In this document: positions 1-64,000 of the stretch, one piece after another | Position numbering within the stretch: position 1 is the stretch's first letter | How the letters are laid out: each line of letters begins with the position of its first letter | Sequence record: PX436236.1 | Length of the DNA stretch: 64,000 bases | Source: a phage | Strand: one strand, 5' to 3' | Made by a program: the position numbers and the translations under genes | The notes under the pieces: generated by a model | What the model was told of the DNA's origin: nothing | The model's database searches: none | The model's input: the letters and a program-made list of their open reading frames with translations, nothing else

Positions 1-2211
1 TTAAGCCGCTTCCACGGCTTTCATGAATTTAACAATTTGAGCTACAGAAGCCTCGGTAATGGATGTTCCACGACGATACATGTAGTCCGAAACTAAATGG
101 TAATCAGATTCAAACTGTACAGTCATTTTATCATTGTTGCTTGAAGCATTATCAGTCAACTTAAAAAAAGTATTGTTACAAATTTTCTTGATAACGGAAA
201 GCTTGTCATCAGTGATATAACCATGGAAATTCATATAACGGAATATATCATAGAAATTACTCAGACGAGTATATGCTTCAGTTACCGGCTTGTCACTGAA
301 ATACTTGGTCATGAAATTAAGCTGAGGGAACTTAGCAATGATTTCAAGGTAATACCGAGCTCGAGTATTGCTACCAAGGTAGTCATCAACATCTACCGCG
401 TCTAAGGCTTCAGCATAGGCTTCTAATGCAGCTTCCATCAAGCATTCGCACTGGCCTAACTTTTTAATCTTTTTGGCAATCTGAGGGCGAATGATATGGA
501 ATTCGGTAGCACCAATCAAATTGGCCATACGACACATGGTAGTGGTATTGATGTCAAAGATACCATAAGCTTCATCCATTCCCATGATATCAGAACGGCT
601 ACCAAACAGAACATAACCTGTAATTTCTTCTGCTTCGGCAGCGGTTAAGTACAGGGTTTCATTAGCCCAGCGCCCGTCTTTAATGAACCAACGATAAGCA
701 CTCGGTGTTTTAGGACGCGGTTCTGATGAACGGACAGTAACCGGAATCCATGGCTTAACAATTTTATTCAGTTCAGAGACTTTATAAAAATGAATTGTGT
801 CACCTTTAAAAAGTTCTTTAACCTTTTCAAGTTGTTGCATTTGCAACATTGAATTTGGGTCGACAAAAATAAGGTCAGTTCCGTATTTAGGAATATTGTT
901 CTCTTTAACAATTTTCTTAGCCGAAGCACTGTTGTCCATTGCCAGAGCCCAAAGACCTCGAACTAATGGCACACGACCTTTTTCATCATCATAAACAACA
1001 TGGATTTCTTTCTTATTAATGCCTAATAAATTACTAAGTCCTGCTACCGAAGAAGTATTACCACTTGACTTAATTCGTTTCAAACGTGGGTCTGAAACGA
1101 CTTCGTAAACCACACCTAAATTAATAAGGTCGTTTTGAAGGGTATAACGCTGGTATAATTTCTCATATGTCAATTTTTCTGTAGTAAACAGGCTAGTTCC
1201 ACCTTTTTTGGTAAGATAGTCACGAGCACTGTAACCAAGGTTAGAAAGGTCACGATAAACATGGCGTGGATTATCAGATTCAACCCATTCCTGTGTATCG
1301 TTTTTAAAGACCACTGCATCCAGTGCTTCGATACGGGTTGCAATATTTTCCATCGTACGTTTATCAAGAGACAACACTTCACGAGACGGAGCAATATCCA
1401 GTGAACCCATAGGGAACTTAATATAAACTACATCATGGCGAGTACGCATCCATGTGCCTTTATTATAGGCAGAATCCAATGGATAAACAATACCACCATA
1501 AACTGCATAAAGTCCTGAACGTTCGAAGCTGCCATAATTTGTAGTGGTTACAGGATGGTAATCGTCAAATTCAGGGAAATAATCAACTTCAACACCGTCT
1601 ACATCACCAAGACCAATGAAAGGCCGCATGATATAACGAACTTCAGTTTCAAACTTACGGAAATCTTCTTCATCAACAGGAACCGTGATTTCGATACCTG
1701 TTTTATCGCCTGGCTGCATAGGTTCGACGAAAGTAGGTTTAATCTGAGGCCCGTCACCATCCATATAAGCTACATAACCACGAACTTCACCGTTATGCCA
1801 TGAGGTGATATTAAACGTTTCGGTATAACTGAACGGAGATTTTGAACCAAGGCCAAAGCCACCGATGAAATCGTTAGAAGCCGTTTTGGATGATGCGAAA
1901 TAAGAGTTGTACAAACCTGTTTCGTTTTCATCACCACGAATTTGGAAATCACTCATACCCGGACCGAAATCACGACATACAAAGCGAGGGTCTAGTTTAC
2001 CAGGAACCTGTACTTTCCAACGTTCTTTATTACCATTTAGAATATGGGCATCAATCATGTTGGTAATTAGTTCACGAACTACGGCACGTACTTTATTACT
2101 ATAAAGGTCTGATGACAAAATTTTAAAGACCTTAGGCGACGCCTGAATAGTAAAGCCTGTGGACTTAGCACCATTACCAATGATTTGTTCTTTTTCGGTT
2201 TCAATAATCAT
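1..2211 (-). CDS. rIIA: rIIA membrane-associated protein (GHKL-type ATPase motif region), 736 aa
   Basis: Full ORF with stop at window start; N-terminus and GFGLGSKSPF-like ATPase segment resemble T4 rIIA; lies next to the topoisomerase gene as in T4. Confidence 0.8.
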   Translation of the reverse strand: MIIETEKEQIIGNGAKSTGFTIQASPKVFKILSSDLYSNKVRAVVRELITNMIDAHILNGNKERWKVQVPGKLDPRFVCRDFGPGMSDFQIRGDENETGLYNSYFASSKTASNDFIGGFGLGSKSPFSYTETFNITSWHNGEVRGYVAYMDGDGPQIKPTFVEPMQPGDKTGIEITVPVDEEDFRKFETEVRYIMRPFIGLGDVDGVEVDYFPEFDDYHPVTTTNYGSFERSGLYAVYGGIVYPLDSAYNKGTWMRTRHDVVYIKFPMGSLDIAPSREVLSLDKRTMENIATRIEALDAVVFKNDTQEWVESDNPRHVYRDLSNLGYSARDYLTKKGGTSLFTTEKLTYEKLYQRYTLQNDLINLGVVYEVVSDPRLKRIKSSGNTSSVAGLSNLLGINKKEIHVVYDDEKGRVPLVRGLWALAMDNSASAKKIVKENNIPKYGTDLIFVDPNSMLQMQQLEKVKELFKGDTIHFYKVSELNKIVKPWIPVTVRSSEPRPKTPSAYRWFIKDGRWANETLYLTAAEAEEITGYVLFGSRSDIMGMDEAYGIFDINTTTMCRMANLIGATEFHIIRPQIAKKIKKLGQCECLMEAALEAYAEALDAVDVDDYLGSNTRARYYLEIIAKFPQLNFMTKYFSDKPVTEAYTRLSNFYDIFRYMNFHGYITDDKLSVIKKICNNTFFKLTDNASSNNDKMTVQFESDYHLVSDYMYRRGTSITEASVAQIVKFMKAVEAA

Positions 2212-2218
2212 ATTTTTC

Positions 2219-2422
2219 TCAATTCAGGTTACGTTTAAAAATGTCTGCCACTTCAAGGAGCTCGTCCTTAGTAGCGATGTCGTTGAGTATTTTATATCTG
2301 ATTTCTTTAAAGCGTTCTTTAAAATCCTCAGCCGCATTGATATCAAAAAATCGTTGGATTAACCGGAATTCTTTATGGACGGCTTTATCGAACAAATCAA
2401 TATTCACTTTAAAGTTTGTCAT
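2219..2422 (-). CDS. hypothetical protein, 67 aa (rIIA.1 position)
   Basis: ORF directly upstream of rIIA, 8 nt gap; position only. Confidence 0.45.
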   Translation of the reverse strand: MTNFKVNIDLFDKAVHKEFRLIQRFFDINAAEDFKERFKEIRYKILNDIATKDELLEVADIFKRNLN

Positions 2423-2732
2423 TTTTAACTACCTCATGTTGAACATATTCTCTGGTAGAACCTAGTTCAGCCAGAATTCTTCTCATAGAACCCATTGTAC
2501 TTTTGTGCTCTCTATGGCGATACATTATCTCTAAAACCTTTTCCTGGACAACAGGAGAGAGCGCTTGGTTATCTTTAATCTTTAAGGCAATAGATTTTAC
2601 AGCCTTAAGGTATTCAAGTCCCTTACCGCTTGTAGTCACTACTCCTTCATCTTTACAGTTACGAATAGCCGTTTCCATAAAGGATAAAGCCAGGTTATCC
2701 GTGTTCACTATACTGTTATCTTGCATAATCAT
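2409..2732 (-). CDS. hypothetical protein, 107 aa
   Basis: ORF; start moved to MIMQDN, which is preceded by GAGGTGAGAAT. Confidence 0.45.
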   Translation of the reverse strand: MIMQDNSIVNTDNLALSFMETAIRNCKDEGVVTTSGKGLEYLKAVKSIALKIKDNQALSPVVQEKVLEIMYRHREHKSTMGSMRRILAELGSTREYVQHEVVKNDKL

Positions 2733-2774
2733 ATTCTCACCTCTAGATAATCCTATCATAACCACAGGTCTTTG

Positions 2775-2802
2775 TAAACCCCGAAAAGGGCCCGAAGGCC
2801 CT
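2775..2802 (-). terminator. Intrinsic terminator hairpin (GGGCC-UUCG-GGCCC) with downstream U-run, minus strand
   Basis: Perfect stem with UUCG tetraloop followed by TTTTCGGGGTTT on the minus strand. Confidence 0.5.
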
Positions 2803-2809
2803 TATTAGT

Positions 2810-3010
2810 TTAGTTACTTGAATCGACCTTATAGACTTGTCCGCGGGTTTGGTAAACTTCGCCGTCCCATGTCTCGACTGTAATAGTCACGTATTCTGCA
2901 AACTGAGGTCTAGTATCAGTCCAGATATAACCGTATTCACCGGTGACGAGCGTAACCCAGTACTTTCTCATAAAGTCTCCTTTTGTATGGCACCAATTAG
3001 TACCATACAT
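2810..3010 (-). CDS. hypothetical protein, 66 aa
   Basis: ORF between topoisomerase gene and terminator. Confidence 0.4.
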   Translation of the reverse strand: MYGTNWCHTKGDFMRKYWVTLVTGEYGYIWTDTRPQFAEYVTITVETWDGEVYQTRGQVYKVDSSN

Positions 3011-3015
3011 ATTTA

Positions 3016-4833
3016 TTACGACATCCAGGCCTTACGGAGTTGAGGGTCATTACCAAGGAGCATTTCGAACTGTTCTTTCCAATCTTCAGGTAATTGAACC
3101 ACATCAAATTTAGGGTCTTGAATCATTCGACGGTATTCAGCTTTCTCAAGAGAACCTAGTCCTTTGATATAACGAATAGAATGTTTTGGTAGAGAATCCT
3201 TAGCTTTGGTATAACTAGGCACATCATAGAACCATTCCTGTTCTTTACCAATCTGGGCAATAATTACCGGAGTTTTACAGAAACGTACTCGGCCTTGTTC
3301 GAACAATTCAGGCCATTGACTAAAGAAGGCTAGCAATGATGGATAAATCGAACCAGTACCATCCACATCGGCATCAGTCATAATAGCAATATTACGATAG
3401 TTAGTTTTCTCTGCAGGTTCACCAATAACCAATCCAGTGATTGCACAGATATCAAATAGTTCCTTGTTCTTCATGATATCTGTTGCTGTCATTCCCCAGG
3501 TATTCATAACCTTACCACGCAATGGGTAACCACCTTGAAGGTCTTTATTACGAACTTCAATGAAAGGACCCATAGCGGAATCCCCTTCGGTTAGGAACAG
3601 GGTTGTATCAGCATCTTTGCCGTATAGGTTAGCTTTAATATGCTTATGGACCTTGGCTTTAGAAGCTTTCTTAGCGGCTTTAGTTTCGGCAGCCTTTTCA
3701 GCTGCTAATTTACGTGCTAAAGCAGCTTCAACGATAGGCATAATCAACCCATCAACTTTAAGAATGGCTTGAGCAATTTTCTTAGCATCAATTTGGATAT
3801 GATTGCGAATCTCACCAAAAGGAGAGGTCAAACGTTCTTTAGTCTGTGAATCAAAACGCATGTTGCTCATATCACGAATGAACATCACCATCGTAAGGCA
3901 TTCTTTAACACGAGCTTTAGTTACTTCAATTCCACGGTATTTCTTTTTAATGCCTGGCAGAAGGTGTTCACAAATATCATCGAATACACATTCAACGTGG
4001 TGGCCACCATTCTTGGTGTGGATATTGTTTACATAAGTCAGTTGACGGAATCCATCCGGAGAAGGAGTGAACGCCATCGAAACATTATCGGTTTCTTGGA
4101 TTACAAAGTCTTCACCAAATTGCTTAGCATACTTTTTAAAGTTGCCATCTACTTTTTTACCATTAAAAGTAAATTGAATATCAGGATAAACTACGGCCAG
4201 AGTTTGCAATCGGTCTAATGTAATATCCAGATAAATTTGTGACAGGCTATTTTCTTCGAAATGATTAAAGTCTGGGGTGAATATAACCGAAGTACCCTTA
4301 CCTTTAGATTTCTTAGTAGACCAACCTTTGTTTTCCATTCCGTTTGAACAGTTAACAGTAATCTCATTCTCACCATCAGAGGTGATGCCTGTGAACAAAA
4401 CAGAGAAGATATTAGTTAAACTACTACCGACACCATTCATGCCGCCTGTCTTACGCTCAGCGTCATCTCCAAAGTTACCACCTGCCTTTGGAATAGTCCA
4501 TGCAGCTACAGGACCTGGAATCTGTTCACCATTTTGGTCGGTGACCATTGCTTGTGGAATACCACGACCATTATCAGAAACTGAAACCTGGTTATTCTTA
4601 ATTTGAACATCAATTTTATTTGCGAATTTAAAATTGGTACGAATAGCTTCATCGACAGAGTTATCAATGATTTCATCAATTAATTTAACCAGTCCAGGAA
4701 CATAGTTTACCTGTGTAAAATTACCAAACAGGAATCGACCGTGAGCTTCATTAGCACTTGAGCCAATATACATCCCACTACGTTTTTTGATATGTTCAAT
4801 GTCGGACAGTACTTTAATTTCATTCTTAATCAT
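3016..4833 (-). CDS. 39: DNA topoisomerase II large (ATPase) subunit, gp39 with gene-60 portion fused, 605 aa
   Basis: N-terminus MIKNEIKVLSDIEHIKKRSGMYIGS and GyrB-like motifs; 605 aa is the size of a single uninterrupted 39+60 ORF. Confidence 0.9.
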   Translation of the reverse strand: MIKNEIKVLSDIEHIKKRSGMYIGSSANEAHGRFLFGNFTQVNYVPGLVKLIDEIIDNSVDEAIRTNFKFANKIDVQIKNNQVSVSDNGRGIPQAMVTDQNGEQIPGPVAAWTIPKAGGNFGDDAERKTGGMNGVGSSLTNIFSVLFTGITSDGENEITVNCSNGMENKGWSTKKSKGKGTSVIFTPDFNHFEENSLSQIYLDITLDRLQTLAVVYPDIQFTFNGKKVDGNFKKYAKQFGEDFVIQETDNVSMAFTPSPDGFRQLTYVNNIHTKNGGHHVECVFDDICEHLLPGIKKKYRGIEVTKARVKECLTMVMFIRDMSNMRFDSQTKERLTSPFGEIRNHIQIDAKKIAQAILKVDGLIMPIVEAALARKLAAEKAAETKAAKKASKAKVHKHIKANLYGKDADTTLFLTEGDSAMGPFIEVRNKDLQGGYPLRGKVMNTWGMTATDIMKNKELFDICAITGLVIGEPAEKTNYRNIAIMTDADVDGTGSIYPSLLAFFSQWPELFEQGRVRFCKTPVIIAQIGKEQEWFYDVPSYTKAKDSLPKHSIRYIKGLGSLEKAEYRRMIQDPKFDVVQLPEDWKEQFEMLLGNDPQLRKAWMS

Positions 4834-4857
4834 GTTATTTCCTCATGTAGTAGGAGA

Positions 4858-4884
4858 ATATTATCCCATTTCACTTAAAGCATA
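4858..4884 (-). promoter_or_regulatory. Candidate MotA-dependent middle promoter upstream of gene 39
   Basis: Minus strand reads TATGCTTTA (MotA-box-like), 12 nt, TAATAT, then GGAGAA RBS and the gene 39 ATG. Confidence 0.4.
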
Positions 4885-4900
4885 AAAGGGCCGAAGCCCT
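4878..4900 (-). terminator. Terminator hairpin (AAGGGC-UUCG-GCCCUU) with U-run
   Basis: Stem-loop immediately after the stop of the lipoprotein ORF, followed by TTTTATGCTTT. Confidence 0.5.
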
Positions 4901-5160
4901 TAATCAAATCGAATGGTCGACTTTTTAAAGAATAACCCAGAACAAACTGTTCCTTCAACCCTTTTACCCGTCGGACCGACAGCAATAAAGCCTGTACGTT
5001 GGAAATCATCTTCAGAGCAGCCAAATAGGTTGTATCCTGTGATTTGGATTTGTTCGTAGCCATTTGCATCCAATACACGGGTAGCATTATCGGCATCAGT
5101 ACAACCAACCAACGAAACGGCTAGTACAAGAGCTGCAATAGAACGATTAATATATTTCAT
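4900..5160 (-). CDS. putative lipoprotein, 86 aa
   Basis: Signal peptide with lipobox LVGC. Confidence 0.55.
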   Translation of the reverse strand: MKYINRSIAALVLAVSLVGCTDADNATRVLDANGYEQIQITGYNLFGCSEDDFQRTGFIAVGPTGKRVEGTVCSGLFFKKSTIRFD

Positions 5161-5166
5161 AATTTC

Positions 5167-5343
5167 TCACTTAGTCAGCAGGTCGTAAAAACCGCCATTA
5201 ACATGTTTAGGAGCCGAGACTAACCGAACAGCCAGCCGATGGCAATCAGGACAAACATCATTATCTCTTTCAGAGATTTTCTTGATTTTTTCGTATTCTT
5301 TTGCACAGTCTTCAGATTGGCATTTGTAATCATAAAGTGGCAT
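5167..5343 (-). CDS. small zinc-ribbon protein (FmdB-like CxxC...CPxC), 58 aa
   Basis: Own translation: MPLYDYKCQSEDCAKEYEKIKKISERDNDVCPDCHRLAVRLVSAPKHVNGGFYDLLTK; below the 60-aa cutoff of the supplied track. Confidence 0.45.
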   Translation of the reverse strand: MPLYDYKCQSEDCAKEYEKIKKISERDNDVCPDCHRLAVRLVSAPKHVNGGFYDLLTK

Positions 5344-5344
5344 A

Positions 5345-5749
5345 TTATTCCTTAAAGTGAGCTTTCAACATCTGGTAAACTGACCAGGCTTCAGAATTAT
5401 TAGAGATAGTGATTTTAGTCAAAGGGAAATCACTTAGTTCGGACAGATCATCACTATCATCGTAGCCATAATCACGGTCTTCATCCAATTCTTCGTCGCA
5501 CTCAACTTCAACCATTTCGGTAAAAAATTTCCTCTCACTAGCGTATATAACCATATCTTTATTATCGCCGTAAACCAGGTCGAAGTTGATTACACATCCA
5601 TTTGAAATTTTAACCGGGGAAAAACCTTCACCTTCAATAATAACATCGGCTACAATATTATTGATATCTCTACGACGGAATTCAGCTTCGGCCGCCTCAT
5701 CTTTAAAATAGTACCATTTACCGGCTTCAAATTTAGCTTCATTAGACAT
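5345..5749 (-). CDS. hypothetical acidic protein, 134 aa
   Basis: ORF; start set at MSNEAKF, whose ATG overlaps the upstream stop. Confidence 0.5.
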   Translation of the reverse strand: MSNEAKFEAGKWYYFKDEAAEAEFRRRDINNIVADVIIEGEGFSPVKISNGCVINFDLVYGDNKDMVIYASERKFFTEMVEVECDEELDEDRDYGYDDSDDLSELSDFPLTKITISNNSEAWSVYQMLKAHFKE

Positions 5750-5960
5750 TATAAGTCTCCTTCCAGTAGTCAATGCCTTCAGCAGTGATTTCACGGAACA
5801 CTGCATAGATAGGATTTTCATCACCTTGGTTTTCGTATACATAAACCGACGATAAATGAGAAAACGTATCAGAATGTTCCTTTTGAACCACGATTAAATC
5901 AGGGTTGAACAGAACATCTTCAAATTCTTCACGAGTCGAGTTCACAGTAACTTTAGCCAT
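5742..5960 (-). CDS. hypothetical protein, 72 aa
   Basis: ORF with the promoter cassette at 5979-6020 immediately upstream. Confidence 0.5.
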   Translation of the reverse strand: MAKVTVNSTREEFEDVLFNPDLIVVQKEHSDTFSHLSSVYVYENQGDENPIYAVFREITAEGIDYWKETYNV

Positions 5961-5978
5961 TTTATTTTCCTCTCATTT

Positions 5979-6020
5979 GTTGATAGGGTAATAGTATCAC
6001 ACTACTACCCTGTTGTATAC
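5979..6020 (-). promoter_or_regulatory. Early-promoter cassette (variant -35 GTATAC, extended -10 TGATACTAT, CCCTATCAAC box)
   Basis: Member of the repeated promoter family; inverted repeat AGGGTA/TACCCT flanks the -10. Confidence 0.5.
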
Positions 6021-6032
6021 TGTTTTTAAACT

Positions 6033-6599
6033 TTATGCAAAATGAATATCAGCGTACTCAACAATAAAACTTTCAGGAACTACTTTAAAGGTGCCAAGGA
6101 ACACGATGTTATACAGCTTAACACCTTCTTCAACCCATTGGTCTGTGATGTAACCGGACATACTAGTGGTTTCATAAGTCGGACCATACTTGCAATTGTA
6201 TTCAAACGGTTTAGGTGAAACGAAAAAGACACCTTTACCTAATTTCCATTTGAAATCAACACCAACATGAGATTGGTCAATAGTTTCAACGTCTTGAGCT
6301 ACTACGCCACGGATATCATTGCTTTCACATACATACCCATCATGGGATTCAACTTCTTCAACTACAGGAGCGATGTATCCGGTAAATTCAGTCGATTCCA
6401 AGAATTTAGCACGCACATAAGCGAATTGAGTTTCAGTTTGACCATTTTTAGGAATGATACGCACTTTTACTTCAGAATTTTCTACACTGACACCTTCTTT
6501 AAGTTGGATACTAACAACTTCAACTAAACAGCCTGCAGCTTTTGAACGAGACTTTTTGGATACACGAACAATACCGCCGATATCGGAAATAGTAATCAT
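6033..6599 (-). CDS. hypothetical protein, 188 aa (paralog of 6673-7221)
   Basis: C-terminus TDQWVEEGVKLYNIVFLGTFKVVPES matches the neighbour. Confidence 0.55.
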   Translation of the reverse strand: MITISDIGGIVRVSKKSRSKAAGCLVEVVSIQLKEGVSVENSEVKVRIIPKNGQTETQFAYVRAKFLESTEFTGYIAPVVEEVESHDGYVCESNDIRGVVAQDVETIDQSHVGVDFKWKLGKGVFFVSPKPFEYNCKYGPTYETTSMSGYITDQWVEEGVKLYNIVFLGTFKVVPESFIVEYADIHFA

Positions 6600-6672
6600 A
6601 ATTTTTCTCTCTTGGTTAAAGGTTTATTCTCCATGAGAGCCATTATAACATGGCCCTCGATAAAGTAAACTA

Positions 6673-7221
6673 TTAATTCAATACATTAACCACTGCACTA
6701 CGAGGTACTACACTAAAATCACCAGCATGTACAACGTTCAGAAGCTCAACACCGTCTTCAACCCACTGGTCTGTTACCCAACCACAGATAGGATTATCAA
6801 AAGGACGACGGATAGACACAGCAGCACACAGAAGGTCGGTAGGGTCTTGTTCTTCAACTTCTTGGAACAGGATGAACTCATCTTCATAAACCAAGATTTT
6901 CTCTATTTTGTTATTATCTAATCGACGGCCGTGGATGACGTAAGATTTAGTAAACCAGTCACTTTTGGTAAATTCTTCAACAATAAATTCGCCTTCGCCA
7001 AAAACCTCAGTCAGAGTTTTATGGCCAGAAATCAAGGCCTTAGTTTTAATTTCAGGTTCAACCAGTTTGTAGGTTTTGCCGATTTCGATAGTCTGAGTAT
7101 TCATAGCGGTTTCCTTAATTTCCAGTGGTTTAACAGGGCATACATAAGTGCTTAAAACATCAAAATCAATCAGTTTAGCTGCAGGATTTGGGGTATATTT
7201 AGGGTTGTAATTAAATTTCAT
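6673..7221 (-). CDS. hypothetical protein, 182 aa (paralog of 6033-6599)
   Basis: C-terminus TDQWVEDGVELLNVVHAGDFSVVPRS matches the neighbour. Confidence 0.55.
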   Translation of the reverse strand: MKFNYNPKYTPNPAAKLIDFDVLSTYVCPVKPLEIKETAMNTQTIEIGKTYKLVEPEIKTKALISGHKTLTEVFGEGEFIVEEFTKSDWFTKSYVIHGRRLDNNKIEKILVYEDEFILFQEVEEQDPTDLLCAAVSIRRPFDNPICGWVTDQWVEDGVELLNVVHAGDFSVVPRSAVVNVLN

Positions 7222-7727
7222 ATTGTTCTCAATTCAATAAAATCTACAAGTTCGGCATAGGATTTGCGGAACATTACTTGGCGGCCGCCGATGACAACCT
7301 CATCTTCTGGTATTTCGTAAACGGCAAGATAGAATCCTTTAGAAGATAATTCTTCACGCTCTTCACGAGTGAACCAGCGCATCATATCATACTCGCTGGC
7401 AAAAGCAAAATGGTAGAGATTAACAAACCAACCTGGAATATAATCATCGCAGCCTTCATAATCAGGCTGGTCCCACTTAGTTCGAATGGTTTTATTAGAA
7501 TTTTCCACCAACAACTTGTCTTGACCTGGTAGCGGAATATTTTTATTATTGGTATGGTGGTGTCTAAAATTAGGTTTGTCGAAACCTACTTCTAATAACC
7601 AACCTTCGCTCCATTCATCAAACGAGCCTCTATACGGTGTTAATTGGCGGCACTGTTGGTGAGTGATTGCTATAACATCGCTGTTATCTAAGATACTGAA
7701 CGATGACTCCACTCGATAAATTTTCAT
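7218..7727 (-). CDS. hypothetical protein, 169 aa
   Basis: Start set at MKIYRVESS, preceded by GAGGAGAAC and the promoter cassette. Confidence 0.5.
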   Translation of the reverse strand: MKIYRVESSFSILDNSDVIAITHQQCRQLTPYRGSFDEWSEGWLLEVGFDKPNFRHHHTNNKNIPLPGQDKLLVENSNKTIRTKWDQPDYEGCDDYIPGWFVNLYHFAFASEYDMMRWFTREEREELSSKGFYLAVYEIPEDEVVIGGRQVMFRKSYAELVDFIELRTI

Positions 7728-7741
7728 TTTGTTCTCCTCAT

Positions 7742-7783
7742 GTTGATAGGGTAGATAATAACATGTCATGAGGAGAAGTAAAC
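7742..7783 (-). promoter_or_regulatory. Early-promoter cassette (GTTTAC, 17 nt, TATTAT, CCCTATCAAC)
   Basis: Spacer TCTCCTCATG is the exact reverse complement of the downstream RBS region CATGAGGAGA. Confidence 0.55.
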
Positions 7784-7787
7784 ACTT

Positions 7788-8462
7788 TTATCGATTTTTT
7801 ATACTTAATGGGTCCGGATTCTCAGGGACATCTTCCAGGCCTAAGGCATAACGTTGGGCATATTTCAGCATCAAGATATCCTTAGCACAGTCATGGATGG
7901 AGTCATGAGCAACAAAGCCGTTCAATGTTCCGTTAGGCAGAGGACACATGCTCAATCCACGAGTCAGTGAATATGCTTCAATAGCTGTACGGATGTCACG
8001 TTGGTTCCAGAATTTAACCGGTTCTAATTTACTGGTATCGATTTCATTCTCAGGAACCCCTTCAGAACGATAAGCATCACGAATAAGGTCGACTAAGATA
8101 GGAAAGTCAAAGGACATTCCACGACACCACATCTGGGATTTCCATTGGTCTACTTCGTTTTTACGGCAGTATTCCAGGAAATTACCGAGACCAATAGAAG
8201 TGGACACATCAATTTCAGATGGAGCCAGGTTTTTACGCGCTTCAGGCCCTTGCTCTTTCCACCACTGCAACGTGCTTTTAGAAAACAGTCGTTTATCACG
8301 TTGAGAAGCGAGGTCAAATTTAATACGAAGGCCTCGTTGAGTAAGCTCTTCAAACGTTTCTACAACCTCTGGATTAGGGTCGTAAGCAATTACAGCGAGG
8401 TCGATAACTGCCGCATTTTGGGTTGTGGCAAAGGTTTCAAAGTCAATAATTATATCTTTCAT
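7788..8462 (-). CDS. dexA: exonuclease A (DexA, DEDD-type), 224 aa
   Basis: N-terminal IIDFETF exonuclease motif; size and position as in T4. Confidence 0.8.
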   Translation of the reverse strand: MKDIIIDFETFATTQNAAVIDLAVIAYDPNPEVVETFEELTQRGLRIKFDLASQRDKRLFSKSTLQWWKEQGPEARKNLAPSEIDVSTSIGLGNFLEYCRKNEVDQWKSQMWCRGMSFDFPILVDLIRDAYRSEGVPENEIDTSKLEPVKFWNQRDIRTAIEAYSLTRGLSMCPLPNGTLNGFVAHDSIHDCAKDILMLKYAQRYALGLEDVPENPDPLSIKNR

Positions 8463-8698
8463 TTAACGTACCTCATAAGGTCTCGGATTTGGCCGACGGT
8501 GTAGTCTTCAATATAAACCGAAGAGATATTGTCGTCCATCAGATTTTGTACTGCAATAAAATCACTCTCAATCTCTTTAAGAGAGTTCAGGACAGTATGG
8601 GCCTTTTGCCTAATGCTGATATTATTTTGGTTGACTTTAATAATATGTTCGGTTTCAAATTTCAACTTATAAAATTGGTCTTTAGTTACTTTAATCAT
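8459..8698 (-). CDS. hypothetical protein, 79 aa
   Basis: Start set at MIKVTKDQ, preceded by GAGGAAA. Confidence 0.45.
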   Translation of the reverse strand: MIKVTKDQFYKLKFETEHIIKVNQNNISIRQKAHTVLNSLKEIESDFIAVQNLMDDNISSVYIEDYTVGQIRDLMRYVK

Positions 8699-8705
8699 AT
8701 TTTCC

Positions 8706-10037
8706 TCAAACGTAGTAGGCGTCAGTACGAGCACGAGTAATACTAACATAAGCCAGCTGTGAAGCTAAATTCGCATCAGCCATATGCATGCATGGAGTAT
8801 AGATGAAACTGTTTTGGACTGTAAGTCCTTGGGATTTATGAACAGTGCTCACAGGAAGAGCTCGAACCTTAGTAAACATTCTCTTAGCTTTCCAGAAATC
8901 AGCCCACTTAGGTTTCTTACCACTACCACGCATGGCTTTGTATTCAGTAGCAACCTTAGCCAAGAAATAATGGAACTTCTCAACCGAAGCCTCATCGATA
9001 ACCTTTAAATGCTCTACATAATACTCATCATCTTCATCGATAGATTCTACTTGCAGGTCCCAGTAATTAATCATTTGTCGAGTGCCTACATCCTTAGCAG
9101 ACAAGAACAATGAGGTGTGGTTCACATCCAGAATACGAACCATTTGACCGTTATTAAAAATGGTTTCAGAGAATTTCTTACCATCGTATTCAAGTTCCTT
9201 CATAAAAGGCTCTTGCATCACCAGGATTTCACCCTTGATATAAGGTGCATCGGTTTCATAAAGCTTTTTACGAATAATGCTATTCAGCTTTTCAACCGAT
9301 TTATTTGTATAAGCAAACATCCTATTTTCAAATAAGGCATCCGCGTCTTTTACAATGGAAAAATAATTCATCATAAAATCTTTTAAAGCAGTTTGAGATT
9401 TAAAACCATGGACACCATGTCCTTCGAATACACAATCTCTAAACCATCCGCCATTACGGATTTCAGTAGCAACCTCAATGATTGGAGCATTGCTACGCAT
9501 TACTTCGGTCAAATGCAATTGCTTGATTTTTGGATGGGTAAAGAACGGAGACAACTGTGGACTACCATCACTTCCAGGTTCCACTGGCTGTAGCTGAGCT
9601 CTGTCGCCAATCCCTAATACAGTACACCATGGTGGCACTGAAGATTCGATAATCTTAAACAGCTTACCGTCAATCATCGAGCCTTCATCAACAACCAGAA
9701 CGTTACATTTGCTCAAGTCAGGAGCTTCGCGTTGTTCAAAGATGTCCTGGTCTTCGTACGTAGTAGGGTTAATCTTTAAGATTCTATGGATTGTTGATGC
9801 TTCTTGACCTGCGAGTTTCGACAACACCTTTTTGGCCGCATGGGTAGGTGCAGTCAAAATAACTCCGAGTTCACCATTCTTGACTAGATGGTCAAGAATA
9901 AATTTGGTAAGGGTTGTTTTACCCGTACCAGCAGGGCCGTTCAATGTAATCCATTCGCCCTTACGTCGTTTAATAGCTTCAATGATTTCTTTAAAGGCCG
10001 TCCTCTGGCCGATGTTCAAGTCTTCAAATGTAATCAT
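8706..10037 (-). CDS. dda: Dda DNA helicase (SF1), 443 aa
   Basis: Walker A GPAGTGKTT and extensive similarity to remembered T4 Dda along the whole length. Confidence 0.9.
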   Translation of the reverse strand: MITFEDLNIGQRTAFKEIIEAIKRRKGEWITLNGPAGTGKTTLTKFILDHLVKNGELGVILTAPTHAAKKVLSKLAGQEASTIHRILKINPTTYEDQDIFEQREAPDLSKCNVLVVDEGSMIDGKLFKIIESSVPPWCTVLGIGDRAQLQPVEPGSDGSPQLSPFFTHPKIKQLHLTEVMRSNAPIIEVATEIRNGGWFRDCVFEGHGVHGFKSQTALKDFMMNYFSIVKDADALFENRMFAYTNKSVEKLNSIIRKKLYETDAPYIKGEILVMQEPFMKELEYDGKKFSETIFNNGQMVRILDVNHTSLFLSAKDVGTRQMINYWDLQVESIDEDDEYYVEHLKVIDEASVEKFHYFLAKVATEYKAMRGSGKKPKWADFWKAKRMFTKVRALPVSTVHKSQGLTVQNSFIYTPCMHMADANLASQLAYVSITRARTDAYYV

Positions 10038-10333
10038 GCCAATTTTACTCGCTTAACATATAAAGTGTCTAAAACTAATTTAAGTTCTCGGGCTCGTTCT
10101 TCGGTAGGATATACTGTTTTAGTTTCCCACTTATCAAACCACCATTTTCTAGGTGTGTACACCGTTTCAATGCGTCCCTTACTTAAATATTGTTTTGTAG
10201 TGTATGAATACCCAGCACATTCGAAATCAGCAGCGGCTTTTGTGGAATATAAGGTCACCTTTCCGTCATATTCCAATGGAATTTCATACCCATCTTTGTC
10301 CTTGTGAACTAATACGTATGCATAGTACATCAC
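10034..10333 (-). CDS. hypothetical protein, 99 aa (dda.1 position)
   Basis: ORF whose stop overlaps the dda start. Confidence 0.5.
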   Translation of the reverse strand: MMYYAYVLVHKDKDGYEIPLEYDGKVTLYSTKAAADFECAGYSYTTKQYLSKGRIETVYTPRKWWFDKWETKTVYPTEERARELKLVLDTLYVKRVKLA

Positions 10334-10334
10334 G

Positions 10335-11084
10335 TTAACCTCTAATCAGTGAAAAAATTGAAGCATTCAGCGGAAGACCTTTTTTCAACTTCATTTTGTC
10401 AATAAAAGAAAGGTGTTCTAAACGCTCCAGACCTTGAATAATTTTATCATACATATCGTAACGCATTTCTGCTTCAGACAATTTAAACTTGACACGCCAA
10501 TCGGGCCCGCCAATTAAAGATTTAAGACCCTTTTCCATAGTACCGATTGAAGCGTTAGACCCATGGATACGAGCTTTAACCGCGATGACCGAAGGGGTCT
10601 TATCAGTAGCTCCTGATTTAATAAGGTCCTTAAGACGTTTTTCACGCTTTTTAAGACCTCTTTGGGTATCTTTAATATTTTTAACGATTTTACGAATTTT
10701 ATAATAATTATCGGGAGTAACTTTAAAACTATTAGGCATTTTAGAACCACCTGAAATACGGGACGCTAAACGAGTCTGTGCACGTTTCAATTCATCTAAA
10801 GACAAATCAGCTCGCAACCCGTTGTACTTAACTTTAACCGGGATTACATTACCTTCGATATAACCTATATCGTTGTTAAAGCGTTCAAACGAAATCTTAT
10901 CTTTATCTGAATTCTCATCAAAGCGCTCGCCTGAATATGCACACACTTTTTGTTCAAGAAGTCTACGAACGTACTTACTAGACAGGTTAAAGTCCTTACC
11001 ACGTTTCTTGGCAGAGGCTTTAGTGTGTTCGCGCCGTTTGTAAACCTTTGCATCAAATTCATCGGTAGTTTTAATAGTAGGCAT
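10335..11084 (-). CDS. hypothetical basic protein, 249 aa (srd position; contains a degenerate HNH-like segment)
   Basis: Position between dda.1 and the mod genes; segment CAYSGERFDE...ISFERFNNDIGYIEGNVIPV; identity unverified. Confidence 0.5.
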   Translation of the reverse strand: MPTIKTTDEFDAKVYKRREHTKASAKKRGKDFNLSSKYVRRLLEQKVCAYSGERFDENSDKDKISFERFNNDIGYIEGNVIPVKVKYNGLRADLSLDELKRAQTRLASRISGGSKMPNSFKVTPDNYYKIRKIVKNIKDTQRGLKKREKRLKDLIKSGATDKTPSVIAVKARIHGSNASIGTMEKGLKSLIGGPDWRVKFKLSEAEMRYDMYDKIIQGLERLEHLSFIDKMKLKKGLPLNASIFSLIRG

Positions 11085-11113
11085 AATATTTTTCTCATCT
11101 TACGGACGATTAG

Positions 11114-11153
11114 CTGATAGGTCTATAGTATCATGTTGCTCGGTAAAGTAAAC
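11114..11153 (-). promoter_or_regulatory. Early-promoter cassette
   Basis: GTTTAC, 17 nt, TGATACTAT, AGACCTATCAGC upstream of the 10335-11084 ORF. Confidence 0.5.
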
Positions 11154-11222
11154 ACTTTTTTGCTTTAAATTTTCGACGGTATAATGAATCAAGGACTTTG
11201 CCTTTCAATTAAACCGGGCGCT

Positions 11223-11837
11223 TCAGTAAGAAAGAACGGAAAGATTCCAAATGGTGTAATTATTCCATTTAGGATTTCTCTCAATAGAGTCTACGCGCAG
11301 CGTAGTTCCCGCAGGGAACATCATCTCATCTTCATCATTTATTAATTGTAAGTTTGCTACACGGGTAGATTCAGGAAATGCGCCAGGGAACTCTTCAGGG
11401 GGTGCAGCACATAACATTTTAAAGATTTCTTCCTGATAATTGTACACAAATGGTGCATCATTAATACAAAAGATATTAAATGTGCCGTAGAAGTTATAAG
11501 ATGCGAAGTTACGAGCTACATTGAAATCTTTTGAGAAGCTCATTACTCGGTCGAATTCAATTACGGCACCTACACACATTGTGGACTCTAGATACTTCAT
11601 AGTCTTTTTAGATATGCCGCGATAGAGCTTATCAGGCACTACAGAAGTCAGGTTCTTACGGATGATTTTGTTCAGAGTTTCCTGGATAGTATCTGGTTTA
11701 TTTTCCATGCACTGCCAGAGGGTACTCTGTTCTAAATCAGAATACACCTCATCAATTTCTATCTGAGTATTCTCACGGAAATCATCGCATTTGGCATTGT
11801 TGATAAATTCTGCTAATTTATGGCTCGGATATAACAT
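11223..11837 (-). CDS. modA: ADP-ribosyltransferase, Mod family (ModA-like), 204 aa
   Basis: R-S-E toxin-type motifs: LYRGI, SFSKDF, EDEMMFPAG; assignment of A versus B is by position only. Confidence 0.6.
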   Translation of the reverse strand: MLYPSHKLAEFINNAKCDDFRENTQIEIDEVYSDLEQSTLWQCMENKPDTIQETLNKIIRKNLTSVVPDKLYRGISKKTMKYLESTMCVGAVIEFDRVMSFSKDFNVARNFASYNFYGTFNIFCINDAPFVYNYQEEIFKMLCAAPPEEFPGAFPESTRVANLQLINDEDEMMFPAGTTLRVDSIERNPKWNNYTIWNLSVLSY

Positions 11838-11850
11838 ATTATTCTCCTCA

Positions 11851-11892
11851 GTTGATAGAAAGATAGTACCACAAGCTTCCTTGCCTGTAAAC
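11851..11892 (-). promoter_or_regulatory. Early-promoter cassette
   Basis: GTTTAC, 17 nt, TACTAT, CTTTCTATCAAC, then GAGGAGAA RBS. Confidence 0.5.
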
Positions 11893-12461
11893 TAAAAATC
11901 CAACATTTTTAAATGAATTGTTTTATACTCGATTTCATACGGGTCTCTTTTGACGGTTTCGATTGCAACAATCTCAAATCGCGATTGGCTGGAGACCATG
12001 AACTCACATTCAGTTTCAACCATATCATAGAGGTCAATACGGGTTTCATCTATTTCAAGCTCATCTACATTCCCAGCAAGAACAAGGTCGATAGCATGAT
12101 TGTAGTAGTCGAAAATGAACGGTGCATTCCTGAGACTTAAAATGGTTTTGGTTCCATATTCCCATGCCCCTGCGAACTGACGAGCCTGAGAGTATTGTGT
12201 ACTAAAAGAAGTGACTCGACCAGGAGACCATTGACACCCTACTGAAAGGAGCTCTAATTGCTCAAGTTCTCTGGCGGTAATCCCACGATATAACTCTACT
12301 GGAACCGCTGAAGTAACATGCTTACGAACCAGCTTGTCAAGGTCGTAATGGAAGTTAGGGTCCTTTTTAGCATCCAGACATTTCTCTAACAAGGCTTGTT
12401 CAGATTTTGAAAATTTGGAATTGATTCGGTCTTGGTAAAGACATTTTTGTTCGATGTTCAT
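11892..12461 (-). CDS. modB: ADP-ribosyltransferase, Mod family (ModB-like), 189 aa
   Basis: R-S-E motifs: ELYRGI, SFSTQ, ECEFMV; paralog of the adjacent gene. Confidence 0.6.
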   Translation of the reverse strand: MNIEQKCLYQDRINSKFSKSEQALLEKCLDAKKDPNFHYDLDKLVRKHVTSAVPVELYRGITARELEQLELLSVGCQWSPGRVTSFSTQYSQARQFAGAWEYGTKTILSLRNAPFIFDYYNHAIDLVLAGNVDELEIDETRIDLYDMVETECEFMVSSQSRFEIVAIETVKRDPYEIEYKTIHLKMLDF

Positions 12462-12470
12462 ATGACCTCC

Positions 12471-12515
12471 GGTGATTTAGAGGTCATTATAACATGAAGG
12501 GAGGAGGTGTAAAAC
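12471..12515 (-). promoter_or_regulatory. Early promoter with RBS-containing hairpin
   Basis: GTTTTACA, spacer, TATAAT, then GACCTC...GGAGGTC inverted repeat that includes the SD. Confidence 0.45.
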
Positions 12516-12516
12516 T

Positions 12517-12705
12517 TTATTTTACCCAGGGAGCCCAGGGTGGAGGGTCTAAGTAATAAGAAGCAAGGTCACTAAGGACCTCTTTAGGCAACTTAAAACC
12601 ATGCTTCTGTATAATCATATCAAGTTCGTTGACAAGGTCAACAGGCGGCTCCTGAGTTGTTTCAGGCTCAGGGTCCGGAATGACAAACATATCAAATAAG
12701 TCCAT
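12517..12705 (-). CDS. hypothetical protein, 62 aa
   Basis: ORF. Confidence 0.4.
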   Translation of the reverse strand: MDLFDMFVIPDPEPETTQEPPVDLVNELDMIIQKHGFKLPKEVLSDLASYYLDPPPWAPWVK

Positions 12706-13193
12706 TAGTAACCACCGATAGGACCGTAGCCATACATACGAGCTCGCGCCTTAGCATCACGAATAGCTTCTTCAGTCATGGTAAAGCGCAATCCAATATC
12801 AAAGTGTTTCCAAATCTGACGTTCAACTTCAATAAGGTCTTCGGTAGCGGAAATCAGATAAGTACGACCTTTAAGACGTTCGTTGGACATTCTATCGGTA
12901 TCTTTATAGAAAATGTCCATTGTTCCTTCGCCATACGGGTCCGGATGGCGATAACCCTTGATATGTAATGCTTCAGCCAGGCTAAAAGGACAATCTTCAG
13001 CAACATCAACATTTTTGTTATGGTAAGCCTTCATTAGAATATTTTCTGGTGGCTTAATATCTTTTAATCGTGTTTCTAGCTGGGTTATAGAATTCGTACC
13101 ATTATCGACAAGGATAAGACACGCCGTAGCATCATAAGGACGCGTTTGTCCAGATGAATCACGTACATGGAATTCTAGTTCATAAACTTTCAT
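12705..13193 (-). CDS. hypothetical protein, 162 aa (mrh region)
   Basis: ORF; position only. Confidence 0.5.
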
Positions 13194-13347
13194 TATGATT
13201 TCCTCTTCTTAGTTTACCTACTAAAGGACCATCCGGAATTTTATTTTCTTGGATGTATTTCTCGTTTTCTTTCATCATTTTACTACCAATTTTAAGAAGC
13301 AAATCCAGTGCCTCTTTAGCTTGTTTTTCGGCCTCTTCAGTAGTCAT
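13180..13347 (-). CDS. possible small protein, 55 aa
   Basis: Own translation [55 protein letters not shown]; ATG overlaps the upstream stop. Confidence 0.3.
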
Positions 13348-13544
13348 GATTTATCCCCATAGATGTCACGCATAATTCTAAGAGCTTCGCGTTCTAATTT
13401 CTTTTCGCGTTCTTCACGGATACCTTTAAGAATCCATTCTTCGGACTCGCGTTTCATTTCTGCATTAGCTTGGTCCAACCACCCGTCATCAAGATAATCA
13501 CCAGGACGGTCCAGCCAATCTTTAAGCCATGATAAAGGTTTCAT
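13344..13544 (-). CDS. hypothetical protein, 66 aa
   Basis: ORF. Confidence 0.45.
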
Positions 13545-13867
13545 TAATCACACGAGCCGGACGATGAGTCACAGCTTCCTGAGTCATAAGACGAATAAGA
13601 AGAATCACCAGTCCAAGAACTGACAGCAGCCGCAACCATAATAGGAGTAGTATCAATATGGCTTGTGCGACGAGCTTCTAGATGCTCTTTAAACTTTTTA
13701 GAATTCAAAGGAAGGGCACCCGGGCCTACATTACCGGCTTTTTCAGGTTGACGGATAACTTCTTCCATCATACCATCGCCCACATAAACATATTCCTTCA
13801 GACCTGAGATAGGAACCACCCCTTCACCAGGTTTGGTCTTGAAAAAATTCTTAAGCCAACGAATCAT
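13544..13867 (-). CDS. hypothetical protein, 107 aa, Ser/Cys-rich C-terminus
   Basis: ORF. Confidence 0.45.
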   Translation of the reverse strand: MIRWLKNFFKTKPGEGVVPISGLKEYVYVGDGMMEEVIRQPEKAGNVGPGALPLNSKKFKEHLEARRTSHIDTTPIMVAAAVSSWTGDSSYSSYDSGSCDSSSGSCD

Positions 13868-14109
13868 AGGAAACCTCGTTTAAATTCAACTTTATCGATA
13901 TCATCAGTCTCGTGACGGATTTCGGCATTAAATTCGATAGAACCGTCTTCATGCATCATAAATGAATGGACAATAACTTCGGTATACCAAGGAGTATAAA
14001 AGTACTTTTTCAATACATGATTAGCGATAATTTCATCTAAAGTTTTATTTGGTTTAATCCAACGATTTAACATAGCATTCTCCTCTATAAGATAAGACCA
14101 TCTTAACAT
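13864..14109 (-). CDS. hypothetical protein, 81 aa
   Basis: ORF. Confidence 0.45.
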   Translation of the reverse strand: MLRWSYLIEENAMLNRWIKPNKTLDEIIANHVLKKYFYTPWYTEVIVHSFMMHEDGSIEFNAEIRHETDDIDKVEFKRGFL

Positions 14110-14135
14110 AACCTTCTTAGAAAGTAAACCCTTAA

Positions 14136-14163
14136 AACCAAAAAAGGAACCCGAAGGTTCCTT
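14136..14163 (-). terminator. Terminator hairpin (AAGGAACC-UUCG-GGUUCCUU) with U6
   Basis: Perfect stem, UUCG loop and TTTTTTGG directly downstream of soc. Confidence 0.55.
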
Positions 14164-14167
14164 ATAA

Positions 14168-14401
14168 TTAAACTACTGGGGTCGGCGTAAACATCGCCGC
14201 GTTCTTAGTTCGCCAATCGGCTGCATCAGTTACTACAGTAGTGTATGCCGCCTTTTCAGAAGGAAATGTCTGATAGTGTGCATTCGCAATACGATGCTCG
14301 TTTGAATAGATTTCAAACGGAACAGATACTTCAACACCTTTAACTTCTTTACCTTCACCAGCCGGATGCGTAAAGGTTTTGATATTAACGAAACCACCCA
14401 T
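14168..14401 (-). CDS. soc: small outer capsid protein Soc, 77 aa
   Basis: GFVNIKTF ... ANAHYQTFPSEKAAY matches the remembered T4 Soc sequence. Confidence 0.8.
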   Translation of the reverse strand: MGGFVNIKTFTHPAGEGKEVKGVEVSVPFEIYSNEHRIANAHYQTFPSEKAAYTTVVTDAADWRTKNAAMFTPTPVV

Positions 14402-14432
14402 AATAAACTCCTTTGTTGTTTAATTACAGGTG

Positions 14433-14440
14433 TATTTATA
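14433..14440 (-). promoter_or_regulatory. Late promoter TATAAATA upstream of soc
   Basis: Exact TATAAATA on the minus strand about 30 nt before the soc ATG, then AAGGAG RBS. Confidence 0.5.
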
Positions 14441-14444
14441 CTGC

Positions 14445-14678
14445 TTATTTTATCATAACCTTTTTAGTTAAAAGCTCGTCAGGATGCCTTCTGGCGTATG
14501 AAGGGCTTTCTTTTACTGGGGTATTTGAAATAACATCGCTTAATTTATCAGCTCTAGCTTTTAATTCTACGTGTTCTTTTGAATCTTTAAAAGGATGACT
14601 AATTATTTGCAAATTAAGACCATGTAATTCATATTTAAGCCCTTCCATAAATCTTGCTGGGCCCCCGTAATTATTCAT
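14445..14678 (-). CDS. hypothetical protein, 77 aa
   Basis: ORF between soc and the HNH endonuclease gene. Confidence 0.35.
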   Translation of the reverse strand: MNNYGGPARFMEGLKYELHGLNLQIISHPFKDSKEHVELKARADKLSDVISNTPVKESPSYARRHPDELLTKKVMIK

Positions 14679-15519
14679 TTTCGAACCTCTTTACCATGTT
14701 TATATAATTTTCGTCTGGATAACCTAAACTAACTGCTAACTTTCTAAAATTCACATATTTTGGTTTGTTATTAGCAATCCATAAATTCCTAAGCTCAGTT
14801 TCATAATTCCATTTGAGTTGATTGCCTCTAGCAGTTTTGCTCAAAGTTTTTCCTTTATCTTTTAGAGCTTTTTCCGAAGACTGTTTTAATTTTTGGAGAT
14901 TTAAAACTTCCTCAACAGATAAATTATTTTCTTCTGCATAGCGCGCACAAAAATCTTTTACTGTAGCTATTAGACAGTTTTTGTGGGTACCTAAAACTTC
15001 CGGATTATTTTCTTCAACCAAAACTCCCCAGTATCTTCGATAGCGAGGCATATCCCGCGAAATCCAGTCATTATACCAGAAATCAAAATTAGAATACATA
15101 AAGGATTTTCTTTTACGGAGAATGTCTTGCTCTATCCACTCCCCGCGTTTATCGGCCCATAACTTAATAGTAAGGTCTTTCTCTAAATCAGAAAGCTTCT
15201 TAAACTGGGCACTATTTGTTAGTGTCATTCTCTGGAATGCATTAAGCAAACCCACCACCTGAGTTGAGCACAAAAGATAATGAACATATATGTGTTGGTA
15301 TATAGGAAGATAGACCCTATTCCAAGGAGAGATTTTAAAATCGCTGTATTCTGGAAATGCACACTTCGGAAGTATATGATGAGCTTCCGTTTTAGATTTG
15401 GTATGGACGTTTAGTTTATACTTATCTATAATTTTTAAGTAATCATCTAAAAGTTCCCATTGCGGGAACTTTTCTTTAAGAACAGATTTGAAATTAATAT
15501 CCATTGTCCTGGCGTTCAA
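14671..15519 (-). CDS. HNH homing endonuclease, 282 aa
   Basis: HNH motif EAHHILPK...N...H; C-terminal LGYP..NY segment shared with the HNH gene at 50778-51542; sits in the soc-56 interval. Confidence 0.6.
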   Translation of the reverse strand: MNARTMDINFKSVLKEKFPQWELLDDYLKIIDKYKLNVHTKSKTEAHHILPKCAFPEYSDFKISPWNRVYLPIYQHIYVHYLLCSTQVVGLLNAFQRMTLTNSAQFKKLSDLEKDLTIKLWADKRGEWIEQDILRKRKSFMYSNFDFWYNDWISRDMPRYRRYWGVLVEENNPEVLGTHKNCLIATVKDFCARYAEENNLSVEEVLNLQKLKQSSEKALKDKGKTLSKTARGNQLKWNYETELRNLWIANNKPKYVNFRKLAVSLGYPDENYINMVKRFENE

Positions 15520-16012
15520 AGTTGTGTTTATTTTTCAAATAATAAAGTTTAAACATTTCTTCGGCCGTCATATTCAGGCCAATAGCCATATTGAATACGA
15601 AGTGCATGATGTCAATGAGTTCGAATTTAATTTCGAGTTGGTCTTCAGGAGACATTTCTGAAATAGGTTTGGCCTGTGCTTCTGGATAACGAGCTTTCCA
15701 TTTTTTCCAGACAGCAGATGCATCTTTCTCACCTTTAGACATTTCACCAAGTGAAGTCAGAAGTTCACGGAATTCATCGTCAATACAATCTTTCTGTTCA
15801 CGCATCCAAGCAACAACATCACCGGCTGTCGCTAATTTGTCCGGATGGTAACAATATTCACGGTCATTAGCCAAACGAACCTGTAAAGATTTCTGCATAT
15901 CAAGCATAACTTGCAGAGGGTCTTTATCTTCATGAATCAGAGCATTAAAATAAGCTTCCTCAGCTTTATCAACACCATCAATCAGGTTTGCGCATTCGTT
16001 AAAGTATGCCAT
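15494..16012 (-). CDS. 56: dCTP pyrophosphatase gp56 (MazG-like), 172 aa
   Basis: N-terminus MAYFNECANLIDG resembles T4 gp56; size and position agree. Confidence 0.8.
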   Translation of the reverse strand: MAYFNECANLIDGVDKAEEAYFNALIHEDKDPLQVMLDMQKSLQVRLANDREYCYHPDKLATAGDVVAWMREQKDCIDDEFRELLTSLGEMSKGEKDASAVWKKWKARYPEAQAKPISEMSPEDQLEIKFELIDIMHFVFNMAIGLNMTAEEMFKLYYLKNKHNFERQDNGY

Positions 16013-16050
16013 TATATTTTTTCCTTTTCAATTCATTAGTAAGTTAGATA

Positions 16051-16074
16051 ATTATAAACTGTTAGATTAAAGCG
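16051..16074 (-). promoter_or_regulatory. Candidate middle promoter upstream of gene 56
   Basis: CGCTTTA (MotA-box-like), 11 nt, TATAAT on the minus strand. Confidence 0.35.
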
Positions 16075-16103
16075 AATAAATATTAATTTAACAGGAGGAT
16101 AAC

Positions 16104-16304
16104 ATGGGCAGTATTTTTTACCAAATCTGGAAATTGGCCGAAAAGAAAGACAGGAAAATGATGTTAGGTTTTCTTGCGCTAGACGTATTCCTTTGGAATC
16201 TTCTAGTAGTCCCTGTAGCCGCTAGCCAAGGGATAATTTTACCAGCGGTTACAATGGAACACGTGTTAAGCATAATTGGATTCTTTAGCGGAGTTCCTGC
16301 CTAA
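16104..16304 (+). CDS. small hydrophobic protein, 66 aa, the only convincing plus-strand ORF
   Basis: Strong SD (acAGGAGGataacATG) in a 288-bp gap with no minus-strand coding; product is a predicted membrane protein. Confidence 0.4.
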   Translation: MGSIFYQIWKLAEKKDRKMMLGFLALDVFLWNLLVVPVAASQGIILPAVTMEHVLSIIGFFSGVPA

Positions 16305-17329
16305 ATTTTAGAATATTTTGAAAGTCTCATTTTTGCCATTAAACCTTGGGCTATATTAGCTTTCATATATGCCAGTACATCATTTATATCAGCTTTATCT
16401 TTCATAATCATATCATTTATATCTTTAGAAGGCCATGGAGCCTTGTCCCAGAATAGAACCCTTTCGCCAGCATCAACTAATCGTTGCATACGCTTAATTG
16501 TGTCAGGATGGCGGGGTTCATTGTCCATTACCCAGGCACGAGTTTCTTTACATGGAACCATAGCCAAGTCCAACGACCCGCCAGTAATTGCTATTGCATT
16601 CGGAACAAACAAAGAGTCAATAGGGCCTTCCATTACCCACACCAACTGACGTTCGTCAACTGTATCCATTCCATATATTTTTGTAGCTTGGTCATGAGCT
16701 TTTATTGTAATATATTTTTGTGGAGCATCTTTACGTAAGGCTCGACCCTGAAAACTTTCAATTTGTTTATTCTTATTGAAAATTGGAATAACCAAACGAG
16801 GCTCAGGCATTTCTTTAGAATAGGTCCCTGGATTGACAGAGTTCACCAATGCCGGCCATTCTTTAGTAAACCACAGCCGGTTCCATTTGTTTTCAGGAAT
16901 GCAACGTAACGTCACATATTTGATAATAGGATGGTCCTTTGGCATTCTATCTAGTCGTTCACAGAAATTAAGCTTTTCGATGACAGGCATCTTGGCTTTA
17001 ATTTTTTCAGATATCTCCACCTTAGGTGCAGCTTGTCTCCCGAACGATTGCTCTTTATGTTTCTCAAGAATATATTCTCGATATAAATCAGGCTCATATT
17101 CGTATAGATACTTCTTAATTCCTGCTGAATAGTCACAGTTAAAACAGTGCAGCATTACGGAGCCGTCATTGGCCGGATAGGCCCAAAAACGAGCTTTGTT
17201 CTCATCTTTTAGGGAGTCGCCACATACACGACAACGACAGTTTAATTTAAAATCACTACCAGTTACTTGTCTGAATTTAGGTTGATAATTCAAGGCACGT
17301 ACAGCAAATTCTCTATCGACATATGACAT
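16301..17329 (-). CDS. 61: DNA primase gp61, 342 aa
   Basis: Zinc ribbon CRCRVCGD...CFNCDY, TOPRIM region, C-terminus AQGLMAKMRLSKYSKI as in T4 gp61. Confidence 0.9.
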   Translation of the reverse strand: MSYVDREFAVRALNYQPKFRQVTGSDFKLNCRCRVCGDSLKDENKARFWAYPANDGSVMLHCFNCDYSAGIKKYLYEYEPDLYREYILEKHKEQSFGRQAAPKVEISEKIKAKMPVIEKLNFCERLDRMPKDHPIIKYVTLRCIPENKWNRLWFTKEWPALVNSVNPGTYSKEMPEPRLVIPIFNKNKQIESFQGRALRKDAPQKYITIKAHDQATKIYGMDTVDERQLVWVMEGPIDSLFVPNAIAITGGSLDLAMVPCKETRAWVMDNEPRHPDTIKRMQRLVDAGERVLFWDKAPWPSKDINDMIMKDKADINDVLAYMKANIAQGLMAKMRLSKYSKI

Positions 17330-17367
17330 TATTTTTCCTTGGGCTCTAAATTAATAGAGCCATTATA

Positions 17368-17529
17368 TCATTCGTTTTCGGATTTTTCTTTACGCTTTTT
17401 AGATGGGATTTGTTCAGGCCCTTTGTTGACGACCGCGCCTGAGGTAGTTCCGGAGGCAATATTAGATGGGTTACCACCTGCATCGCCTGCGACCATATCT
17501 TCGTTCATAACTTCTTTAAAAGATTTCAT
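17368..17529 (-). CDS. possible small protein, 53 aa
   Basis: Own translation MKSFKEVMNEDMVAGDAGGNPSNIASGTTSGAVVNKGPEQIPSKKRKEKSENE; AGGAG RBS. Confidence 0.3.
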   Translation of the reverse strand: MKSFKEVMNEDMVAGDAGGNPSNIASGTTSGAVVNKGPEQIPSKKRKEKSENE

Positions 17530-17545
17530 AGGCTCCTGGCCTTAT

Positions 17546-17755
17546 TTATATTACGAAAATAGCTTTATCACCATTTGCATCAGTGACTTCGTACGTATCT
17601 TCGTGGTAAAGTGGAATAATCCAAGTCACACCATCACCGGCAATAATATGGATAGCTTCTTGGTCCTTTGATACGATTTCATACTCTTCGAATAATTCGA
17701 ATACAGAAATCTTAGAGCCCGTACACATTGCACTCATATTGTTCCCTTCTCTCAA
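17546..17755 (-). CDS. hypothetical protein, 69 aa
   Basis: ORF. Confidence 0.4.
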   Translation of the reverse strand: MREGNNMSAMCTGSKISVFELFEEYEIVSKDQEAIHIIAGDGVTWIIPLYHEDTYEVTDANGDKAIFVI

Positions 17756-17933
17756 TCAGTTGGCGATGGGCCTTTTTAAGTTTACGAAGCTGGCGCTTAG
17801 TCGGCCGTGCGACATAAGCTTGAGTAGTTACTCGTCCAAAAACACCATACTTAGGTGAAGGAGAATCGATAAAGACTTCCCACTGACAAGAGTAACTATA
17901 CACCGCTTTAGAGAATTGAGTTAAGACAAACAT
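17712..17933 (-). CDS. hypothetical protein, 73 aa
   Basis: ORF. Confidence 0.4.
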   Translation of the reverse strand: MFVLTQFSKAVYSYSCQWEVFIDSPSPKYGVFGRVTTQAYVARPTKRQLRKLKKAHRQLIERREQYECNVYGL

Positions 17934-17934
17934 A

Positions 17935-18375
17935 TTAACCTCGATTCATAAAGGCATTAAAAATCTGGTCATCTATTGAATAAACCGGGGCTTCCAGAAT
18001 TTTCAACAGACTGTTTTTGATATACTTGCTAGGGATATCCATATTAACACAGTCGTTCAATTCGTTGTCCGGGAGAATATGTTTAAATTCAAACCCATCA
18101 AACTCAACCTTGTCAGGAATACCTTCAGCGAAAAAATAAACCAATTGGTGCATTGTATTGCACGAAAATAATTTAGACCTCACCGCGATAAGTTCTTGCC
18201 AATGGTTTAATTCTCTGTTAAGAAGTTTATGAGCCATTGTAATTCGATCATCGCTATCAACAAGAAAATAACCCAGGTATTGGTGGTCGTCGCTCCAAAA
18301 CATCCTGTATGCTTGTGCATTTGGATTTTTACAACGAAGTTTTTTGATAACTAAATTTCTGTTAATCTTATTCAC
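17935..18375 (-). CDS. hypothetical protein, 146 aa
   Basis: ORF. Confidence 0.5.
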   Translation of the reverse strand: MNKINRNLVIKKLRCKNPNAQAYRMFWSDDHQYLGYFLVDSDDRITMAHKLLNRELNHWQELIAVRSKLFSCNTMHQLVYFFAEGIPDKVEFDGFEFKHILPDNELNDCVNMDIPSKYIKNSLLKILEAPVYSIDDQIFNAFMNRG

Positions 18376-18661
18376 CTGTCACCTCTTTAACGATATTTTT
18401 GTTATCGAAATTGGCATCACAATACAAATTCCAGTTATATTGCATAACACCACCTGAAGCTAATTGGTCTGACACTTCTTTAGCCATATCAGGGCGGTCG
18501 CGTTTAGTGATGTTCATGATATCGGCATAAATCTGATGTTCAACCGATTCTTGGTCTGCAGTCATAGACCATTCACAAAGGTCTTTATCTAATCCAGCCG
18601 TAACTGGAGCTGTGCCACATGATGCTACTGTAAGGATTGCTGCGATTAATAACTTTTTCAT
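18368..18661 (-). CDS. secreted protein, 97 aa, candidate Spackle (superinfection exclusion)
   Basis: Cleavable signal peptide; same length and genomic position as T4 sp. Confidence 0.5.
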   Translation of the reverse strand: MKKLLIAAILTVASCGTAPVTAGLDKDLCEWSMTADQESVEHQIYADIMNITKRDRPDMAKEVSDQLASGGVMQYNWNLYCDANFDNKNIVKEVTGE

Positions 18662-18677
18662 AATGTTCTCCTCGGTA

Positions 18678-18719
18678 GTTGATAGGGGTAATATACTACA
18701 TTACCCCTTTGATGTAAAC
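18678..18719 (-). promoter_or_regulatory. Early-promoter cassette
   Basis: GTTTAC, spacer, TATATT, CCCCTATCAAC; inverted repeat GGGGTAAT/ATTACCCC flanks the -10. Confidence 0.5.
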
Positions 18720-18721
18720 TG

Positions 18722-18925
18722 TTATTTTTCGTTAGAACGATAATCACACTCAAAAACTTTATTGTCATCAACAAAGGCTTTCACCAGCGCATTATTCACT
18801 TCTGCATACTGCACTGTAACCCATTCAATCATATTTTGGTCACTAACATCTAGAACGGTTTCTTTGGTAAACATATTACCATTTTCAAACCAACCAATAA
18901 ACACTACTTTCTCTAATTTAGGCAT
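18722..18925 (-). CDS. Dmd-like small protein, 67 aa (candidate antitoxin-type RNase inhibitor)
   Basis: N-terminus KVVFIGWFENGNMFTKE recalls T4 Dmd from memory; clear paralog of the next ORF. Confidence 0.4.
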   Translation of the reverse strand: MPKLEKVVFIGWFENGNMFTKETVLDVSDQNMIEWVTVQYAEVNNALVKAFVDDNKVFECDYRSNEK

Positions 18926-19120
18926 TTAGATTTCCTTAATACGTGCATCATGTTCATAAACTTCTACGCCATCAACATAGGCCTTGACTAGAATGTTATT
19001 GACTTCAGCGAATTGAGTAGCCACCCACACAATATCATTTTCAGGTACTGAAGCTTCTTTGGTAGTGGTATCATCATTATTAAAACAGCATACAAATTTT
19101 ACCGTAGTCAATTTGGACAT
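18926..19120 (-). CDS. Dmd-like small protein, 64 aa, tandem paralog
   Basis: Shares QYAEVNNALVKAFVD / QFAEVNNILVKAYVD with the neighbour. Confidence 0.4.
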   Translation of the reverse strand: MSKLTTVKFVCCFNNDDTTTKEASVPENDIVWVATQFAEVNNILVKAYVDGVEVYEHDARIKEI

Positions 19121-19438
19121 TTAGATTTCCTCACAGAAGGCCCATTCAGCATGATAAACCGTAGCGCCTTTAGTATCATTTAAACAAACCACATCCACCG
19201 GAGCAATTACACGATAAAGACGGGGTTCTCCTCCCACTGAACGAGCTGCACGTCCAGCATAAATCTTAGCCAAACCGATATCTTCAGTAAAGAACACACG
19301 ATTTAGGTTTTTCTTACGACCGGTTTCAGACAGAACTCCTGTTTCCTCAGGAGGACAAAGCATATTACCGATATTAGCGACACTACAACTTCCATGGTAA
19401 TACACTTTATATTCTGCTTTACAGTCGATGGTTTTCAT
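19121..19438 (-). CDS. hypothetical protein, 105 aa
   Basis: Start set at the ATG of MKTIDCK, preceded by GGAGAAC. Confidence 0.45.
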   Translation of the reverse strand: MKTIDCKAEYKVYYHGSCSVANIGNMLCPPEETGVLSETGRKKNLNRVFFTEDIGLAKIYAGRAARSVGGEPRLYRVIAPVDVVCLNDTKGATVYHAEWAFCEEI

Positions 19439-19450
19439 TTTGTTCTCCAA

Positions 19451-19491
19451 GTTGATAGGTCTATAGTATCACGCCTACAGGAGATGTAAAC
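19451..19491 (-). promoter_or_regulatory. Early-promoter cassette
   Basis: GTTTACATCTCCTGTAGGCGTGATACTATAGACCTATCAAC on the minus strand. Confidence 0.55.
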
Positions 19492-19498
19492 CCTTAAA

Positions 19499-19524
19499 AA
19501 CAAAAAAGGAGCCGAAGCTCCTTA
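19499..19524 (-). terminator. Terminator hairpin (AAGGAGC-UUCG-GCUCCUU) with U-run
   Basis: Sits after gene 41 and immediately before the promoter cassette. Confidence 0.55.
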
Positions 19525-20961
19525 AAATTTGATAGATGCTGCTAAATCGTCCAAATCACTTCTATTAACACGCGTCTGTCGATTGACCTCGGCCTGGCGA
19601 TTCATCTCACCTGTAGCCTCACGAACAGTGTTCACTGGGCCTGGGTTGGAATCATCTTCAACTTCGTACCAACGTTGATTTCCTTTCTTAACGCCAATCT
19701 TAAATTTGTTGTAGTAGCTCTTATCGCCATAACGAGATTTAAGCTGCTTAACCATTTGCATACCCATCTGAGCGAACTCTTCTGTCTCGACCACACCCAA
19801 CATGAAGTCTGCAGTATGTGCAATACCAAAGGATTCAGCAATATCGGCCATATCGATTTCGGCTGCAACGTTCGCACCACGAGTAGTCTGGGCTGCAGTC
19901 CACAACAGTAATTTCTTCTCTACTGCAAGTCCACGTAGTTCTTCAGCAACCATCTTAATCAATCCGTAACTGTTTTCAGAGAAAACTTTCGTACGAGACG
20001 ATGCACAGATAGCCAAGTAGTCAACGATAACGACCTGTGGGACAAAGTTTTGTTTGAGCTTGTATTCGTTTAATAATGCACGGAATGTATCGGCATTAGC
20101 GCCACCGGTAGGGTACTGTTTAATCTTTAAACGACCCAAGGTAGCAGTTGAACGCCATTTATCCATCTTAGCTTTATATTCAGGCCACGAGACGTGACCA
20201 TCATCGATATCATCCAGCGACACGTCCAGAAGGTTGGCATCGATACGCTTAGCACATACTTCCTCTGCCATCTCCATGGAGATATAAAGAACATCGTAAC
20301 CAGATTGAAGATAATCAGCAGCCAATGAACAAAGACCAAGAGACTTACCTACGTTTGTTCCTGCCAACAATACGTTTTCAGTACCAAACTCAGCACCACC
20401 TTTGGTAATCTTATTCAGAATATTAAGACGGAACGGAACCTTACGTGCTTTATCGGAATAACTTTTGAATCGTTCTTCATAGTCATCCATCCAGTCATGA
20501 CCTAATTCAGAATCGAAACAAATCGATAATGCATCACGCATGATATCCGGAATAGCACCAATACCTGGAAGTTTTCTATTTTGTTGCTCAACCGGAAGGT
20601 CGGCATTAGTTTGGATTTCAATGATTTTTGAAGTTGCATTATACATCGCTGCTTTCTGAACGTATTTCTCCGTCTCTTTAACCAACCATTCTTGGTCTTC
20701 AGGTCCGGCATTCAGCGAACTTAAAAGCTCTTTAGCGCCTTGGTGTTCAACTTCTGAAAGCGTACTGTTATCTAATGCAATGCTCAATGCGTTCTTAGAA
20801 GGCACTGCATTATATTCATTGACATGTTTTTTAATTTCTTTGAAAAGGGTCTTTGCAGGACCCTGGTCAAAATAAGAATCATTCATATAAGGCCAGACCT
20901 TAGTGAAATAATCACTATTGCCTAGCAGTTGAGCCAAAATAGTTTCTACCACTTCCACCAC
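19522..20961 (-). CDS. 41: replicative DNA helicase gp41 (DnaB-like), 479 aa
   Basis: Walker A GTNVGKSLG and high similarity to remembered T4 gp41 over the whole length. Confidence 0.9.
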   Translation of the reverse strand: MVEVVETILAQLLGNSDYFTKVWPYMNDSYFDQGPAKTLFKEIKKHVNEYNAVPSKNALSIALDNSTLSEVEHQGAKELLSSLNAGPEDQEWLVKETEKYVQKAAMYNATSKIIEIQTNADLPVEQQNRKLPGIGAIPDIMRDALSICFDSELGHDWMDDYEERFKSYSDKARKVPFRLNILNKITKGGAEFGTENVLLAGTNVGKSLGLCSLAADYLQSGYDVLYISMEMAEEVCAKRIDANLLDVSLDDIDDGHVSWPEYKAKMDKWRSTATLGRLKIKQYPTGGANADTFRALLNEYKLKQNFVPQVVIVDYLAICASSRTKVFSENSYGLIKMVAEELRGLAVEKKLLLWTAAQTTRGANVAAEIDMADIAESFGIAHTADFMLGVVETEEFAQMGMQMVKQLKSRYGDKSYYNKFKIGVKKGNQRWYEVEDDSNPGPVNTVREATGEMNRQAEVNRQTRVNRSDLDDLAASIKF

Positions 20962-21275
20962 CTCTTAGATTTAATTTTATCCAGTTCTTCTTGTATTTGC
21001 ATTGTAACACATTTTTCTACATGAAGCGCTAGCTCTTCTTTTCGGTCTTCGGAAGGTGTTCCGAAATCAACCGACACTTTTCCATCTTTCTCAATAACAA
21101 TATTCATCACATAAACGATGTGAGCAGTGCCATCGGGTAAAGTAAGCATAATTTCCTGCTTAACAGAACCCATTGACTTACGGATTATATCTAATGATTT
21201 CTCATAATAACGAGGGTCACTAGGACCCTCTTCGGTATCTTTAACGAAATTATCTAAATCAGATAAATCAGTCAT
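20946..21275 (-). CDS. hypothetical protein, 109 aa (gene 40 position)
   Basis: ORF between uvsX and gene 41; position only. Confidence 0.45.
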   Translation of the reverse strand: MTDLSDLDNFVKDTEEGPSDPRYYEKSLDIIRKSMGSVKQEIMLTLPDGTAHIVYVMNIVIEKDGKVSVDFGTPSEDRKEELALHVEKCVTMQIQEELDKIKSKRWWKW

Positions 21276-22440
21276 CTAAATTCATCTCTTCCAAATCGTT
21301 TTCGATATCAGCGGCGCTTTGGGCATTACCACCTAATTTAACAGCAACGTTCTTAGAGACACGAGAGTTAATAAGGTCGTTCACTGCATCGTCAACTTCT
21401 TTAATAGAATTAATTGCACCGAGCTTATACTTATTCTCGATTGCTTCACGGAACGGGGCATGTTTAAACAGCGGTCCCCAGAACTCGACACAATCGGTAG
21501 CTTTAGCACGCCATGCTTTTTCTTCTTGAACCATTTCGCCTGTGGTTTCGTCAAGGAATGCACGATTATACCAGCCGGCTTTAGGTTTCACGACAAAGCC
21601 AATATCAGTAGCCATTTCAAGCAATCCACTGAATGGGTCGATACCACCTTCGAAGTTCACTGTAATCGGGAACGTTGATTTCTCTTTAACCGTACGAGAT
21701 TTCTCGGCCTTCAGTGTGAAGTCATAACCAGTGAGCTCAGTACCATCTTTAACCTGACGTTTAGAGATAAAGAACACGGTAGAAGCAGAGTACAGAATAC
21801 CAGTACCACCACCCATAATCTCTTTAGGGTACATTCCACCAATTTCCATAGCCGTGTGGTTAATTGCTACACAAGGGATATCTTTGATGGTCAGATAAGG
21901 TGTTACGATACGGAACAGAGATTTCAGTGATTTAGCACGAGTCATATCACCTACAACTTTCTCGTTCAAAGCATCTTCGGTTTCTTTCTTAGAAGCAGTG
22001 TTACCAATGGAGTCGATAAAGATAATAACCTTTTCGCCACGAGTAATTTCTTCTAACTGGTTGGTCATATCAACTTTAAGCTGTTCGACTGACTGGATTG
22101 GTGTATGAACCACACGTTCCAAATCAACACCCATCGAACGGAAATAAGATTCTGAAGCACCAAACTCAGAGTCATAGAACAAACAAATTGCGTCTGGATA
22201 TTTCTTCATATATGCCGCAACCATGGTAAGTCCAAACAACGTTTTAAAGTGTTTAGATGGAGCAGCAAAGATTGTCAAACCTGATTGTAAGCCTGCATTC
22301 AACGCACCGCCTAATGCAATATTCAGCATAGGGATACGAGTAGGAACTTCGTCACGACCATTAAACAATTTAGATTTGGTCAGGTCGGCGGTCATTTTAG
22401 AAGTAGAAGCTTTAATCAAACGGGATTTTAAATCAGACAT
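21268..22440 (-). CDS. uvsX: UvsX recombinase (RecA-like), 390 aa
   Basis: N-terminus MSDLKSRLIKASTSK is near-identical to T4 UvsX. Confidence 0.92.
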   Translation of the reverse strand: MSDLKSRLIKASTSKMTADLTKSKLFNGRDEVPTRIPMLNIALGGALNAGLQSGLTIFAAPSKHFKTLFGLTMVAAYMKKYPDAICLFYDSEFGASESYFRSMGVDLERVVHTPIQSVEQLKVDMTNQLEEITRGEKVIIFIDSIGNTASKKETEDALNEKVVGDMTRAKSLKSLFRIVTPYLTIKDIPCVAINHTAMEIGGMYPKEIMGGGTGILYSASTVFFISKRQVKDGTELTGYDFTLKAEKSRTVKEKSTFPITVNFEGGIDPFSGLLEMATDIGFVVKPKAGWYNRAFLDETTGEMVQEEKAWRAKATDCVEFWGPLFKHAPFREAIENKYKLGAINSIKEVDDAVNDLINSRVSKNVAVKLGGNAQSAADIENDLEEMNLDD

Positions 22441-22480
22441 TATATTTTTCCATAGGCATCATTATATTTTACTCACGTTT

Positions 22481-22513
22481 TAAGATAGGGTAATTATATC
22501 ACTTCACATTTAC
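22481..22513 (-). promoter_or_regulatory. Promoter with extended -10 (TGATATAAT) and TACCCTATC box upstream of uvsX
   Basis: Variant of the repeated cassette; -35 element unclear. Confidence 0.35.
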
Positions 22514-22517
22514 AGCG

Positions 22518-23411
22518 TTAAAGGACCACGTCCTCATAACTTGGCATTTCGTGCTCAGAATGGATATGGGCACCGAAATAAATGAATTCAGCTAGACCAG
22601 GATGGAATACTAAACCGGGATTCTCATGATAAATGATATGAGGTCTTGATTTCAGAATCTGATAATATTCAACCTTACTCGGTTTGAATTTAATAATCTC
22701 TACATCAGGACGATAGTCTTCACGCTTAAATGAATCATTCGGATCGGTGATATAAAGGCGAGAACCTTCAGCCGCAGCTTGGTCTACAACTCTTTCGAAT
22801 TGATAACATTTATCAGAGATACGGAATGGATGGAAAATACCATCAATTTTAATAGGCGCTAGACCTTCAGAGTAACGCTCAATTACTGCAGGATTAATTA
22901 CCTTTTGGTCTACAAAAATCTTATCAGAGGATGCACCTCGTGACACCAGGACGTCTTTCTGACATTGATTCAAGACCGTAGTATAAATCGAACGTTCAAC
23001 TGAACCCACGTCGGTATCAATAAACTCATCGATGTAATAACGAGGAACTTCAGGGTCCATTGTAATGTTAAAGTTGAATTGTACGGTATGAGCACCATCA
23101 TAACCTGTGATATCGGTTACCAATCCTGAGCAGTCATAGTATTCGATTAACGAATCAACAACGAACTCATTTTCAGACCAAAAATGTTTACGAGTTTCAT
23201 AAGCATTTTCTTTATACCAAAGAGGTACAAAATTCAGTTCAGGAAATAATTCAATGCATTCTTTGATATCGCTCGAATTTCTAGGATAAGCCAGATAATC
23301 ACCTGGGCAAGCACGGTTTAAATGGAGTTGAAAATTGCCGTCCTTAAGGACGGCATATTCACCTGTTTCGTAACTACGCATACTGAAAATAGGAACGATA
23401 AACAAACTCAT
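22518..23411 (-). CDS. protein of unknown function, 297 aa, occupying the T4 beta-glucosyltransferase slot
   Basis: No resemblance to remembered T4 beta-gt; its start overlaps the gene 42 stop by 4 nt. Confidence 0.6.
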   Translation of the reverse strand: MSLFIVPIFSMRSYETGEYAVLKDGNFQLHLNRACPGDYLAYPRNSSDIKECIELFPELNFVPLWYKENAYETRKHFWSENEFVVDSLIEYYDCSGLVTDITGYDGAHTVQFNFNITMDPEVPRYYIDEFIDTDVGSVERSIYTTVLNQCQKDVLVSRGASSDKIFVDQKVINPAVIERYSEGLAPIKIDGIFHPFRISDKCYQFERVVDQAAAEGSRLYITDPNDSFKREDYRPDVEIIKFKPSKVEYYQILKSRPHIIYHENPGLVFHPGLAEFIYFGAHIHSEHEMPSYEDVVL

Positions 23412-24106
23412 TTCAGGAATCCTCGAACGTAGTCAAAATCACGTTCAAATACGTGTGCACTAACCATAGTATGGGAATACGTACCCAGACCAACACCACA
23501 CTGTTCAGCAATAAAGGCCATCAGTTTACCCTGCAGATAGAAATCCAGCTGCATAACAATAGCACAGTTCTGTGAACGCATATGGGTATGTGCATAAAGA
23601 CGTCCATCACGAATATAATATGTCACCGAATCGGTACATGGGTATTCTAAGGATTCGTCAGAATCAAGGAGGGCTTGGTCTTGTTCTTGGAGAATTTGGA
23701 ACACAACTCGTCTCGAGTTAGGCTTTTCTTTAAGCTCTTTAAGTAAGGCTGGGAGTTGGGCCACAATTCGAGGTCCATAGAAAGTGTTGAAGTTTGCAGG
23801 CAATACGTCACTTTTCGGCTTATCAATGAACTTAGCAACATTAGGATATTCCTTAAATGCTTCGGCAGCATCAGTACCACCGGAAATCATAAACTTCCAA
23901 AAGGATTCGGCATAATCATAGTTGATACGATTAATACGAGGGTCGGTGAATTTATAGGTGCTTGCATCCAGTACTTCTACCGAAGCAGAACCAATTTCAT
24001 AACAACGGCCGATACGAGAATCAACTGCAAACTGTGGAGCTTCCAGGATTTCTTCGTTCATTTGCTTAAACGCGTTTTCAAAACTAACAGCGGTAATGTG
24101 TTTCAT
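23408..24106 (-). CDS. 42: dCMP hydroxymethylase gp42 (thymidylate synthase fold), 232 aa
   Basis: PNSRRVVFQ...YPCTDSVTYYIRDG...MRSQN...QLDFY aligns to T4 gp42 and has Asp at the cytosine-specificity position. Confidence 0.8.
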   Translation of the reverse strand: MKHITAVSFENAFKQMNEEILEAPQFAVDSRIGRCYEIGSASVEVLDASTYKFTDPRINRINYDYAESFWKFMISGGTDAAEAFKEYPNVAKFIDKPKSDVLPANFNTFYGPRIVAQLPALLKELKEKPNSRRVVFQILQEQDQALLDSDESLEYPCTDSVTYYIRDGRLYAHTHMRSQNCAIVMQLDFYLQGKLMAFIAEQCGVGLGTYSHTMVSAHVFERDFDYVRGFLK

Positions 24107-24639
24107 TTATTCACCTTATTTTCAATATATTCATTCAGACGTTTTAATTCTACCATATCGACGTTAAGCAAGTTATTATGGCCGTCGTGATTTAAGATTT
24201 TAAACACGTTTTCAAAACATGTTTCGTATTGGCGGATAGTTAGGTTGAACTCATCTTTGGTTAATTTAATAAGGTCATCTTCAAAGTCTTTATCCAGTGG
24301 ATTACGGGTTAAAATAATCTCAATGATATTGAATTCTTTTTTGAAATCAATCCAATCTTCTAGTTCTACATAAGGGTCCATTTCACCACGAAGGAATCCA
24401 GAGTAAACAATATTACTAGGATACCCACGGTCTAAGATGTAGACAAAATTAGGGTCTAAAAACTTATACAACGTCTCGACTAAAGCCTTGTCATTATCAG
24501 TCCCTAATGAAATGCATTTGCCATTAATCTTTTTAGGGAAATCAATAAGACGATATTTCTTATCAGATAAAAGTGATTCAATTAAAGTAGACTTCCCGGA
24601 ATTATCCGGGCCGTCGATAACAATGATTTTTGGTTTCAC
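24103..24639 (-). CDS. P-loop kinase, 178 aa
   Basis: Walker A IIVIDGPDNSGKST at the N-terminus; stop overlaps the gene 42 start by 4 nt. Confidence 0.65.
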   Translation of the reverse strand: MKPKIIVIDGPDNSGKSTLIESLLSDKKYRLIDFPKKINGKCISLGTDNDKALVETLYKFLDPNFVYILDRGYPSNIVYSGFLRGEMDPYVELEDWIDFKKEFNIIEIILTRNPLDKDFEDDLIKLTKDEFNLTIRQYETCFENVFKILNHDGHNNLLNVDMVELKRLNEYIENKVNK

Positions 24640-25034
24640 GGATGATATGCCTTATAGGTTTCAAGAGTTCCCTCACGAACCATTTCTTTAAAGTGGTCAG
24701 GACGGATTGCTCGGTCATCGATGATAAAAGTATAACTCGGCTTATGTGTAAGCAGATTGTGATATTTCAATCCAATCTTTTCAAGGTTCTTAACTAATGC
24801 AGGAACTACTTCAACCAAGATTCGACCTGGGCCGCATGAAGTCATACCACGGGCAGTGAACAAGGTAATCTCGTACCCTTCATCATAAAGCTTATTAATC
24901 ATGGACACCATTTCGGTGTCCGGTTTAAAGTTTTCGTAATCACGGTCATGGTTCCAAATCGTGATTGTGTTATCGATGTCAAAACATAAATGAGGCTTAT
25001 TTTCTACTCGATGTGACATTAAATTTTCTTCCAT
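24636..25034 (-). CDS. HAD-superfamily phosphatase, 132 aa
   Basis: Motifs FDIDNTIT, TLFTAR and IIDDR, similar in pattern to the T4 polynucleotide kinase phosphatase domain. Confidence 0.6.
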   Translation of the reverse strand: MEENLMSHRVENKPHLCFDIDNTITIWNHDRDYENFKPDTEMVSMINKLYDEGYEITLFTARGMTSCGPGRILVEVVPALVKNLEKIGLKYHNLLTHKPSYTFIIDDRAIRPDHFKEMVREGTLETYKAYHP

Positions 25035-26692
25035 TGTTTGTGGAGTTCAGTAGAACCTGTAGGTTTATATTTTACACCAGTTTCTTGGTCAAGCAAAACC
25101 CACTTATCAGGACAACGAGTGATAATTTGAGCCGTGATAGGGTCGCGAACTTCATCAACGAATTCACCTGTGATAAGCTTACGCTTACGAGGATGTCGCT
25201 TCAGCAGCACACTCAGTTGGTACAAACCGTTGTAATAAGCACCCAGAGCTTTCAGAGGGTTATTTTTAAAGTAACCTGCCAATGCCATCCAGATAACAGC
25301 AATCCAGAGCTTGTGCTTAAATGTACACATTGGAATATCATCTAAAGGCATAACCTTTTCAATATCAACGAATACACGAGTTCCGTTACGAGTTAAGCCA
25401 CCCCATAGAGGGTCAGAGTTAAATTTGTCATAACCATCGATAGAATAAAGCACCTTAGCTTCATCATAAATCGCAGGGCCTTTAGAACTATTACCAAAAT
25501 AACCACGTGGGTCGATGATTTTAATATTACCTTCGTCCGACAACATAATATTACTGTAGTGCGGGTCGCCATGAATAAGTTGGTACGGTTCTTTATGTTC
25601 AGACAGAATTTCTAAGGCGTGACGAAGAAGTTTTTCTGGGTCGCCTACCTTGAAGTCGTTAACATGGGTAATACCCTGTGGAGCAAAGCCTTCAATCAAT
25701 CCGGCAATAGAAGCATTACGAATAAGGACCTTGTCCAATACTTCTTTCTTAACATCAGAATACCATTGCTCATCGGACGGATTATCGATAGTTCCACCGA
25801 ACGAACGTAATGCACTAATAACCTTATAAACCATTAGGACTTTAGTTTCTTTAGACATAAACCGGTAGGCATCTGCCATGGTTCGACCAAAGATACGTTC
25901 CATTTTAATGAATTCGCCTGGAGCAAAGTCTACAATGCTAGGAACGAATTCGGAATCAATAGAATTATACCAATTGATTTCTTTAGATTGGATTTCTTTA
26001 CCCAATTCGTTAGTTGGTACTTTAATAGCTAGATTCTCGGTGAACTCTAATTTATTAAATTCACGGTTAATTTCAGAATCTTCATGCGCCTTAGCCAGTT
26101 TCAGTTTGTCACCAACATCAACTACAAAGTCTAACTTACGTTCAGTCAAATGGACCATTGAATCCAGGTTGTCAGCAAGGTCTTCACCATAATTAGAACG
26201 GTCGAAACCTGTCCAATTAGCCACCTGATACAAGCCAACTACGCCACCACCGGTACCAATTTCACGCAAGTACGGTTCTTCAAATGTAAAACGACAGTCA
26301 GTCCCATAGGTATAACAGTAGTCGTTATCCCACTCAACTTTATGACCTTCAGGAATAATATCACACCAGTTAAACAAGACATTGTGCCCAATGATATCTT
26401 CGGCAATGCAATCGATAGCATGAGCCGAACCATTGGCAACATCAACGTTACGAATAGTGAATTTAGGCTTATCACTATTAATCATGTTAATGGATTTAAT
26501 ATAGCCTTTAACGAGGTCGTTAAATTTGCTGTGAATAACCAGAATAATTTCATCTGATTGATTACTATACAAATCATACAAATGTTTTAATACAGTATGT
26601 TGTTTGTAGTTAACCAGTACCTTCGGGATTTCGTTGGTAATTGGATACAACCGTGAGCCAAGACCCGCGCCTAAAATAACAACCTTTTTCAT
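25019..26692 (-). CDS. bifunctional nucleotidyltransferase (N-terminal) / APH-choline-kinase-like kinase (C-terminal), 557 aa
   Basis: N-terminal VVILGAGLGSRLYPIT...KVLV signature; C-terminal HGDPHYSNIM...IIDPRG; start set at MKKVV, preceded by GAGGAA. Confidence 0.65.
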   Translation of the reverse strand: MKKVVILGAGLGSRLYPITNEIPKVLVNYKQHTVLKHLYDLYSNQSDEIILVIHSKFNDLVKGYIKSINMINSDKPKFTIRNVDVANGSAHAIDCIAEDIIGHNVLFNWCDIIPEGHKVEWDNDYCYTYGTDCRFTFEEPYLREIGTGGGVVGLYQVANWTGFDRSNYGEDLADNLDSMVHLTERKLDFVVDVGDKLKLAKAHEDSEINREFNKLEFTENLAIKVPTNELGKEIQSKEINWYNSIDSEFVPSIVDFAPGEFIKMERIFGRTMADAYRFMSKETKVLMVYKVISALRSFGGTIDNPSDEQWYSDVKKEVLDKVLIRNASIAGLIEGFAPQGITHVNDFKVGDPEKLLRHALEILSEHKEPYQLIHGDPHYSNIMLSDEGNIKIIDPRGYFGNSSKGPAIYDEAKVLYSIDGYDKFNSDPLWGGLTRNGTRVFVDIEKVMPLDDIPMCTFKHKLWIAVIWMALAGYFKNNPLKALGAYYNGLYQLSVLLKRHPRKRKLITGEFVDEVRDPITAQIITRCPDKWVLLDQETGVKYKPTGSTELHKQWKKI

Positions 26693-26752
26693 TATCTGTT
26701 CCTCAAGTGAATGTAGGTACATTATACACTATTTTTAATAAATTGGTATTGC

Positions 26753-27253
26753 TTAAATCTTATCTTTACCGATTTCAATACACTGTTCTATTGCCGCCGG
26801 TGCTTTGGTCTTGAGCTTATCGATTTGTTTCTTATAATCACGAGCTTTACCGAAGCTCTCGGTTTCGAGCATTTCGTAATAACGAGCCTCGTGGATGGAA
26901 ATCTGTAGATTGATATGGTTTACGCACATCGCATACAGTTTCTGCTTTTTGTACAAATCATCTTGACGCTTCATTTCTGCCTGGTGTTTGGCTAGTACCG
27001 CTTCACGCTTGGACTCTTGTTCACGTTGGAATTCGATTTCTTGTTGAGCATATTTTGCACAGTTATTACCGCATTGATTATTAGCTCGGGTGTACACAAG
27101 TCCAGAACCTGCACGGAATTTCATTTCGCCATCGAATTGTTTCTGTTCAGCTGCGATACGAGCTTTACCAACTTCATCAGCCGAAACTGCATCACCATAT
27201 TGGACCGCGCAACCTGATAGGAGCATACTCATTGCGATAATTAACTTTTTCAT
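26753..27253 (-). CDS. lipoprotein, 166 aa
   Basis: Signal peptide with lipobox LLSGC; coiled-coil-like remainder. Confidence 0.55.
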   Translation of the reverse strand: MKKLIIAMSMLLSGCAVQYGDAVSADEVGKARIAAEQKQFDGEMKFRAGSGLVYTRANNQCGNNCAKYAQQEIEFQREQESKREAVLAKHQAEMKRQDDLYKKQKLYAMCVNHINLQISIHEARYYEMLETESFGKARDYKKQIDKLKTKAPAAIEQCIEIGKDKI

Positions 27254-27260
27254 AATATCC

Positions 27261-27398
27261 TCAATTAAAACAGTTATACTTAATTTGTGCTATAAGAATA
27301 ATCCATCCAATGATGAGTGTCGGAATCATTGGCGGAATTGCCACTGCCCAATAAATGGTAAAGGCGGTCATTATAAGAAATAAAATAATTATTTTCAT
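27261..27398 (-). CDS. possible small membrane protein, 45 aa
   Basis: Own translation MKIIILFLIMTAFTIYWAVAIPPMIPTLIIGWIILIAQIKYNCFN; ATG overlaps the upstream stop. Confidence 0.35.
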   Translation of the reverse strand: MKIIILFLIMTAFTIYWAVAIPPMIPTLIIGWIILIAQIKYNCFN

Positions 27399-27631
27399 TG
27401 CTTAACAATAATGATTTGTGCGTTTGATTTACGTTCAGCGACGATAGCCCAGATTAAAGCCACTACCCAACCAATCATCGTCCAGCCTAACAGGAGATTA
27501 AGGAAGAAAATTCCGACATTACTACGAGTGCCTCGCAGAAGAGCCAGAATCCATGGTAAAAAGTAACCGATGAACATAATAACCAGAGAACCGAATCCTA
27601 AAACACCAGCACTAACGATTAAAGCTTCCAT
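27395..27631 (-). CDS. two-TM membrane protein, 78 aa, candidate Imm (immunity to superinfection)
   Basis: Hydrophobic two-helix protein directly upstream of the operon, the position of T4 imm. Confidence 0.5.
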   Translation of the reverse strand: MEALIVSAGVLGFGSLVIMFIGYFLPWILALLRGTRSNVGIFFLNLLLGWTMIGWVVALIWAIVAERKSNAQIIIVKQ

Positions 27632-27648
27632 TGTAATTTCCTCATGTA

Positions 27649-27691
27649 GTTGATAGGAAGGATACTACCACGTTCCTTGTGGTATGTAAAC
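27649..27691 (-). promoter_or_regulatory. Early-promoter cassette
   Basis: GTTTAC, spacer, TAGTAT, CCTTCCTATCAAC, then GAGGAAA RBS. Confidence 0.5.
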
Positions 27692-27693
27692 AC

Positions 27694-30405
27694 TTAAAAG
27701 TCGAACATATCAAATAATGTTGCTTTTTTCTCGTAGTCGATTTTAGCAGACTCAGTAAAACCGGTCAGAGGTTTGATAAAGGTCTTTTGGAACAGTACGT
27801 TGTAGTCCATCCAACGGAGGACTTGGTCACGAATCTGAACCGGAAGTTCAATACCTGACGGCCATGCCATACAAGCTTCACCAAACGGGTTGCCTTCTTT
27901 AAGTGGCAGTACATATACCTTTTCACCATCAACGATACGAGGCATAGTCAAATCACCTGCAGAAGCACGCATGTAAGCTAAGCAACCTTTGATGTGGTAT
28001 GGACATTTAGAACCCGGGAATCCACCTTCATTATATTTCTCGATGTTGTTAGCACTGGATACTGCTGCAATGCTTACATAATCGAGTTCGTTAAATTCCT
28101 TATTAAACTGTTTGAAATATTCTTGCAAAGATGCCTCGCCTTCCTGAAGCATACGACGGATACATTCCTTCAGAGCTTTCTGAACTGCTTTAGGTGTACT
28201 TGATTTCTGAGTTTCGAGACCCATGATTTTCAAGTGTGGTTCAGCATAACGAGTACCTTCCATGTCCCAAACGTTAAGTGCATAACGTTTCTTGCCTGTC
28301 CAGAATCCACCAAGACCTTTAGAACCAAGTGGAGGACCTGCGATAGCTTCTCGGTCCATGAACATCAAGTGTTGTTTGTTGTTCATGTATTCGCACATCT
28401 CACGGAAGCCTGCATCAATAGCTGGTTCCATACGTTCACGTGCAAATTTATCTAAGAAGTCGACCCAGTGGTTAGTATCACGGAATTTGTCTTCGCCTAC
28501 TTTATTGATGATTGCATCCGCCTTAACATAAATGGAGTCAGTATCACCATAGAGCACGAACTTCTGATTTTCAGTCTTACACACGCTATTCAGATATTCG
28601 TTAACCTTACGTTCAATCCATTGGAGGGCCATTTGACCAAACAGTGTGATTGCAGTTGCGTTCCTGAGGTCGTAATAACGGAACCATACGTTACCAAGTG
28701 CACCATAAAGGGAGTTGATAAGCAACTTACGGTTAATCTGAGCAGTCATACCTGCAACTTCGGTACGTTCAGCTCTGAACAACATTTCTCTTAAAGAAGG
28801 TGCTGACAGCGTTTTAATCTTGGCTTTGATTTCGTCAGAGAAGTCAAAACGATAATCGATATCCAGTGGACTATCAGCCGAGAGATTAGGATTTTCTAAT
28901 GCTTCTTTAATTAACTCACCATTACGTTGAGCTGCAAGCATATAACCTTTATGTTCTTTACGTTGTAAGAACACCTTAGTGATTTCTGTAGGAATCACAC
29001 CATCGCGGTCTTTATAGTACATCATGCCGTTAGGAGAGCAACTGTAGACGTCGCTAGGACGCGGAGCTGTTCCGGCAATATATTCATGTATCGGTGCGTT
29101 AGCGAATGTCCCTGCGATGGTCTCTGGGCTTATATTCACTTGTCGAATGATACTCGGGTACAGAGATGTAAGGTCGAAACTCATTACATATTTGTAAGCG
29201 TTAGGAATAGGTTCCTTAACGAAAGCACCGGGATAAGGTTGAACCACGTGTGAACGAGCTTGTGGAATTACCTTGCCTTGCTCTTTAAGGCTATTAAAGA
29301 TAATAGCGTCCCAAGTCTTAATTGGACTGAACACCGACTGAATCTGCATCTTGGCATAATAACCCATGTCCAAACTCAGAAGAATGAACTGACGCTTCAT
29401 ATCAATCTGCACTACACGATATACGTCGATAATATTATAGGAAATATATCGTTGGTGGTTCGTCTCACGTAACTTGGAGATTGGACCATCATATTTCAAC
29501 TTACCTACTTTCAATTCATATTCAGAAACATAATCCAGAGAATAAGAAGGCTGGTTGGTGAAGCTGAATTTTTTATAGAGGTCGATATAATCCAGAACAG
29601 AGATGCCGAACAAAGTAATGATTTCACGAGCACCGTACATGTTCTCGATAACTTTAACACGAGTTTTACGATGTGGGCTTAATCGCTTAGCAGTGTTCTC
29701 ACCGAACAGATTTTTCAGACGGTTATAAACGTACGGCACGTCAAATGATTCAACGTTCCATCCAGTCAAAATCACAGGAGTTTTCTGTTGCCAGAAATTC
29801 AAGTACTCAAGCATCATTTCTTCTTCAGAATTAAACGGAAGATAAACGATTTTGCCAATGATTTCCTGTGGAACTTCGTCACCACCTTCGTCTTGGAGTT
29901 TCTCAGCGATTTTAATCGACCACTCTTCAACAGTACCATAAGGCGAAACTAAAAGGTCGAATACATAGAATTTATCGTCAATCGAGTCGTAGTGGGTAAT
30001 GGCATCGATAGGATGTTTAGCCTGAGCTGGTTCAGGGAATCCATCAGGAGATGTTACCTCGATGTCGAAGTTAGCAATACGAATCTTAGAAGAATCATAT
30101 TTGATTTCTTTACGATAGGTATCAGACAAATAGGCTAATTTATAGTCGTCCATACCCAGGGCTTCGAGGCCCATATCATCCATACGTTTCATCCATTGGG
30201 ATGCATCACGCATAGAGTCGAATTCTTTCTTAACACAACCCTTACCATAGATATCAATGTATTTTACGGCTTGCTCTGGATTAGCATGCATAAACATTGT
30301 AGGCTTGTATGGAACTTCACGACTACGTTCGTTACCATTTTTATCGATGTAACGTTCGAGAATATTATCACCGATTTGTTCGACTGTCAAATAGAATTCT
30401 TGCAT
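27694..30405 (-). CDS. 43: DNA polymerase gp43 (family B), 903 aa
   Basis: Start set at MQEFYLTVEQIG (T4 begins MKEFYISIETVG) with AAGGAAA RBS; exonuclease and polymerase motifs including YGDTDS. Confidence 0.92.
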   Translation of the reverse strand: MQEFYLTVEQIGDNILERYIDKNGNERSREVPYKPTMFMHANPEQAVKYIDIYGKGCVKKEFDSMRDASQWMKRMDDMGLEALGMDDYKLAYLSDTYRKEIKYDSSKIRIANFDIEVTSPDGFPEPAQAKHPIDAITHYDSIDDKFYVFDLLVSPYGTVEEWSIKIAEKLQDEGGDEVPQEIIGKIVYLPFNSEEEMMLEYLNFWQQKTPVILTGWNVESFDVPYVYNRLKNLFGENTAKRLSPHRKTRVKVIENMYGAREIITLFGISVLDYIDLYKKFSFTNQPSYSLDYVSEYELKVGKLKYDGPISKLRETNHQRYISYNIIDVYRVVQIDMKRQFILLSLDMGYYAKMQIQSVFSPIKTWDAIIFNSLKEQGKVIPQARSHVVQPYPGAFVKEPIPNAYKYVMSFDLTSLYPSIIRQVNISPETIAGTFANAPIHEYIAGTAPRPSDVYSCSPNGMMYYKDRDGVIPTEITKVFLQRKEHKGYMLAAQRNGELIKEALENPNLSADSPLDIDYRFDFSDEIKAKIKTLSAPSLREMLFRAERTEVAGMTAQINRKLLINSLYGALGNVWFRYYDLRNATAITLFGQMALQWIERKVNEYLNSVCKTENQKFVLYGDTDSIYVKADAIINKVGEDKFRDTNHWVDFLDKFARERMEPAIDAGFREMCEYMNNKQHLMFMDREAIAGPPLGSKGLGGFWTGKKRYALNVWDMEGTRYAEPHLKIMGLETQKSSTPKAVQKALKECIRRMLQEGEASLQEYFKQFNKEFNELDYVSIAAVSSANNIEKYNEGGFPGSKCPYHIKGCLAYMRASAGDLTMPRIVDGEKVYVLPLKEGNPFGEACMAWPSGIELPVQIRDQVLRWMDYNVLFQKTFIKPLTGFTESAKIDYEKKATLFDMFDF

Positions 30406-30462
30406 TTCATTTCCTTTATAGACGAGTGATTGTCTTTTGTTTGTTGATGAATTATTATACTC

Positions 30463-30483
30463 CAAAAAGGGACCGAAGTCCCT
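30463..30483 (-). terminator. Hairpin (AGGGAC-UUCG-GUCCCU) with U5 between regA and gene 43
   Basis: Stem-loop then TTTTTGGAGTATAAT; may be a terminator or attenuator. Confidence 0.45.
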
Positions 30484-30492
30484 TTGCTTAAT

Positions 30493-30855
30493 TTAATTAC
30501 CGATTGTGTACTTAGACAGTAGTTCCCAGTCATTTTTCTGCTTAAAGGAAATGACACGGAAGTTATTGGTGATTTCGAACAGTTCAGAGTCGTCTACGAT
30601 ATCAATCAGTCCCCACTCCTTAAGAAGCTGGGCAATTGAATCACGACGTTGGTAGTCTTCACCATCGATATCAACTTGGCGGCCATCCATACGTAACATC
30701 TCTTTAAAGTGGACGATATAATATAGCCCTTGCTTTTGCAGAATGTGGCAGGATTGATATAGTTTCTTTTCTTTATTATTAGCGATACCCATACGAGTTA
30801 GGGTCTCTTTCACTTTCAAGAAGTCTTCAGGTTGTTTCAGAGTAATTTCAATCAT
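30493..30855 (-). CDS. regA: translational repressor RegA, 120 aa
   Basis: Near-identical to remembered T4 RegA (MIEITLKQPEDFLKVKETLTRMGIANNK...). Confidence 0.92.
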   Translation of the reverse strand: MIEITLKQPEDFLKVKETLTRMGIANNKEKKLYQSCHILQKQGLYYIVHFKEMLRMDGRQVDIDGEDYQRRDSIAQLLKEWGLIDIVDDSELFEITNNFRVISFKQKNDWELLSKYTIGN

Positions 30856-30861
30856 TTTAAT

Positions 30862-31434
30862 TTACCATTCCAATGCTTTCTTTTTCAAGTCTTTTTGTTC
30901 TTTAACATTTTTAGTTACGGATTTCAGGAATTCGTCCGTAACCAACCCTTTCATCTTCTTAAGCACTGCCGGAAGATGGCCTTTAATTTTATAAGTCTCG
31001 AGATAACGATAAGCGTCATCATTATTAATTGAATGGTATTTCATCAATAAACGAGTAATAAAAACTACACTAACTTCATCATCATGGGCCTTAGCCCATT
31101 TACCAAATCTCTTACCCTTAGGAACCGCGTGTAAAAGATAGTTGAAATGACTTTGGTCATCAAGTTTCAAACAGTTAACCATTGCAGCTTGCATAATGCA
31201 ATCCACATGTTGGCTCAAACTATTATCGAGCCAAAATTGATTATAGTTTTCCGATTGAGCCAAGTTACGTTGGTTCTTACCATACGTGATGTCGTTCATA
31301 ATGGCAAACAGTTCGTTTTCAGCCTTTTCTTTAAATGAATCGGCCAAGGCTTGAATTGCAGCGTCGTTACGTGATTTCCAAGCAACTTCATGTTCGTTCA
31401 GTTCGACGTCATCATCAAAAAGACTTATAGCCAT
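30862..31434 (-). CDS. 62: clamp loader small subunit gp62, 190 aa
   Basis: Similar to T4 gp62 (...KGLVTDEFLKSVTKNVKEQKDLKKKALEW). Confidence 0.85.
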   Translation of the reverse strand: MAISLFDDDVELNEHEVAWKSRNDAAIQALADSFKEKAENELFAIMNDITYGKNQRNLAQSENYNQFWLDNSLSQHVDCIMQAAMVNCLKLDDQSHFNYLLHAVPKGKRFGKWAKAHDDEVSVVFITRLLMKYHSINNDDAYRYLETYKIKGHLPAVLKKMKGLVTDEFLKSVTKNVKEQKDLKKKALEW

Positions 31435-32384
31435 TGGAGCTCCAGAGCAAGTTGGATGAACAGATAAGTCATGTGAATTTCTGGGTTAGCCGCAATACCA
31501 TGGTATTGGTTATTTTCACCGACAATTTCGTACATTCTAACAATGCTTGGCCCAGGCAATTTACCATAGAGTTCGTTAGCCAGCGACATAATAAAGTTGG
31601 AATAGTCATTGACATGGCGTGGAGCTAATGCACGGAGTTCTTTAAAGTTTTTATCTTTAAGTGCAGCCACTACTTCATCGATAGGCGAATTGGTATTCAT
31701 TACAATACTCAAAATGCCTGTATCGATTTTACCACTGGATGAGTAACGGTCCAGTTGGTTAACTGTTTTACGGAAATCAGGAAAGTTTTGTTTAACTAAA
31801 GCAGCAATAACTTTAAGGTCTTCGACTTCGATATTTTCGTTTTTACAGATCGCTACAGCACGATGAATCATTTCTTTCATCATGGATGTTTGGTCAGCTG
31901 GAGTGGCTTCACCAAATTTAATAACACGACAACGGGATTGAAGTGGGCCGATAATACCATCAATATTGTTTGCTGTAATAATTACAGAACAGTTTGAGGA
32001 ATAGGCTTCTAAGAACGAACGAAGGTGACGTTGAGCTTCAGCAACACCAGCACGGTCGAATTCGTCGATAACAATTACCTTACGTTTACCTTCGATAGAT
32101 TTGGAAGATGCAAAACGAGTAAGTTCATTACGAACGAAATCAATACGGCAGTCGGAACCGTTAACAAAAAGCATATCTGAATTTGTATCAGCACACAATG
32201 CTTTAGCTACGGTAGTTTTACCTGTGCCTGGTGAAGCAGAGACTAGGATAATGTTAGGGATTAGACCCTTATTAACAATGGCTTGGAGGGTTTCTTTATC
32301 ATGCGCCGGCAGAATACACTCAGATAAAGTACCTGGACGATATTTCTGTTCCCACATGAATTCGTTATTGTTTACTGTAAGCAT
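31425..32384 (-). CDS. 44: clamp loader large subunit gp44 (AAA+), 319 aa
   Basis: Walker A SPGTGKTT; high similarity to T4 gp44. Confidence 0.9.
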   Translation of the reverse strand: MLTVNNNEFMWEQKYRPGTLSECILPAHDKETLQAIVNKGLIPNIILVSASPGTGKTTVAKALCADTNSDMLFVNGSDCRIDFVRNELTRFASSKSIEGKRKVIVIDEFDRAGVAEAQRHLRSFLEAYSSNCSVIITANNIDGIIGPLQSRCRVIKFGEATPADQTSMMKEMIHRAVAICKNENIEVEDLKVIAALVKQNFPDFRKTVNQLDRYSSSGKIDTGILSIVMNTNSPIDEVVAALKDKNFKELRALAPRHVNDYSNFIMSLANELYGKLPGPSIVRMYEIVGENNQYHGIAANPEIHMTYLFIQLALELQWL

Positions 32385-32445
32385 ATTAATTTCCTCAGGT
32401 TTGTTTTTACATTATACTCCAAGGGAGGAATCTCCTCCCTATGCT

Positions 32446-33144
32446 TTAGAACGAGTGGCTTGAGCCTGCTTCCATAGCCAATACATAAGAAGCTTGTGAA
32501 CCTTCAAACTTGGCTGCGAAACGAGCGTCCTGACCTTCACCACGAGCCCATAACAATACATGGTAATCGGCAGGCATCATTTTCATATTAGTTTTGTTGA
32601 TAATGAATTTGAATTCAGGGCCATCATGGTCTGCAACCACTAAGGAATACAATGGACGGGCCAGGTCCTTATCATCAACTTGTTTGTAGCCATTGATTAC
32701 AATTTTACCATTGTCTACAGTAATAGCAAATGTATCAATACTCAGTCCAGAGGACACACGCATCAACTGTTGGTAATCTTCGGCTTTAAGGTCAAAAATA
32801 ACTTCAGCCACCGGGAACGGAATAGCTTTGCTTGGGAATGCAATTGTACTTGGGTCGGCAATAGGCCACTTAATAGTTGAACGTTGGTCTTTAATAATTA
32901 GAGTGGTTTGGTCTTCACTTACCGAAACTTCAGCACTTTCAGATACCAATGACAGAATACTTAAGAAGCCGTTCAGGTCGTAGATTGCGGCTTCGATATC
33001 AAAGGTATCACTTACAGTAGCTTCACCATAACTTGCACCCGTTACTGAACGAGTTAGAATAGTGTTACCAGGCTTAAGCATGATACCTGGGTTAATACTG
33101 GAGAAGTTTTTCAGAATGTTCAGAGTTTCTTTAGAGAATTTCAT
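32446..33144 (-). CDS. 45: sliding clamp gp45, 232 aa
   Basis: High similarity to T4 gp45 (MKFSKETLNILKNFSSINPGIMLK...). Confidence 0.9.
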   Translation of the reverse strand: MKFSKETLNILKNFSSINPGIMLKPGNTILTRSVTGASYGEATVSDTFDIEAAIYDLNGFLSILSLVSESAEVSVSEDQTTLIIKDQRSTIKWPIADPSTIAFPSKAIPFPVAEVIFDLKAEDYQQLMRVSSGLSIDTFAITVDNGKIVINGYKQVDDKDLARPLYSLVVADHDGPEFKFIINKTNMKMMPADYHVLLWARGEGQDARFAAKFEGSQASYVLAMEAGSSHSF

Positions 33145-33168
33145 AATGTTTCCTTATCAAGTCAAAAA

Positions 33169-33582
33169 TTAAGCAATAACGATCATTTGTTTACGAATGG
33201 ATTCAGGCAGAGATTCAATATACTCTGGAATCTGGGAAGCAACAATAGCACCGGCTTCAAGCAGTTGTTCGTCAAAATCTACGCAATAATCATCTTCAAG
33301 ACGTTCAGAACCATCACGGTCGATAACCAGTTTAGCACCTGCGGCCAATGAATCATTATAATGGCGACGCATAATTTCTACCCACTTATCAGATACGTCG
33401 TTATCAATGATACCGTAGAGCATGAACTTAGTTTCTTGTGGAAGAGACTGGAGACGACGTGCAGAGTCGGTATCAATATTCAGTACCCATGATTTACGGA
33501 TACGGTTTTGATTGTGTGGGTTGGAGTCAGTACGAATGGTTTTAACTTGGATATCTTTAACAGTAATAGCGTTAGCAAACAT
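33169..33582 (-). CDS. hypothetical protein, 137 aa (rpbA position)
   Basis: Position between 46-region ORFs and gene 45; start set at MFANAITV; identity not verified. Confidence 0.45.
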   Translation of the reverse strand: MFANAITVKDIQVKTIRTDSNPHNQNRIRKSWVLNIDTDSARRLQSLPQETKFMLYGIIDNDVSDKWVEIMRRHYNDSLAAGAKLVIDRDGSERLEDDYCVDFDEQLLEAGAIVASQIPEYIESLPESIRKQMIVIA

Positions 33583-33612
33583 AATATTTTCTCTCATTTG
33601 GTTGGTAGATGT

Positions 33613-33637
33613 ATTATAAATCAATATTTTAAAGCAC
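33613..33637 (-). promoter_or_regulatory. Candidate middle promoter
   Basis: TGCTTTA (MotA-box-like), 11 nt, TATAAT on the minus strand. Confidence 0.4.
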
Positions 33638-33644
33638 TTAACGT

Positions 33645-33836
33645 TTAATCAAAGTATTCATAAACGAACCAGGCAGGGTTCCTGTTCGACATGATTCTAT
33701 CATACTCTGACTTAAAAGCATTTCGGAGATAATCTTCAGTAACAAGATGTTCGTCTCCAGAGAAGTTATTAACTAAAACATACCGCTTTAGTTCAGGAAC
33801 GGCCAACAAATGCTGGCCTGTTATAAAATCACTCAT
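33645..33836 (-). CDS. hypothetical protein, 63 aa
   Basis: ORF. Confidence 0.4.
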   Translation of the reverse strand: MSDFITGQHLLAVPELKRYVLVNNFSGDEHLVTEDYLRNAFKSEYDRIMSNRNPAWFVYEYFD

Positions 33837-35515
33837 TCCATCACCGTGAATCGTCCAACTTTCTTCATTTGAAGATGTTGGCCATATGCTTGTGGGTCAT
33901 GGTCTCGGTGAGAGATAATGAACACGTTCGTATCTTCAAGGCTATTCAAGATGGTTGCAATGCTCTTAACACCCTCGGCGTCAGTAGCACTGTCAAAAAC
34001 TTCATCAAGAATTAATGTGCTGATATTAACACCGGATACCTTTGAAGCAATATCACGCCAGGTAAAAAGTAGTGCGATATCAATACGTGCTTTCTCACCC
34101 TGTGAAAATGAAGCATAACTAAAGTCTTCACGTCCACGTGATTTAATCGTCTCATTGAATTCTTCGTCTAGGGTAAAGACGTAGTCGGCTTCCATAATCT
34201 TCAAATAAGAATTTATCTGCTTATTAAAGATAGGAATGTATTTCTTAATAATGGAACCTTTAATACCGGTATCCTTCAACATTTCTGTCAGAATTCCACG
34301 ATGATATTTTTCCATTACTAAGGACGATTTGGTAGAGACGATTTTATCAAGCTCTGCTTGAAGCGCGGCAATCTCTTCGGCATTACTTACGAACTCAGCA
34401 GCTGCTTGGTCGATTAATACTTTAACTTTTTTAGCTTTCTCTACGGCAGTAATGGCTTGTTGCTTATGAGTAGCTATCTGAGATTTAATAGCCAGCGCTT
34501 TATTACGTTGTTCGGTTACTTGGTCCTTAATGAGCTTGAGTTCTTGGTACTGCTCATTAATCTTATCCAAAGATTTTTGAAGCTCAAAGTTCTTATCCTT
34601 AATTTTAGTAAGGATGTTTCCATGCTCTTCCAATCCTTGCATACACGTAGGACAGCTGCCGCCTGTTTCGTATAATTTCACGACCTTAGTAAAGGTTGCC
34701 ATATCATTCTTGATTGCAAATCCTTTATTGCTCAGGTCACTCATAGAGTTGCTAGGGTCATCATCGACGATGACATTGAGTAATTCATCAGTTAGTTTTT
34801 CTATATTGCCCTTCGCAGTCCTGGCTTCTTTAACTAGCTCGTCATACATTACTTGTAGACGTGCTGCGTTCTCGCCGGATAATTTACGCTGACGTTCTTC
34901 GTTGTCATTATAAATTTTAATCTGTTGGGTAATAGAATCCTGCTTAACGTCGATTACTTGGATTTGGCTATTAGTCTCGCGAATCAAAGATTTGTTCAAC
35001 TTATCCATATCCGCTAATACAGAAACCTCTAAGAGGTCTTCCACAAGCTTTCGGCGCGCAGGGGTCGACAAACCCATGAAAGGGGTATACCCTGCCGTGC
35101 CAAGAACGACAATCTGTTTGAAGCTTGCATAGGACATTCCGATAAGCTGTTCAAATTCTGCTTGGAAGTCTTTACTGCTGGCAGATTCATCAAGACGTTC
35201 ACCGCCACAAGAGATTTCAAAAATATTGGGTTTTTGCCCGCGCTTGATATAGTATTCTTTGCCATCATATTCCATCCACAGTTCGACCAAAAGGTCTTTC
35301 TTATTACTTGAGTTAATCAACTGCCCTTTCTTAACATCACGAAAAGGCTTACCGAACAGAGCAAATGTAACGGCTTCAAGGAACGTAGATTTCCCAGCAC
35401 CATTTTTACCGGTGACTAAGGTCTTTTGGACCTTGTCAAGTTGGATTGTAATAGGTTGCTGGCCTACCGACATAATATTTTTATACGTTACTTTCTTTAA
35501 CTTAAACGTTTTCAT
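33833..35515 (-). CDS. 46: recombination endonuclease subunit gp46 (SbcC/Rad50-like ATPase), 560 aa
   Basis: Walker A GKNGAGKST; long stretches identical to T4 gp46. Confidence 0.92.
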   Translation of the reverse strand: MKTFKLKKVTYKNIMSVGQQPITIQLDKVQKTLVTGKNGAGKSTFLEAVTFALFGKPFRDVKKGQLINSSNKKDLLVELWMEYDGKEYYIKRGQKPNIFEISCGGERLDESASSKDFQAEFEQLIGMSYASFKQIVVLGTAGYTPFMGLSTPARRKLVEDLLEVSVLADMDKLNKSLIRETNSQIQVIDVKQDSITQQIKIYNDNEERQRKLSGENAARLQVMYDELVKEARTAKGNIEKLTDELLNVIVDDDPSNSMSDLSNKGFAIKNDMATFTKVVKLYETGGSCPTCMQGLEEHGNILTKIKDKNFELQKSLDKINEQYQELKLIKDQVTEQRNKALAIKSQIATHKQQAITAVEKAKKVKVLIDQAAAEFVSNAEEIAALQAELDKIVSTKSSLVMEKYHRGILTEMLKDTGIKGSIIKKYIPIFNKQINSYLKIMEADYVFTLDEEFNETIKSRGREDFSYASFSQGEKARIDIALLFTWRDIASKVSGVNISTLILDEVFDSATDAEGVKSIATILNSLEDTNVFIISHRDHDPQAYGQHLQMKKVGRFTVME

Positions 35516-35736
35516 GTATTGTTCTCACGAATTGTTTGTTCAGCATATTCTAGCATTTCTTCGGAAGAAGCAAACACGTCGTCAAGTTCCATGGCCCATG
35601 AAACACCTTCAGAATATCCAGAAGTGACATACATAGTTCCGGTATACCAAGAACCATCCACGTCCCATTCTACATTACCGAACCAGCCATCGCCAATATG
35701 AAAATCATGTTTATACATTTTCGTCATTATAAGCAT
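35512..35736 (-). CDS. hypothetical protein, 74 aa
   Basis: ORF. Confidence 0.45.
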   Translation of the reverse strand: MLIMTKMYKHDFHIGDGWFGNVEWDVDGSWYTGTMYVTSGYSEGVSWAMELDDVFASSEEMLEYAEQTIRENNT

Positions 35737-35974
35737 CCTTGATGCATGATTCAGCCATATGAATTAATGTTTCTGGAGTATCATCTACCATTACATTAAA
35801 GCTAAATTCCACAGCCCAATCAGTAGCAACATAAACTTTAATAAGCTCGTTGGTATCGCGAGTGCTCACGGCTTCAAACCAGAACTTAATGATATTCGTT
35901 TGGTTATCGTCATCAATAACTGTGCAGTCATGCTCCAGTTCAAGTCCTGATTTTTTGAATTCATCTAAAGTCAT
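35711..35974 (-). CDS. hypothetical protein, 87 aa
   Basis: ORF. Confidence 0.45.
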   Translation of the reverse strand: MTLDEFKKSGLELEHDCTVIDDDNQTNIIKFWFEAVSTRDTNELIKVYVATDWAVEFSFNVMVDDTPETLIHMAESCIKDAYNDENV

Positions 35975-36993
35975 CGTGTAACCTCATTATAAAGTTGTGC
36001 GGCCATAGTCTTAAGGGCTTTAACATCGTCTTCAGTGTGGCCATCAGGGAGGGCATCGATATAATCATACATCATATCCAAGAGGGACTTAACTTCATCT
36101 TCCTCTTCAGAATCATCGATATCAACACTGTTATCTACCTTAGACACAATACGCAAAGAGTGGACAACCTTTTCAAGCTCTGATTCGAACTTGGTAAGGC
36201 CGTCATCGATTTTATCGACTATAACACGAACTGCGATATTTGTAAAATCTTTGTAATCGATAGTCGCGTTTGGATAATGAATCTTACGGTGCCAACAGGT
36301 TTCATTGATGATGAAATCCATTTTATGGGTTTCTGTATCGAAAATCCAGAAGCCACGAGGGTCGTTCTCATCACCTGCAGTCAGGGTCCATGGCGTACCA
36401 ATATACTTGACGTTTGCTGCATCAGAAATGGTGTGGAAGTGACCAGACCATACTTGCTTATACTTCTTAAGGAAATCAGGTTCTAAACCATGTGATTTCA
36501 TTCCTTTATAGAAATAGAAACCATTTAATTCCCAGTGGCCAATACAGAAATCGGCAGTAGTATTTTTGATATGGTCCATGATATCGGTCGTGTTTTCTTC
36601 ACACATCCATGGAATCAAATCAATTTCTGTACCATCAAAATTAACCGTAGTAGGTTTCTCAATAACCTTGATATGGTCGTATTTACCCAGAACTTCAGAA
36701 GCAGCGTTCGGAGTCAATGTGTTTTTGTAGTGCATATCATGGTTACCAACGACCGTATACATGGTAATGCCGTTGGCTTTAAGCAAATCGGAGATTTCGC
36801 GAGCGAATTCCATACACTTATGGGTAATTGCTTTACGAACGTCAAAGATATCACCGTATTGAATCCATACAGTAATGCCATTTGCTTTAGAATAATTAAT
36901 AGCGTCTTGGATACCTTGACGTTGGATATTTTGTACCCACACATCATCGGCCTTCACTCCAAGGTGCCAGTCACCTGTGTTTAATATTTTCAT
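35971..36993 (-). CDS. 47: recombination endonuclease subunit gp47 (SbcD/Mre11-like), 340 aa
   Basis: N-terminal phosphoesterase motif MKILNTGDWHLG; start set at MKIL. Confidence 0.88.
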   Translation of the reverse strand: MKILNTGDWHLGVKADDVWVQNIQRQGIQDAINYSKANGITVWIQYGDIFDVRKAITHKCMEFAREISDLLKANGITMYTVVGNHDMHYKNTLTPNAASEVLGKYDHIKVIEKPTTVNFDGTEIDLIPWMCEENTTDIMDHIKNTTADFCIGHWELNGFYFYKGMKSHGLEPDFLKKYKQVWSGHFHTISDAANVKYIGTPWTLTAGDENDPRGFWIFDTETHKMDFIINETCWHRKIHYPNATIDYKDFTNIAVRVIVDKIDDGLTKFESELEKVVHSLRIVSKVDNSVDIDDSEEEDEVKSLLDMMYDYIDALPDGHTEDDVKALKTMAAQLYNEVTR

Positions 36994-37133
36994 AAGCCAA
37001 GCGCCGTTATTGCAATGCAAAATAAAATTATTGAAATGAACCCGTCAGGAGTGGAAAAGAATCCTATCCAACAAGCTCGTGTGAATGTGTAGAATGCCAT
37101 GAATAACACGACATATCCTAAAAGTAGTTCCAT
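36990..37133 (-). CDS. possible small membrane protein, 47 aa
   Basis: Own translation MELLLGYVVLFMAFYTFTRACWIGFFSTPDGFISIILFCIAITALGL; GGAGAA RBS; stop overlaps the gp47 start. Confidence 0.4.
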   Translation of the reverse strand: MELLLGYVVLFMAFYTFTRACWIGFFSTPDGFISIILFCIAITALGL

Positions 37134-37153
37134 ATGTTCTCCTCAGTTGGTTC

Positions 37154-37178
37154 ATTTTATCATCCAAATATAAAGCAA
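37154..37178 (-). promoter_or_regulatory. Candidate middle promoter
   Basis: TTGCTTTA (MotA-box-like), 11 nt, TAAAAT. Confidence 0.35.
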
Positions 37179-37198
37179 AAAAGGAGCCTAAGCTCCTT
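37175..37198 (-). terminator. Terminator hairpin (AAGGAGC-UUAG-GCUCCUU) with U6
   Basis: Perfect stem followed by TTTTTTGC on the minus strand. Confidence 0.5.
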
Positions 37199-37419
37199 TA
37201 CCAACTAATACACCGTACAGAGGTTCGTGATTAGACCTGAACTTGATAGGCTTATAGGTAATAGTACCTTCATTTTCTGCTTTAATACGAGCGGCTTCAA
37301 ATTTAAGTATCATCTCATTTTTGTCAGATTTAATCTTATCAAAATCCATCGAATTCGTCATTCATACAACCTCTTAAACTTTTTCGTATTCGTCTTTCAT
37401 TAGCCGCCTGTCCACGTTA

Positions 37420-37620
37420 TCATCGTTGCCACCATTTCTTAAGTTGATGAGAATCTACCCAAACCTTGGCTACGGGCTCAATCCGAAAAATTCCATCGGA
37501 ATACTGGCCGACCATTTTATATTCGGTTTCGGACTGCTTAATACAGATATTACCGTATGAGCGAAGTCTAAAGGCGGCTCCAATAAGAAGCCGTTTAAAG
37601 GGTTTATTTACTAGGGCCAT
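37420..37620 (-). CDS. hypothetical protein, 66 aa
   Basis: ORF. Confidence 0.4.
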   Translation of the reverse strand: MALVNKPFKRLLIGAAFRLRSYGNICIKQSETEYKMVGQYSDGIFRIEPVAKVWVDSHQLKKWWQR

Positions 37621-37915
37621 TGACGATTTCCCAAATTTGTTTGCGGGTAGATTCCCACATCAATTGAACAAGTTCATCAGTAACAGGTTGACGGTAAATA
37701 CCACGTAATTTAATTAAAGCGTACTTATATGCTTCAAAGTTGTTTTCAAGTACAGCGCCTTGGGCATGGAGATTTAAACGACGGATTTCACGAGCATTCT
37801 TCTTAAGAATCTTAGCCGCTTGAGAATTAGCTTCTTTAATATTGTGCTCTTCTAAACGTTGCTGGGCTTCTTCAATTTGCTCATCAGTCAATTGAGAAAT
37901 GTCATGGCTTTGCAT
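37604..37915 (-). CDS. hypothetical protein, 103 aa
   Basis: ORF. Confidence 0.5.
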   Translation of the reverse strand: MQSHDISQLTDEQIEEAQQRLEEHNIKEANSQAAKILKKNAREIRRLNLHAQGAVLENNFEAYKYALIKLRGIYRQPVTDELVQLMWESTRKQIWEIVNGPSK

Positions 37916-37916
37916 A

Positions 37917-38183
37917 TTAATCCTTTGGAGTCAATTCAATAGTGAAGTAGAAATTAGCGTTCTCAACATGATAACGGTAATCTACGTTATTGTCAGGAGA
38001 AGTGAATTCAATATTCCTGACGTTAAGTGGGTCAATATCAATAGGAAGACCTTTAACATCCCGTAATATCAATTTAATAAAATAAGGGAGTGCTTCGAAG
38101 TCTTCCATTCCATCTAAAAGTGGAGTGATATTAATCTGATGTTCCATATAAAAAATCCAGTTCACCAACTTTAGGTTGGGCAC
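37917..38183 (-). CDS. hypothetical protein, up to 88 aa
   Basis: ORF; start uncertain because it overlaps the gp55 C-terminus. Confidence 0.4.
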
Positions 38184-38688
38184 TCTTATCAGACCCTGGT
38201 GCTTTAGTTAAAGAGGTTTCATACTGAGTCATTTTGTCGTAGATATCTTGGATAAAGGTTTCATCTGCAATACCTACCATGTCGTCATCATTACTGTCAT
38301 AGACATTATGGACGAAGTAGCTATATTTCTTTGCCATTTCTTTACGTTCTTTTTTGATACGCTGAACGAAGGCATTAAAACAAGCCATAGTGATATATGC
38401 ATGTGGGTTGTCGTATTTTGTTTCGTCGAAGTTGTGAAGACCTTTAATCGAAGCTTCGATTCCATCAGCAATCATTTCTTGCTTCCAAGATTGGGTATAT
38501 CCTGAGAAGTTGAAACGTTTACTTAGTCCTTCAGCAATGAGCATAATAGCCAAGCCGATAACGTCGTTCTGGCGAACTATTTTATTAGGATCGGTATTTT
38601 CTCTGAGTTCTGTTTTCCATTGGGTGATAGCTTTCAGAAGCTCCTTATTATTTACATAGTTATTTTTAGTCAGTTTAATTTCGGTCAT
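38131..38688 (-). CDS. 55: late-transcription sigma factor gp55, 185 aa
   Basis: Near-identical central region to T4 gp55 ([52 protein letters not shown]). Confidence 0.92.
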
Positions 38689-38754
38689 TGTTACCTCAGA
38701 TAACTCAAATCATAGGTCTATTATATCATAGTATTTGAAGACCCTTTTAAAGCA

Positions 38755-39018
38755 TCAACGGAGTAAGCAATAAGCCTGAAATACGGTTTCAAGGATTTGT
38801 GTGAACTCGGAATAAGAAATTGTATCAGTACATCCATGTTCAGACATATATCCACAAAATTCTTTAAAAAGACCTGGATATTCGCGATGGTTGTATTTGG
38901 AAATATGAGACTTCCATACTAAAGAAGTCTCACCACAAACAAACTCAACATCCATACAGTTATCTATTAAGAAAAATCCGAGACCTTCGTAGGCGAGGGT
39001 GGTGGATATGGGTTTCAT
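38755..39018 (-). CDS. hypothetical protein, 87 aa
   Basis: ORF. Confidence 0.45.
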   Translation of the reverse strand: MKPISTTLAYEGLGFFLIDNCMDVEFVCGETSLVWKSHISKYNHREYPGLFKEFCGYMSEHGCTDTISYSEFTQILETVFQAYCLLR

Positions 39019-39281
39019 TGTAGGAATCGAGCTCCTTCCAATGCGTCATCTAGGTTATCGAACTCGTCGACGTAATCAACACCGCCAACCTCATCTTTTG
39101 CATACAGCCAATACTGTTTAAATTCGTATTCGATGATAAAGTGGTCACCCTCAATCTGGAGAGTCCCATCACCATTAAATTGAACTGCATAACCTGTAAA
39201 GCGGACATCATTCAAGAGTTCTTCTTTCATAGCAATCATTTCCAAGTTTTTATCGTAATTAGAGAGTTTTATTTTAATCAT
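39015..39281 (-). CDS. hypothetical protein, 88 aa
   Basis: ORF. Confidence 0.45.
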   Translation of the reverse strand: MIKIKLSNYDKNLEMIAMKEELLNDVRFTGYAVQFNGDGTLQIEGDHFIIEYEFKQYWLYAKDEVGGVDYVDEFDNLDDALEGARFLQ

Positions 39282-39522
39282 TCAAATAATCCTCAAATTC
39301 ATTTAATGTCATGCCTTCATCCCAAGCTATTTTTGGGTCAGGCATTTTCATATAAGTGGTTTTAGAGCTTATAGGAAATATCCTGAAATCACGATGACTT
39401 CCACTTAGCATCTTAGCCGCTTTTATAATAGTTTCAATATTATTCATCATGGGTGTACGTTGGAACCCGGCTAAAGCTTTAAGGACTATTATAACCGATA
39501 CACCCTCAGGCAAATTATTCAT
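39274..39522 (-). CDS. hypothetical protein, 82 aa
   Basis: ORF. Confidence 0.45.
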   Translation of the reverse strand: MNNLPEGVSVIIVLKALAGFQRTPMMNNIETIIKAAKMLSGSHRDFRIFPISSKTTYMKMPDPKIAWDEGMTLNEFEDYLND

Positions 39523-39848
39523 TTAGCTGCCTTAACAATTTTCAGGTCGACGAATTTTTTCTTACGTTGGTTTTTCATACGACGGATAGTTTTATCCGTG
39601 ATTTCACCAGGGCACCAAGCTTTAGATTCTACACCAAAGGCAGCGACATCGAATTCATCGAGGATATATTGAACCAGGATTTCACGAATACCGTTCTTAC
39701 CAATTTTCTGGTCTTTAGAGTGCATGATAGGTAACAGTTCAGCAACCCATTGGTCAAGAACCTGAGGAGTTACAAAACCTGTTTTCATCAGTTCGTTTAC
39801 TTTATCGAAAGCGAAAGAGTTCAGTACGTTTTTAATAGCTTGTGACAT
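39519..39848 (-). CDS. hypothetical protein, 109 aa
   Basis: Start set at MSQAIKN, preceded by GAGGAAA and a promoter. Confidence 0.5.
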   Translation of the reverse strand: MSQAIKNVLNSFAFDKVNELMKTGFVTPQVLDQWVAELLPIMHSKDQKIGKNGIREILVQYILDEFDVAAFGVESKAWCPGEITDKTIRRMKNQRKKKFVDLKIVKAAK

Positions 39849-39882
39849 AATAATTTCCTCAGTTTTAAAGTTATAATCCGTA

Positions 39883-39917
39883 GGACCATTATACTCTGGT
39901 CCCAAGAGTTTGTAAAC
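39883..39917 (-). promoter_or_regulatory. Early promoter (GTTTAC, 18 nt, TATAAT) with inverted repeat GGACCA/TGGTCC flanking the -10
   Basis: Seen on the minus strand just upstream of the 39519-39848 ORF. Confidence 0.45.
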
Positions 39918-40165
39918 TATTTTTGACTCATTGCACCTTTCCAGCCTTCGTACATAGATGCAGCTGAAATTAATAAAGCGCCTGAACAACTTGAATATTT
40001 GTGGTTCCAAAACCAGTTCAGAAAAACTTCGTCATCAATACCTTGGGCTATCATATTTTCAAAGAACTGACGACGAGCTTCAGCAATTCGCTGTGATAAT
40101 TTAGATTCAGGATTCATTTTAAATTTTCCAGTTTCCGTGTTTATCAATGAATTTAATCCAGTCAT
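39917..40165 (-). CDS. hypothetical protein, 82 aa
   Basis: ORF. Confidence 0.4.
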   Translation of the reverse strand: MTGLNSLINTETGKFKMNPESKLSQRIAEARRQFFENMIAQGIDDEVFLNWFWNHKYSSCSGALLISAASMYEGWKGAMSQK

Positions 40166-40343
40166 TTACTGACCACGTGGTTGTATCGCCCTTTGGACTA
40201 ACATTTAAAGTGTATAGTCCTTGCTTAAAAAGCATTCGTTTGATATTCATATTTTCCTCAGCTATAACGATAACATTCGTTTGATTTACGTTTTGCAACT
40301 CGATGAGAAGTATTGTAATCAGGTTCATCGTCATTGTAAACAT
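40119..40343 (-). CDS. hypothetical protein, 74 aa
   Basis: ORF. Confidence 0.4.
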   Translation of the reverse strand: MFTMTMNLITILLIELQNVNQTNVIVIAEENMNIKRMLFKQGLYTLNVSPKGDTTTWSVNDWIKFIDKHGNWKI

Positions 40344-40551
40344 CTTTTTTCAGCTTTCTCACTTCTTTACGAAGCTGGCGGTTCATTTCGTTCTTAACTT
40401 CAGAATCAACACCGCGCATACGTTTCCACTTGTCAGAACGGAAGATATTTTCTTCAACCAGTTCCTGACTTACGCCGTCCGGTGCTTTACGACGTCCGGA
40501 ATAATAAAAATCTTTTACAGACAATTCTTTACGACGAATAGTTTTACCCAT
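40258..40551 (-). CDS. hypothetical basic protein, 97 aa
   Basis: ORF. Confidence 0.45.
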   Translation of the reverse strand: MGKTIRRKELSVKDFYYSGRRKAPDGVSQELVEENIFRSDKWKRMRGVDSEVKNEMNRQLRKEVRKLKKDVYNDDEPDYNTSHRVAKRKSNECYRYS

Positions 40552-40553
40552 AG

Positions 40554-40808
40554 TTACCTCAGCAGTTTGTATCCAATAAGATTTTTAATGTATTGGACAT
40601 CTTTGACATCCAAATCTAACTTAATATCTTTCAGGCGTTCGGTCAGAGTAAGAAATGATACACGTTTCCAATTCTTAACAGGACAGCAATAAGTTTTCGG
40701 GCCGTTGGCGATTTCAATATTCTTATCAGTGACGGTGAGAAAAATCAGGCGCTCATCATCCAGATTAAGGGTGACGACATTTTTCATTGAATGTAATTTC
40801 AGGCTCAT
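40554..40808 (-). CDS. hypothetical protein, 84 aa
   Basis: ORF. Confidence 0.45.
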   Translation of the reverse strand: MSLKLHSMKNVVTLNLDDERLIFLTVTDKNIEIANGPKTYCCPVKNWKRVSFLTLTERLKDIKLDLDVKDVQYIKNLIGYKLLR

Positions 40809-40987
40809 GATTTAATTTCCTTAGCTACTGAACAAAATAAAGAACGGTCACACACCATCAATGGAGCATCAGGGTGAGTCAAAGGTTGATACCATACATC
40901 GAGATTTGTTACCTTTGTTACTTGAACAGGGTAGCCATTTACTGAATAATACTGGTCGGCTTTAATTTCTTTATCTTGGATAGTCAT
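40805..40987 (-). CDS. hypothetical protein, 60 aa
   Basis: ORF preceded by a promoter cassette. Confidence 0.4.
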   Translation of the reverse strand: MTIQDKEIKADQYYSVNGYPVQVTKVTNLDVWYQPLTHPDAPLMVCDRSLFCSVAKEIKS

Positions 40988-41002
40988 AATGTTCTCCTCA
41001 TG

Positions 41003-41045
41003 TGTTGATAGGATAGACTATAACACGTGAGGAGAGGAAGTAAAT
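41003..41045 (-). promoter_or_regulatory. Early-promoter cassette (ATTTAC, TATAGT, CTATCCTATCAAC)
   Basis: Spacer TCTCCTCACGTG pairs with downstream CACATGAGGAGA, one mismatch. Confidence 0.5.
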
Positions 41046-41046
41046 A

Positions 41047-41364
41047 CTAATCTTCAATTAAATCTTGGTCATAACCAAGTTCAATCAAAAGCGATTTGAA
41101 GGCAGGAATATTTTCTATTTTCTTATTATCGACAAATATGACAGGATAGCGTATCGCTAAGCTCTTGAAGCCTGCACGTTTGGCCAATGATACTATAAGA
41201 GGCTTGTCGTATACTGCGCCTGACGGCGTCTGGTTAATCACAGGATAGAAAGTATGTGGGATAGAAAGGGAATTTAGGAGCGATAGAACAGCAATGCACC
41301 CTGGACAGCGCATGACTGTCTCAGGGATACCGTAAATCTCAATTTTAGTTAACTTTTGGTCCAC
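41047..41364 (-). CDS. thioredoxin/glutaredoxin-fold protein with CPGC motif, 105 aa
   Basis: MRCPGCIAV near the N-terminus. Confidence 0.45.
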   Translation of the reverse strand: MDQKLTKIEIYGIPETVMRCPGCIAVLSLLNSLSIPHTFYPVINQTPSGAVYDKPLIVSLAKRAGFKSLAIRYPVIFVDNKKIENIPAFKSLLIELGYDQDLIED

Positions 41365-41641
41365 AGGAAATAACTCCTTGGTAGTCCCAGGTTTTTAGAA
41401 CTTCGTCATCAACAGTTTCATAAGGAACATAAATCTGTACAAGGAACCCGGTATCATCAAAAGAGAAATAGACAGTAGGTTTAATACCATGAATCTCTGA
41501 TAAAGCGTAGATGTCCTTGAGGTCTTCTTCCTTACCTTTAAAGAATTCCGGGTTCAGGTCACAGTCATGGAAGTACCAATCATCACCAAACTTGTCCCAA
41601 GCGGTCCAATTCAAAGCTACATATTCTTCAAAACGTTTCAT
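41345..41641 (-). CDS. hypothetical protein, 98 aa
   Basis: ORF. Confidence 0.45.
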   Translation of the reverse strand: MKRFEEYVALNWTAWDKFGDDWYFHDCDLNPEFFKGKEEDLKDIYALSEIHGIKPTVYFSFDDTGFLVQIYVPYETVDDEVLKTWDYQGVISCGPKVN

Positions 41642-41865
41642 TCTTTCACCTTCATCATTTTTGCAATAACACTATGAACAGCCTGGATTCGTTTTTCGAA
41701 CTCAGACCCTTCAAGACCTTTTTCAGTACTCAGGGCACCAATAATCATAAACAGCAATCCAAATGGGACGACCAGGATTAAAAGGCACACGATAAACAAG
41801 ACAAATGTAATATTGGCCAGGATATCAGAAACAGCATTACGAAATTTGTTCATACGATAGTCCAT
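41638..41865 (-). CDS. small membrane protein, 75 aa
   Basis: Hydrophobic core FVLFIVCLLILVVPFGLLFMIIGAL. Confidence 0.45.
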   Translation of the reverse strand: MDYRMNKFRNAVSDILANITFVLFIVCLLILVVPFGLLFMIIGALSTEKGLEGSEFEKRIQAVHSVIAKMMKVKE

Positions 41866-41978
41866 GTATTAGTTACAACAAATAACCATTGAGCAGGATA
41901 CTCAACACCCATGCGCCGGATAATATCATTCATAGATTCGGTTAAGGCATAAAATGCGTAGCCATAAAAATTAATCAT
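41850..41978 (-). CDS. possible small protein, 42 aa
   Basis: Own translation MINFYGYAFYALTESMNDIIRRMGVEYPAQWLFVVTNTWTIV; GAGGAAA RBS. Confidence 0.3.
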   Translation of the reverse strand: MINFYGYAFYALTESMNDIIRRMGVEYPAQWLFVVTNTWTIV

Positions 41979-41994
41979 TTAAGCGATTTCCTCA

Positions 41995-43068
41995 TTAAGA
42001 TTTCAAATAAGTTATATAACTTTCCAACCATTCAATCATTTCTGATTTTTCGGCAGTAGTCATAGGATTAACTATATCTTTAAAACTGTTAAGCATTACT
42101 TGAGACGTAACTTTTGTCTTTTCGGTTTTTACCAATTCGATAGAGCCAAGTTTTTTAATATGGTCTTCTTTGCTTTCGACTACTAATTTAACAGCTCTTC
42201 CATCTTTAATAGCTTTGTTAGCCTGACCGCGAGTCATACCGTAAAATTCTTCTAACTCGGAATTGGATAAAAATTTTGTTCCTGAAGAAACGTCCTGAAA
42301 TTTATAACGCTGACGAGCAATATCTGGTGGAAGGCCCCATCGGTCTTTAATTAGGTCGAGGGTTCCTTGAAGAAGCCTTGTTAAATGGTTGCTACTTAAA
42401 TCATTATTACGAGCGAATTCGTTTTGATTTATTACTTCCACCGGCTTGTTTTCTTCATAGTCCCATATAGTAAATTTAGAGCAATTATAGGTAACAGAAT
42501 GTTTTTCCATTTTAGAACGACCAAATTGCCATCCAGATTTAATATACTCACTAACTTCATCAGGTTTAACGTACTTGGTTTTCTGGCCAATTTTATACAT
42601 CATAGGCCAAGAAACATGCTCATTCCCTTTATCAAATTCCATCCATCTTGCAATATCATCCTCTGTTAAATCGTCAAAGCAGTTAGGGTTGAAATGCCCG
42701 CCAATTTGTTTATTGAGCCACATAGGGTCTCGTAAAACATCATTGGCTAATTGCATTTCCATTTCTGCCATAAGAGTTTTACCCCAAGTAGGGTACCATC
42801 CTACAATAAGATATTCTTTTGGACTTATACCCTTTTCTATCATTGCGTTCAATTCATTGGATGATGAGGTATAGGTTTTCCAATCAGATTCCTCAAACCC
42901 TTTTTTAGGACCACGTTTAAATGTGCAAGGTGCAGCTTTGATTCGTTTCCAAATCTTTTTAGCACCGACATATTTTTTGCCATCTTCAAAAGTGATTACA
43001 TACACAAATCCAATATAATTTTTAATATCAACTTCTTCAAATACCGCCCAATGCCCGAAATCTTGCAT
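41995..43068 (-). CDS. GIY-YIG (Seg-type) homing endonuclease, 357 aa
   Basis: N-terminal GFVYVITFEDGKKYVGA motif (GIY...YIG variant). Confidence 0.55.
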   Translation of the reverse strand: MQDFGHWAVFEEVDIKNYIGFVYVITFEDGKKYVGAKKIWKRIKAAPCTFKRGPKKGFEESDWKTYTSSSNELNAMIEKGISPKEYLIVGWYPTWGKTLMAEMEMQLANDVLRDPMWLNKQIGGHFNPNCFDDLTEDDIARWMEFDKGNEHVSWPMMYKIGQKTKYVKPDEVSEYIKSGWQFGRSKMEKHSVTYNCSKFTIWDYEENKPVEVINQNEFARNNDLSSNHLTRLLQGTLDLIKDRWGLPPDIARQRYKFQDVSSGTKFLSNSELEEFYGMTRGQANKAIKDGRAVKLVVESKEDHIKKLGSIELVKTEKTKVTSQVMLNSFKDIVNPMTTAEKSEMIEWLESYITYLKS

Positions 43069-43105
43069 GACCTATACCCTTACCATTATTAGATAAGGGT
43101 ATTTA

Positions 43106-43315
43106 TTATTTTTCAAATGTACTATAAAACGAGCGATGCAACCGTTTAAATTGACGAATCATCTTTTTAGTAGGACGGGTGTATAACCCTACACAAGTGG
43201 CCATAAACTGATCAGTAGGACTTCCTTTAATAAGAAGTTTCCAGACTTTACCGCCATTTAACTTTTCAGTATAAATCAGTTCAGTTTTCATAGTAAAACC
43301 CATATTCCATATCAA
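43106..43315 (-). CDS. hypothetical protein, 69 aa
   Basis: ORF. Confidence 0.4.
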   Translation of the reverse strand: MIWNMGFTMKTELIYTEKLNGGKVWKLLIKGSPTDQFMATCVGLYTRPTKKMIRQFKRLHRSFYSTFEK

Positions 43316-43422
43316 TTAAATCATTGTTTGAAGGTTCATTATACTCTATTTCGGAATCGTTGTAAACGGGTTCCTCTGGCTCGGTAGGTTCTATCGTATC
43401 CCACCGAGCGACATACCATGGC

Positions 43423-43731
43423 TTAACGGTCACACCACCAACTACTTACTTCAAAATCAGGTTCACCGTGTTCCCAGTACCAAGGACCGACTGGATGCCA
43501 ATCACCGTGTTCATCTTCTTCAAATTCTTCAGATTCAAGGCCAACGTATTGCCATTGGACTTCATAAGCAGTGCCACCGATTACAACGGTGTTCTCGCCA
43601 TATGGATGAGCTACAGCAAAGTCTACACCTTCTGCTTTAGCCAGCCAAACCATATATTCGTATAGTTTATATTCCAGGTCATCTTCGGTACCATCACCTA
43701 GAAAAATGGTTTGTTCGTTTAATTCAATCAT
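43423..43731 (-). CDS. hypothetical acidic protein, 102 aa
   Basis: Start set at MIELNEQ, whose ATG overlaps the stop of the small ORF upstream. Confidence 0.45.
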   Translation of the reverse strand: MIELNEQTIFLGDGTEDDLEYKLYEYMVWLAKAEGVDFAVAHPYGENTVVIGGTAYEVQWQYVGLESEEFEEDEHGDWHPVGPWYWEHGEPDFEVSSWWCDR

Positions 43732-43889
43732 TTGAAGTTCCAGAATGAAGCACCAACCAGAAATAAAGGCCAACAAATCATAGACGTCAGCCATGAACAA
43801 AAGTCACCTGAATCATCTAATTTAGCTAGGGTCTTAGCATAACCAATACCGATGATAAGATACAAAACAACCAACATTAATTCAATCAT
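43728..43889 (-). CDS. possible small membrane protein, 53 aa
   Basis: Own translation MIELMLVVLYLIIGIGYAKTLAKLDDSGDFCSWL...; follows the nrdC stop. Confidence 0.35.
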   Translation of the reverse strand: MIELMLVVLYLIIGIGYAKTLAKLDDSGDFCSWLTSMICWPLFLVGASFWNFK

Positions 43890-44149
43890 TTGAAATACGC
43901 TCGCAGTTGGTCAAAGCCACCAATATGACTTCCATCAGGAGCAAATACCTGAGGCATAGTCAAACCTACCTGAGATTCACGTCCAAGAGCAGTCAAGAGT
44001 TCAGCAATCTTCTCATCATCAAATACGCCTTTTTCCGGCATCACGTTAATGAATTCGTAAGGTTGTTTCTTAACATCAAGCAGACGTTTGGCATTATCAC
44101 AGAAAACACAACGGTGAATATTTGAATCATAACCATAAACTTTAAACAT
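43886..44149 (-). CDS. nrdC: glutaredoxin NrdC, 87 aa
   Basis: Near-identical to T4 NrdC (MFKVYGYDSNIHRCVFCDNAKRLL...MPQVFAPDGSHIGGFDQLRAYFK). Confidence 0.92.
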   Translation of the reverse strand: MFKVYGYDSNIHRCVFCDNAKRLLDVKKQPYEFINVMPEKGVFDDEKIAELLTALGRESQVGLTMPQVFAPDGSHIGGFDQLRAYFK

Positions 44150-44150
44150 T

Positions 44151-44387
44151 TTAAATTCCTAATATTTGTTTGAATGCTTCAGAACGGTCAAGTTCTGTTC
44201 CATATTTTTCCATGTGCTCATATTTTAAATTATACACATCAGATAGTATATTATTATACGAGCGAGTTAAAGCAGATTTCAATACTGAATAACTGTCCGG
44301 AAATTTACCATGCTCTTTATAATAAGCTAAAGTAAGTTCGCGGACTGCCTTATCGGCAGCCTCTACATATTCTTTACGCTTTGCCAT
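44151..44387 (-). CDS. hypothetical protein, 78 aa
   Basis: Start set at MAKRKEY; the longer ORF overlaps its neighbour. Confidence 0.4.
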
Positions 44388-44685
44388 TTTCTTCTCGCTC
44401 AAATTTATGTTTACAATGGCGGCATTTGTAACGAAGATTACTAGTCTGCCAATGGACCAATTGAACCTGTTCTGTGCCGCACTTAGGACAGTTAGGAACA
44501 TTCTTAGAAGCTTGTTCTCGTCGTGCGACCATAGCCATTACAGCATCCCAATTAACGGCATCATCATAATCATCACAACCATGAATTTTACCAACCAATT
44601 CAACTTCAACATCCGCGGCTTTAATAAATTTCAATAAACCAGTATTAGATGCTGAAGCAATATCTTCAGCTAAACGTTGTTTCAT
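44374..44685 (-). CDS. zinc-ribbon protein, 103 aa
   Basis: C-terminal CPKCG...CRHCKHKF. Confidence 0.45.
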
Positions 44686-45692
44686 TTCAGCAGCTCCAGA
44701 GCCTGTTCAAGACGGTCTAAACGATTGGTAGACTCTTCCCAAAGTTTCTTGGCGGCGGTATATTGGCCAGTCAGTTTTTTGTTGATAGCAAGGGCGTCTT
44801 TATACGCTTTTTCCAAGGCAACGACTTCCGGTAACTTGGATTTAGTAATTGGTGTAGGGGCCATGATAGGGCTGTTCAAGTCGTTAATCAAGTCTTCTAA
44901 TGTAGCAGGCTCTTTATCAGTGTTCACAATTTCCTCACATTTTTCTTTGTAAATTTCAGCATCAGTTTTTGGAACGGTACATTTGATTTCACGGACTGTT
45001 ACTAAGACTTCATATCCTTTCCAGCCTATGTGGTGTTTAACTTCTTGGGTCTCATATTTCTCTACGGTATCCATCAGAGCTAAAGCCTGTTCGATAGTAT
45101 TCAAGGTATCGTAAGCAATATCTTGATACTTTACAACTTCCACATCATCTTTAGGTTTCCTATTAGGTGACCAAATAACAGAAATAATAGCTTTTCCTTT
45201 ATAACTATTTGTTTTAATCATGCAATTAGCCATCGGGTGAATAGTACGACAATCACCGGAAACTATAGTTTTAGAGGCCGCTTTGAGAATTAATGCAGAG
45301 TTAGCCTTGAATTCGCTAACCCAACGTTGCGGAAATAAACTATTAGGGTCCATACCTTTAATTTTGATATAACCTTTTATGGTATCACCAAACCATTTGT
45401 AGCTAACAACACGGCTAGAACCTGGATGTTTCTCTTTGCCAAACTCTGAAAGGATGTCCTTATTGACCAGTCGAGAAAGCAGTCGAGAACCTTTAAATGT
45501 ATCTACGATATCAGAAATAAACAAACGGCCTGCAATCTTTTCGATTTCGGCTTTGAAACAGCGCGATAATGCATCATCAATTTGGTCGACCCATTTATTG
45601 ATATTAGAAACTATTACCTCGTATGGGGTTAACGGAGGGGTGTTGGTAGTGATATACGTAGTAAAGGCATTGATGTATTCAGTACGAGTCAT
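44682..45692 (-). CDS. hypothetical protein, 336 aa
   Basis: Start set at MTRTEY, preceded by GAGGAGAA and a promoter (GTTTAC, 18 nt, TATAAT at 45720-45749). Confidence 0.5.
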   Translation of the reverse strand: MTRTEYINAFTTYITTNTPPLTPYEVIVSNINKWVDQIDDALSRCFKAEIEKIAGRLFISDIVDTFKGSRLLSRLVNKDILSEFGKEKHPGSSRVVSYKWFGDTIKGYIKIKGMDPNSLFPQRWVSEFKANSALILKAASKTIVSGDCRTIHPMANCMIKTNSYKGKAIISVIWSPNRKPKDDVEVVKYQDIAYDTLNTIEQALALMDTVEKYETQEVKHHIGWKGYEVLVTVREIKCTVPKTDAEIYKEKCEEIVNTDKEPATLEDLINDLNSPIMAPTPITKSKLPEVVALEKAYKDALAINKKLTGQYTAAKKLWEESTNRLDRLEQALELLK

Positions 45693-45750
45693 GATATTCT
45701 CCTCAGTAGATTTAAAAAGATTATACTCCATCCGTCCTTGGATGTAAACA

Positions 45751-46644
45751 TTATTTTAGAGCTAATACTGCCGCGCTAAGCTTGTCACGCTGGATTTCCA
45801 TGTTCTTGATGCGAATCAATACGTCTTGAATACTCTTTTTCTCATCTTCGATCTGACCATTTAAACGGTGGATTGATTCCTGGAGGCGGTCCTCATGATA
45901 CTTCTCGATAGGTTTCATCGTAGGGTTAGTAACAACCAAAGAATTATCAGGTTTAATTTTCCAATGATAAGGTTCGGAATTGAATGGACTCGGTACAGCC
46001 GTGGTTTTGAATCTGTCATAGGCTGCATACTGGCCTACGCTGTCACATGATACTGCAGAGATACGACGTTCCATTTGTGGGTCCTTTTGTTGGGATTGAT
46101 AAGGGGCATAAGACAAAAGATATTCACGAGTTAGTTTAACATTAAAATACACTGCATCAGGCCGTCCGGAACAATCAGCATATTCATCGGTTGTAACTTT
46201 ATATGATTCTACTGCCTTAATACGAGTCATTGCTTCCCTGAATAAGGTTTCGAATGCTTCACGAAGGGCCTTATTACCTTTTGAGGTAGGACGGAAACGA
46301 ACTTGAATACCGTCAGGCAGAATATTAATGACTAGGTTACGAGCCGTAAAATTAATATTCTTGATATTGACAGGAACCGTAGAAATACGTCCTGCAGTAG
46401 CCAAGAGGTCTTTGATATTAGCTCGCAGTGTTGCACCAAATAAATGAGCAGGGCAACGGCAATAATCGTTCAAAGAACTAATATAAGTCCCTTTACGACC
46501 TACACCATAAGTATAATTACCATTACAAATATGACCGAAGTCGGCCAGCCGATCGATAGCGATACGACGAGTCGTGTCATGGTCATAGATGGAATATTCT
46601 TTACGTGTTTTAATGTTCATATCAGAGTCCAAATAATTTTTCAT
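45751..46644 (-). CDS. hypothetical protein, up to 297 aa, coiled-coil C-terminus
   Basis: ORF; start uncertain. Confidence 0.5.
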   Translation of the reverse strand: MKNYLDSDMNIKTRKEYSIYDHDTTRRIAIDRLADFGHICNGNYTYGVGRKGTYISSLNDYCRCPAHLFGATLRANIKDLLATAGRISTVPVNIKNINFTARNLVINILPDGIQVRFRPTSKGNKALREAFETLFREAMTRIKAVESYKVTTDEYADCSGRPDAVYFNVKLTREYLLSYAPYQSQQKDPQMERRISAVSCDSVGQYAAYDRFKTTAVPSPFNSEPYHWKIKPDNSLVVTNPTMKPIEKYHEDRLQESIHRLNGQIEDEKKSIQDVLIRIKNMEIQRDKLSAAVLALK

Positions 46645-46837
46645 AGAGTTTAGCGATAGGCCACAGAATTAGCATACATAACCAGGCAAAGCAAAATACT
46701 GGCCATACAAATGTAATGAATACCGCATCATAGCTTGATTCAATTTTAACCGGGTTCCACGCGCCTGTTTTATGCGCAATCAAAGCAGTAATAAATCCTA
46801 TCACAAGATAAGCAAGAATAAAACCAATAATTTCCAT
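46622..46837 (-). CDS. small membrane protein, 71 aa
   Basis: Two predicted hydrophobic helices. Confidence 0.45.
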   Translation of the reverse strand: MEIIGFILAYLVIGFITALIAHKTGAWNPVKIESSYDAVFITFVWPVFCFAWLCMLILWPIAKLYEKLFGL

Positions 46838-46839
46838 AA

Positions 46840-47682
46840 TTAATCCTTAAGAAGATTTAGGATATCGATATATTTTTGACGTTCAGCCTTGGCTTTAGCA
46901 TTCAGACCAGAGAGTCGGAAAATCTCATCATCTTGTTGTTGAATTGTAACATTAAGACAAGTAAGCAAATTGCTAAAATACTCGATTTGAGCTTGGTGCT
47001 TCTCATTGCTGCGCACTGGCACAGGTTCCGGTTTAGGAGCTTGTTCTGAATGCTCTTCAGCCAGGTCTTTAATTTTATAAAGTTTAATACGCTGACCCAC
47101 CCCAGTTTCGGCATCACCAAAACTAAGAACACCGTGCTGTTCTAATTCGGACAAGGCTAATCGGAGATGGAACTTCCAGTTGTCATATTGACAACCACTA
47201 AAAGTTGAAATGGTATACTCATTTTCATTTCTGGGGTGGTTAACAATACTAAAGATAATCCAATCACCTGAACCATTAGTCTTAAAGGTCATTTGTTTAT
47301 CTTGACCTTTTGCAAGGCGAGCACCTAGTGCTAGTAGACGTCGTTGGTTGGCATGAAGGTCTTGAACCACTTCGTCAAATGACATCGCCGGGATTAAACG
47401 ACCATAGAGGTCGTAGCCTTTGTTATAATTTTTAAGAATAATTTTGGCATTAGCACGAGACAACATACCTGTTTTACGAAGAGTTTTCATGACCCGGTCT
47501 TCTAAGGTAAACGACCTGGTCTTGTCAAAGATTTTAGTGAAGTCATCTTTAACAGTACAAACGTTGAACTTGTCCCACATCATATATAGAACCTTTTCAA
47601 CCACTTCTTTAGAACTCGGAATACGACCAAATTTAATAACTTTTTTAACTTCAGAACGAATTTGATTAATTGCCTGTGACAT
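46840..47682 (-). CDS. hypothetical protein, 280 aa
   Basis: ORF with GAGGAAA RBS. Confidence 0.5.
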   Translation of the reverse strand: MSQAINQIRSEVKKVIKFGRIPSSKEVVEKVLYMMWDKFNVCTVKDDFTKIFDKTRSFTLEDRVMKTLRKTGMLSRANAKIILKNYNKGYDLYGRLIPAMSFDEVVQDLHANQRRLLALGARLAKGQDKQMTFKTNGSGDWIIFSIVNHPRNENEYTISTFSGCQYDNWKFHLRLALSELEQHGVLSFGDAETGVGQRIKLYKIKDLAEEHSEQAPKPEPVPVRSNEKHQAQIEYFSNLLTCLNVTIQQQDDEIFRLSGLNAKAKAERQKYIDILNLLKD

Positions 47683-47719
47683 AATAATTTCCTCAGTAAG
47701 TAATTAAGAACCTAGAACC

Positions 47720-47743
47720 ATTATACCATCCTTGGTATAAAGC
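47720..47743 (-). promoter_or_regulatory. Candidate middle promoter
   Basis: CGCTTTA (MotA-box-like), 11 nt, TATAAT. Confidence 0.35.
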
Positions 47744-47745
47744 GT

Positions 47746-48270
47746 TTATGCGAGAACCGTCTTTAAACGCTCTTCAAATTTATGAAGCAGAGCTTGGCGT
47801 TCAGCTCGTTGTGATTTGTACTGCTCGATACGACCTGAAGTGAGGGCGTACTGTTCGTTTACTGATTCCCGCATAAATTCAGGAATCTCTTTACAAGCTT
47901 TTATTTCGTCAAACTTATCAATAACCGCTTGTTGTTCAGCAATCAGATTATCGAAATAAGCGATATCAGATTTAACGTTTGCCAGGTCTGATTCGGTAGG
48001 CATTAAACGTTTGTTACGTTCAGCTTGATAAGCTTGGTTAGTTTCACGACTCCAGTGAAGAGTACGTTTTTTGTTAGTGTTTTTATAGAGCTCTACAATA
48101 CCGACTGAATCGATGATAACAATCCAGTTCCAACGGCTTTTGTAAATCTCTCCTCCAGCAACGGTAATCTCATTACCACAAGCAACATCGTTAAAGAACT
48201 TGCTTTGTTTTTCAGATTTGAAATTACCATTATTAAAATTAATCAGTGAAAAAATATCTTTAGCGTTCAT
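47746..48270 (-). CDS. hypothetical protein, 174 aa
   Basis: ORF downstream of a promoter cassette. Confidence 0.5.
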   Translation of the reverse strand: MNAKDIFSLINFNNGNFKSEKQSKFFNDVACGNEITVAGGEIYKSRWNWIVIIDSVGIVELYKNTNKKRTLHWSRETNQAYQAERNKRLMPTESDLANVKSDIAYFDNLIAEQQAVIDKFDEIKACKEIPEFMRESVNEQYALTSGRIEQYKSQRAERQALLHKFEERLKTVLA

Positions 48271-48284
48271 GATAACCTCCAGTA

Positions 48285-48325
48285 GTTGATAGGTCTATAG
48301 TATCATTTCTACCGGAGATGTAAAC
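48285..48325 (-). promoter_or_regulatory. Early-promoter cassette
   Basis: GTTTACATCTCCGGTAGAAATGATACTATAGACCTATCAAC; spacer pairs with the downstream SD region through two G-U wobbles. Confidence 0.55.
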
Positions 48326-48327
48326 AA

Positions 48328-48669
48328 CTAATAGAAACTTTTTTCACCGGCTTGACCACTAAACCATGCGGATTGAGTGTTCTCTTTCCGTTGGTGTTCA
48401 ATACGAATGCGATATTCATTCCTGATGGCGCAGAGTTCATCTCGGAAGTCGCCTGCCAACTTTACCTGCTTGCGGTCTAGATTTATTAAGGCCTGGGTGT
48501 TAACGGCCAAGCGCAGTCTCCTGAAGTCTCCTCCACTACACGGATTTTTATAGAATTTCTCAGAAAACTTAGTACTACATTCATTAATATAGTCTTCAAC
48601 AGACTGTTTCATAGCTTTGGAAAAAGTCTGACCTGCTTTATAAAGATTGTAAATAAATTGTTCAAACAT
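48328..48669 (-). CDS. hypothetical protein, 113 aa
   Basis: ORF. Confidence 0.45.
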   Translation of the reverse strand: MFEQFIYNLYKAGQTFSKAMKQSVEDYINECSTKFSEKFYKNPCSGGDFRRLRLAVNTQALINLDRKQVKLAGDFRDELCAIRNEYRIRIEHQRKENTQSAWFSGQAGEKSFY

Positions 48670-48678
48670 AATTCACCC

Positions 48679-49659
48679 TTATTTCAGAAGTGTAACTTCA
48701 GCGATTTCGCTCCAGTCATTTTTATCGGTGGCAATGAAGTCCGCCAGATAAAGAGCTGTACGTAATGATACGTTACGAAGACGAGATACATTAGCCTTCA
48801 TCCAGGACAGTGCTTGATAAGTCTCGGCATCAGTCAGACCACGGTTTTGCATCATATCAGTGGACAGGATAACGTCTTCAACACGGACCATAATCTCTTC
48901 GTTAGAGTGAACTCCGAGGTCTAAGTAAACTGAACGAGATACTAAAGCCTGGAGGTGTGGAGCAAGTTTAGTTCCACGCTCTAATTCACGGTCAATATCA
49001 ACGTTGGTGATGAACACGATGGTGCCTTCATACTCAAATTCTTTATCGATATTTTTATCATCAAGATAAGAACTTGAAGTGCTCCAGCACACCTTACGTT
49101 TTTCACCAGTATCCAATGCTGCTTTTAACAGGTTCAGGATATCCATATCAGAGAATACATCAACATCATCAATAAGAAGAACACTATTAGGGCCGCGGTT
49201 ATTCCAAAGCTGCTCGTAAAGACCGATTCCACTAATCTTTCCGTTGATTGATTTATATTCGATAGTTTCATTTTCGTGGGCATTCTGTAATGCTTTATCT
49301 AAAGAATACGTTTTACCAATACCTGCGGCACCAGAGATGATAAGGGAACGAATTTTACCATCGATGATTCCGTTAGTCATCATGTTCATTACTTTAAAAC
49401 GTTTGTTGATGCGGTGTTTCATTTCTTCAGAAGATTCGGTAACCACTACAGGAGCTTCAGCACCTTCGGTTTCGATATCAGATTTGAATACCCATACACC
49501 ACGTTCAACACCATCAATCTGTACGAATACCTTACCATCACCGAGGTGAGCTTCAGATTCATGAATTTTATTAGGGAACCAGGTTTTACCTGAACTCATG
49601 AACGTACCAGAGATTTCATTACCGCGATAGACACCTTTGTTGATTTTGATAGTTAACAT
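48679..49659 (-). CDS. P-loop NTPase (AAA-like), 326 aa
   Basis: Walker A GAAGIGKT and Walker B VLLIDDVD; start set at MLTIKINK with GGAGAA RBS, downstream of the promoter. Confidence 0.55.
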   Translation of the reverse strand: MLTIKINKGVYRGNEISGTFMSSGKTWFPNKIHESEAHLGDGKVFVQIDGVERGVWVFKSDIETEGAEAPVVVTESSEEMKHRINKRFKVMNMMTNGIIDGKIRSLIISGAAGIGKTYSLDKALQNAHENETIEYKSINGKISGIGLYEQLWNNRGPNSVLLIDDVDVFSDMDILNLLKAALDTGEKRKVCWSTSSSYLDDKNIDKEFEYEGTIVFITNVDIDRELERGTKLAPHLQALVSRSVYLDLGVHSNEEIMVRVEDVILSTDMMQNRGLTDAETYQALSWMKANVSRLRNVSLRTALYLADFIATDKNDWSEIAEVTLLK

Positions 49660-49685
49660 TATATTCTCCATTTCACTCAGTAGAT

Positions 49686-49725
49686 TTGATAGGTCCATAA
49701 TAACATGCTCTACGAGAGTGTAAAC
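49686..49725 (-). promoter_or_regulatory. Early-promoter cassette
   Basis: GTTTAC, 17 nt, TATTAT, GGACCTATCAAA. Confidence 0.5.
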
Positions 49726-49740
49726 TCTTTTTTGCACTAA

Positions 49741-49764
49741 ACCCAAAAAAGGCCCGAAGGCCTT
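49741..49764 (-). terminator. Terminator hairpin (AAGGCC-UUCG-GGCCUU) with U6
   Basis: Immediately after the nucleotidyltransferase stop and before the promoter. Confidence 0.55.
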
Positions 49765-49767
49765 TTA

Positions 49768-50778
49768 TCATTTATAATACGAGTTATGGTTTTCTAGGTA
49801 CACCTCTTCAACGAACTTGTCCCAGAATTTCATGTCTACCTTATCAGGCATACCATTCTTAGCGGCCCAGATAGCATTAGTTTCGACTTCATCTACAATA
49901 GCTTCAAGTTCAGCCTGCACATCTTTAAAAGCATGTAGCCCTTGTTTGATTTCAAGGATAAACGGTGCTGTACGTAAAGGATATTTGAGATCGCCGGTCA
50001 TATAGATTTCCTTCAACTGATAACCGGCACGATAAGCATGGCTCAGAGCTTTCCAATCGATACCTTCATTAGCTTCAGCCTTACGAGCACGTTCGCCATA
50101 TTCAGCATCAAGCTTATTCAGAGATTGCTTGAGCTCGATTAAAGACAAAGTAGTTTGGTACTTACGTCCTAGAACAGTATAGAACGTTTGAGGGCCTGTT
50201 TTCTCATGGTTATGGAATACCCATTCACAGAACTCATTTTCAGGGAGTCTGTGTTTGATATCTTCTACCTTAGTACGACGAAGTCTATCAGGGATTCCTT
50301 CTTGATAGTCAACCCACTGTTCAGGAATCTGGTTAACAATAGCCAGTACACCACGCAGTGCAGCTAGTCGAGAACCCTTAACACCATATTTAGAAGCTTG
50401 CTTACGGACGTACCCTAAATAGGCTTTCATGTTGGTTGTATAGAACCGTGAACGATTGTCTTGGATAAATTTCCATACACCAGGTAAATCAGATTTAACC
50501 ACCATTTCAGGTGGAGTGTGGAGCATATCCAGAGCAACGGTTTCGCCTTCAGCCGCTAGTTTAAAGAAATATTTCAGGCTGTAAAGCTCGTGGTCAACAT
50601 CATCTTTAGTGTTTTTGGAAGCAGTGTTATTCGTGTTCAGGTTGGTATGGTTCATAGCCGTACCTAACAGAATATCACGCGGATGTGGAACAAAGATTTC
50701 TTTAAAATCGACATCAGATTCTGGAGTACTTGTTCCATAAAGGTGGGAGCCAAAATATCCCTTCATAACTGTTCTCAT
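49768..50778 (-). CDS. polymerase-beta-superfamily nucleotidyltransferase-like protein, 336 aa
   Basis: N-terminal YFGSHLYGTSTPESDVDF (GS...DxD signature); AAAGAGG RBS. Confidence 0.5.
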   Translation of the reverse strand: MRTVMKGYFGSHLYGTSTPESDVDFKEIFVPHPRDILLGTAMNHTNLNTNNTASKNTKDDVDHELYSLKYFFKLAAEGETVALDMLHTPPEMVVKSDLPGVWKFIQDNRSRFYTTNMKAYLGYVRKQASKYGVKGSRLAALRGVLAIVNQIPEQWVDYQEGIPDRLRRTKVEDIKHRLPENEFCEWVFHNHEKTGPQTFYTVLGRKYQTTLSLIELKQSLNKLDAEYGERARKAEANEGIDWKALSHAYRAGYQLKEIYMTGDLKYPLRTAPFILEIKQGLHAFKDVQAELEAIVDEVETNAIWAAKNGMPDKVDMKFWDKFVEEVYLENHNSYYK

Positions 50779-51542
50779 TATTCACCTCTTTCATAGTCTT
50801 CAATAAATTGCATAATTAAACGTTGGTAGTTAGATTTGGGATATCCTAATTTACTAATATAAGTACCAAAAGCCCCACGCTTAGGCCTATTTAATTTAAC
50901 CCATAAAGAATAAAGCAAATCATAATCTTGCCAATGTTTTCCTATTCTTTGCTTTGCTTTAGAAGCATCAGATTGCCTCTTTTTAGTTTCCGGATTATTT
51001 AGAGATTTCTTAACAGCATTAGAATGCCTTTCTCTAACATCAGGGCGTTTAAATGCTTCTTTAATAGCTTTAGAAATTTTCTCTTTAACTTCAGGACGGT
51101 TTTGAGCTTCTATTTGAGCGGCAGACATTTTATCTTTTATTTCCGGTAGACTCATAGTTATAGAACGTTTATTTCTATACTCTTCAGTCTTCCATATTTC
51201 TTTCATCGCATTTGAATGAATTTCTGAAAATTTTTCTCTAACTAATTGGTATCCTCTAGAAGTTAGTTTAAGATTTCTTCCTAGAGAATCCTCACCGAAG
51301 CTATAAAACGACCACCAAGCATAAATTAGTCCAGAAGAATCAGAATGAATTCTAGCTAGAAGCCAGTGTGCTATAAAATGTTCTCTGGCTGTCAACAGAA
51401 CTAAATTATTAGGTTCATCACTCCCACCAATACATGATGGGAGTATATGATGGGACTCTGTATAAAAATTTAATTTGGATTTGTCTAATCCTCTAAGTTT
51501 ACCTCTTTGGATTAGACTATCATAAAGCTTGGTATAATTCAT
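50778..51542 (-). CDS. HNH homing endonuclease with NUMOD-like repeats, 254 aa
   Basis: ESHHILPSCIGGSDEPNNLVLLTAREH; repeated N(R/N)PE(V/T)K motifs; C-terminal LGYP..NY. Confidence 0.65.
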   Translation of the reverse strand: MNYTKLYDSLIQRGKLRGLDKSKLNFYTESHHILPSCIGGSDEPNNLVLLTAREHFIAHWLLARIHSDSSGLIYAWWSFYSFGEDSLGRNLKLTSRGYQLVREKFSEIHSNAMKEIWKTEEYRNKRSITMSLPEIKDKMSAAQIEAQNRPEVKEKISKAIKEAFKRPDVRERHSNAVKKSLNNPETKKRQSDASKAKQRIGKHWQDYDLLYSLWVKLNRPKRGAFGTYISKLGYPKSNYQRLIMQFIEDYERGE

Positions 51543-52006
51543 TATGGGTTTGTTTTGTTCTCGAAGTGGATTACCGGACAGACCTTAGATTTACGAGCTT
51601 TAATGTATTGAATAACGATGTTTTCTTTAGTTTCTCGGCCTTCACGCTCAGCTTGAATACGTTGCCATTCCTTTTCTTCTCTACGGGCATCATACCATGC
51701 GTGTAAATTCATCACACCGAATGCCAAACCAATGGATAGCGCAATAATAAGAGCTATTGAAACCAATCCTAAAACAAACCCTAGACTCAACAGAACAGGG
51801 GTACTTAATACAAAGAAATGCTCTAATACACCAACACCTGCAACAGTTAATCCAAAAAGCGTACTACCTGCAACAACAGCACAAGCAAAACAAGCCCAAA
51901 CCATTTTCCAGAAGTAAGCACATAAAGAGTGCGGTCGAGAATGACTGTCATAAAAACGGTCATGAAGTTTAGCGTGCCAAGAGTTTGCATTGATAATCAT
52001 AATCAT
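51542..52006 (-). CDS. membrane protein, 154 aa
   Basis: Several hydrophobic helices. Confidence 0.45.
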   Translation of the reverse strand: MIMIINANSWHAKLHDRFYDSHSRPHSLCAYFWKMVWACFACAVVAGSTLFGLTVAGVGVLEHFFVLSTPVLLSLGFVLGLVSIALIIALSIGLAFGVMNLHAWYDARREEKEWQRIQAEREGRETKENIVIQYIKARKSKVCPVIHFENKTNP

Positions 52007-52016
52007 AATATTTTCC

Positions 52017-52577
52017 TTAAGAGTTCATAGTTGGGATAACAGAGTTCAGATAAGAGACTAAAACTTTTAGTTCGTCTTTAGTAAATACCACTTCACTTTC
52101 ACCATCGTGTCTTTGGGTCAAGGATAACAAATCACGGCCCTGATGTTGATACACGGTTAATTCAGTATCATAATTCAGTTCTTCTTCATCACCTTCAAAG
52201 GTTTCACTAGAACGAATCACGGCATCTTGGCCAGGGACTTTCCATTCAACTTCCGGCTTGCATTCTTCCTGGAACAGTTTGAAAATACAATCAAAGAATT
52301 TATCAGAATCGCTGATGCTCAGACATTCAATACCATTTTCCAGATTAAACCCGGTTTCATTTTTATAGATATAGGCAAACATATCATCATTGATATCGAT
52401 AGGAGCACTAGCCCGACCGTTAAGATAATCGTGTCTATCTAAAACCATTAAATCATAAAGCGGTTTAATATCAGCGATAGTCAGTACGATTTTATCGTCT
52501 TCTTGTGAAAGCTCAATTGCGTTATTAACTACTTCAGCGGACAGTTCGCCAAACAATTCAGTTGTTTCAATAATCAT
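52017..52577 (-). CDS. hypothetical acidic protein, 186 aa
   Basis: ORF. Confidence 0.5.
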   Translation of the reverse strand: MIIETTELFGELSAEVVNNAIELSQEDDKIVLTIADIKPLYDLMVLDRHDYLNGRASAPIDINDDMFAYIYKNETGFNLENGIECLSISDSDKFFDCIFKLFQEECKPEVEWKVPGQDAVIRSSETFEGDEEELNYDTELTVYQHQGRDLLSLTQRHDGESEVVFTKDELKVLVSYLNSVIPTMNS

Positions 52578-52587
52578 TTTCTATTCC

Positions 52588-52785
52588 TCAACGGTTATGT
52601 TTTAAAATACTATAAAGCTCTTCGACTTGGTCTGCATTCAGACAAATCATATCATTTTCTTGTTGGAGCGTGATTCCACCTTTTTCTTCCCAATCTTTAA
52701 CAAAGACGTCATCGTCAGATTCTTCAACATCTGCTAAAAGGGCAATCACACCATCTTCAGAACAACCATTTGGATCGTATAACAT
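52588..52785 (-). CDS. hypothetical protein, 65 aa
   Basis: ORF. Confidence 0.4.
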   Translation of the reverse strand: MLYDPNGCSEDGVIALLADVEESDDDVFVKDWEEKGGITLQQENDMICLNADQVEELYSILKHNR

Positions 52786-52906
52786 TTACAATTTCCTCAC
52801 TAACCATGAAAAGAATAAACCGATTAAAATAGGGCCTATAATCATTGTTGACCAAGCCCAAGGTTCAAGATAGTAAATCATCTTCAGGCTCCTGTGCCAT
52901 CAGCCA

Positions 52907-53089
52907 TTATGCTTTCAACTCATTAAGATACTCAACCAAGGCCGCTTTAGAATTAGCCAAATCTCGTTTACACTGCTCTATTCCGGAATATGAATAGCCT
53001 TCGCAATGTTCTACTGCACTATCATAAGAATCACGTTCAATAGCAGTAGCTAGTTTAAGGATTTGTTCAATCTGTTCAGTAGTTAACAT
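52907..53089 (-). CDS. hypothetical protein, 60 aa
   Basis: ORF. Confidence 0.4.
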   Translation of the reverse strand: MLTTEQIEQILKLATAIERDSYDSAVEHCEGYSYSGIEQCKRDLANSKAALVEYLNELKA

Positions 53090-53093
53090 AATA

Positions 53094-53330
53094 TCACCAG
53101 TATTTGTTGATAGTAGAAATTAATTCTTGGGCTTGGGTAGTCTTCAGTTTACATCCACAACCCTTTAATGTGTCTTTAAGGAGCCACGGTTCCTTGAGCT
53201 CGTCCTTTTCTAGACGAATTCTGTATCCTCGATAATCAGCGAAGATACTTCGGTCGTCGAATATCTTAATCTCAAGGATACGACCGTTGATTTCATATTC
53301 TAATGAAACCGTAGTACTTGTAAGTTTCAT
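53094..53330 (-). CDS. hypothetical protein, 78 aa
   Basis: ORF downstream of a promoter cassette. Confidence 0.45.
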   Translation of the reverse strand: MKLTSTTVSLEYEINGRILEIKIFDDRSIFADYRGYRIRLEKDELKEPWLLKDTLKGCGCKLKTTQAQELISTINKYW

Positions 53331-53346
53331 ACTGTTCTCCTCATTA

Positions 53347-53387
53347 GTTGATAGGTCTATAGTATCATGTTCCTAGAGGATGTAAAC
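53347..53387 (-). promoter_or_regulatory. Early-promoter cassette
   Basis: GTTTACATCCTCTAGGAACATGATACTATAGACCTATCAAC. Confidence 0.55.
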
Positions 53388-53394
53388 ACCTAAA

Positions 53395-53424
53395 CGAAAA
53401 AAGGTCCCACCGAAGTGAGACCTT
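53395..53424 (-). terminator. Terminator hairpin with U-run
   Basis: GGTCTCAC-UUCG-GTGGGACC stem (one mismatch) followed by TTTTTTCG. Confidence 0.45.
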
Positions 53425-53427
53425 TGA

Positions 53428-53811
53428 TTATTCTAACGTCAGCAAATACTTAGTCTGGTAAAAGACGCCAGTGATATCGTCCAAAGTCGACTGGATGGCC
53501 TTAGGAAGTGTATCATAGATTTTATCAGATGCTTTAAGAAGCTCGTCAAGGAAATCTACAGGGTCCTTAGGCAAGTCTGAAGCAGACGGTAATGATGCTT
53601 TATATTCTTTGCCACTGAATCCAAGATATTGCTCACTAAATTGGTCCAGCGGTCCTTGAACTTCTACATAATAGAAGTCATACGCTTTGTGTCTTGCATA
53701 GCTTTTGGTTTCTAAATGGGCTGACTTAAAATAGGCTAAAGAAACCAGTAGCCAACCAATATAAGAATCCACTTCAGACCCTCGACTGGGTACGAAATCA
53801 TTGAACTTCAT
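53428..53811 (-). CDS. hypothetical protein, 127 aa
   Basis: ORF. Confidence 0.5.
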   Translation of the reverse strand: MKFNDFVPSRGSEVDSYIGWLLVSLAYFKSAHLETKSYARHKAYDFYYVEVQGPLDQFSEQYLGFSGKEYKASLPSASDLPKDPVDFLDELLKASDKIYDTLPKAIQSTLDDITGVFYQTKYLLTLE

Positions 53812-54091
53812 CTTCCACCTTCATTAGTTTTACATAACGCTCTCCGATGGCCCGACCTTCAATTGAGCACGCTTCTATAGTCCGACAACTTGAAATCTTC
53901 CAGGAAGCCGTAACATAGGCCCAATAGTCTTCGGAGGCCTTTACGCTGGGTCTACTCATTTGCGCATAAACAGGCATCGCACTACTAGCAAATGCATCCA
54001 TCAATTTATCATTGGCACCATTTGCTAGTGAAACTGTAGGGCTTAAACATCCCGCCATAAGGATACAAGCCGCTGTACGGAAAATATCCAT
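53798..54091 (-). CDS. rI: candidate RI antiholin (lysis inhibition), 97 aa
   Basis: Signal-anchor N-terminus; C-terminal C..IEAC.IEGRAIGERYVKLM resembles T4 RI C..DFECIERGAEM..Y..IM; same length as T4 RI. Confidence 0.5.
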   Translation of the reverse strand: MDIFRTAACILMAGCLSPTVSLANGANDKLMDAFASSAMPVYAQMSRPSVKASEDYWAYVTASWKISSCRTIEACSIEGRAIGERYVKLMKVEDEVQ

Positions 54092-54183
54092 ACAAAAGTC
54101 CTTTGTTGTTTTATACTATTTGCCTTTCGGCCTTAACCGATAGCGATTACCAAAAGCTAAAGCTCTACGGTTAGTATTATTAT

Positions 54184-54462
54184 TTATAGCTTTTTAAGCT
54201 TACGACAATAAGAATAGAACACGTCGTTAAAATTATATTCAACCCAATTCCTCTGTATAGGCGAGGTAATGGAAAGCATATAATGCGCTTTAATTAAATC
54301 CATCCCGTTTTTATTAGGACACTCTTTATTATTAGCATTATACGTCGCTGCTACAACCTCTATCTCTCTTTTGTAAGCCACATCATCCATGATAGGCGAA
54401 AGAACAATATAAGAAATAGCCACAGCGAACGCTAGAATTAAAATCTTTGAATTTAGGTCCAT
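54184..54462 (-). CDS. membrane protein, 92 aa
   Basis: N-terminal hydrophobic helix. Confidence 0.45.
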   Translation of the reverse strand: MDLNSKILILAFAVAISYIVLSPIMDDVAYKREIEVVAATYNANNKECPNKNGMDLIKAHYMLSITSPIQRNWVEYNFNDVFYSYCRKLKKL

Positions 54463-54469
54463 AATACCC

Positions 54470-55042
54470 TCAACTCGTTATTTCTATCCAGTGCTTCCTG
54501 CACAATGACACGTAAGAATCGTTGCCACCTATAGAAACTTGGGCGCCGTCCTTAATTGCGATACCATCCTGGACCCTAGCAGTCATAGTAGCTTTACGGC
54601 CACAATGGCACACACCTTTGTACTCAACGAGTTTATCTGCCGTAGCGAGTAATTCAGCAGAGCCAGGAAACAGTTTACCCTGAAAATCAGTTCTTAGCCC
54701 ATAGCACATAACCGGAACATTATAATTGTCTACTATCTTTGCCAGTTGTTTTATCTGTGCAGGTTCTAAGAACTGTGCTTCATCCACAAATACGCAGTGG
54801 ATATCTTTTTGAGATTCAGCCCAACGATAGAACTCGTATAGGTCCATATCCGGAGTCACGGCATTAGCCTCTTGACTAATCCCTATACGAGACGAAATGC
54901 TATGGCTTGATTCTCTATTGTCTATCGCAGGCTTTAAAAGGAGTACGCCCATACCACGTTCTTTGTAGTTATGAGCTGCCGTTAGCAATGAAGCGGTTTT
55001 CCCGGAATTCATCGCCGCATAATGAAAATAAAGTTGAGCCAT
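54470..55042 (-). CDS. tk: thymidine kinase, 190 aa
   Basis: Highly similar to T4 Tk (YAAMNSGKTASLL...CVFVDEAQFL...CHCG). Confidence 0.9.
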   Translation of the reverse strand: MAQLYFHYAAMNSGKTASLLTAAHNYKERGMGVLLLKPAIDNRESSHSISSRIGISQEANAVTPDMDLYEFYRWAESQKDIHCVFVDEAQFLEPAQIKQLAKIVDNYNVPVMCYGLRTDFQGKLFPGSAELLATADKLVEYKGVCHCGRKATMTARVQDGIAIKDGAQVSIGGNDSYVSLCRKHWIEITS

Positions 55043-55051
55043 ATTACCTTC

Positions 55052-55246
55052 TTAAAGACTATTTACATAAGCAATTAATTCATTTTCCTTTTTAGAAAAC
55101 TCATCCTCTTCACCACCTCTCCAATCCCAATCCAGAGAGTTATCAAATTCACATTCTATGTTGAGTTCCATAAGCTCATGGATAAGCTCAAACAATTTAT
55201 CTTTCTGTTCTTTACTCAGACTCATAACCATTGCACCTTTAAGCAA
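55052..55246 (-). CDS. hypothetical acidic protein, 64 aa
   Basis: ORF. Confidence 0.4.
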   Translation of the reverse strand: MLKGAMVMSLSKEQKDKLFELIHELMELNIECEFDNSLDWDWRGGEEDEFSKKENELIAYVNSL

Positions 55247-55434
55247 TATTCTTCTACATGCTGTTTACGTTTATTTTTATCTATAAAAATATATTCAACG
55301 TATTCACCGATATACCATTTATCAGTGTTGTGTTGACTTTTTATAGGGCATTTAGTTACTCGTGTTTCGGTCCAGCGTCGAATAATTTCCGCTTTGTTTT
55401 TAGGGTCAAACGGATGCGGGTAATGGGCTTTCAT
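55222..55434 (-). CDS. hypothetical protein, 70 aa
   Basis: ORF. Confidence 0.4.
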   Translation of the reverse strand: MKAHYPHPFDPKNKAEIIRRWTETRVTKCPIKSQHNTDKWYIGEYVEYIFIDKNKRKQHVEEYCLKVQWL

Positions 55435-55873
55435 AATCTACCACCACTAAATTAATATCAGGAGTAAACAAATTAATCAATTGATAAACCTTGTCCCAAT
55501 CACCACCAGCAATACCACAACCAATGCGAGGGATATAAATTCTTGGTTTAAACAAAAGACCTTTTGCTTGTTGATTTAATTCTATCATACAGTTTACTAA
55601 AGCACCATAATCAAGATTAGGGCCTGGTTCGTATTGGGTATATAAATTATAGCAAATTTGGCCATTATTACCTGTAGCTTGAGTAAACGTGCCAAGTTTT
55701 GCCAAATTGCCTAAATAAGTAGTTTTATCGATAGCGAGAATAGGCGGATAAGCCTTAGCTAATTGTCCAGCTACACCTGAACCCATTGTGTGGAAACAGT
55801 TGCACCCGTGTGCAACATTATTACCTTGAAGAAATAGGGCGACAATATCGCCCTTAATATAATCAATAATCAT
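55406..55873 (-). CDS. macro-domain-like protein, 155 aa (candidate ADP-ribose binding or hydrolase)
   Basis: N-terminal NNVAHGCNCFHTMGSGVAGQL resembles the macro-domain glycine-rich signature. Confidence 0.45.
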   Translation of the reverse strand: MIIDYIKGDIVALFLQGNNVAHGCNCFHTMGSGVAGQLAKAYPPILAIDKTTYLGNLAKLGTFTQATGNNGQICYNLYTQYEPGPNLDYGALVNCMIELNQQAKGLLFKPRIYIPRIGCGIAGGDWDKVYQLINLFTPDINLVVVDYESPLPASV

Positions 55874-56226
55874 TTAGAGTTTAATCCTCGGTTGTAAGAG
55901 TCAACGAGTCTGTCTACCATAGACGCGCACATTTCTTTGTACTTTTTATCAGATGGAATACATTCAGTAACGTTTAGACGTTGCTCGTATCTTTTAGAAA
56001 GAGTTTTCTCTTTCATTCGACGATGCTCTACGTCGTTCTGCCCATCTTTAAAAGCAGCTGTGATTTTTGAACTGAATTCGATAATGCATTCAGTATTACT
56101 CGGATGACAATAATCTTTTGCTGTACGGGTAGCATACTCGACAATTGAATTATTACTATCACCAACTTGTGACGCTAATACTCCCGGAGCAATCAACATA
56201 AGCGCTATAGTCATCTGCTTAATCAT
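55870..56226 (-). CDS. secreted protein, 118 aa
   Basis: Cleavable signal peptide. Confidence 0.45.
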   Translation of the reverse strand: MIKQMTIALMLIAPGVLASQVGDSNNSIVEYATRTAKDYCHPSNTECIIEFSSKITAAFKDGQNDVEHRRMKEKTLSKRYEQRLNVTECIPSDKKYKEMCASMVDRLVDSYNRGLNSK

Positions 56227-56766
56227 TTAATACACCGCCTCAAACATCTTTTTAGATTTTAGGTAATTGGCCTTTTCTAGAACTTCAGAAGCATATTTAC
56301 TGCCTGCTTTGGCGTTCCAGCCCGCATTATAAGAAGCAATCGCTTTTCTCAGGTCACCTTTGTGAACATCAATCCAATAAGACAGTTCAATGTAGGCCCA
56401 AGAGGCACTGTTCTGTCGTTTTTGGACCATACGAATTATTTCTTTGTCAGACATCTTCCAACCTACCTGTTGAACACGACTTCTTAACGTAGGCAAGTAA
56501 TTTTGGAACATGCCATAAGCATGGTGCTTATCTTTATTTAAACCCTGATTAATTCCGGCAGATGATTCCTGCCATAGTAATCCGGCCATAATATATCCTA
56601 ATCCTTTTTGATTAGGGTTTTCTTTGAACTTTCCCGACTTTTGGTATTGTTCACCGAAAGCATACGCATAATGTAAATTATCGAGTTGTTCATTACTGAA
56701 AGTAGGCTCTACGCTATGGGCAGACATACTAACTGTCAATAGTAAAGTGGCTAATACTTTTTTCAT
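56227..56766 (-). CDS. secreted lytic-transglycosylase-like protein (SLT domain), 179 aa
   Basis: Signal peptide; LLWQESS and AYGMFQ resemble the SLT catalytic motifs. Confidence 0.5.
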   Translation of the reverse strand: MKKVLATLLLTVSMSAHSVEPTFSNEQLDNLHYAYAFGEQYQKSGKFKENPNQKGLGYIMAGLLWQESSAGINQGLNKDKHHAYGMFQNYLPTLRSRVQQVGWKMSDKEIIRMVQKRQNSASWAYIELSYWIDVHKGDLRKAIASYNAGWNAKAGSKYASEVLEKANYLKSKKMFEAVY

Positions 56767-56778
56767 GAGACCTCATTA

Positions 56779-57237
56779 TTAAAGATAGATTACTTTCGTG
56801 CTGGTTTTACCTTCTAAACGTTTAGAGTTAACAAATGCCATACGACATTTAAGGGAATATCCTTTATCAGGATGTTTACGGTCTACAGTCATACCTAGCC
56901 ATAAGGTTTTATCGGTAATTTCGAGACGCAATGGGCGATACACTTTACCAGGGACAATTTCGGATTCTACATCAGGTAGAGGTTCCTGGATTAAAAATTC
57001 ATGAATTTCTTTAACATGGTTATGGAGTTGCTTGAATAAAGCAAAAACGTATTTTTCGTCGATTTCACGTTGGATAGCACGGTCCAACAAGTGATTAGAG
57101 TACTTAATAAAGAAGGCTGGGACTCCGCTCTTGATGGCGGCTTTTTTGATGGACGTATTCAGTTCACGGAATTCGGTTTCGAACTGACGACGTAATTTAT
57201 TGCGGCGGATGAATACTTCTGAATTAATTTCTGACAT
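56779..57237 (-). CDS. regB: RegB endoribonuclease, 152 aa
   Basis: Highly similar to T4 RegB (EVFIRRNKLRR...HLLDRAIQREIDE...LEITD..LWLG). Confidence 0.88.
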   Translation of the reverse strand: MSEINSEVFIRRNKLRRQFETEFRELNTSIKKAAIKSGVPAFFIKYSNHLLDRAIQREIDEKYVFALFKQLHNHVKEIHEFLIQEPLPDVESEIVPGKVYRPLRLEITDKTLWLGMTVDRKHPDKGYSLKCRMAFVNSKRLEGKTSTKVIYL

Positions 57238-57253
57238 TTTGTAATCTCCTGTA

Positions 57254-57294
57254 GTTGATAGGTCTATAGTACCACGTCTACAGGAGATGTAAAC
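57254..57294 (-). promoter_or_regulatory. Early-promoter cassette upstream of regB
   Basis: GTTTACA-TCTCCTGTAG-ACGTGGTACTATAGACCTATCAA-CTACAGGAGA: perfect 10-bp inverted repeat of spacer and SD region. Confidence 0.6.
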
Positions 57295-57298
57295 TGCT

Positions 57299-57508
57299 TT
57301 ATTCTTGGAATGGGGTAAGTTTTCCAGCAGCTGAACAAATTTCTACCAGTACAGGGTAAAACTCTTTCACTTGTTCAAGGCGTTGGGCTGCATACTGTAC
57401 TTCACCTTCTTCGAGACAAGCCATTTGGTCGTCAAGCAAGTATTTGTGGTAGCCAGTACAGGCTTCACCGATGATACGCTGGAAATCTTGTAAACTTTCA
57501 ATTTTCAT
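57299..57508 (-). CDS. hypothetical protein, 69 aa
   Basis: Start set at MKIESLQD, preceded by GAGGAAA. Confidence 0.45.
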   Translation of the reverse strand: MKIESLQDFQRIIGEACTGYHKYLLDDQMACLEEGEVQYAAQRLEQVKEFYPVLVEICSAAGKLTPFQE

Positions 57509-57786
57509 CAGTATTTTTCCTCGGGTTGGAAAACGGAACGACACGCCCACATACTAGCTTCTTTAAGACGGTCAATTGCATTACGAATCTGGGTAATGCG
57601 TTCATGAGCCTGGTCTAGTTCTTGTTCAGAAACCTCTTCGGTATCTAAGTTCATATAATAGGTAACATGTTCTTCTTCTAGAGCTTTAAACATCAGCCCT
57701 AACCGAATTTCGGCATCTTTGATAGCGTTTACTTTACCGATTTTATCGTCGGTATGCGGCTTATAACCCTTGATATCTTCAATCAT
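57508..57786 (-). CDS. hypothetical protein, 92 aa
   Basis: ORF. Confidence 0.45.
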   Translation of the reverse strand: MIEDIKGYKPHTDDKIGKVNAIKDAEIRLGLMFKALEEEHVTYYMNLDTEEVSEQELDQAHERITQIRNAIDRLKEASMWACRSVFQPEEKY

Positions 57787-58001
57787 TTCACTTCCTCGCC
57801 AGTTGCGATATCATATTCTACCAAACGAAGGCCTTCAGTCCAACCTTGCACGGAGATATAGGTAGTCGGGTAAATCATTTCTTTACCATTCCACCGACCG
57901 CCATCCCAGACTTCCAGAAAGTCTTGTTCACCTGGTCCATTAAGCCATTCAACAAATCTTTTCAGAGCTTCTTCAGAACCTTCAATTGTCAATTTAGACA
58001 T
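57783..58001 (-). CDS. hypothetical protein, 72 aa
   Basis: ORF. Confidence 0.4.
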   Translation of the reverse strand: MSKLTIEGSEEALKRFVEWLNGPGEQDFLEVWDGGRWNGKEMIYPTTYISVQGWTEGLRLVEYDIATGEEVK

Positions 58002-58338
58002 ATTTTTTCCAATCAGAAATCATATGAATCTCTTGGTCATAAGTCAAGAGACTACGAGCAATAATACCCTTACAAGGCCCTGAGATGAACTCGAGAGTGA
58101 AGTAAGGAACCTGTTTCATTAATCGGATACTAGGAGCATGACATCTAAAACGAGAGCCCTTAAAGGGCCCTGTCATGAATACATATTCCAATGGGTAGAA
58201 ATAAGCATATTCGAAATTTGCAGTAAGGTCCTCTCTTCGAACCTTACGTGAGAAATAACAGAACTCAAAAAGTTCTTCATCAGTCATCATTGCATTCCTA
58301 TCACAAAGAACAGAGGCAAAGGCTTGTCGCCTTGGCAC
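57994..58338 (-). CDS. hypothetical protein, 114 aa
   Basis: ORF. Confidence 0.45.
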   Translation of the reverse strand: MPRRQAFASVLCDRNAMMTDEELFEFCYFSRKVRREDLTANFEYAYFYPLEYVFMTGPFKGSRFRCHAPSIRLMKQVPYFTLEFISGPCKGIIARSLLTYDQEIHMISDWKKYV

Positions 58339-58814
58339 ATAAATTTATTAATCATTACCTGGTAAGCTTCATAGAACTTATCCATCGCTGGAAGGCGCAT
58401 TGGCTCTTCGATAATAATCAATAATCGAGTAACGGATAGTCCACGATACTTATGGAAATTGTCTTCATCAAGGAAACTGCGCACAGTATCATAGACAACA
58501 AAACCAGGACCTTCGACTTGGAGATGTGGGTGTGCCTTAGAAACCTGTTTTATTACATTACAAATTTCTCGCGAGCGATGCGAAGAACTCGACATAACAA
58601 TCACATCATTACCCTTGGAAACCCAATCAGCGGCGAACTGAGCAAGGGCACTTGTTTTACCTGTTTGGCGTCCGCCATCAAGTCGAAGAGTACCAAACTC
58701 TTGCATTCTTGAAGCGGGTTCATACCATGTGTATTGGTCTGAGTCTAAACGTTCAATGGCGCGTTCAGCGAAGGCGTGCATTAAGGTTAGATAAATGGGA
58801 GTTAAAAATTTCAT
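58287..58814 (-). CDS. P-loop-containing protein, up to 175 aa
   Basis: GGRQTGKTSA Walker-A-like segment; start uncertain. Confidence 0.45.
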   Translation of the reverse strand: MKFLTPIYLTLMHAFAERAIERLDSDQYTWYEPASRMQEFGTLRLDGGRQTGKTSALAQFAADWVSKGNDVIVMSSSSHRSREICNVIKQVSKAHPHLQVEGPGFVVYDTVRSFLDEDNFHKYRGLSVTRLLIIIEEPMRLPAMDKFYEAYQVMINKFMCQGDKPLPLFFVIGMQ

Positions 58815-58974
58815 AGTAGTCTCTTAGTGGTGGGGCCATTCCTTGGCACATAATTCGTCCATGTATCCGTATGTAAACCCTTTACCGCACTTGGGCTCGA
58901 CCTTATTACAGGTAGGGAAAGGTCCATCACTCAGAGGACGCGACGTTCATGAGGAGAGGGCCGGCTTGCCTTTA

Positions 58975-59274
58975 TTAGAAAGAACCAGAACCTCTAATTG
59001 TGTTCTGGCGACCTTTATTTTCTAATTCGGAGTGGTCGATTTCATATGCTTGTGCTACGCCAAAGGCCTTTTTAACTTTAGCTAAAGAACCTTTAGATGT
59101 AACAATATTAAAAGTATTACCTTTGGTAAAATCAACAAAATCGACTTGTACGCCCTGTTTACCGAGGCTTGCTACAATAGCATCAACATATTCTTGGTCT
59201 AAATTGCCTTGAACTCCAATTTGAAATGCTTTAGGAGCTTTGGCTTCTGTGATAAATTCTTGATAAGTTTTCAT
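58975..59274 (-). CDS. internal-protein-like packaged protein with capsid-targeting N-terminus, 99 aa
   Basis: N-terminus MKTYQEFITEA matches the T4 internal-protein capsid-targeting sequence. Confidence 0.55.
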   Translation of the reverse strand: MKTYQEFITEAKAPKAFQIGVQGNLDQEYVDAIVASLGKQGVQVDFVDFTKGNTFNIVTSKGSLAKVKKAFGVAQAYEIDHSELENKGRQNTIRGSGSF

Positions 59275-59287
59275 TGTTATTCCTTAA

Positions 59288-59329
59288 GTTGATAGAAGTA
59301 TTCTATCACGGATTTAATTAAGCGTAAAT
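59288..59329 (-). promoter_or_regulatory. Early-promoter cassette variant (ATTTAC, 18 nt, TAGAAT, CTTCTATCAAC)
   Basis: Upstream of the 58975-59274 ORF. Confidence 0.45.
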
Positions 59330-59734
59330 AGCCTTGCCATAATGTTTGTACCAGGTAGGACGCTGTGCAATTTTTTCATCCAAACGGGTCTGAGATATAG
59401 CAATAGAAGCTTCGTGTGGAGTATAGTCACCACGGAATTCCTGAGGAATGTCACTAATGTCCTGGACAGTAGTATCCTTGATATTAAAACCACGTTTTAA
59501 ACATTCGGCTATAAGCTCAATTTGTCGCTTACGTAAAAATTCAAGCTTATCGTAAAAGAATGTAACATGGCCTGTGCCAAGGATAAAAGTAGGACTGATT
59601 TTGAAATCACGGACATGTTTACCATTAGCAACATGCTTACGAACTGCACCGAAAACACGTGGTAATTCACGATATTCAGCCATTAAGTGTTGGTCAGCCA
59701 ATTCAGATACTAAGGTAAGGTTGATACGAGTCAT
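59318..59734 (-). CDS. denV: endonuclease V (pyrimidine dimer glycosylase) DenV, 138 aa
   Basis: Near-identical to T4 DenV from [28 protein letters not shown]; start set at MTRINL. Confidence 0.92.
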
Positions 59735-59763
59735 TTTAGTGTTCTCCATGTTTGTATGAGAAC

Positions 59764-59792
59764 ACTATATCACAACTATCGTAAAAATAAAC
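59764..59792 (-). promoter_or_regulatory. Early promoter upstream of denV (GTTTAT, 17 nt, TGATATAGT)
   Basis: Sigma-70-like elements with extended -10. Confidence 0.4.
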
Positions 59793-59794
59793 CG

Positions 59795-60097
59795 TTATTT
59801 ACCTTTAATTGCTTTAGCTGCTTCGGTAGCCGCTTGCTGAAGGTCATCCATAGACATACCGAACTTAGAAGCAAAGTTATCAATTTTCTTTTCGACAGAA
59901 TTCAAAGGCTTGGCCTGTTTACCTTCATTAGCGCCTGGGAGAGCGAGAATACGCTCTTTGTCAATATAAAGGCTTACAAGTTTCTTACGGTCTTTATCGG
60001 GCAAATCATGAAATGAATGGGCCTTTTTATTTACGGCGGCTTCTAATTTACCCGCACTTACTCGCGCTTCGGTGATAAATTCTTGATAGGTTTTCAT
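59795..60097 (-). CDS. internal-protein-like packaged protein, 100 aa
   Basis: N-terminus MKTYQEFITEA. Confidence 0.55.
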   Translation of the reverse strand: MKTYQEFITEARVSAGKLEAAVNKKAHSFHDLPDKDRKKLVSLYIDKERILALPGANEGKQAKPLNSVEKKIDNFASKFGMSMDDLQQAATEAAKAIKGK

Positions 60098-60138
60098 ATG
60101 TTTCCTTTAAATGTAAATAGGTCCGAGTATTCGCTTTA

Positions 60139-60735
60139 TTAATTACCACGGGCTGCATTAGCAACGGCGTAAGCGTACTGAATATTAGCGTCTTTAAACG
60201 TACCTTTAGAGGTATCTAGTTCTGCCTTAAAGCCGCCTTTAACCATAACATCAGCAAATTCTTTACGGAAAGTCATTGCATCAAGACCTTTCCATGCGGA
60301 TTTATGCTTGGCAAATTCAAGACCGGCGAAGTTAACTGCTTTAGCCAATTTATTATCAATAGTCCATTTACCTGCTTTAGGTACAAACACCGGGCCTTTC
60401 TGTTTAGAGAACAGTTTTAAATTCCAGCGACGAAGGTCACCGTCAGCTTTAACAAAAGCTGCGTCCAAGTTACTAGCAACAACATCTTGGATATGGGCAA
60501 ATTTAAGTCCATCAGCTTCAATATTTAGGTCGTTACGCCAGCGAAGTCCTTCCCAGGCGAAAGCTTTAAAGTCGGAAGCTTTTGTAGCCAAGTACCGTTC
60601 AATAGGAGCTGTTTTAGCGTCAAAACCGTTTCCTGGGTTGTCAACGCCGTTTCCTTTGTAAGTCCACTCATCTTTATTAATGCCTTGGACCTTTCCTACA
60701 GAAGCTTCGGCGATAAATTCTTTATACGTTTTCAT
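60139..60735 (-). CDS. internal-protein-like packaged protein, 198 aa
   Basis: N-terminus MKTYKEFIAEA. Confidence 0.55.
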   Translation of the reverse strand: MKTYKEFIAEASVGKVQGINKDEWTYKGNGVDNPGNGFDAKTAPIERYLATKASDFKAFAWEGLRWRNDLNIEADGLKFAHIQDVVASNLDAAFVKADGDLRRWNLKLFSKQKGPVFVPKAGKWTIDNKLAKAVNFAGLEFAKHKSAWKGLDAMTFRKEFADVMVKGGFKAELDTSKGTFKDANIQYAYAVANAARGN

Positions 60736-60786
60736 ACGGGTTCCTTAAAGGAAAATATTTTAATTGGTCTGTTCAAGTAACTGTAG

Positions 60787-60818
60787 ATATACTATCACAA
60801 TTCTAGGAGATGTAAACT
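60787..60818 (-). promoter_or_regulatory. Early promoter (GTTTACATCTCC, TGATAGTAT)
   Basis: Partial member of the cassette family, upstream of the 198-aa internal-protein gene. Confidence 0.45.
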
Positions 60819-61216
60819 TATTTATAGGTCTTCATCCAATTCTTGAACAAAGCCGCGACGTCTTTCTCTTTAACGTTCAGTTTAATGTCCAACATTTTAC
60901 CACCCGCTGCTCTGGTTTGGCGAATCTTAGCAGTACCGGTTTCGCCATTCCACTCAACATAATACTGTCCAGTGTTCATTGCAATACCATCACCGTAGTC
61001 TTCATTTTTAGAAGTGGTGAATGCTAGCTTCATAGTCTTAGATACATGAGCCTGCATGCCTGTCTGAAGGGCATTACGAACGCGAATAACCTGAGGAGTG
61101 GCCTGGGTCAAGTTCTCATTCAGTTCTTCAGTGAACTCTTCAGATTCAAACATCGCCAAAAGTTCTTTAGATGCAGGAATTACATTCTCTGCGATAAATT
61201 CATTATAAGTTTTCAT
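60818..61216 (-). CDS. internal-protein-like packaged protein, 132 aa
   Basis: N-terminus [11 protein letters not shown]. Confidence 0.55.
60821..60828 (-). promoter_or_regulatory. Late promoter TATAAATA
   Basis: Exact octamer immediately upstream of the early promoter, giving the internal-protein gene both early and late signals. Confidence 0.4.
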
Positions 61217-61697
61217 ATGCTTTCCAAGTACCTGTTTTAAATGTTGAAATCACGCGCTTAGCACGATTAGGAGTTTGTTTATACCAACGGGATTGAGCCA
61301 GGTTAACTGCCGCATCGTTCCAACGTTTCTGTTGGAGCATACGTAAAGAGTTAGTGAACCCTGCTACGCCTGCTTCACCCATTTGGAAGACCATGTTAAT
61401 TAAAGCACAACGACGAACTTCGTCCAGTACATCATAAACAGGTTTCAATTTAGGATTACGCAGAATAGCTCTACGAGCATTTTCAACCGATCGGTTAAAG
61501 AGTTGTTCAGCTTCAGCCATAGTAATACGACCATTACAAACTCGACCTATAAGCTTATCAAGTTCAGCACGAGCAACATCTTTAGAAGGGTTCTTAGTAA
61601 TCAATTGGCCGATACCAATAGTCCAATAACCTTCAGTGTCTTTATAAAGATTTAAATCAAGACCTTCGTCTTGACGTAACATATCAAAAATATCCAT
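61203..61697 (-). CDS. e: lysozyme (endolysin, gene e), 164 aa
   Basis: Near-identical to T4 lysozyme ([16 protein letters not shown] ... [30 protein letters not shown]). Confidence 0.95.
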
Positions 61698-61727
61698 AAT
61701 ACCTCCTGAGTATAGGAGGTATTTATA
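61698..61727 (-). promoter_or_regulatory. Late promoter TATAAATA plus SD-sequestering hairpin upstream of gene e
   Basis: Minus strand: TATAAATA-CCTCCTATACTCAGGAGG-TATT-ATG; 7-bp stem pairs ACCTCCT with AGGAGGT. Confidence 0.6.
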
Positions 61728-62177
61728 TCAAAAGAGCGAATCTAAAACCTTAAACATCGACGGGCCCATGACATATTCCCATTGCGGACGTTTAATCAAG
61801 GCAAAAGCATCAAATTCAGGAATAGTACGACCGTCAGGGAACGTATGGTAAGCCGTACATTTGCAATCCTTGAACTGCTCGTGTTCCACAGGCACCGTAT
61901 ATAAGAACAGATGTAGATTCTTATTGCTTGAATATTTGAACTCACCCAGGTCTTTCAGGAACGCAGGATCGTATGCTGTGAATCCAATCTCTTCTTCGGT
62001 TTCGCGCATTGCCGCTTGAATGGGCTCTTCGCCTGGTTCGACATGACCCTTAGGAATGTCCCATTTATGACGCATATTCTCTGGATTACGAGAGCCTGTT
62101 ACACGGCCCATGACCAGTTCTTTATCAACGGTCATGAATAAAATACCGGCAGATAGTTCTTTCACTTTCTTACTCAT
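61728..62177 (-). CDS. nudE: Nudix hydrolase NudE, 149 aa
   Basis: Nudix box GHVEPGEEPIQAAMRETEEEIGF; start set at MSKKVKEL. Confidence 0.75.
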   Translation of the reverse strand: MSKKVKELSAGILFMTVDKELVMGRVTGSRNPENMRHKWDIPKGHVEPGEEPIQAAMRETEEEIGFTAYDPAFLKDLGEFKYSSNKNLHLFLYTVPVEHEQFKDCKCTAYHTFPDGRTIPEFDAFALIKRPQWEYVMGPSMFKVLDSLF

Positions 62178-62406
62178 CGTCTCGTTCCCATGATTGTTTA
62201 AAAATATCTTGCATAATAATTTGAAGTCTATTTTCTGATGATGGACTTTCACTATCAGACACTTGAAGCATATAGTCACCAATAGGACAGAACATATCCA
62301 TATCGCTTTCTAAGTCTTCTTTAATTTTCTCTTCTGATGTTCCGGTATCATAGGAATACAGGTAAGAATCACATGACTCAGATTTAATATAAATTGCAAT
62401 ACTCAT
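62170..62406 (-). CDS. hypothetical acidic protein, 78 aa
   Basis: ORF. Confidence 0.45.
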   Translation of the reverse strand: MSIAIYIKSESCDSYLYSYDTGTSEEKIKEDLESDMDMFCPIGDYMLQVSDSESPSSENRLQIIMQDIFKQSWERDDE

Positions 62407-62996
62407 TTACGGCATTCCTCAATAAACTCATTTAAATTCTGTTTGATTTTACCTTCGTCGTAAAGACGTTGTTGACGACGTAAACGCCATGGCATTTCAA
62501 TAGCCAAGCACCAAATACTTAAAGCAGCGCCAGCGGCGGCAAGGTTCATTAATCCAGCGCCAATAATAGTTCGTTCTAGCGCATCATTCCAGTTGGCATC
62601 GATTAAAAATGAACTCAGCACTAACATTGGAAGTAAAGTAATAAAATACGCTACAACATATCGTCCGAACGTAAGCCATTCAGTATCAATGAGCCTGGCC
62701 TTTCCATCTTGGAGACAAATATACTTATCGTCAGTGCGAGTGATTTTCTTTACTGGTTGCCAGCCGTTTACAATATAGCCCATTTTATATTCCTCAATTA
62801 AAAGCTGTTTCATTTCGGCAGTACAACCTGACCAATCTATTGTACTGGCTGAAATTCCTTCATCACCGTCATCGATATTTCGCCAGGACTTTTTAATAAT
62901 CATATGTTCACCACTTGGGATAATAATTCCGGCATTTTCCGACCTACGGATGAAGTTTGTATCAATACCCATACATCCAGGTTCATAAAGGGCCAT
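62403..62996 (-). CDS. membrane protein, 197 aa
   Basis: C-terminal hydrophobic helices. Confidence 0.5.
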   Translation of the reverse strand: MALYEPGCMGIDTNFIRRSENAGIIIPSGEHMIIKKSWRNIDDGDEGISASTIDWSGCTAEMKQLLIEEYKMGYIVNGWQPVKKITRTDDKYICLQDGKARLIDTEWLTFGRYVVAYFITLLPMLVLSSFLIDANWNDALERTIIGAGLMNLAAAGAALSIWCLAIEMPWRLRRQQRLYDEGKIKQNLNEFIEECRK

Positions 62997-63685
62997 TACC
63001 AGCCCTCCATAGGAAATTCCAGATATACTTGAGCATTAACACGGATTTCATTAGTAATCTTTTTAACACGGTCTGTATTACGAGACACACGACCAAACCA
63101 GCGCCACCCATTACTTACTGCACGAGAACCTGTATGCCACGTCTGCCAATCAAACTGGAGCAACGTGCGGTCAGGAGCATCCCACTTAGTTAATTCATTA
63201 GACTCAATTTTTTCCAGAACTTCTTTATGCCACTGGCGATAGATAAGTTCGCCTTCAGGAATCTGACTGAACTGTGCAGTTCCGGTTGCAAAATGAGTAG
63301 GACACACATCAGCGTTAACAAGACCAAGAATATGTTCAGAATGGTATCGAGGATTGTCATAATCAGGTTGCCCTGCGGTAATAAAGTGTTGACCCACCGG
63401 AATATCCGGGCGTGGTACATCATCATGGTGATAACCTGGGATAGCAGGATACCAACCAGGCATCAGCATGTGAACACGAGAATCAAATACAATATCAGGG
63501 CCACATTGCCAATCTTCAGGCAGGTTTTCAATAAAGCTACGAGTAATAGGACCGCCGTGTTTATGAGCAAAATAAGCATCGCAATTAAAGAACATAGGCT
63601 CATTTTTAATCATATCATTACTGATATCTTGAGCAAAACCACCGACTGCACGAGCTTGAGAATTAAAAGTTTTCGGACCGTTCAT
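62996..63685 (-). CDS. hypothetical protein, 229 aa, His-rich (possible metal-binding enzyme)
   Basis: ORF with HKHGG, YHHDD and HSEH segments. Confidence 0.5.
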   Translation of the reverse strand: MNGPKTFNSQARAVGGFAQDISNDMIKNEPMFFNCDAYFAHKHGGPITRSFIENLPEDWQCGPDIVFDSRVHMLMPGWYPAIPGYHHDDVPRPDIPVGQHFITAGQPDYDNPRYHSEHILGLVNADVCPTHFATGTAQFSQIPEGELIYRQWHKEVLEKIESNELTKWDAPDRTLLQFDWQTWHTGSRAVSNGWRWFGRVSRNTDRVKKITNEIRVNAQVYLEFPMEGW

Positions 63686-63699
63686 AATATTTTCCTCAC

Positions 63700-63912
63700 T
63701 TACTTTTTGTTGAAAAAGTACATTTTACCTTTAGGGGATAAGGATACACGAAGTGCGTTACCAATACCAACTGAACATTTAACCAGGTCAGCAGATTTCA
63801 ATTCACCAAATGCTTGACGAAGGTCACCATCACGAGTGTTAACCATCAGGCATTTAGCACCAGCTGCACGAACTTCGTTTAACATGTTGATTGCTTGGTT
63901 AGAAAGTTTCAT
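63700..63912 (-). CDS. hypothetical protein, 70 aa
   Basis: Start set at MKLSNQ, preceded by GGAGAAT and a promoter. Confidence 0.45.
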   Translation of the reverse strand: MKLSNQAINMLNEVRAAGAKCLMVNTRDGDLRQAFGELKSADLVKCSVGIGNALRVSLSPKGKMYFFNKK

Positions 63913-63938
63913 TTTATTCTCCATTTCACTCTGTTGTT

Positions 63939-63978
63939 TTGATAGGTCTATAGTATCACACCTATAGACCTTGTACAC
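63939..63978 (-). promoter_or_regulatory. Early-promoter cassette (GTGTAC variant)
   Basis: AGGTCTATAGG in the spacer is an inverted repeat of CTATAGACCT after the -10. Confidence 0.5.
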
Positions 63979-64000
63979 TGTTTTGTGCAATTATTTTTCG

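Follow-up and report, generated by a model that had tools for sequence, protein, structure and literature searches.

T4 lysis serves as a paradigm, and the list of its genes (T, RI, RIII, E and the spanins) is regarded as complete. The holin T and the regulators RI and RIII are membrane proteins that control this process. T is a required, essential holin, and t-defective T4 does not lyse. The phages that encode T, RI and RIII also carry the gene described here, which is already catalogued (dam.1 / phrog_2024) as an uncharacterised conserved ORF; the present analysis is a modest addition to a known kind. The T4-subtype ORF is named dam.1 in the T4T record (ADJ39749.1), and also RB32ORF030w and RB69ORF029w. 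A literature search on dam.1 and RB69ORF029w found no paper, and a broader one covering small proteins and ribosome profiling in T4 turned up nothing of relevance.

The second group of described systems that bear on this gene consists of lysis proteins tied to the Pfam family PF11351 (GTA_holin_3TM). The putative holin of RcGTA, rcc00556, adjoins rcc00555, the endolysin required for GTA release (PMC3423380). The ICP1 holin TeaA, which has also been tied to PF11351, responds to dinitrophenol as a trigger and causes the proton motive force to collapse (PMC7182436). Both are small membrane proteins of a lysis-associated family, but holin activity has been experimentally tested for TeaA only.

We analysed a 64,000-nt stretch of phage DNA (the window). 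Escherichia phage AnYang matches its region 15494-17329 at 95.5% identity, and QL01, WG01 and JS98 do so at 90-93%; on this basis we assign the window to a Dhakavirus, a JS98-like phage of the T4 group. The locus comprises the following genes:

15494..16012, minus strand: gene 56 (dCTPase/dUTPase), the divergent neighbour; it matches Pfam dUTPase_2 and phrog_173 and is annotated as gene 56 in JS98 and AnYang.
16104..16304, plus strand: CDS of a 66-aa membrane protein, the orthologue of T4 dam.1 / RB69ORF029w (phrog_2024), from the ORF list, profile match, tblastn and selection.
16301..17329, minus strand: gene 61 (DNA primase), the convergent neighbour; it matches phrog_47 at E=1e-95.

All long ORFs of the window that are not nested in a longer minus-strand ORF lie on the minus strand, and ORF 16104..16304 is the sole plus-strand gene candidate. 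The original prediction had described this arrangement as a lone plus-strand ORF amid minus-strand genes, placed in a 288-bp gap free of minus-strand coding and ending tail to tail against gene 61. The ORF list confirmed the lone ORF, the gap between genes 56 and 61 proved to be exactly 288 bp (16013-16300), and the ORF's stop and the 3' end of gene 61 share 4 nt. A 51-aa minus-strand ORF at 16118..16273 was also considered as a real gene and was rejected, as the homologous gap of T4 contains nothing equivalent. Our Rfam scan of 14000-18500 returned just one sub-threshold CRISPR-repeat match, within gene 61, which we judged to be due to chance.

The 66-aa product of the ORF, MGSIFYQIWKLAEKKDRKMMLGFLALDVFLWNLLVVPVAASQGIILPAVTMEHVLSIIGFFSGVPA, matched phrog_2024 with E=4.1e-28, its residues 1-64 aligning with profile positions 1-64 of 65. 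PHROGs was the sole family library with a match; Pfam gave none for the window protein at E<=1, and NCBIfam none at E<=10. The orthologues of T4, RB69, VR20 and PEi20 match the same PHROG. In the T4 RefSeq record (NC_000866.4), dam and gene 61 are separated by 309 bp that carry no annotation; within them lies a plus-strand ORF of 66 aa (17738..17938) that matches phrog_2024 at E=5e-31. As in the window, this ORF has a stop-to-stop overlap with gene 61, and the upstream …gcgATAAATAttaatttaaAGGAGG… is shared.

Like the window protein, the products of dam.1, RB32ORF030w and RB69ORF029w have 65-66 aa and match phrog_2024 (E 4e-28 to 5e-31). All three genes share with the window gene the plus strand, the stop-to-stop contact with gene 61, a Shine-Dalgarno sequence, a late-promoter-like box and, in the protein, the invariant W-N...P...G...P.V pattern. 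In contrast, identity of the window protein to these three is only about 20-28%, which marks them as a different subtype. The flanking gene also differs: dam lies on the other side of the gene in T4, whereas gene 56 is found there in the window.

Orthologues were present in about 1,000 Tevenvirinae records and fell into three subtypes with a mutual identity of only about 20-35%. Using tblastn, we found the window subtype in 122 phage records (55-98% identity), with hosts in Escherichia, Klebsiella, Enterobacter, Salmonella, Pectobacterium and Edwardsiella, and the T4 dam.1 subtype in 693 records. The third subtype accounted for 279 records, including Jiaodavirus, STML-198 and Citrobacter CF1. 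Close relatives swap subtypes: the Gelderlandvirus CGG4-1 carries the window subtype, and the Gelderlandvirus STML-198 carries the third. Tandem double copies of the gene occur in Gaprivervirus and ESCO47. The family is narrow, with 19 cluster representatives in an exhaustive profile search of 1.84 billion proteins.

Synteny was compared across the window, T4, QL01, Marfa, RB69, VR20, Q7622, CGG4-1, PM2, PEi20, KP1079, STML-198 and metagenomic contigs. At every locus inspected, the gene lay on the strand opposite to its neighbours and was convergent with gene 61. The conservation and synteny in related phages that the original prediction had proposed as a check were thus both found. The contact with gene 61 varies among lineages, from a 24-nt overlap to an 18-nt separation.

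Hydropathy scans and an AlphaFold2 model divide the window protein into an N-terminal part and two further segments:

16158..16226, plus strand: predicted transmembrane helix, codons 19-41, with invariant W31-N32 and P37, from hydropathy, invariant columns and AlphaFold2 helix 14-41.
16230..16295, plus strand: predicted turn motif G-x-x-[LIV]-P-x-V-x-[LMI]-[ED] and C-terminal helix, codons 43-64, from hydropathy and AlphaFold2 helix 51-62.

Residues 1-13 are amphipathic rather than hydrophobic (Kyte-Doolittle -0.6) and are followed by a basic cluster (K14, K15, D, R17, K18). The main helix is strongly hydrophobic, with a Kyte-Doolittle value of 2.0-2.3 (2.1 for residues ~19-41), and the C-terminal helix is marginal at 1.6-1.9. 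The AlphaFold2 model, built from the family alignment, contains three helices (3-10, 14-41 and 51-62) with a mean pLDDT of 74.8. Hydropathy and the helical model together support the 66-aa hydrophobic membrane protein that had been proposed for this ORF. By the positive-inside rule, its N-terminus is predicted to be cytoplasmic, and the C-terminal helix would either re-enter the membrane or lie on the periplasmic face. Six residues are invariant among the Tevenvirinae members (W31, N32, P37, G43, P47 and V49), and the C-terminal helix of the T4-type proteins has conserved acidic residues (E52, or D52/D56). The internal Met19/Met20 is not conserved, and a dual-start holin/antiholin motif was rejected for this reason. 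A Foldseek search against viral structures yielded family members (E about 0.02) and otherwise noise; a '3TM holin' was listed at E=5.6, which is not significant.

The weakest matches of the exhaustive search pointed beyond the T4 group. These matches (P0124-P0131) had E-values of 1e-7 to 3e-4 against the whole library, with about 1e-4 for the HMM matches P0129-P0131, and led to 71 loci. Three of the loci were in T4-type phage genomes, and the other 68 were enterobacterial prophage loci, whose contigs measured about 7-40 kb and in most cases about 30 kb. The prophage relatives have 82-98 aa and contain the same core after a charged linker. They lie in a late module that encodes a tail fibre, a TM-plus-coiled-coil protein with weak Rz-like spanin matches, a T4-type lysozyme (Pfam Phage_lysozyme) and a SegE-like GIY-YIG protein; at one locus (L061), the relative's gene heads an operon ending with the lysozyme. 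In RefSeq, these prophage members are named '3TM-type holin' (e.g. WP_047400628.1, E. coli G3/10), and in NCBIfam no model was found behind this PGAP name. The prophage-type holin had no match in the phage genome collection. Among E. coli complete genomes it had no near match, and a search in distant mode located it in 27 genomes.

Prophage members exceeded the gathering score of PF11351 GTA_holin_3TM (25.8, 26.7 and 28.8 vs 24.8 bits), and they always aligned to profile positions ~40-116. The margin over the threshold is just 1-4 bits. At E<=0.1, PF11351 was matched by 10 of 17 prophage members, and any other family by at most two. PF11351 matched neither the window protein nor any of 23 aligned T4-type members, even at E<=10.

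Profile-profile comparison connected the two groups. In hhalign, the T4-type and prophage-type alignments matched with 98.5% probability (E=1.4e-15, 48 columns), and a comparison restricted to Tevenvirinae on one side and the 97-aa prophage type on the other gave 97.1% (E=4.8e-11); these matches cover the C-terminal 44-48 columns only, and the prophage members used are themselves borderline for PF11351. By this route, homology to accepted PF11351 members was recovered at 97-98.5%. One prophage member was, in addition, matched by phrog_2024 (4e-10). With short hydrophobic proteins, the significance of profile matches can be overstated.

Like the window protein, the prophage 3TM-type holin has an N-terminal amphipathic helix followed by a basic cluster, and then a TM helix, a turn and a C-terminal helix ([WY]N[FWY]xx[VI]P[VIL]...G[IVL]...P[LI]). 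The two differ in several respects. The prophage protein is about 97 aa long and contains an extra charged linker of about 30 residues, which the window protein does not have; the three hydrophobic segments of a 3TM-type holin are also not present in the latter. The C-terminal helix is uncharged in the prophage type but bears conserved acidic residues in the T4 type, which suggests functional divergence. Genomic context differs as well, as the prophage gene adjoins a T4-type lysozyme in a tail/lysis module, whereas the window gene adjoins a primase. TeaA, with 182 aa compared to 66 aa in the window protein, scored about 0-2 bits against the T4-type and prophage-type profiles, that is, showed no detectable similarity, and had no plain Pfam match; it therefore supports the function of the family only through the published report. 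On these grounds, we file the window gene as a shortened and divergent relative of the 3TM-holin family, and not as a PF11351 member or a demonstrated holin.

The gap upstream of the ORF contains the following candidate signals:

16075..16082, plus strand: candidate T4-type late promoter box AATAAATA, 21 nt ahead of the ATG; it is an A(-13) variant of TATAAATA, with the motif conserved.
16093..16098, plus strand: Shine-Dalgarno sequence AGGAGG, read directly and annotated as the RBS in Marfa, followed by the 5-nt spacer ATAAC and the ATG at 16104.
16074..16051, minus strand: MotA-box-like middle promoter candidate for gene 56, CGCTTTA-N11-TATAAT, from a motif scan only.

The near-perfect Shine-Dalgarno sequence (AGGAGG, 5 nt, ATG) of the original prediction was confirmed at this position, and AGGAGG, GGAGG or AAGGAG occurs at the equivalent place in all lineages compared. 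In front of it, separated by a short leader, we found a box of the TATAAATA type, single deviations being allowed. Among 50 listed T4 late promoters, 32 have the perfect TATAAATA and nine carry A at -13, which is the commonest variant; T4 late transcripts may have either polarity (PMC2988020). Twelve of 14 annotated lineages have xATAAATA upstream of the ATG: KP1079 has two copies, and each of the other 11 has a single one. The minus strand of the gap lacks this motif in all 14. The perfect TATAAATA is present in Marfa and Q7622. The remaining two annotated lineages have ATTAAATA, as do three further loci (L082-L084), so that TAAATA is common to all 17 lineages and loci compared. The distance from box to ATG is 21-29 nt across the 17, with flanks that are otherwise diverged. 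In the window, this is the sole plus-strand xATAAATA box that has an ORF of 25 aa or more downstream of it. Because the late box is conserved, is an accepted A(-13) variant and forms the only box-plus-ORF combination on the plus strand, we infer late transcription of the ORF, with a start near 16088. The earlier suggestion of a late gene is thereby supported, and the ORF is probably expressed from this conserved box.

Taken together, these observations are best explained by a late gene, orthologous to dam.1, that encodes a holin-derived accessory inner-membrane protein of a JS98-like T4-type phage; we put the probability of this explanation at roughly 60%. Once replication begins, gp55-directed RNA polymerase would start at the variant late promoter AATAAATA, and a leader of roughly 16 nt with AGGAGG would allow efficient translation of the 66-aa protein. 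The protein would insert in the cytoplasmic membrane, with its short amphipathic N-terminus and basic cluster staying cytoplasmic and the strong TM helix (~19-41, with the invariant WN...P) spanning the membrane. The conserved G..LP.V..E turn would then lead into the marginal C-terminal helix, which may re-enter the membrane or rest on its periplasmic face. This two-helix core is homologous to the C-terminal membrane core of prophage 3TM-type holins (PF11351), whose charged linker, about 30 residues long, the T4-type proteins have lost. Acting late, such a holin-derived accessory protein might perturb the membrane or tune lysis timing, with T remaining the main holin.

The different parts of this explanation are not equally firm. 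The comparisons establish a gene that is real, conserved, syntenic, of membrane type and related to the 3TM-type holin family, and a role of the 66-aa protein in lysis is speculative. We give a lysis-related role perhaps a one-in-three chance, and some other membrane function a similar one. As T is required for T4 lysis, the 66-aa protein is not a sufficient holin, and at most an accessory role is expected. T, RI and RIII, which occur in the same phages and control lysis from the membrane, are unrelated to it in sequence and size, and T has a large periplasmic domain, whereas the window protein has no such domain. Nor does the gene stand next to, or in an operon with, an endolysin, its neighbours being a primase and a dCTPase; throughout the T4-type phages the gene is unlinked to endolysin or holin, and linkage to lysozyme is seen only in the prophage relatives.

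This lack of linkage to lysis genes also favours the view that the product is a real late membrane protein, holin-descended or not, with a use unrelated to lysis. Candidate uses would be exclusion of superinfecting phages, the countering of a host membrane-associated defence, or membrane anchoring of a late assembly step. The locus is diversifying, with three subtypes (about 20-35% identical) exchanged between close relatives and with the tandem copies in Gaprivervirus and ESCO47; sp (spackle) and dmd lie in the neighbourhood on the other strand; and the C-terminal helix of the T4-type proteins has acquired charged residues. All of this would suit a function outside lysis. However, the T4 genes for superinfection exclusion and host takeover belong to the early or middle classes and lie on the opposite strand, being annotated on the minus strand, whereas the window gene has a late-type promoter. 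Moreover, the only family relationship detected with Pfam, PHROGs and NCBIfam is to holins. We regard a use unrelated to lysis as rather unlikely, if still a substantial alternative. If there is no lysis role, the gene would be one more conserved small membrane protein of T4-type phages.

A stronger version of the lysis idea is that T4-type phages carry a second, overlooked late holin-family protein (dam.1 and its orthologues) that takes part in lysis control. It might, for example, help to depolarise the membrane and trigger T, or make lysis timing dependent on the host or on competitors. Such a function would fit the three exchangeable subtypes and the tandem duplications, and we consider it doubtful at present. 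Interest in the gene is modest unless a role in the T4 lysis programme is shown by experiment. It is conserved in every Tevenvirinae lineage examined, probably late and holin-related, and it is missing from the T4 reference annotation. As a single 200-bp gene, it makes a cheap and well-defined target.

We then considered transcription around the ORF. The candidate promoter of gene 56, which has a perfect -10, directly abuts the late box, back to back. The same promoter pair was found in AnYang, JS98, QL01, RB69, VR20 (with a perfect TGCTTTA), CGG4-1 and PM2. In the T4 record of 1984, a potential promoter for dam, P(E)17.40, is given in the equivalent place, and its -35 region has 2 nt in common with the late box. 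These motifs suggest that the ORF and gene 56 are divergently transcribed from back-to-back candidate promoters. The ORF had been predicted to be antisense to the gene 56 promoter region; this was not supported, because the two promoters stand back to back and the units diverge. A sigma-70 scan of 15400-17400 gave promoter-like sites no more frequently than in shuffled sequence, and no terminator-like site was found in the same interval.

Selection on the coding sequence was assessed by codon comparison. Between the window and Marfa, pS was 0.80 and pN 0.14; the corresponding values were 0.81 and 0.25 for Q7622 and 0.78 and 0.28 for CGG4-1. Within Dhakavirus, the dN/dS of the ORF was 0.09-0.27. 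With synonymous sites saturated and the protein conserved, the ORF is under strong purifying selection. The reading frame is open in every related lineage examined, and its length (61-74 aa), its Shine-Dalgarno sequence and its invariant residues are retained even in lineages with unalignable DNA.

At the far end of the ORF, a late plus-strand transcript would oppose gene 61 and, because no terminator-like site was found, would run antisense into it. The plus-strand promoter could then serve mainly to make a late antisense RNA against gene 61, or to read through into gene 61, with the ORF being secondary. This is compatible with the ending of the ORF within the 3' end of gene 61, with the absence of any intrinsic-terminator-like site in 15400-17400, and with the finding that several sites in T4 are transcribed in both directions at different times (PMC2988020). 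However, selection acts on the protein, with amino acids conserved at saturated synonymous sites; the length, the Shine-Dalgarno sequence and the invariant residues are kept where the DNA itself cannot be aligned; the contact with gene 61 is variable (24 nt of overlap to 18 nt of separation); and the candidate gene 56 promoter is divergent, not opposed. An antisense RNA as the main purpose is therefore highly improbable. The same applies to pure transcriptional interference, which the original prediction had raised as a reason for the ORF: with pN much below pS, selection acts on the amino-acid sequence, and such an explanation is very unlikely.

That the ORF arose by chance in an AT-rich spacer between genes, or is an artefact of annotation, could be argued from its lack of annotation in T4 RefSeq, JS98 and AnYang and from the lack of a Pfam or NCBIfam match for the window protein, but conservation, dN/dS, synteny, the family evidence and annotated CDSs in QL01, Marfa, RB69, T4T and many other records leave this reading with a negligible probability, and by the comparative evidence we take it as already refuted. 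The family match, the spread, the selection and the constant features instead show ORF 16104..16304 to be a genuine gene, far beyond chance.

Compared with the catalogue entries, four points are new. These are the conserved candidate late promoter that stands back to back with the promoter of its neighbour, the proof of purifying selection on the ORF, the three exchangeable subtypes with their duplications, and the link to prophage 3TM-type holins at the profile level. If the ORF were named and assigned to its family consistently, the annotation of roughly a thousand phage genomes would become tidier, and many of these phages are therapeutic candidates. QL01 and Marfa list the ORF as a hypothetical protein, and it is unannotated in JS98 and AnYang. 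In many deposited genomes it is either unannotated or mis-named, as 'DNA packaging ATPase', 'thymidylate synthase' or 'dCTP pyrophosphatase'.

At window positions 16051-16082, motif matches place a putative plus-strand late-promoter box directly against a MotA-box-like middle promoter candidate on the minus strand. The same pair, abutting or overlapping by 1-2 nt, was found at compared loci L002, L004, L006, L007, L009 and L010, as well as in the 1984 T4 record (L087 2437-2465). In T4, P(E)17.40, annotated as a potential early promoter, takes the place of the MotA-box-like element. Such overlap with the opposite-strand promoter could account for the frequent departure from T at the first position of the late box; in VR20 (L007), for example, the sequence reads TAAAGCATAAATA, which gives TGCTTTA on the opposite strand.

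Late-promoter boxes were also located on the minus strand of the window, each just upstream of an ORF:

3010-3017, minus strand: late-promoter box AATAAATA, upstream of ORF 2810..2971
14433-14440, minus strand: late-promoter box, upstream of soc (14168..14401)
17543-17550, minus strand: late-promoter box, upstream of the 53-aa gp61.1-like ORF 17368..17529
43100-43107, minus strand: late-promoter box AATAAATA, upstream of ORF 41995..43068
61720-61727, minus strand: late-promoter box, upstream of ORF 61203..61697

The placement of these boxes immediately 5' of the ORFs suggests that a few genes in the 'early' region may additionally be read late.

A further ORF lies between soc and gene 56 and shares 26 nt with the 3' end of the latter:

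14671-15519, minus strand: 282-aa homing-endonuclease-like ORF (phrog_655, E=7e-31; also an HNH PHROG)

At the same junction the T4 and AnYang annotations list an endonuclease, SegF; JS98 and QL01 lack one. Because an endonuclease is present there in some phages and absent in others, the soc-56 junction looks, from these comparisons, like a place where mobile endonucleases have inserted repeatedly.

The phrog_2024 gene, represented in the window by the 66-aa membrane protein ORF, occurs as two tandem copies in Gaprivervirus phages and ESCO47 (examples: VR20, VR25, VR26, P896 and ESCO47), the T4-type copy preceding the window-type copy. The VR20 pair spans L007 1495-1899; its second copy is broken, requiring two pieces in tblastn, and only a 46-aa ORF remains.

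Enterobacterial prophage elements of ~30 kb share a common module (L014-L081 and L085 17266-18907), L085 being an E. coli G3/10 prophage remnant located in ybhA. The module comprises a tail fibre, a TM/coiled-coil protein, a SegE-like GIY-YIG protein, two conserved unknown proteins of ~190 and ~105 aa, and a T4-type lysozyme that is frequently encoded on the opposite strand. The gene for the 3TM-type holin, a distant relative of the phrog_2024 gene, is located at the extreme end of the element. In the phage genome collection, no match was returned for any of these elements.

Several GenBank genomes carry a wrong name for the phrog_2024 ORF. It appears as 'DNA packaging ATPase' in Klebsiella phages EI, MY02, VAC36, SAKp28 and UPEC01, as 'thymidylate synthase' in SHP1 and phage 04086, and as 'dCTP pyrophosphatase' in CGG4-1, dhabil and dhaeg; two sources (OE5505 in UniProt, and KP1079) give 'holin' or 'putative holin'. 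The T4 RefSeq annotation (NC_000866.4) leaves a featureless 309-bp gap at 17626-17934 (L003 3127-3435), whereas the T4T record annotates dam.1 inside it.

Follow-up and report, generated by a model that had tools for sequence, protein, structure and literature searches.

Two adjacent small open reading frames (ORFs) lie on the minus strand of a 64,000-nt stretch of PX436236.1, referred to here as the window, in which positions are counted from the first letter. The phage is a T4-like coliphage of the JS98 group (genus Dhakavirus), and region 18300-19600 of the window matched ~190 phage records, with 96.3% nucleotide identity to Escherichia phage KIT01. The promoter-distal gene, dmd-A (18722-18925, minus strand), encodes a canonical Dhakavirus-type Dmd protein of 67 aa, and the promoter-proximal gene, dmd-B (18926-19120, minus strand), encodes a 64-aa Dmd paralogue of a divergent sub-lineage, termed "CCF." Both genes start with ATG, their coordinates include the stop codon, and the next ATG comes straight after each stop (stop/start coupling). 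A first-pass annotation had reported adjacent ORFs of 67 and 64 aa that were paralogs with a common core, and this description was borne out in full. A BLASTP comparison of the two proteins detected 31 identities over 66 positions (47%; E value, 5e-16), which is far above chance, and the quoted core, AEVNN-x-LVKA-x-VD, was present as AEVNNALVKAFVD in A and as AEVNNILVKAYVD in B. No third dmd copy was detected within the 64-kb window by tblastn with A and B as queries.

The neighboring genes are also encoded on the minus strand, in the order uvsX (21268-22440), gene 40, the gene 41 helicase (19522-20961), an ART-like gene (19121-19438; 105 aa, or 109 aa and extending to 19450 if read from an upstream TTG), dmd-B, dmd-A, spackle (18368-18661; Pfam T4_Spackle, 141.8 bits), an unnamed ORF of 146 aa (17935-18375), a DUF7279 ORF of 73 aa (17712-17933), two small ORFs, and the DNA primase gene 61 (16301-17329). 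Genes 41 and 61 were located by alignment with the annotated KIT01 genome, and the pair does lie between them, as had been claimed. This order (41, ART-like gene, B, A, sp, and then 61) is the early-cluster Dmd position of T4-like phages. In T4 too, dmd (gene 61.5) follows gene 41 and precedes spackle and gene 61, in the same kind of early unit, but there a single dmd gene is followed by tifA (61.4) and no ART-fold gene is present, whereas the window has two copies after an ART-fold gene. RB69 resembles the window in having an ART-like gene, ORF040c, directly upstream of dmd and differs from it in having a single dmd copy.

Consensus scans of the intergenic regions detected a promoter-like site at 19463-19490 (minus strand; TTTACA-16-TACTAT with TG), ahead of the ART-like gene, dmd-B and dmd-A. 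Before it, at 19506-19523, a hairpin resembling a terminator, likewise a consensus match, follows gene 41. A further promoter-like site from the same kind of scan, at 18690-18718 (minus strand; TTTACA-17-TATATT, a 10/12 match), lies between dmd-A and spackle and would mark the 3' boundary of a three-gene unit comprising the ART-like gene, dmd-B and dmd-A. The dmd gene of T4 is transcribed from an early promoter located directly upstream (PMC9391042).

The ART-like protein is a homologue of RB69 ORF040c and matched PHROG 2110, which is annotated as "unknown function," with an E value of 1.7e-60. Its family is highly conserved and comprises 115 homologues from T4-like phages of many enterobacteria and of Acinetobacter, in which H15, G16 and Y60 are invariant. 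The AlphaFold2 model of the protein (pLDDT, 84.6) had as its best PDB folds Arr (9iaf; E value, 0.02; TMq, 0.58), Arr-2, PltA, cholera toxin A1 and ParT. The predicted fold resembles those of minimal ADP-ribosyltransferases, which agrees with the Pfam search, where Arr-ms was matched weakly (E value, 0.029). A sequence-profile search of the PDB with this family produced no match, the ART matches having come from fold comparison, and a functional study of the family was not found in the literature.

Two further ORFs of this interval show similarity, in one case confined to the C-terminal tail, to known counter-defense genes. T4 TifA, or gp61.4, is the inhibitor of the ToxN toxin, and the 73-aa ORF at 17712-17933 belongs to the same Pfam family as this protein and JS98 gp61.4 (DUF7279; 68.6 bits), with 34% identity to T4 TifA (E value, 2e-12) and a shared RPTKRQ(I/L)R motif. 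In the window, no gene occupies the canonical 61.4 slot, which lies between dmd and spackle; both DUF7279 genes are present in JS98-like relatives. The 146-aa ORF at 17935-18375 sits at the position of gene 61.2 and matched PHROG 8539 ("unknown function"). It shares only its last 14 residues, the DDQIFNAFMNRG tail (93% identical), with RB69 gp61.2 (AdfA), the anti-DarT factor, and the Pfam AdfA match was limited to residues 133-146 (E value, 0.007). On this pattern, the ORF looks like a different protein with an AdfA C-terminal tail or like a recombination joint within the gene. With ART-like, TifA-family and AdfA-tail genes as neighbors of the pair, the interval between genes 41 and 61 looks like a shuffling ground for small counter-defense genes.

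Membership of the Dmd family

Dmd, a protein of 60 aa, is the textbook case of a phage-encoded "antitoxin mimic." To our knowledge, the only Dmd proteins studied so far are those of T4 and, at the level of structure, RB69. Infection stops host gene expression, and the labile antitoxins RnlB and LsoB vanish and are replaced by Dmd, which binds directly to the toxins RnlA and LsoA, both of them HEPN RNases, and so blocks them and protects late phage mRNA; in a T4 dmd mutant, the late mRNAs are lost (PMC5308261, PMC8266594). Both RnlA and LsoA are neutralized by T4 Dmd alone (PMC5308261). As these two toxins have only ~20% identity across the part that can be aligned, a single Dmd protein can already be broad in its range.

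The likeness of both ORFs to Dmd, which the first-pass annotation had proposed, was clearly borne out by searches of Pfam, PHROG and the PDB. Pfam PF17587 (Dmd; gathering score, 27) was matched with 78.5 bits by A and 48.3 bits by B, and PHROG 2102 ("Dmd") was matched with E values of 5.9e-34 and 4.2e-25, respectively. Among solved structures, RB69 Dmd (PDB 5I8J) was detected with E values of 3.6e-23 for A and 1.5e-09 for B, and T4 Dmd bound to LsoA (PDB 5HY3, chain B) was detected with E values of 4e-18 and 1.7e-10. RB69 Dmd is the closest solved structure to A (67% identity) but is only 47% identical to B.

An AlphaFold2 model of B (pLDDT, 90.6) had a beta-beta-alpha-beta-beta topology, with strands at residues 4-12, 18-26, 44-49 and 52-58 and a helix at residues 27-41. 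Foldseek superimposed this model on 5hy3_B with an rmsd of 0.6 Å over 57 residues (TM, 0.87/0.97) and on RB69 Dmd (5i8j_B) with TM values of 0.86/0.89, and no other significant fold match was detected for the model beyond T4 and RB69 Dmd in this search. A single compact Dmd domain of ~60 aa was thus apparent in the B model, and A is 62 to 67% identical to the solved chains. The residues W31 and N40 of T4 Dmd are reportedly needed for LsoA binding (work attributed to Wan et al. in 2016), and an alignment indicated that the equivalents of both are conserved in the two copies, the tryptophan in "IEWVT" of A and "IVWVA" of B and the asparagine in "AEVN." Both copies also retained the most conserved part of the Dmd family, the W..Q.AEVN..LVKA core. 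In family membership, in a size of 60 to 67 aa, in the beta-beta-alpha-beta-beta fold and in the helix core, the pair resembles T4 Dmd. Overall, these comparisons indicated that both ORFs are members of the Dmd family by their sequences and, for B, by its predicted fold as well.

The Dmd family has a very narrow membership. When 1.84 billion representative proteins were searched exhaustively with an HMMER profile, nine matches were obtained at an E value of ≤0.001, two of them artifacts, and a word-indexed search for homologues of B detected just four clusters. The two artifacts were giant repetitive proteins, one of 2559 aa (E value, 6e-16, through 12 short stretches) and one of 2312 aa (E value, 3e-07, through 6 short stretches). 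They were rejected as compositional matches rather than Dmd repeats because they also match many unrelated Pfam families and have no significant stretch.

Lineages of the two copies and the junction repeat

The first-pass annotation had described the pair as tandemly duplicated, which stands in the sense of side-by-side paralogs but not in the sense of a recent local duplication, as A is closer to the Dmd proteins of T4 and RB69 than to B and each type is found alone in other phages. The A protein matches copy A of KIT01, and the sole Dmd of MX01, LHE83 and E33, with 100% identity. Its identity falls to 85 to 97% for other Dhakavirus and Gaprivervirus Dmd proteins, to 67% for RB69 Dmd, to 62% for T4 Dmd and to only 48% for B. 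The B lineage has 43 to 50% identity to all other Dmd proteins (43% to T4 Dmd and 47% to RB69 Dmd), and B is 77 to 80% identical to the single Dmd of WG01 and IME08. An A-type gene stands alone at the locus in JS98, MX01 and SP18, and a B-type gene stands alone in WG01, IME08, Bp7, QL01 and related phages. A and B are therefore not each other's closest relatives, as the products of a recent in situ tandem duplication would be. At the nucleotide level, A and B have 61.5% identity, with a dS of ~1.5, which is near saturation. Recent gene conversion between A and B was considered and rejected given this level of identity and the lack of any long identical tract other than the junction repeat. These relationships indicated that, as judged from their sequences, A and B are two old Dmd lineages that have been stacked and not a fresh duplicate.

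The boundaries of the B cassette are formed by a repeat. The first copy of AGGAAATCTAAATG (19118-19131, minus strand) spans the end of the ART-like gene (..EEI*), a Shine-Dalgarno sequence, the TAA stop codon and the ATG of dmd-B, and the second copy of AGGAAATCTAAATG (18923-18936, minus strand) spans the end of dmd-B (..KEI*), a Shine-Dalgarno sequence, the stop codon and the ATG of dmd-A. The 64-kb window contains this 14-mer at these two sites and nowhere else, whereas chance alone would give 0.08 copies. A 15-mer, GAGGAAATCTAAATG, was present at every cassette boundary in KIT01, fDHCT2, 04086, ABTNLsp5, JS98, WG01, IME08, MX01 and SP18, where it covers the final ..EEI codons of a gene, the stop codon, a Shine-Dalgarno sequence and the ATG that follows. 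It is found at three kinds of junction: ART-like gene to dmd, B to A, and dmd to the next small ORF.

Alignment of the window with MX01, which carries only A, detected one clean 195-bp insertion, consisting of the B cassette, between the two repeat copies. The ART-like gene upstream is 99.7% identical to that of the B carrier WG01, while A is 99% identical and its downstream flank 93.5% identical to those of MX01. The combination of an insertion bounded by repeats, a WG01-like upstream side and an MX01-like downstream side makes unequal crossover the simplest origin. We infer that the pair would have arisen by such a crossover at the 14- to 16-nt junction repeat (G/A)AGGAAATCTAAATG, where one gene ends and another begins, between one parental genome with a B cassette and another with an A cassette. 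This putative origin has an analogue in the laboratory evolution of T4, in which the dmd-tifA unit at the same locus amplifies in tandem via microhomologies of 6 to 10 bp (Srikant, Guegler and Laub 2022, eLife, PMC9391042). The amplification was selected for a higher dose of an inhibitor, namely tifA, and extra dmd itself gave no benefit (PMC9391042). The laboratory arrays and the window pair are alike in their locus, in their short flanking homologies and in serving counter-defense against a toxin-antitoxin system, but the arrays are identical, unstable and dose raising, whereas the pair consists of anciently diverged alleles fixed in natural phages.

A second recombination joint was indicated within the 3' end of dmd, where the tail of A is mosaic and tracks the downstream module. 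The tail is ..CDYRSNEK where spackle follows directly, as in the window (18722-18745, minus strand), KIT01, MX01 and SP18, and it is ..YDARIEEI, which is the B-type tail, where orf46 and 61.4 follow, as in JS98, fDHCT2, 04086 and ABTNLsp5.

Distribution and pairing of the B sub-lineages

Among the ~800 phage records with a Dmd homologue, the B-A tandem was present in four (KIT01, fDHCT2, 04086 and ABTNLsp5), all of which have the same architecture of ART-like gene, B and A as the window. Both genes are annotated as "discriminator of mRNA degradation" in KIT01 (KIT01_034/035), and the pair is annotated as dmd_1/dmd_2 in fDHCT2. In ABTNLsp5, a Salmonella phage (B at 2501-2695 of the examined locus), and in SHP1, the B-type Dmd is mislabeled as "translational repressor protein"; in 04086, the B copy (2501-2692 of the examined locus) is not called as a gene. 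Phage DCP80, in which A matched two places by tblastn, was left out as a tandem since the second match was not at the dmd locus. The B protein of the window is 91% identical to that of KIT01 (BBI57383), from which it differs by six residues with almost no synonymous change, while the A proteins of the two phages are identical. An exact look-up did not detect the B sequence of the window on record, and literature searches on the pair, on Dhakavirus dmd and on KIT01 turned up no discussion of the tandem.

The tandem was more common in public assemblies of sequencing runs and metagenomes, in which the B alleles P0132, P0129 and P0138 were found on 24, 13 and 1 contigs, respectively, and tandem contigs numbered at least 38, from many samples. 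A scan of IMG/VR with B yielded only three contigs, which were isolate derived and carried GHF-type singles, and no new tandem.

Two sub-lineages of B were distinguished by their N termini, the CCF type having MSKL..VCCFN and the GHF type having MSES..VGHF(A/T). A CCF-type B was immediately followed by an A-type Dmd in 19/19 loci examined (the window, the four isolates and 14 metagenome or SRA contigs, 3 of which end inside the A copy), an association that is phylogenetically non-independent and may stem from a single founding event combined with linkage. The GHF-type B was alone in all six loci examined. The same CCF alleles were paired with differing A alleles and differing downstream modules, with or without orf46 and 61.4, which suggested that the tandem has survived repeated reshuffling. 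The exclusive pairing of CCF-type B with A would be explained if the two copies acted on different subsets of toxins, though recombination at the repeat could easily drop either cassette.

The two sub-lineages are 77 to 88% identical. Six fixed differences, at which they share no residue, are at positions 3, 4, 5, 11, 12 and 14, all of which fall in beta1 and the beta1-beta2 turn and which take in the G-W/H-F motif kept by canonical Dmd proteins. Both ORFs were intact in every complete tandem locus examined, and B was intact in all 19. The pN/pS ratio was 0.36 for CCF-type tandem B (eight alleles), 0.35 for A and 0.08 for the single GHF-type B. These values indicated that both tandem copies are under purifying selection and that constraint on B is looser where A accompanies it than where B has to work alone.

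The Dmd family, its expected genomic place and the presence of a tandem pair in GenBank annotation are already known. What appears to be undescribed is the two-lineage cassette with a fixed junction repeat, the finding of CCF-type B never alone and the B allele of the window.

Function of the pair

The most likely reading of the locus, which we hold with slightly better than even confidence, is that the pair represents two working antitoxin mimics that belong to one early transcription unit and whose toxin ranges differ in part. The ART-like gene, dmd-B and dmd-A would form this unit, and the two products would each bind RnlA-family HEPN toxins via the conserved helix core. The A protein, in which the canonical GWF..MFTKE strand-hairpin is kept, would supply general activity against RnlA and LsoA. 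In CCF-type B, the helix core (W, Q-x-AEVN) is retained while beta1 and the turn are altered, and the subset of RnlA-family toxins that it blocks may differ from that of A. In this way, the pair would widen the host range of the phage, that is, the range of hosts in which late mRNA survives.

The first-pass annotation had suggested that two diverged copies could broaden the range of toxins counteracted, and the sequences of the host genes make such a broadening plausible. At least four diverged RnlA-family lineages were detected in E. coli and Salmonella. The K-12 rnlA gene (3919-4992 of the examined locus) was present with at least 99% identity in 363 of 5,426 complete E. coli genomes, and a chromosomal rnlA variant with 72% nucleotide identity and its own RnlB-family antitoxin was present in 72 genomes. 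The lsoA gene was found on mobilizable plasmids of 3.3 to 11 kb in E. coli and Salmonella, and a further plasmid-borne "RnlA family toxin" was found on plasmids of 3.7 to 7.9 kb. Counting against a split in range, T4 Dmd handles both RnlA and LsoA by itself, and most of the ~800 records that carry Dmd have a single copy.

A more specific form of this reading, which we regard as possible but put forward only tentatively, is that CCF-type B is a neofunctionalized paralogue. Stacked beside a generalist A and with beta1 and the turn changed, it may neutralize an RnlA-family or other HEPN toxin that A cannot, and it would have lost the ability to stand alone, which would account for its occurrence only in the tandem.

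Two other explanations do not require a division of targets. Both copies may block the same toxins and so provide more early inhibitor, as a fixed and diverged version of the T4-type amplification. The tandem amplification of dmd-tifA in T4 under selection for inhibitor dose (PMC9391042) would be a precedent for this, the W..Q.AEVN..LVKA family core is retained in both copies, and the pN/pS ratio of 0.36 in tandem B compared with 0.08 in single GHF-type B would be expected if A backs up B. We nevertheless consider dosage or redundancy unlikely. With 47% identity, and with each copy closer to single-copy alleles elsewhere than to its neighbor, the pair was not born as a dose-raising duplicate; the fixed changes in tandem B at the otherwise conserved G-W/H-F motif point to altered function; and in the T4 experiment it was not extra dmd that conferred a benefit (PMC9391042). 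The rarity of the tandem, with 4 of ~800 Dmd-carrying isolate records, would fit a B cassette that was acquired when recombination happened to occur at the junction repeat and was then kept by linkage alone, being idle or on its way out. The repeat makes gain and loss of a cassette mechanically easy, and the six residue changes between the B proteins of the window and KIT01, with almost no synonymous change and identical A proteins, are consistent with such a neutral passenger. Against this are the intact B genes in 19/19 tandem loci with a pN/pS of 0.36 over eight alleles, the persistence of the tandem through many recombination events and its occurrence in many samples, on 38 contigs or more, and the good Shine-Dalgarno site and stop/start coupling of B, and we judge this explanation to be quite improbable.

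The absence of CCF-type B as a sole Dmd would also be expected if it were unable to replace A because its target had changed. It could inhibit some other host factor, either another HEPN nuclease or an unrelated defense, or work with the ART-fold protein, to whose gene it is always stop/start coupled, and the fixed changes of the CCF type in beta1 and the turn would fit such a change. This coupling is not specific to B, as phages with only A couple to the ART-like gene too. Moreover, the fold and helix core are almost exactly kept, with the B model lying within 0.6 Å of toxin-bound T4 Dmd, and the GHF-type B, at 77 to 88% identity, evidently suffices as the sole Dmd in WG01-like phages. A new target for CCF-type B is, in our view, very unlikely.

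The pair leaves the understanding of Dmd itself unchanged. The 15-nt repeat of stop codon, Shine-Dalgarno sequence and start codon, present at every cassette boundary, illustrates the way in which small genes are exchanged and stacked in T4-like phages. If CCF-type B were indeed neofunctionalized, the locus would show where, in nature, the "amplify, then diverge" route observed at this T4 locus in the laboratory can end and would offer a simple system for mapping a toxin-specificity switch of a 60-aa inhibitor. The two anciently diverged Dmd cassettes may serve as a natural experiment on the target range of small anti-defense proteins and on host range, to which the pairing rule, with one B sub-type always paired and the other always alone, adds a further element. 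Such an experiment would be of relevance to Dhakaviruses, which are being isolated as candidates for phage therapy of avian pathogenic E. coli and Salmonella.

Follow-up and report, generated by a model that had tools for sequence, protein, structure and literature searches.

Gene organization of the locus

A string of five genes was found on the minus strand (22518-26692) of the window, a 64,000-nt stretch of phage DNA (PX436236.1), where it was flanked by uvsX and imm/gp43. Across this region, the DNA shared 98% identity with Dhakavirus WG01 (megablast), and the source of the window is, judging from this similarity, a Dhakavirus, that is, a JS98/WG01-type T4-like coliphage. All five ORFs were present at the positions given in the original prediction (Table 1). 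That prediction had contrasted the locus with a T4 interval holding only imm, 42, and beta-gt; these genes do lie there in T4, but segA and imm.1 are also present. The gene for gp56, located outside the string, belongs to the same pathway, in which gp56 supplies dCMP and removes dCTP. A 166-aa lipoprotein-like ORF (26753-27253) lies inside the range originally considered (22518-27253), although it was not mentioned there. Unlike in RB69, this ORF and imm separate the cluster from gp43.

Table 1. Features of the five-gene locus and the associated gp56 gene.
Feature	Position	Strand	Basis or remark
Candidate first (base-proximal) DNA arabinosyltransferase, 297 aa	22518..23411	-	Homologue of RB69 gp46:47 and DLP3 gp79
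Predicted 5-hydroxy-dCMP synthase (dCMP 5-hydroxylase, thymidylate synthase superfamily), 232 aa	23408..24106	-	Homology and Asp169-to-Asn replacement
Thymidylate-kinase-like P-loop nucleotide kinase, 178 aa, GTG start	24103..24639	-	RB69 gp45 homologue
AfhF-like HAD phosphatase, 127 or 132 aa	24636..25034	-	Putative arabinofuranose-1,5-bisphosphate 5-phosphatase, by homology
AfhE-like bifunctional nucleotidyltransferase/kinase, 557 aa	25019..26692	-	Pfam domains and homology to RB69 gp52/gp53
60-nt region upstream of the string, candidate promoter only	26693..26752	-	Read directly from the sequence
gp56 dCTPase/dUTPase, 172 aa	15494..16012	-	76% identity to WG01 ORF annotated as gp56 dCTPase

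For the fusion gene, the mechanically called ORF reaches 26722 (567 aa), and a start at 26692 gives 557 aa. The latter, which had also been chosen originally, is the better start because GAGGAA lies six bases upstream, the WG01 annotation agrees, and the RB69 alignment begins there. Stop/start overlaps of 4-16 nt had been described throughout the string. Three junctions indeed overlapped by 4 nt (GTGA for kinase/HAD, ATGA for both ThyA-like/kinase and 297-aa ORF/ThyA-like), whereas the HAD/fusion overlap is 16 nt only from the ATG at 25034 (132 aa); it is 1 nt (TAATG) from the HAD start at 25019 (127 aa), which agrees with WG01, RB69 gp51, and PDB 9iqw. Overlaps were frequent in WG01, affecting 37 of the 92 pairs of neighboring genes between 1 and 50 kb, and runs of five and six in a row occur elsewhere. 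Coupling in the string is genuine, yet weak evidence for a functional unit given how common overlaps are in the genome, and the functional link rests on homology. The region upstream of the string contained the Shine-Dalgarno GAGGAA and an extended -10-like element, TGTATAAT. This element was not among the sites listed by a consensus promoter scan, which found 18 sites versus 17.6 expected in shuffles, i.e., no enrichment.

Homology of the encoded proteins

All five proteins had counterparts in phage RB69, with identities of 79% for the ThyA homologue (gp48), 67% for the 297-aa protein (gp46:47), 63% for the HAD protein (gp51), 44 and 41% for the fusion protein (gp53 and gp52, respectively), and 37% for the Tmk-like kinase (gp45). 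The fusion protein matched Pfam NTP_transferase (34.3 bits, cut-off 21.2; residues 13-110 of the 567-aa ORF) and APH (26 bits, cut-off 23.2; residues 356-427 of the same ORF), and contained the catalytic motifs GLGSRL at residue 10 and HGDPHYSN at residue 374. Its N-terminal domain is identified from sequence as a sugar-1-phosphate nucleotidyltransferase (putative UDP-arabinose pyrophosphorylase), and its C-terminal domain as an APH-type kinase (putative arabinose-5-phosphate 1-kinase). This architecture matches that of AfhE, the function of which is summarized along with that of AfhF in PMC13326640.

The HAD protein matched PDB 9iqw (E = 5.4e-55) and 1xpj (3.5e-12), and possessed the motifs DIDNT (DxDxT) at residue 14, TAR at 55, and DD at 101. 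Among PHROGs, it matched phrog_1238 (3.5e-42) and the polynucleotide kinase family phrog_415 (3.1e-6). The homology of the fusion enzyme and the HAD phosphatase to AfhE/AfhF and RB69 gp51-gp53 supports the original proposal that the activated sugar donor is a product of the phage's own enzymes. RB69 additionally encodes the arabinose-5-phosphate isomerase gp55, a second arabinosyltransferase, gp3 (between rIIA and gene 39), and the U32-like gp50; neither the window nor the complete WG01 genome yielded a homologue of any of the three. E. coli itself produces arabinose 5-phosphate through KdsD and GutQ.

The ThyA-like protein, a member of PF00303 (thymidylate synthase superfamily), matched PDB 9iqu, 9iqc, and 9ir2 (E about 1.5e-125) and was only 25% identical to T4 gp42. 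Compared with E. coli ThyA, Cys146 was kept, while Leu143, Asp169, and Asn177 were replaced by Glu, Asn, and Asp, respectively; T4 gp42 has Asp at position 169. Asn at this position is the published signature of 5-hydroxy-dCMP synthases (PMC13326640). RB69 gp48 carries flavin and makes 5hodCMP with incorporation of 18O from O2, as determined by LC-MS and 18O2 labelling, and 5hoC was made by nine of nine additional 169-Asn homologues assayed (PMC13326640). In phage RL38J1, 5hoC bears hexoses (PMC13326640). The window protein should be a flavin-dependent dCMP 5-hydroxylase giving 5-hydroxy-dCMP. Because of Asn at 169 and the kinship with RB69 gp48, 5-hydroxycytosine is the expected base, to whose C5 the sugar would be joined directly by an ether bond, and neither the earlier label of gene 42 dCMP hydroxymethylase nor hydroxymethylcytosine as the modified base could be retained.

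The Tmk-like kinase matched phrog_761 'thymidylate kinase' (2e-39), had a Walker A motif (GPDNSGKS) at residue 10, and presumably phosphorylates modified dCMP. Genes for such a kinase, a glycosyltransferase, and a 169-Asn ThyA homologue adjoin in RB69, DLP3, and the hexose-using RL38J1 (Table 1 of PMC13326640).

The 297-aa protein has a GT-B fold, and its family includes members about 50% identical in Acinetobacter phages. Its gene lies directly downstream of the ThyA homologue, the position of beta-gt in T4, although it shows no sequence similarity to T4 alpha-gt or beta-gt (hhalign probability below 1%). The fold and the RB69 homology agree with its earlier designation as a candidate transferase. 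No alpha-gt or beta-gt was detected by tblastn in the window or the complete genome of WG01, its closest relative (best E = 0.027 and 1.3, respectively), and the gap between gp47 and gp55 (36994-38133), from which alpha-gt had been reported missing, is 1.1 kb long, the WG01 equivalent holding only small ORFs. These absences and the homology to RB69/HY126 arabinosylation proteins uphold the view that a hypermodification module stands in place of the T4 glucosyltransferase arrangement. For a second transferase, ten larger unassigned WG01 ORFs were compared with Pfam, five of them also with PHROGs and three with the T4 nrdC region. A cryptic one may be present, since the 297-aa family is itself invisible to Pfam.

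Proposed pathway

Taking the homologies, active-site signature, GT-B fold, and absence of an isomerase and of further known transferases observed here together with the hydroxylase chemistry, AfhE/AfhF reactions, and arabinosyl-5-hydroxycytosine structure described in papers on the homologues, the five-gene string is very probably a compact form of the pathway published for cytosine arabinosylation (arabinosyl-5-hydroxycytosine). In this pathway, gp56 would convert dCTP to dCMP, which the ThyA-like enzyme would hydroxylate at C5 with O2 and reduced flavin to give 5-hydroxy-dCMP. The Tmk-like kinase and the phage gp1 dNMP kinase, singly or jointly, would form the diphosphate, and host NDP kinase the triphosphate, whereupon gp43 polymerase would place 5-hydroxy-dCTP instead of dCTP. 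As the phage lacks its own isomerase, D-arabinose 5-phosphate would be drawn from the host isomerases KdsD/GutQ. It would be phosphorylated at C1 by the kinase domain of the fusion protein, the HAD phosphatase would remove the 5-phosphate, and the nucleotidyltransferase domain would join arabinofuranose 1-phosphate and UTP to give UDP-arabinofuranose. Finally, the 297-aa GT-B enzyme would transfer arabinose onto the 5-hydroxyl, presumably on DNA rather than on the nucleotide.

Comparison with known systems

In the Mosigviruses RB69, HY126, and Bas46-47, uvsX and the DNA polymerase gene likewise flank the cluster (Lee et al., NAR 2026, PMC13326640; He et al., Nat Chem Biol 2026; Mahler et al., Cell Host Microbe 2025), and Dhakaviruses are named among the genera with a conserved cluster (Lee et al., NAR 2026, PMC13326640). 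The cluster is genuine but already explained by the published pathway, and the local twist is the minimal gene set. The kinase gene lies between the HAD and hydroxylase genes here, whereas it adjoins uvsX in RB69. Acinetobacter phage DLP3 has homologues of all five genes; unlike the minimal cluster of the window, it encodes an isomerase along with three transferases, and its cytosine is tri-arabinosylated. The distant Shewanella phage Thanatos, of another host and phage lineage, is also minimal by description: its ThyA homologue is accompanied by a nucleotidyltransferase/kinase fusion of 561 aa and a single protein of about 300 aa with a GT fold (PMC12838424). According to Lee et al. (PMC13326640), it is mono-arabinosylated and has a single ara-GT, located at the equivalent syntenic position, while UDP-xylose pyrophosphorylase activity was reported in vitro for the homologous protein of about 300 aa (PMC12838424). 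In T4, gp42 hydroxymethylates with folate and host UDP-glucose is the donor for glucosyl-hydroxymethylcytosine; the window system would instead use flavin and O2, phage-made UDP-arabinofuranose, and an ether linkage to C5.

Alternative explanations

According to the 'arabinosyl-hmC' model of RB69, adopted by Thomas et al. (2018) and later genome annotations, the ThyA homologue would be a gene-42-type dCMP hydroxymethylase and the self-made sugar would sit on the hydroxymethyl group. The superfamily membership, Asp at ThyA Asn177, and the acidic residue at Leu143, the latter two as in T4 gp42, fit this model. However, the protein is far closer to the 5hodC-making RB69 gp48 than to T4 gp42, residue 169 is Asn, and two later papers called the hmC assignment of RB69 wrong; we consider the model highly improbable for this phage. 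The original prediction had also raised a split polynucleotide kinase/phosphatase-like pair; as a kinase/3'-phosphatase repairing nucleic-acid ends, such a pair would have nothing to do with DNA modification. Although the P-loop kinase adjoins the HAD gene and the HAD protein weakly matches phrog_415, its matches to phrog_1238, 9iqw, and RB69 gp51 are far stronger, the kinase resembles phrog_761 and RB69 gp45, and a complete PseT is encoded elsewhere in the close relative WG01, leaving this proposal a negligible probability.

Other variants accept 5-hydroxycytosine as the base. The decoration might differ from that of RB69, as a non-arabinose pentose or another sugar, or as chains built processively by the single transferase. 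The fusion enzyme and kinase are only 37-44% identical to RB69 proteins (41-44% for the fusion), whereas the other three proteins reach 63-79%; a different sugar specificity is therefore conceivable. The missing isomerase, the hexoses of RL38J1, and the reported activity of the Thanatos homologue on xylose 1-phosphate point the same way. This is unlikely, as the phosphatase and transferase are close to arabinose-pathway enzymes, the fusion has the AfhE architecture, E. coli has its own arabinose 5-phosphate, as is textbook knowledge, and Thanatos, with one syntenic transferase, is described as mono-arabinosylated. It is also conceivable, with a rather low probability, that the first arabinose is added to the free nucleotide and that the Tmk-like kinase serves a bulky (arabinosyl-)5-hydroxy-dCMP poorly handled by the general dNMP kinase, the other steps being unchanged. 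The kinase, hydroxylase, and transferase genes follow one another with 4-nt overlaps, and the trio recurs in RB69, DLP3, and RL38J1. The first arabinosyl transfer was not reconstituted in PMC13326640, where purified DLP3 glycosyltransferases, assayed singly with UDP-Ara, failed to modify 5hoC DNA and the experiments did not distinguish nucleotide-level from DNA-level addition. On the other hand, the RB69 gp1-type dNMP kinase phosphorylates 5hodCMP, and co-expression led to 5hodC in DNA (PMC13326640). Known T-even sugar transfers and later arabinose additions all occur on DNA, and gene overlaps are frequent in the genome.

Our literature search turned up no Dhakavirus whose DNA has been chemically analyzed. 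Under the arabinosylation pathway preferred here, the presence of only one transferase leads us to predict that virion DNA contains mono-arabinosyl-5-hydroxycytosine made from host arabinose 5-phosphate, whereas RB69 DNA is mono- and di-arabinosylated. Such a modification, if present, would protect the phage DNA against restriction enzymes and certain CRISPR systems.

Gene Organization and Genomic Context

The window represents the left end of a T4-like genome, beginning at rIIA and continuing through gene 39, dda, modA/B, gp56, the primase gene, gp41, gp40 and uvsX. A megablast search with positions 22400-27300 returned Escherichia phage WG01, a complete genome classified as Dhakavirus, at 98% identity over the full length, with QL01, Bp7, IME08, JS10 and JS98 close behind. 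All five ORFs of the original prediction were found on the minus strand. Their coordinates, together with those of neighboring features and of two RB69 genes used for comparison, are listed in the following table.

Positions of the modification genes and of associated features (L001, RB69 sequence)
Feature	Sequence	Position	Strand	Remarks
297-aa ORF	window	22518-23411	-	297 aa
ThyA-like ORF	window	23408-24106	-	232 aa
P-loop kinase ORF	window	24103-24639	-	178 aa, GTG start
HAD ORF	window	24636-25034	-	132 aa
Fusion ORF	window	25019-26692	-	557 aa
Indel relative to WG01	window	~24987-25015		24 nt
Interval with -10-like element	window	26693-26752	-
Lipoprotein-like ORF	window	26753-27253	-	166 aa
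Hydrophobic ORF	window	27261-27398	-	45 aa
imm	window	27395-27631	-
gp56 (dCTPase)	window	15494-16012	-
RB69 imm	L001	1012-1260
RB69 gp50	L001	8493-9662		U32 'peptidase'-like

The mechanical ORF of the fusion gene reaches 26722. The ATG at 26692 has a GAGGAA Shine-Dalgarno sequence, is the start annotated in WG01, and is the point at which homology to RB69 begins. Overlaps of 4-16 nt had been predicted throughout the gene string; three junctions do share 4 nt each (GTGA, ATGA and ATGA), and for the fourth, between the HAD and fusion genes, a 1-nt overlap (TAATG), with the HAD gene starting at 25019, is more likely than one of 16 nt. Because gene overlaps are ordinary in the 1-50 kb region of WG01 (37 of 92 adjacent pairs, with longer overlap runs elsewhere) and the rate is about 40% genome-wide, translational coupling is weak evidence of function and adds little to the argument.

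An extended -10-like element (TGTATAAT) precedes the Shine-Dalgarno sequence of the fusion gene by about 20 nt and includes the ATG at 26722, the start of the longer ORF. The consensus promoter scan did not list this element. The scan for sigma-70 promoters and terminators gave no enrichment over shuffles and did not define the transcription unit. An indel at the 5' end of the HAD phosphatase gene was the sole length difference from WG01 in the 4.9-kb region; the N-terminus encoded in the window (MSHRVENKPHLCFD) resembles those of RB69 gp51 and PDB 9iqw, and that of WG01 is shorter (MHLCFD). The gp56 dCTPase shared 76% identity with the WG01 protein, and the modification genes and gp47/gp55 shared 97-100%; gp56 is thus a patch of mosaicism, the genomes being nearly identical otherwise.

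Between the modification genes and imm, an ORF of 166 aa was identified that carries a lipoprotein signal (MKKLIIAMSMLLSGC), with the lipobox LSGC at residue 12. It belongs to phrog_1754, is 99% identical to WG01 ORF47, and lies within the range of the original prediction, which did not describe it. No counterpart was found among RB69 gp45-gp55. Since it adjoins imm, a possible role in superinfection exclusion or at the envelope is suggested. Another ORF encodes a very hydrophobic peptide of 45 aa (MKIIILFLIMTAFTIYWAVAIPP...) with 58% identity across 36 aa to RB69 gp54 (annotation, 'similar to T4 42-imm intercistronic region'); it has the appearance of a small, conserved membrane peptide adjacent to imm. 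As in T4, imm is located between the modification cluster and gp43, whereas RB69 has it well upstream, close to sp and gene 61.x, with the isomerase gene taking the place beside gp43.

The ThyA-Like Protein

The ThyA-like protein, previously taken for the gene 42 dCMP hydroxymethylase, was aligned with E. coli ThyA, the canonical thymidylate synthase of WG01, T4 gp42 and RB69 gp48. At the position of Asp169 (E. coli ThyA numbering), where gp42 keeps Asp, it carries Asn (RSQN, vs. RSCD in E. coli and RSND in T4 gp42). The catalytic Cys146 is kept within a PCT motif, Glu takes the place of Leu143, and Asp, the residue for dCMP specificity, that of Asn177. The protein exhibited 79% identity with RB69 gp48, a match to PDB 9iqu/9iqc/9ir2 with E=1.5e-125, and 25% identity over 159 residues with T4 gp42.

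The replacement of Asp169 by Asn is the mark of 5-hydroxy-dCMP (5hodCMP) synthesis and has been proposed as diagnostic; all nine additional homologues with this Asn that were assayed made 5-hydroxycytosine (5hoC) (Lee et al., 2026; PMC13326640). RB69 gp48 and gp80 of Acinetobacter phage DLP3 convert dCMP to 5hodCMP, the product being identified by LC-MS, and 18O2 labeling demonstrated that the introduced oxygen derives from O2, the purified enzyme carrying an FMN-like flavin (PMC13326640). In the same paper, 5hodCMP formation dependent on flavin and O2 is shown for RB69 gp48, and the HY126 enzyme is cited likewise. With these active-site residues, the ThyA-like protein fits the published 5-hydroxy-dCMP synthase signature and fails the gp42 pattern. 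The assignment to gene 42 was thus not upheld, and for the modified base, hydroxymethylcytosine (hmC) in the original prediction, the evidence favors arabinosyl-5-hydroxycytosine. An independent study confirmed that the earlier 'arabinosyl-hmC' assignment of RB69 was wrong and found 5-ara-dC and 5-ara-ara-dC in a Mosigvirus (PMC13390438).

The Candidate Arabinosyltransferase

The 297-aa protein exhibited 67% identity over 297 aa to the concatenated RB69 gp46:47; a sequencing error divided what is a single gene into RB69 gp47 and gp46 (PMC13326640). It matched phrog_3891 (7.9e-159) and showed a GT-B glycosyltransferase fold, and its gene overlaps that of the ThyA-like protein by 4 nt (ATGA), an adjacency also present in the annotated matches. 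The protein is predicted to be a member of the first DNA arabinosyltransferase family (RB69 gp46:47/DLP3 gp79, phrog_3891).

The lack of T4-type glucosyltransferases noted previously was borne out: tblastn with the T4 enzymes detected no homologous gene in either the window or the whole genome of WG01 (best E of 0.027 for alpha-gt and 1.3 for beta-gt), and the gap between gp47 and gp55 in the window is 1.1 kb. Just downstream of the ThyA homologue, the gene of the 297-aa protein lies where T4 has beta-gt. Despite this common position and the shared fold class, descent of the family from beta-gt is not claimed, as hhalign gave a probability of <1% against both T4 alpha-gt and beta-gt; against RB69 gp3, hhalign likewise found no sequence-level relationship. 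For TH1_063 of Shewanella phage Thanatos, a GT-fold protein of ~300 aa, UDP-xylose pyrophosphorylase activity was reported in vitro (PMC12838424), which conflicts with a transferase role for the 297-aa family. The same protein was treated as a syntenic arabinosyltransferase by Lee et al. (PMC13326640).

Proteins with Predicted Roles in Sugar Activation and Nucleotide Phosphorylation

The fusion protein contained the Pfam domains NTP_transferase (N-terminal) and APH (C-terminal), both above the cut-off, with the motifs GLGSRL at residue 10 and HGDPHYSN at residue 374. It was 44% identical to RB69 gp53 and 41% identical to RB69 gp52, which are also one gene. These features point to an enzyme of the AfhE type, a predicted bifunctional arabinose-5-phosphate kinase/UDP-arabinose pyrophosphorylase of the arabinosylation pathway.

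The HAD protein carried motif I (DxDxT) as DIDNT at residue 14, matched PDB 9iqw (E=5.4e-55), and shared 63% identity with RB69 gp51, which is consistent with a phosphatase of the AfhF type. AfhF is a Mg-dependent phosphatase converting arabinose 1,5-bisphosphate to arabinose 1-phosphate, according to the account of He et al. (Nat Chem Biol, 2026) given in PMC13326640. It had alternatively been proposed that the kinase and the HAD protein are a split polynucleotide kinase/phosphatase. The HAD protein matched phrog_415 weakly, at 3e-6, vs. phrog_1238 at 3.5e-42, being far closer to the AfhF-type family than to Pnk, and WG01 encodes a complete PseT; this alternative was rejected.

The P-loop kinase was 37% identical to RB69 gp45, with GPDNSGKS at residue 10. 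In RB69, in DLP3, and in the hexose-using Rhizobium phage RL38J1, a Tmk-like kinase is found together with the transferase and the 169-Asn ThyA homologue (PMC13326640). Its recurrence even in RL38J1 ties the kinase to the nucleotide branch and not to the sugar. Because the general dNMP kinase of RB69 already phosphorylates 5hodCMP (PMC13326640), the additional enzyme may be specialized or may have a glycosylated nucleotide as its substrate, and its role is the least certain step of the pathway. Whether the first arabinose is added to the nucleotide or to DNA was not settled by the data of Lee et al. (PMC13326640).

Gene Content Relative to RB69 and the Predicted Product

DNA of RB69 and DLP3 contains mono- to tri-arabinosylated 5hoC, with the sugar ether-linked to C5, and comparative genomics has extended the arabinosylation cluster to Dhakaviruses, among other genera (PMC13326640). 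After the papers of 2025-2026, the cluster represents no new kind of biology. No chemical or experimental data on DNA of Dhakaviruses (JS98, JS10, IME08, Bp7, WG01, QL01) were found in the literature searched.

Several RB69 components were missing. For arabinose-5-phosphate isomerase (gp55), tblastn gave no match in the window and a best E of 1.7 in the complete WG01 genome, and a gp3-type second arabinosyltransferase was found in neither (best E=0.92). In RB69, gp3 sits in the gap between rIIA and gene 39, whereas here this gap is only ~0.8 kb and has small ORFs only. Among the ten larger unassigned WG01 ORFs inspected for an extra transferase, there was no glycosyltransferase signal; ORF86 of WG01 (336 aa) is a homologue of T4 NrdC.4. 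The U32-like gp50, located within the RB69 cluster, was also not found by tblastn in the window or the whole WG01 genome. Proteins of the U32 family are involved in forming 5-hydroxypyrimidines in RNA. The absence of gp50 here suggests that the core pathway can do without it.

Among 50,697 phage records, the 297-aa family was present in 353, the isomerase in 276, and the gp3 family in 212, the last confined to Mosigvirus-like Escherichia/Shigella phages, Acinetobacter phages, and one record named Tegunavirus. From these counts, Dhakaviruses fall in a sizeable single-transferase group. The partial records PQ561406 and PQ561417 of 'phage Ec2-ASingh' contained a Dhakavirus-type cluster (100-kb record) and a Mosigvirus-type isomerase with gp3 (74-kb record), respectively; two phages are probably mixed in this deposit.

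Thanatos, with a single syntenic transferase, has been described as mono-arabinosylated (PMC13326640). Given this precedent, the single transferase, and the lack of a phage isomerase, the DNA product would be mono-arabinosyl-5-hydroxycytosine, and the sugar would be drawn from host arabinose 5-phosphate. In E. coli, this compound is produced by KdsD and GutQ for Kdo synthesis. The Dhakavirus set has one transferase, no phage isomerase, and a sugar-activating enzyme strongly diverged from that of RB69; we consider it improbable that it represents a stripped-down pathway with a chemistry of its own. If it did, this could mean strict dependence on arabinose 5-phosphate of the host Kdo pathway and an exclusively mono-arabinosylated genome or, more radically, use of another pentose, or a first glycosylation of the nucleotide aided by the Tmk-like kinase.

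Implications

The genes of the cluster are labeled in databases as 'thymidylate synthase / dCMP hydroxymethylase', 'thymidylate kinase', 'phosphoheptose isomerase', and 'hypothetical protein'. These labels lead readers to hydroxymethylcytosine, and the main value of the finding is the correction. With arabinosyl-5-hydroxycytosine, sensitivity and resistance to restriction enzymes, to type IV systems such as BrxU/GmrSD, to DNA glycosylases, and to CRISPR would be expected to follow another pattern, which matters in view of the use of Dhakaviruses as therapeutic and biocontrol coliphages. Being compact, the cluster would also be a convenient minimal system for reconstitution, in which five genes and host arabinose 5-phosphate should yield a clean mono-arabinosylated product.
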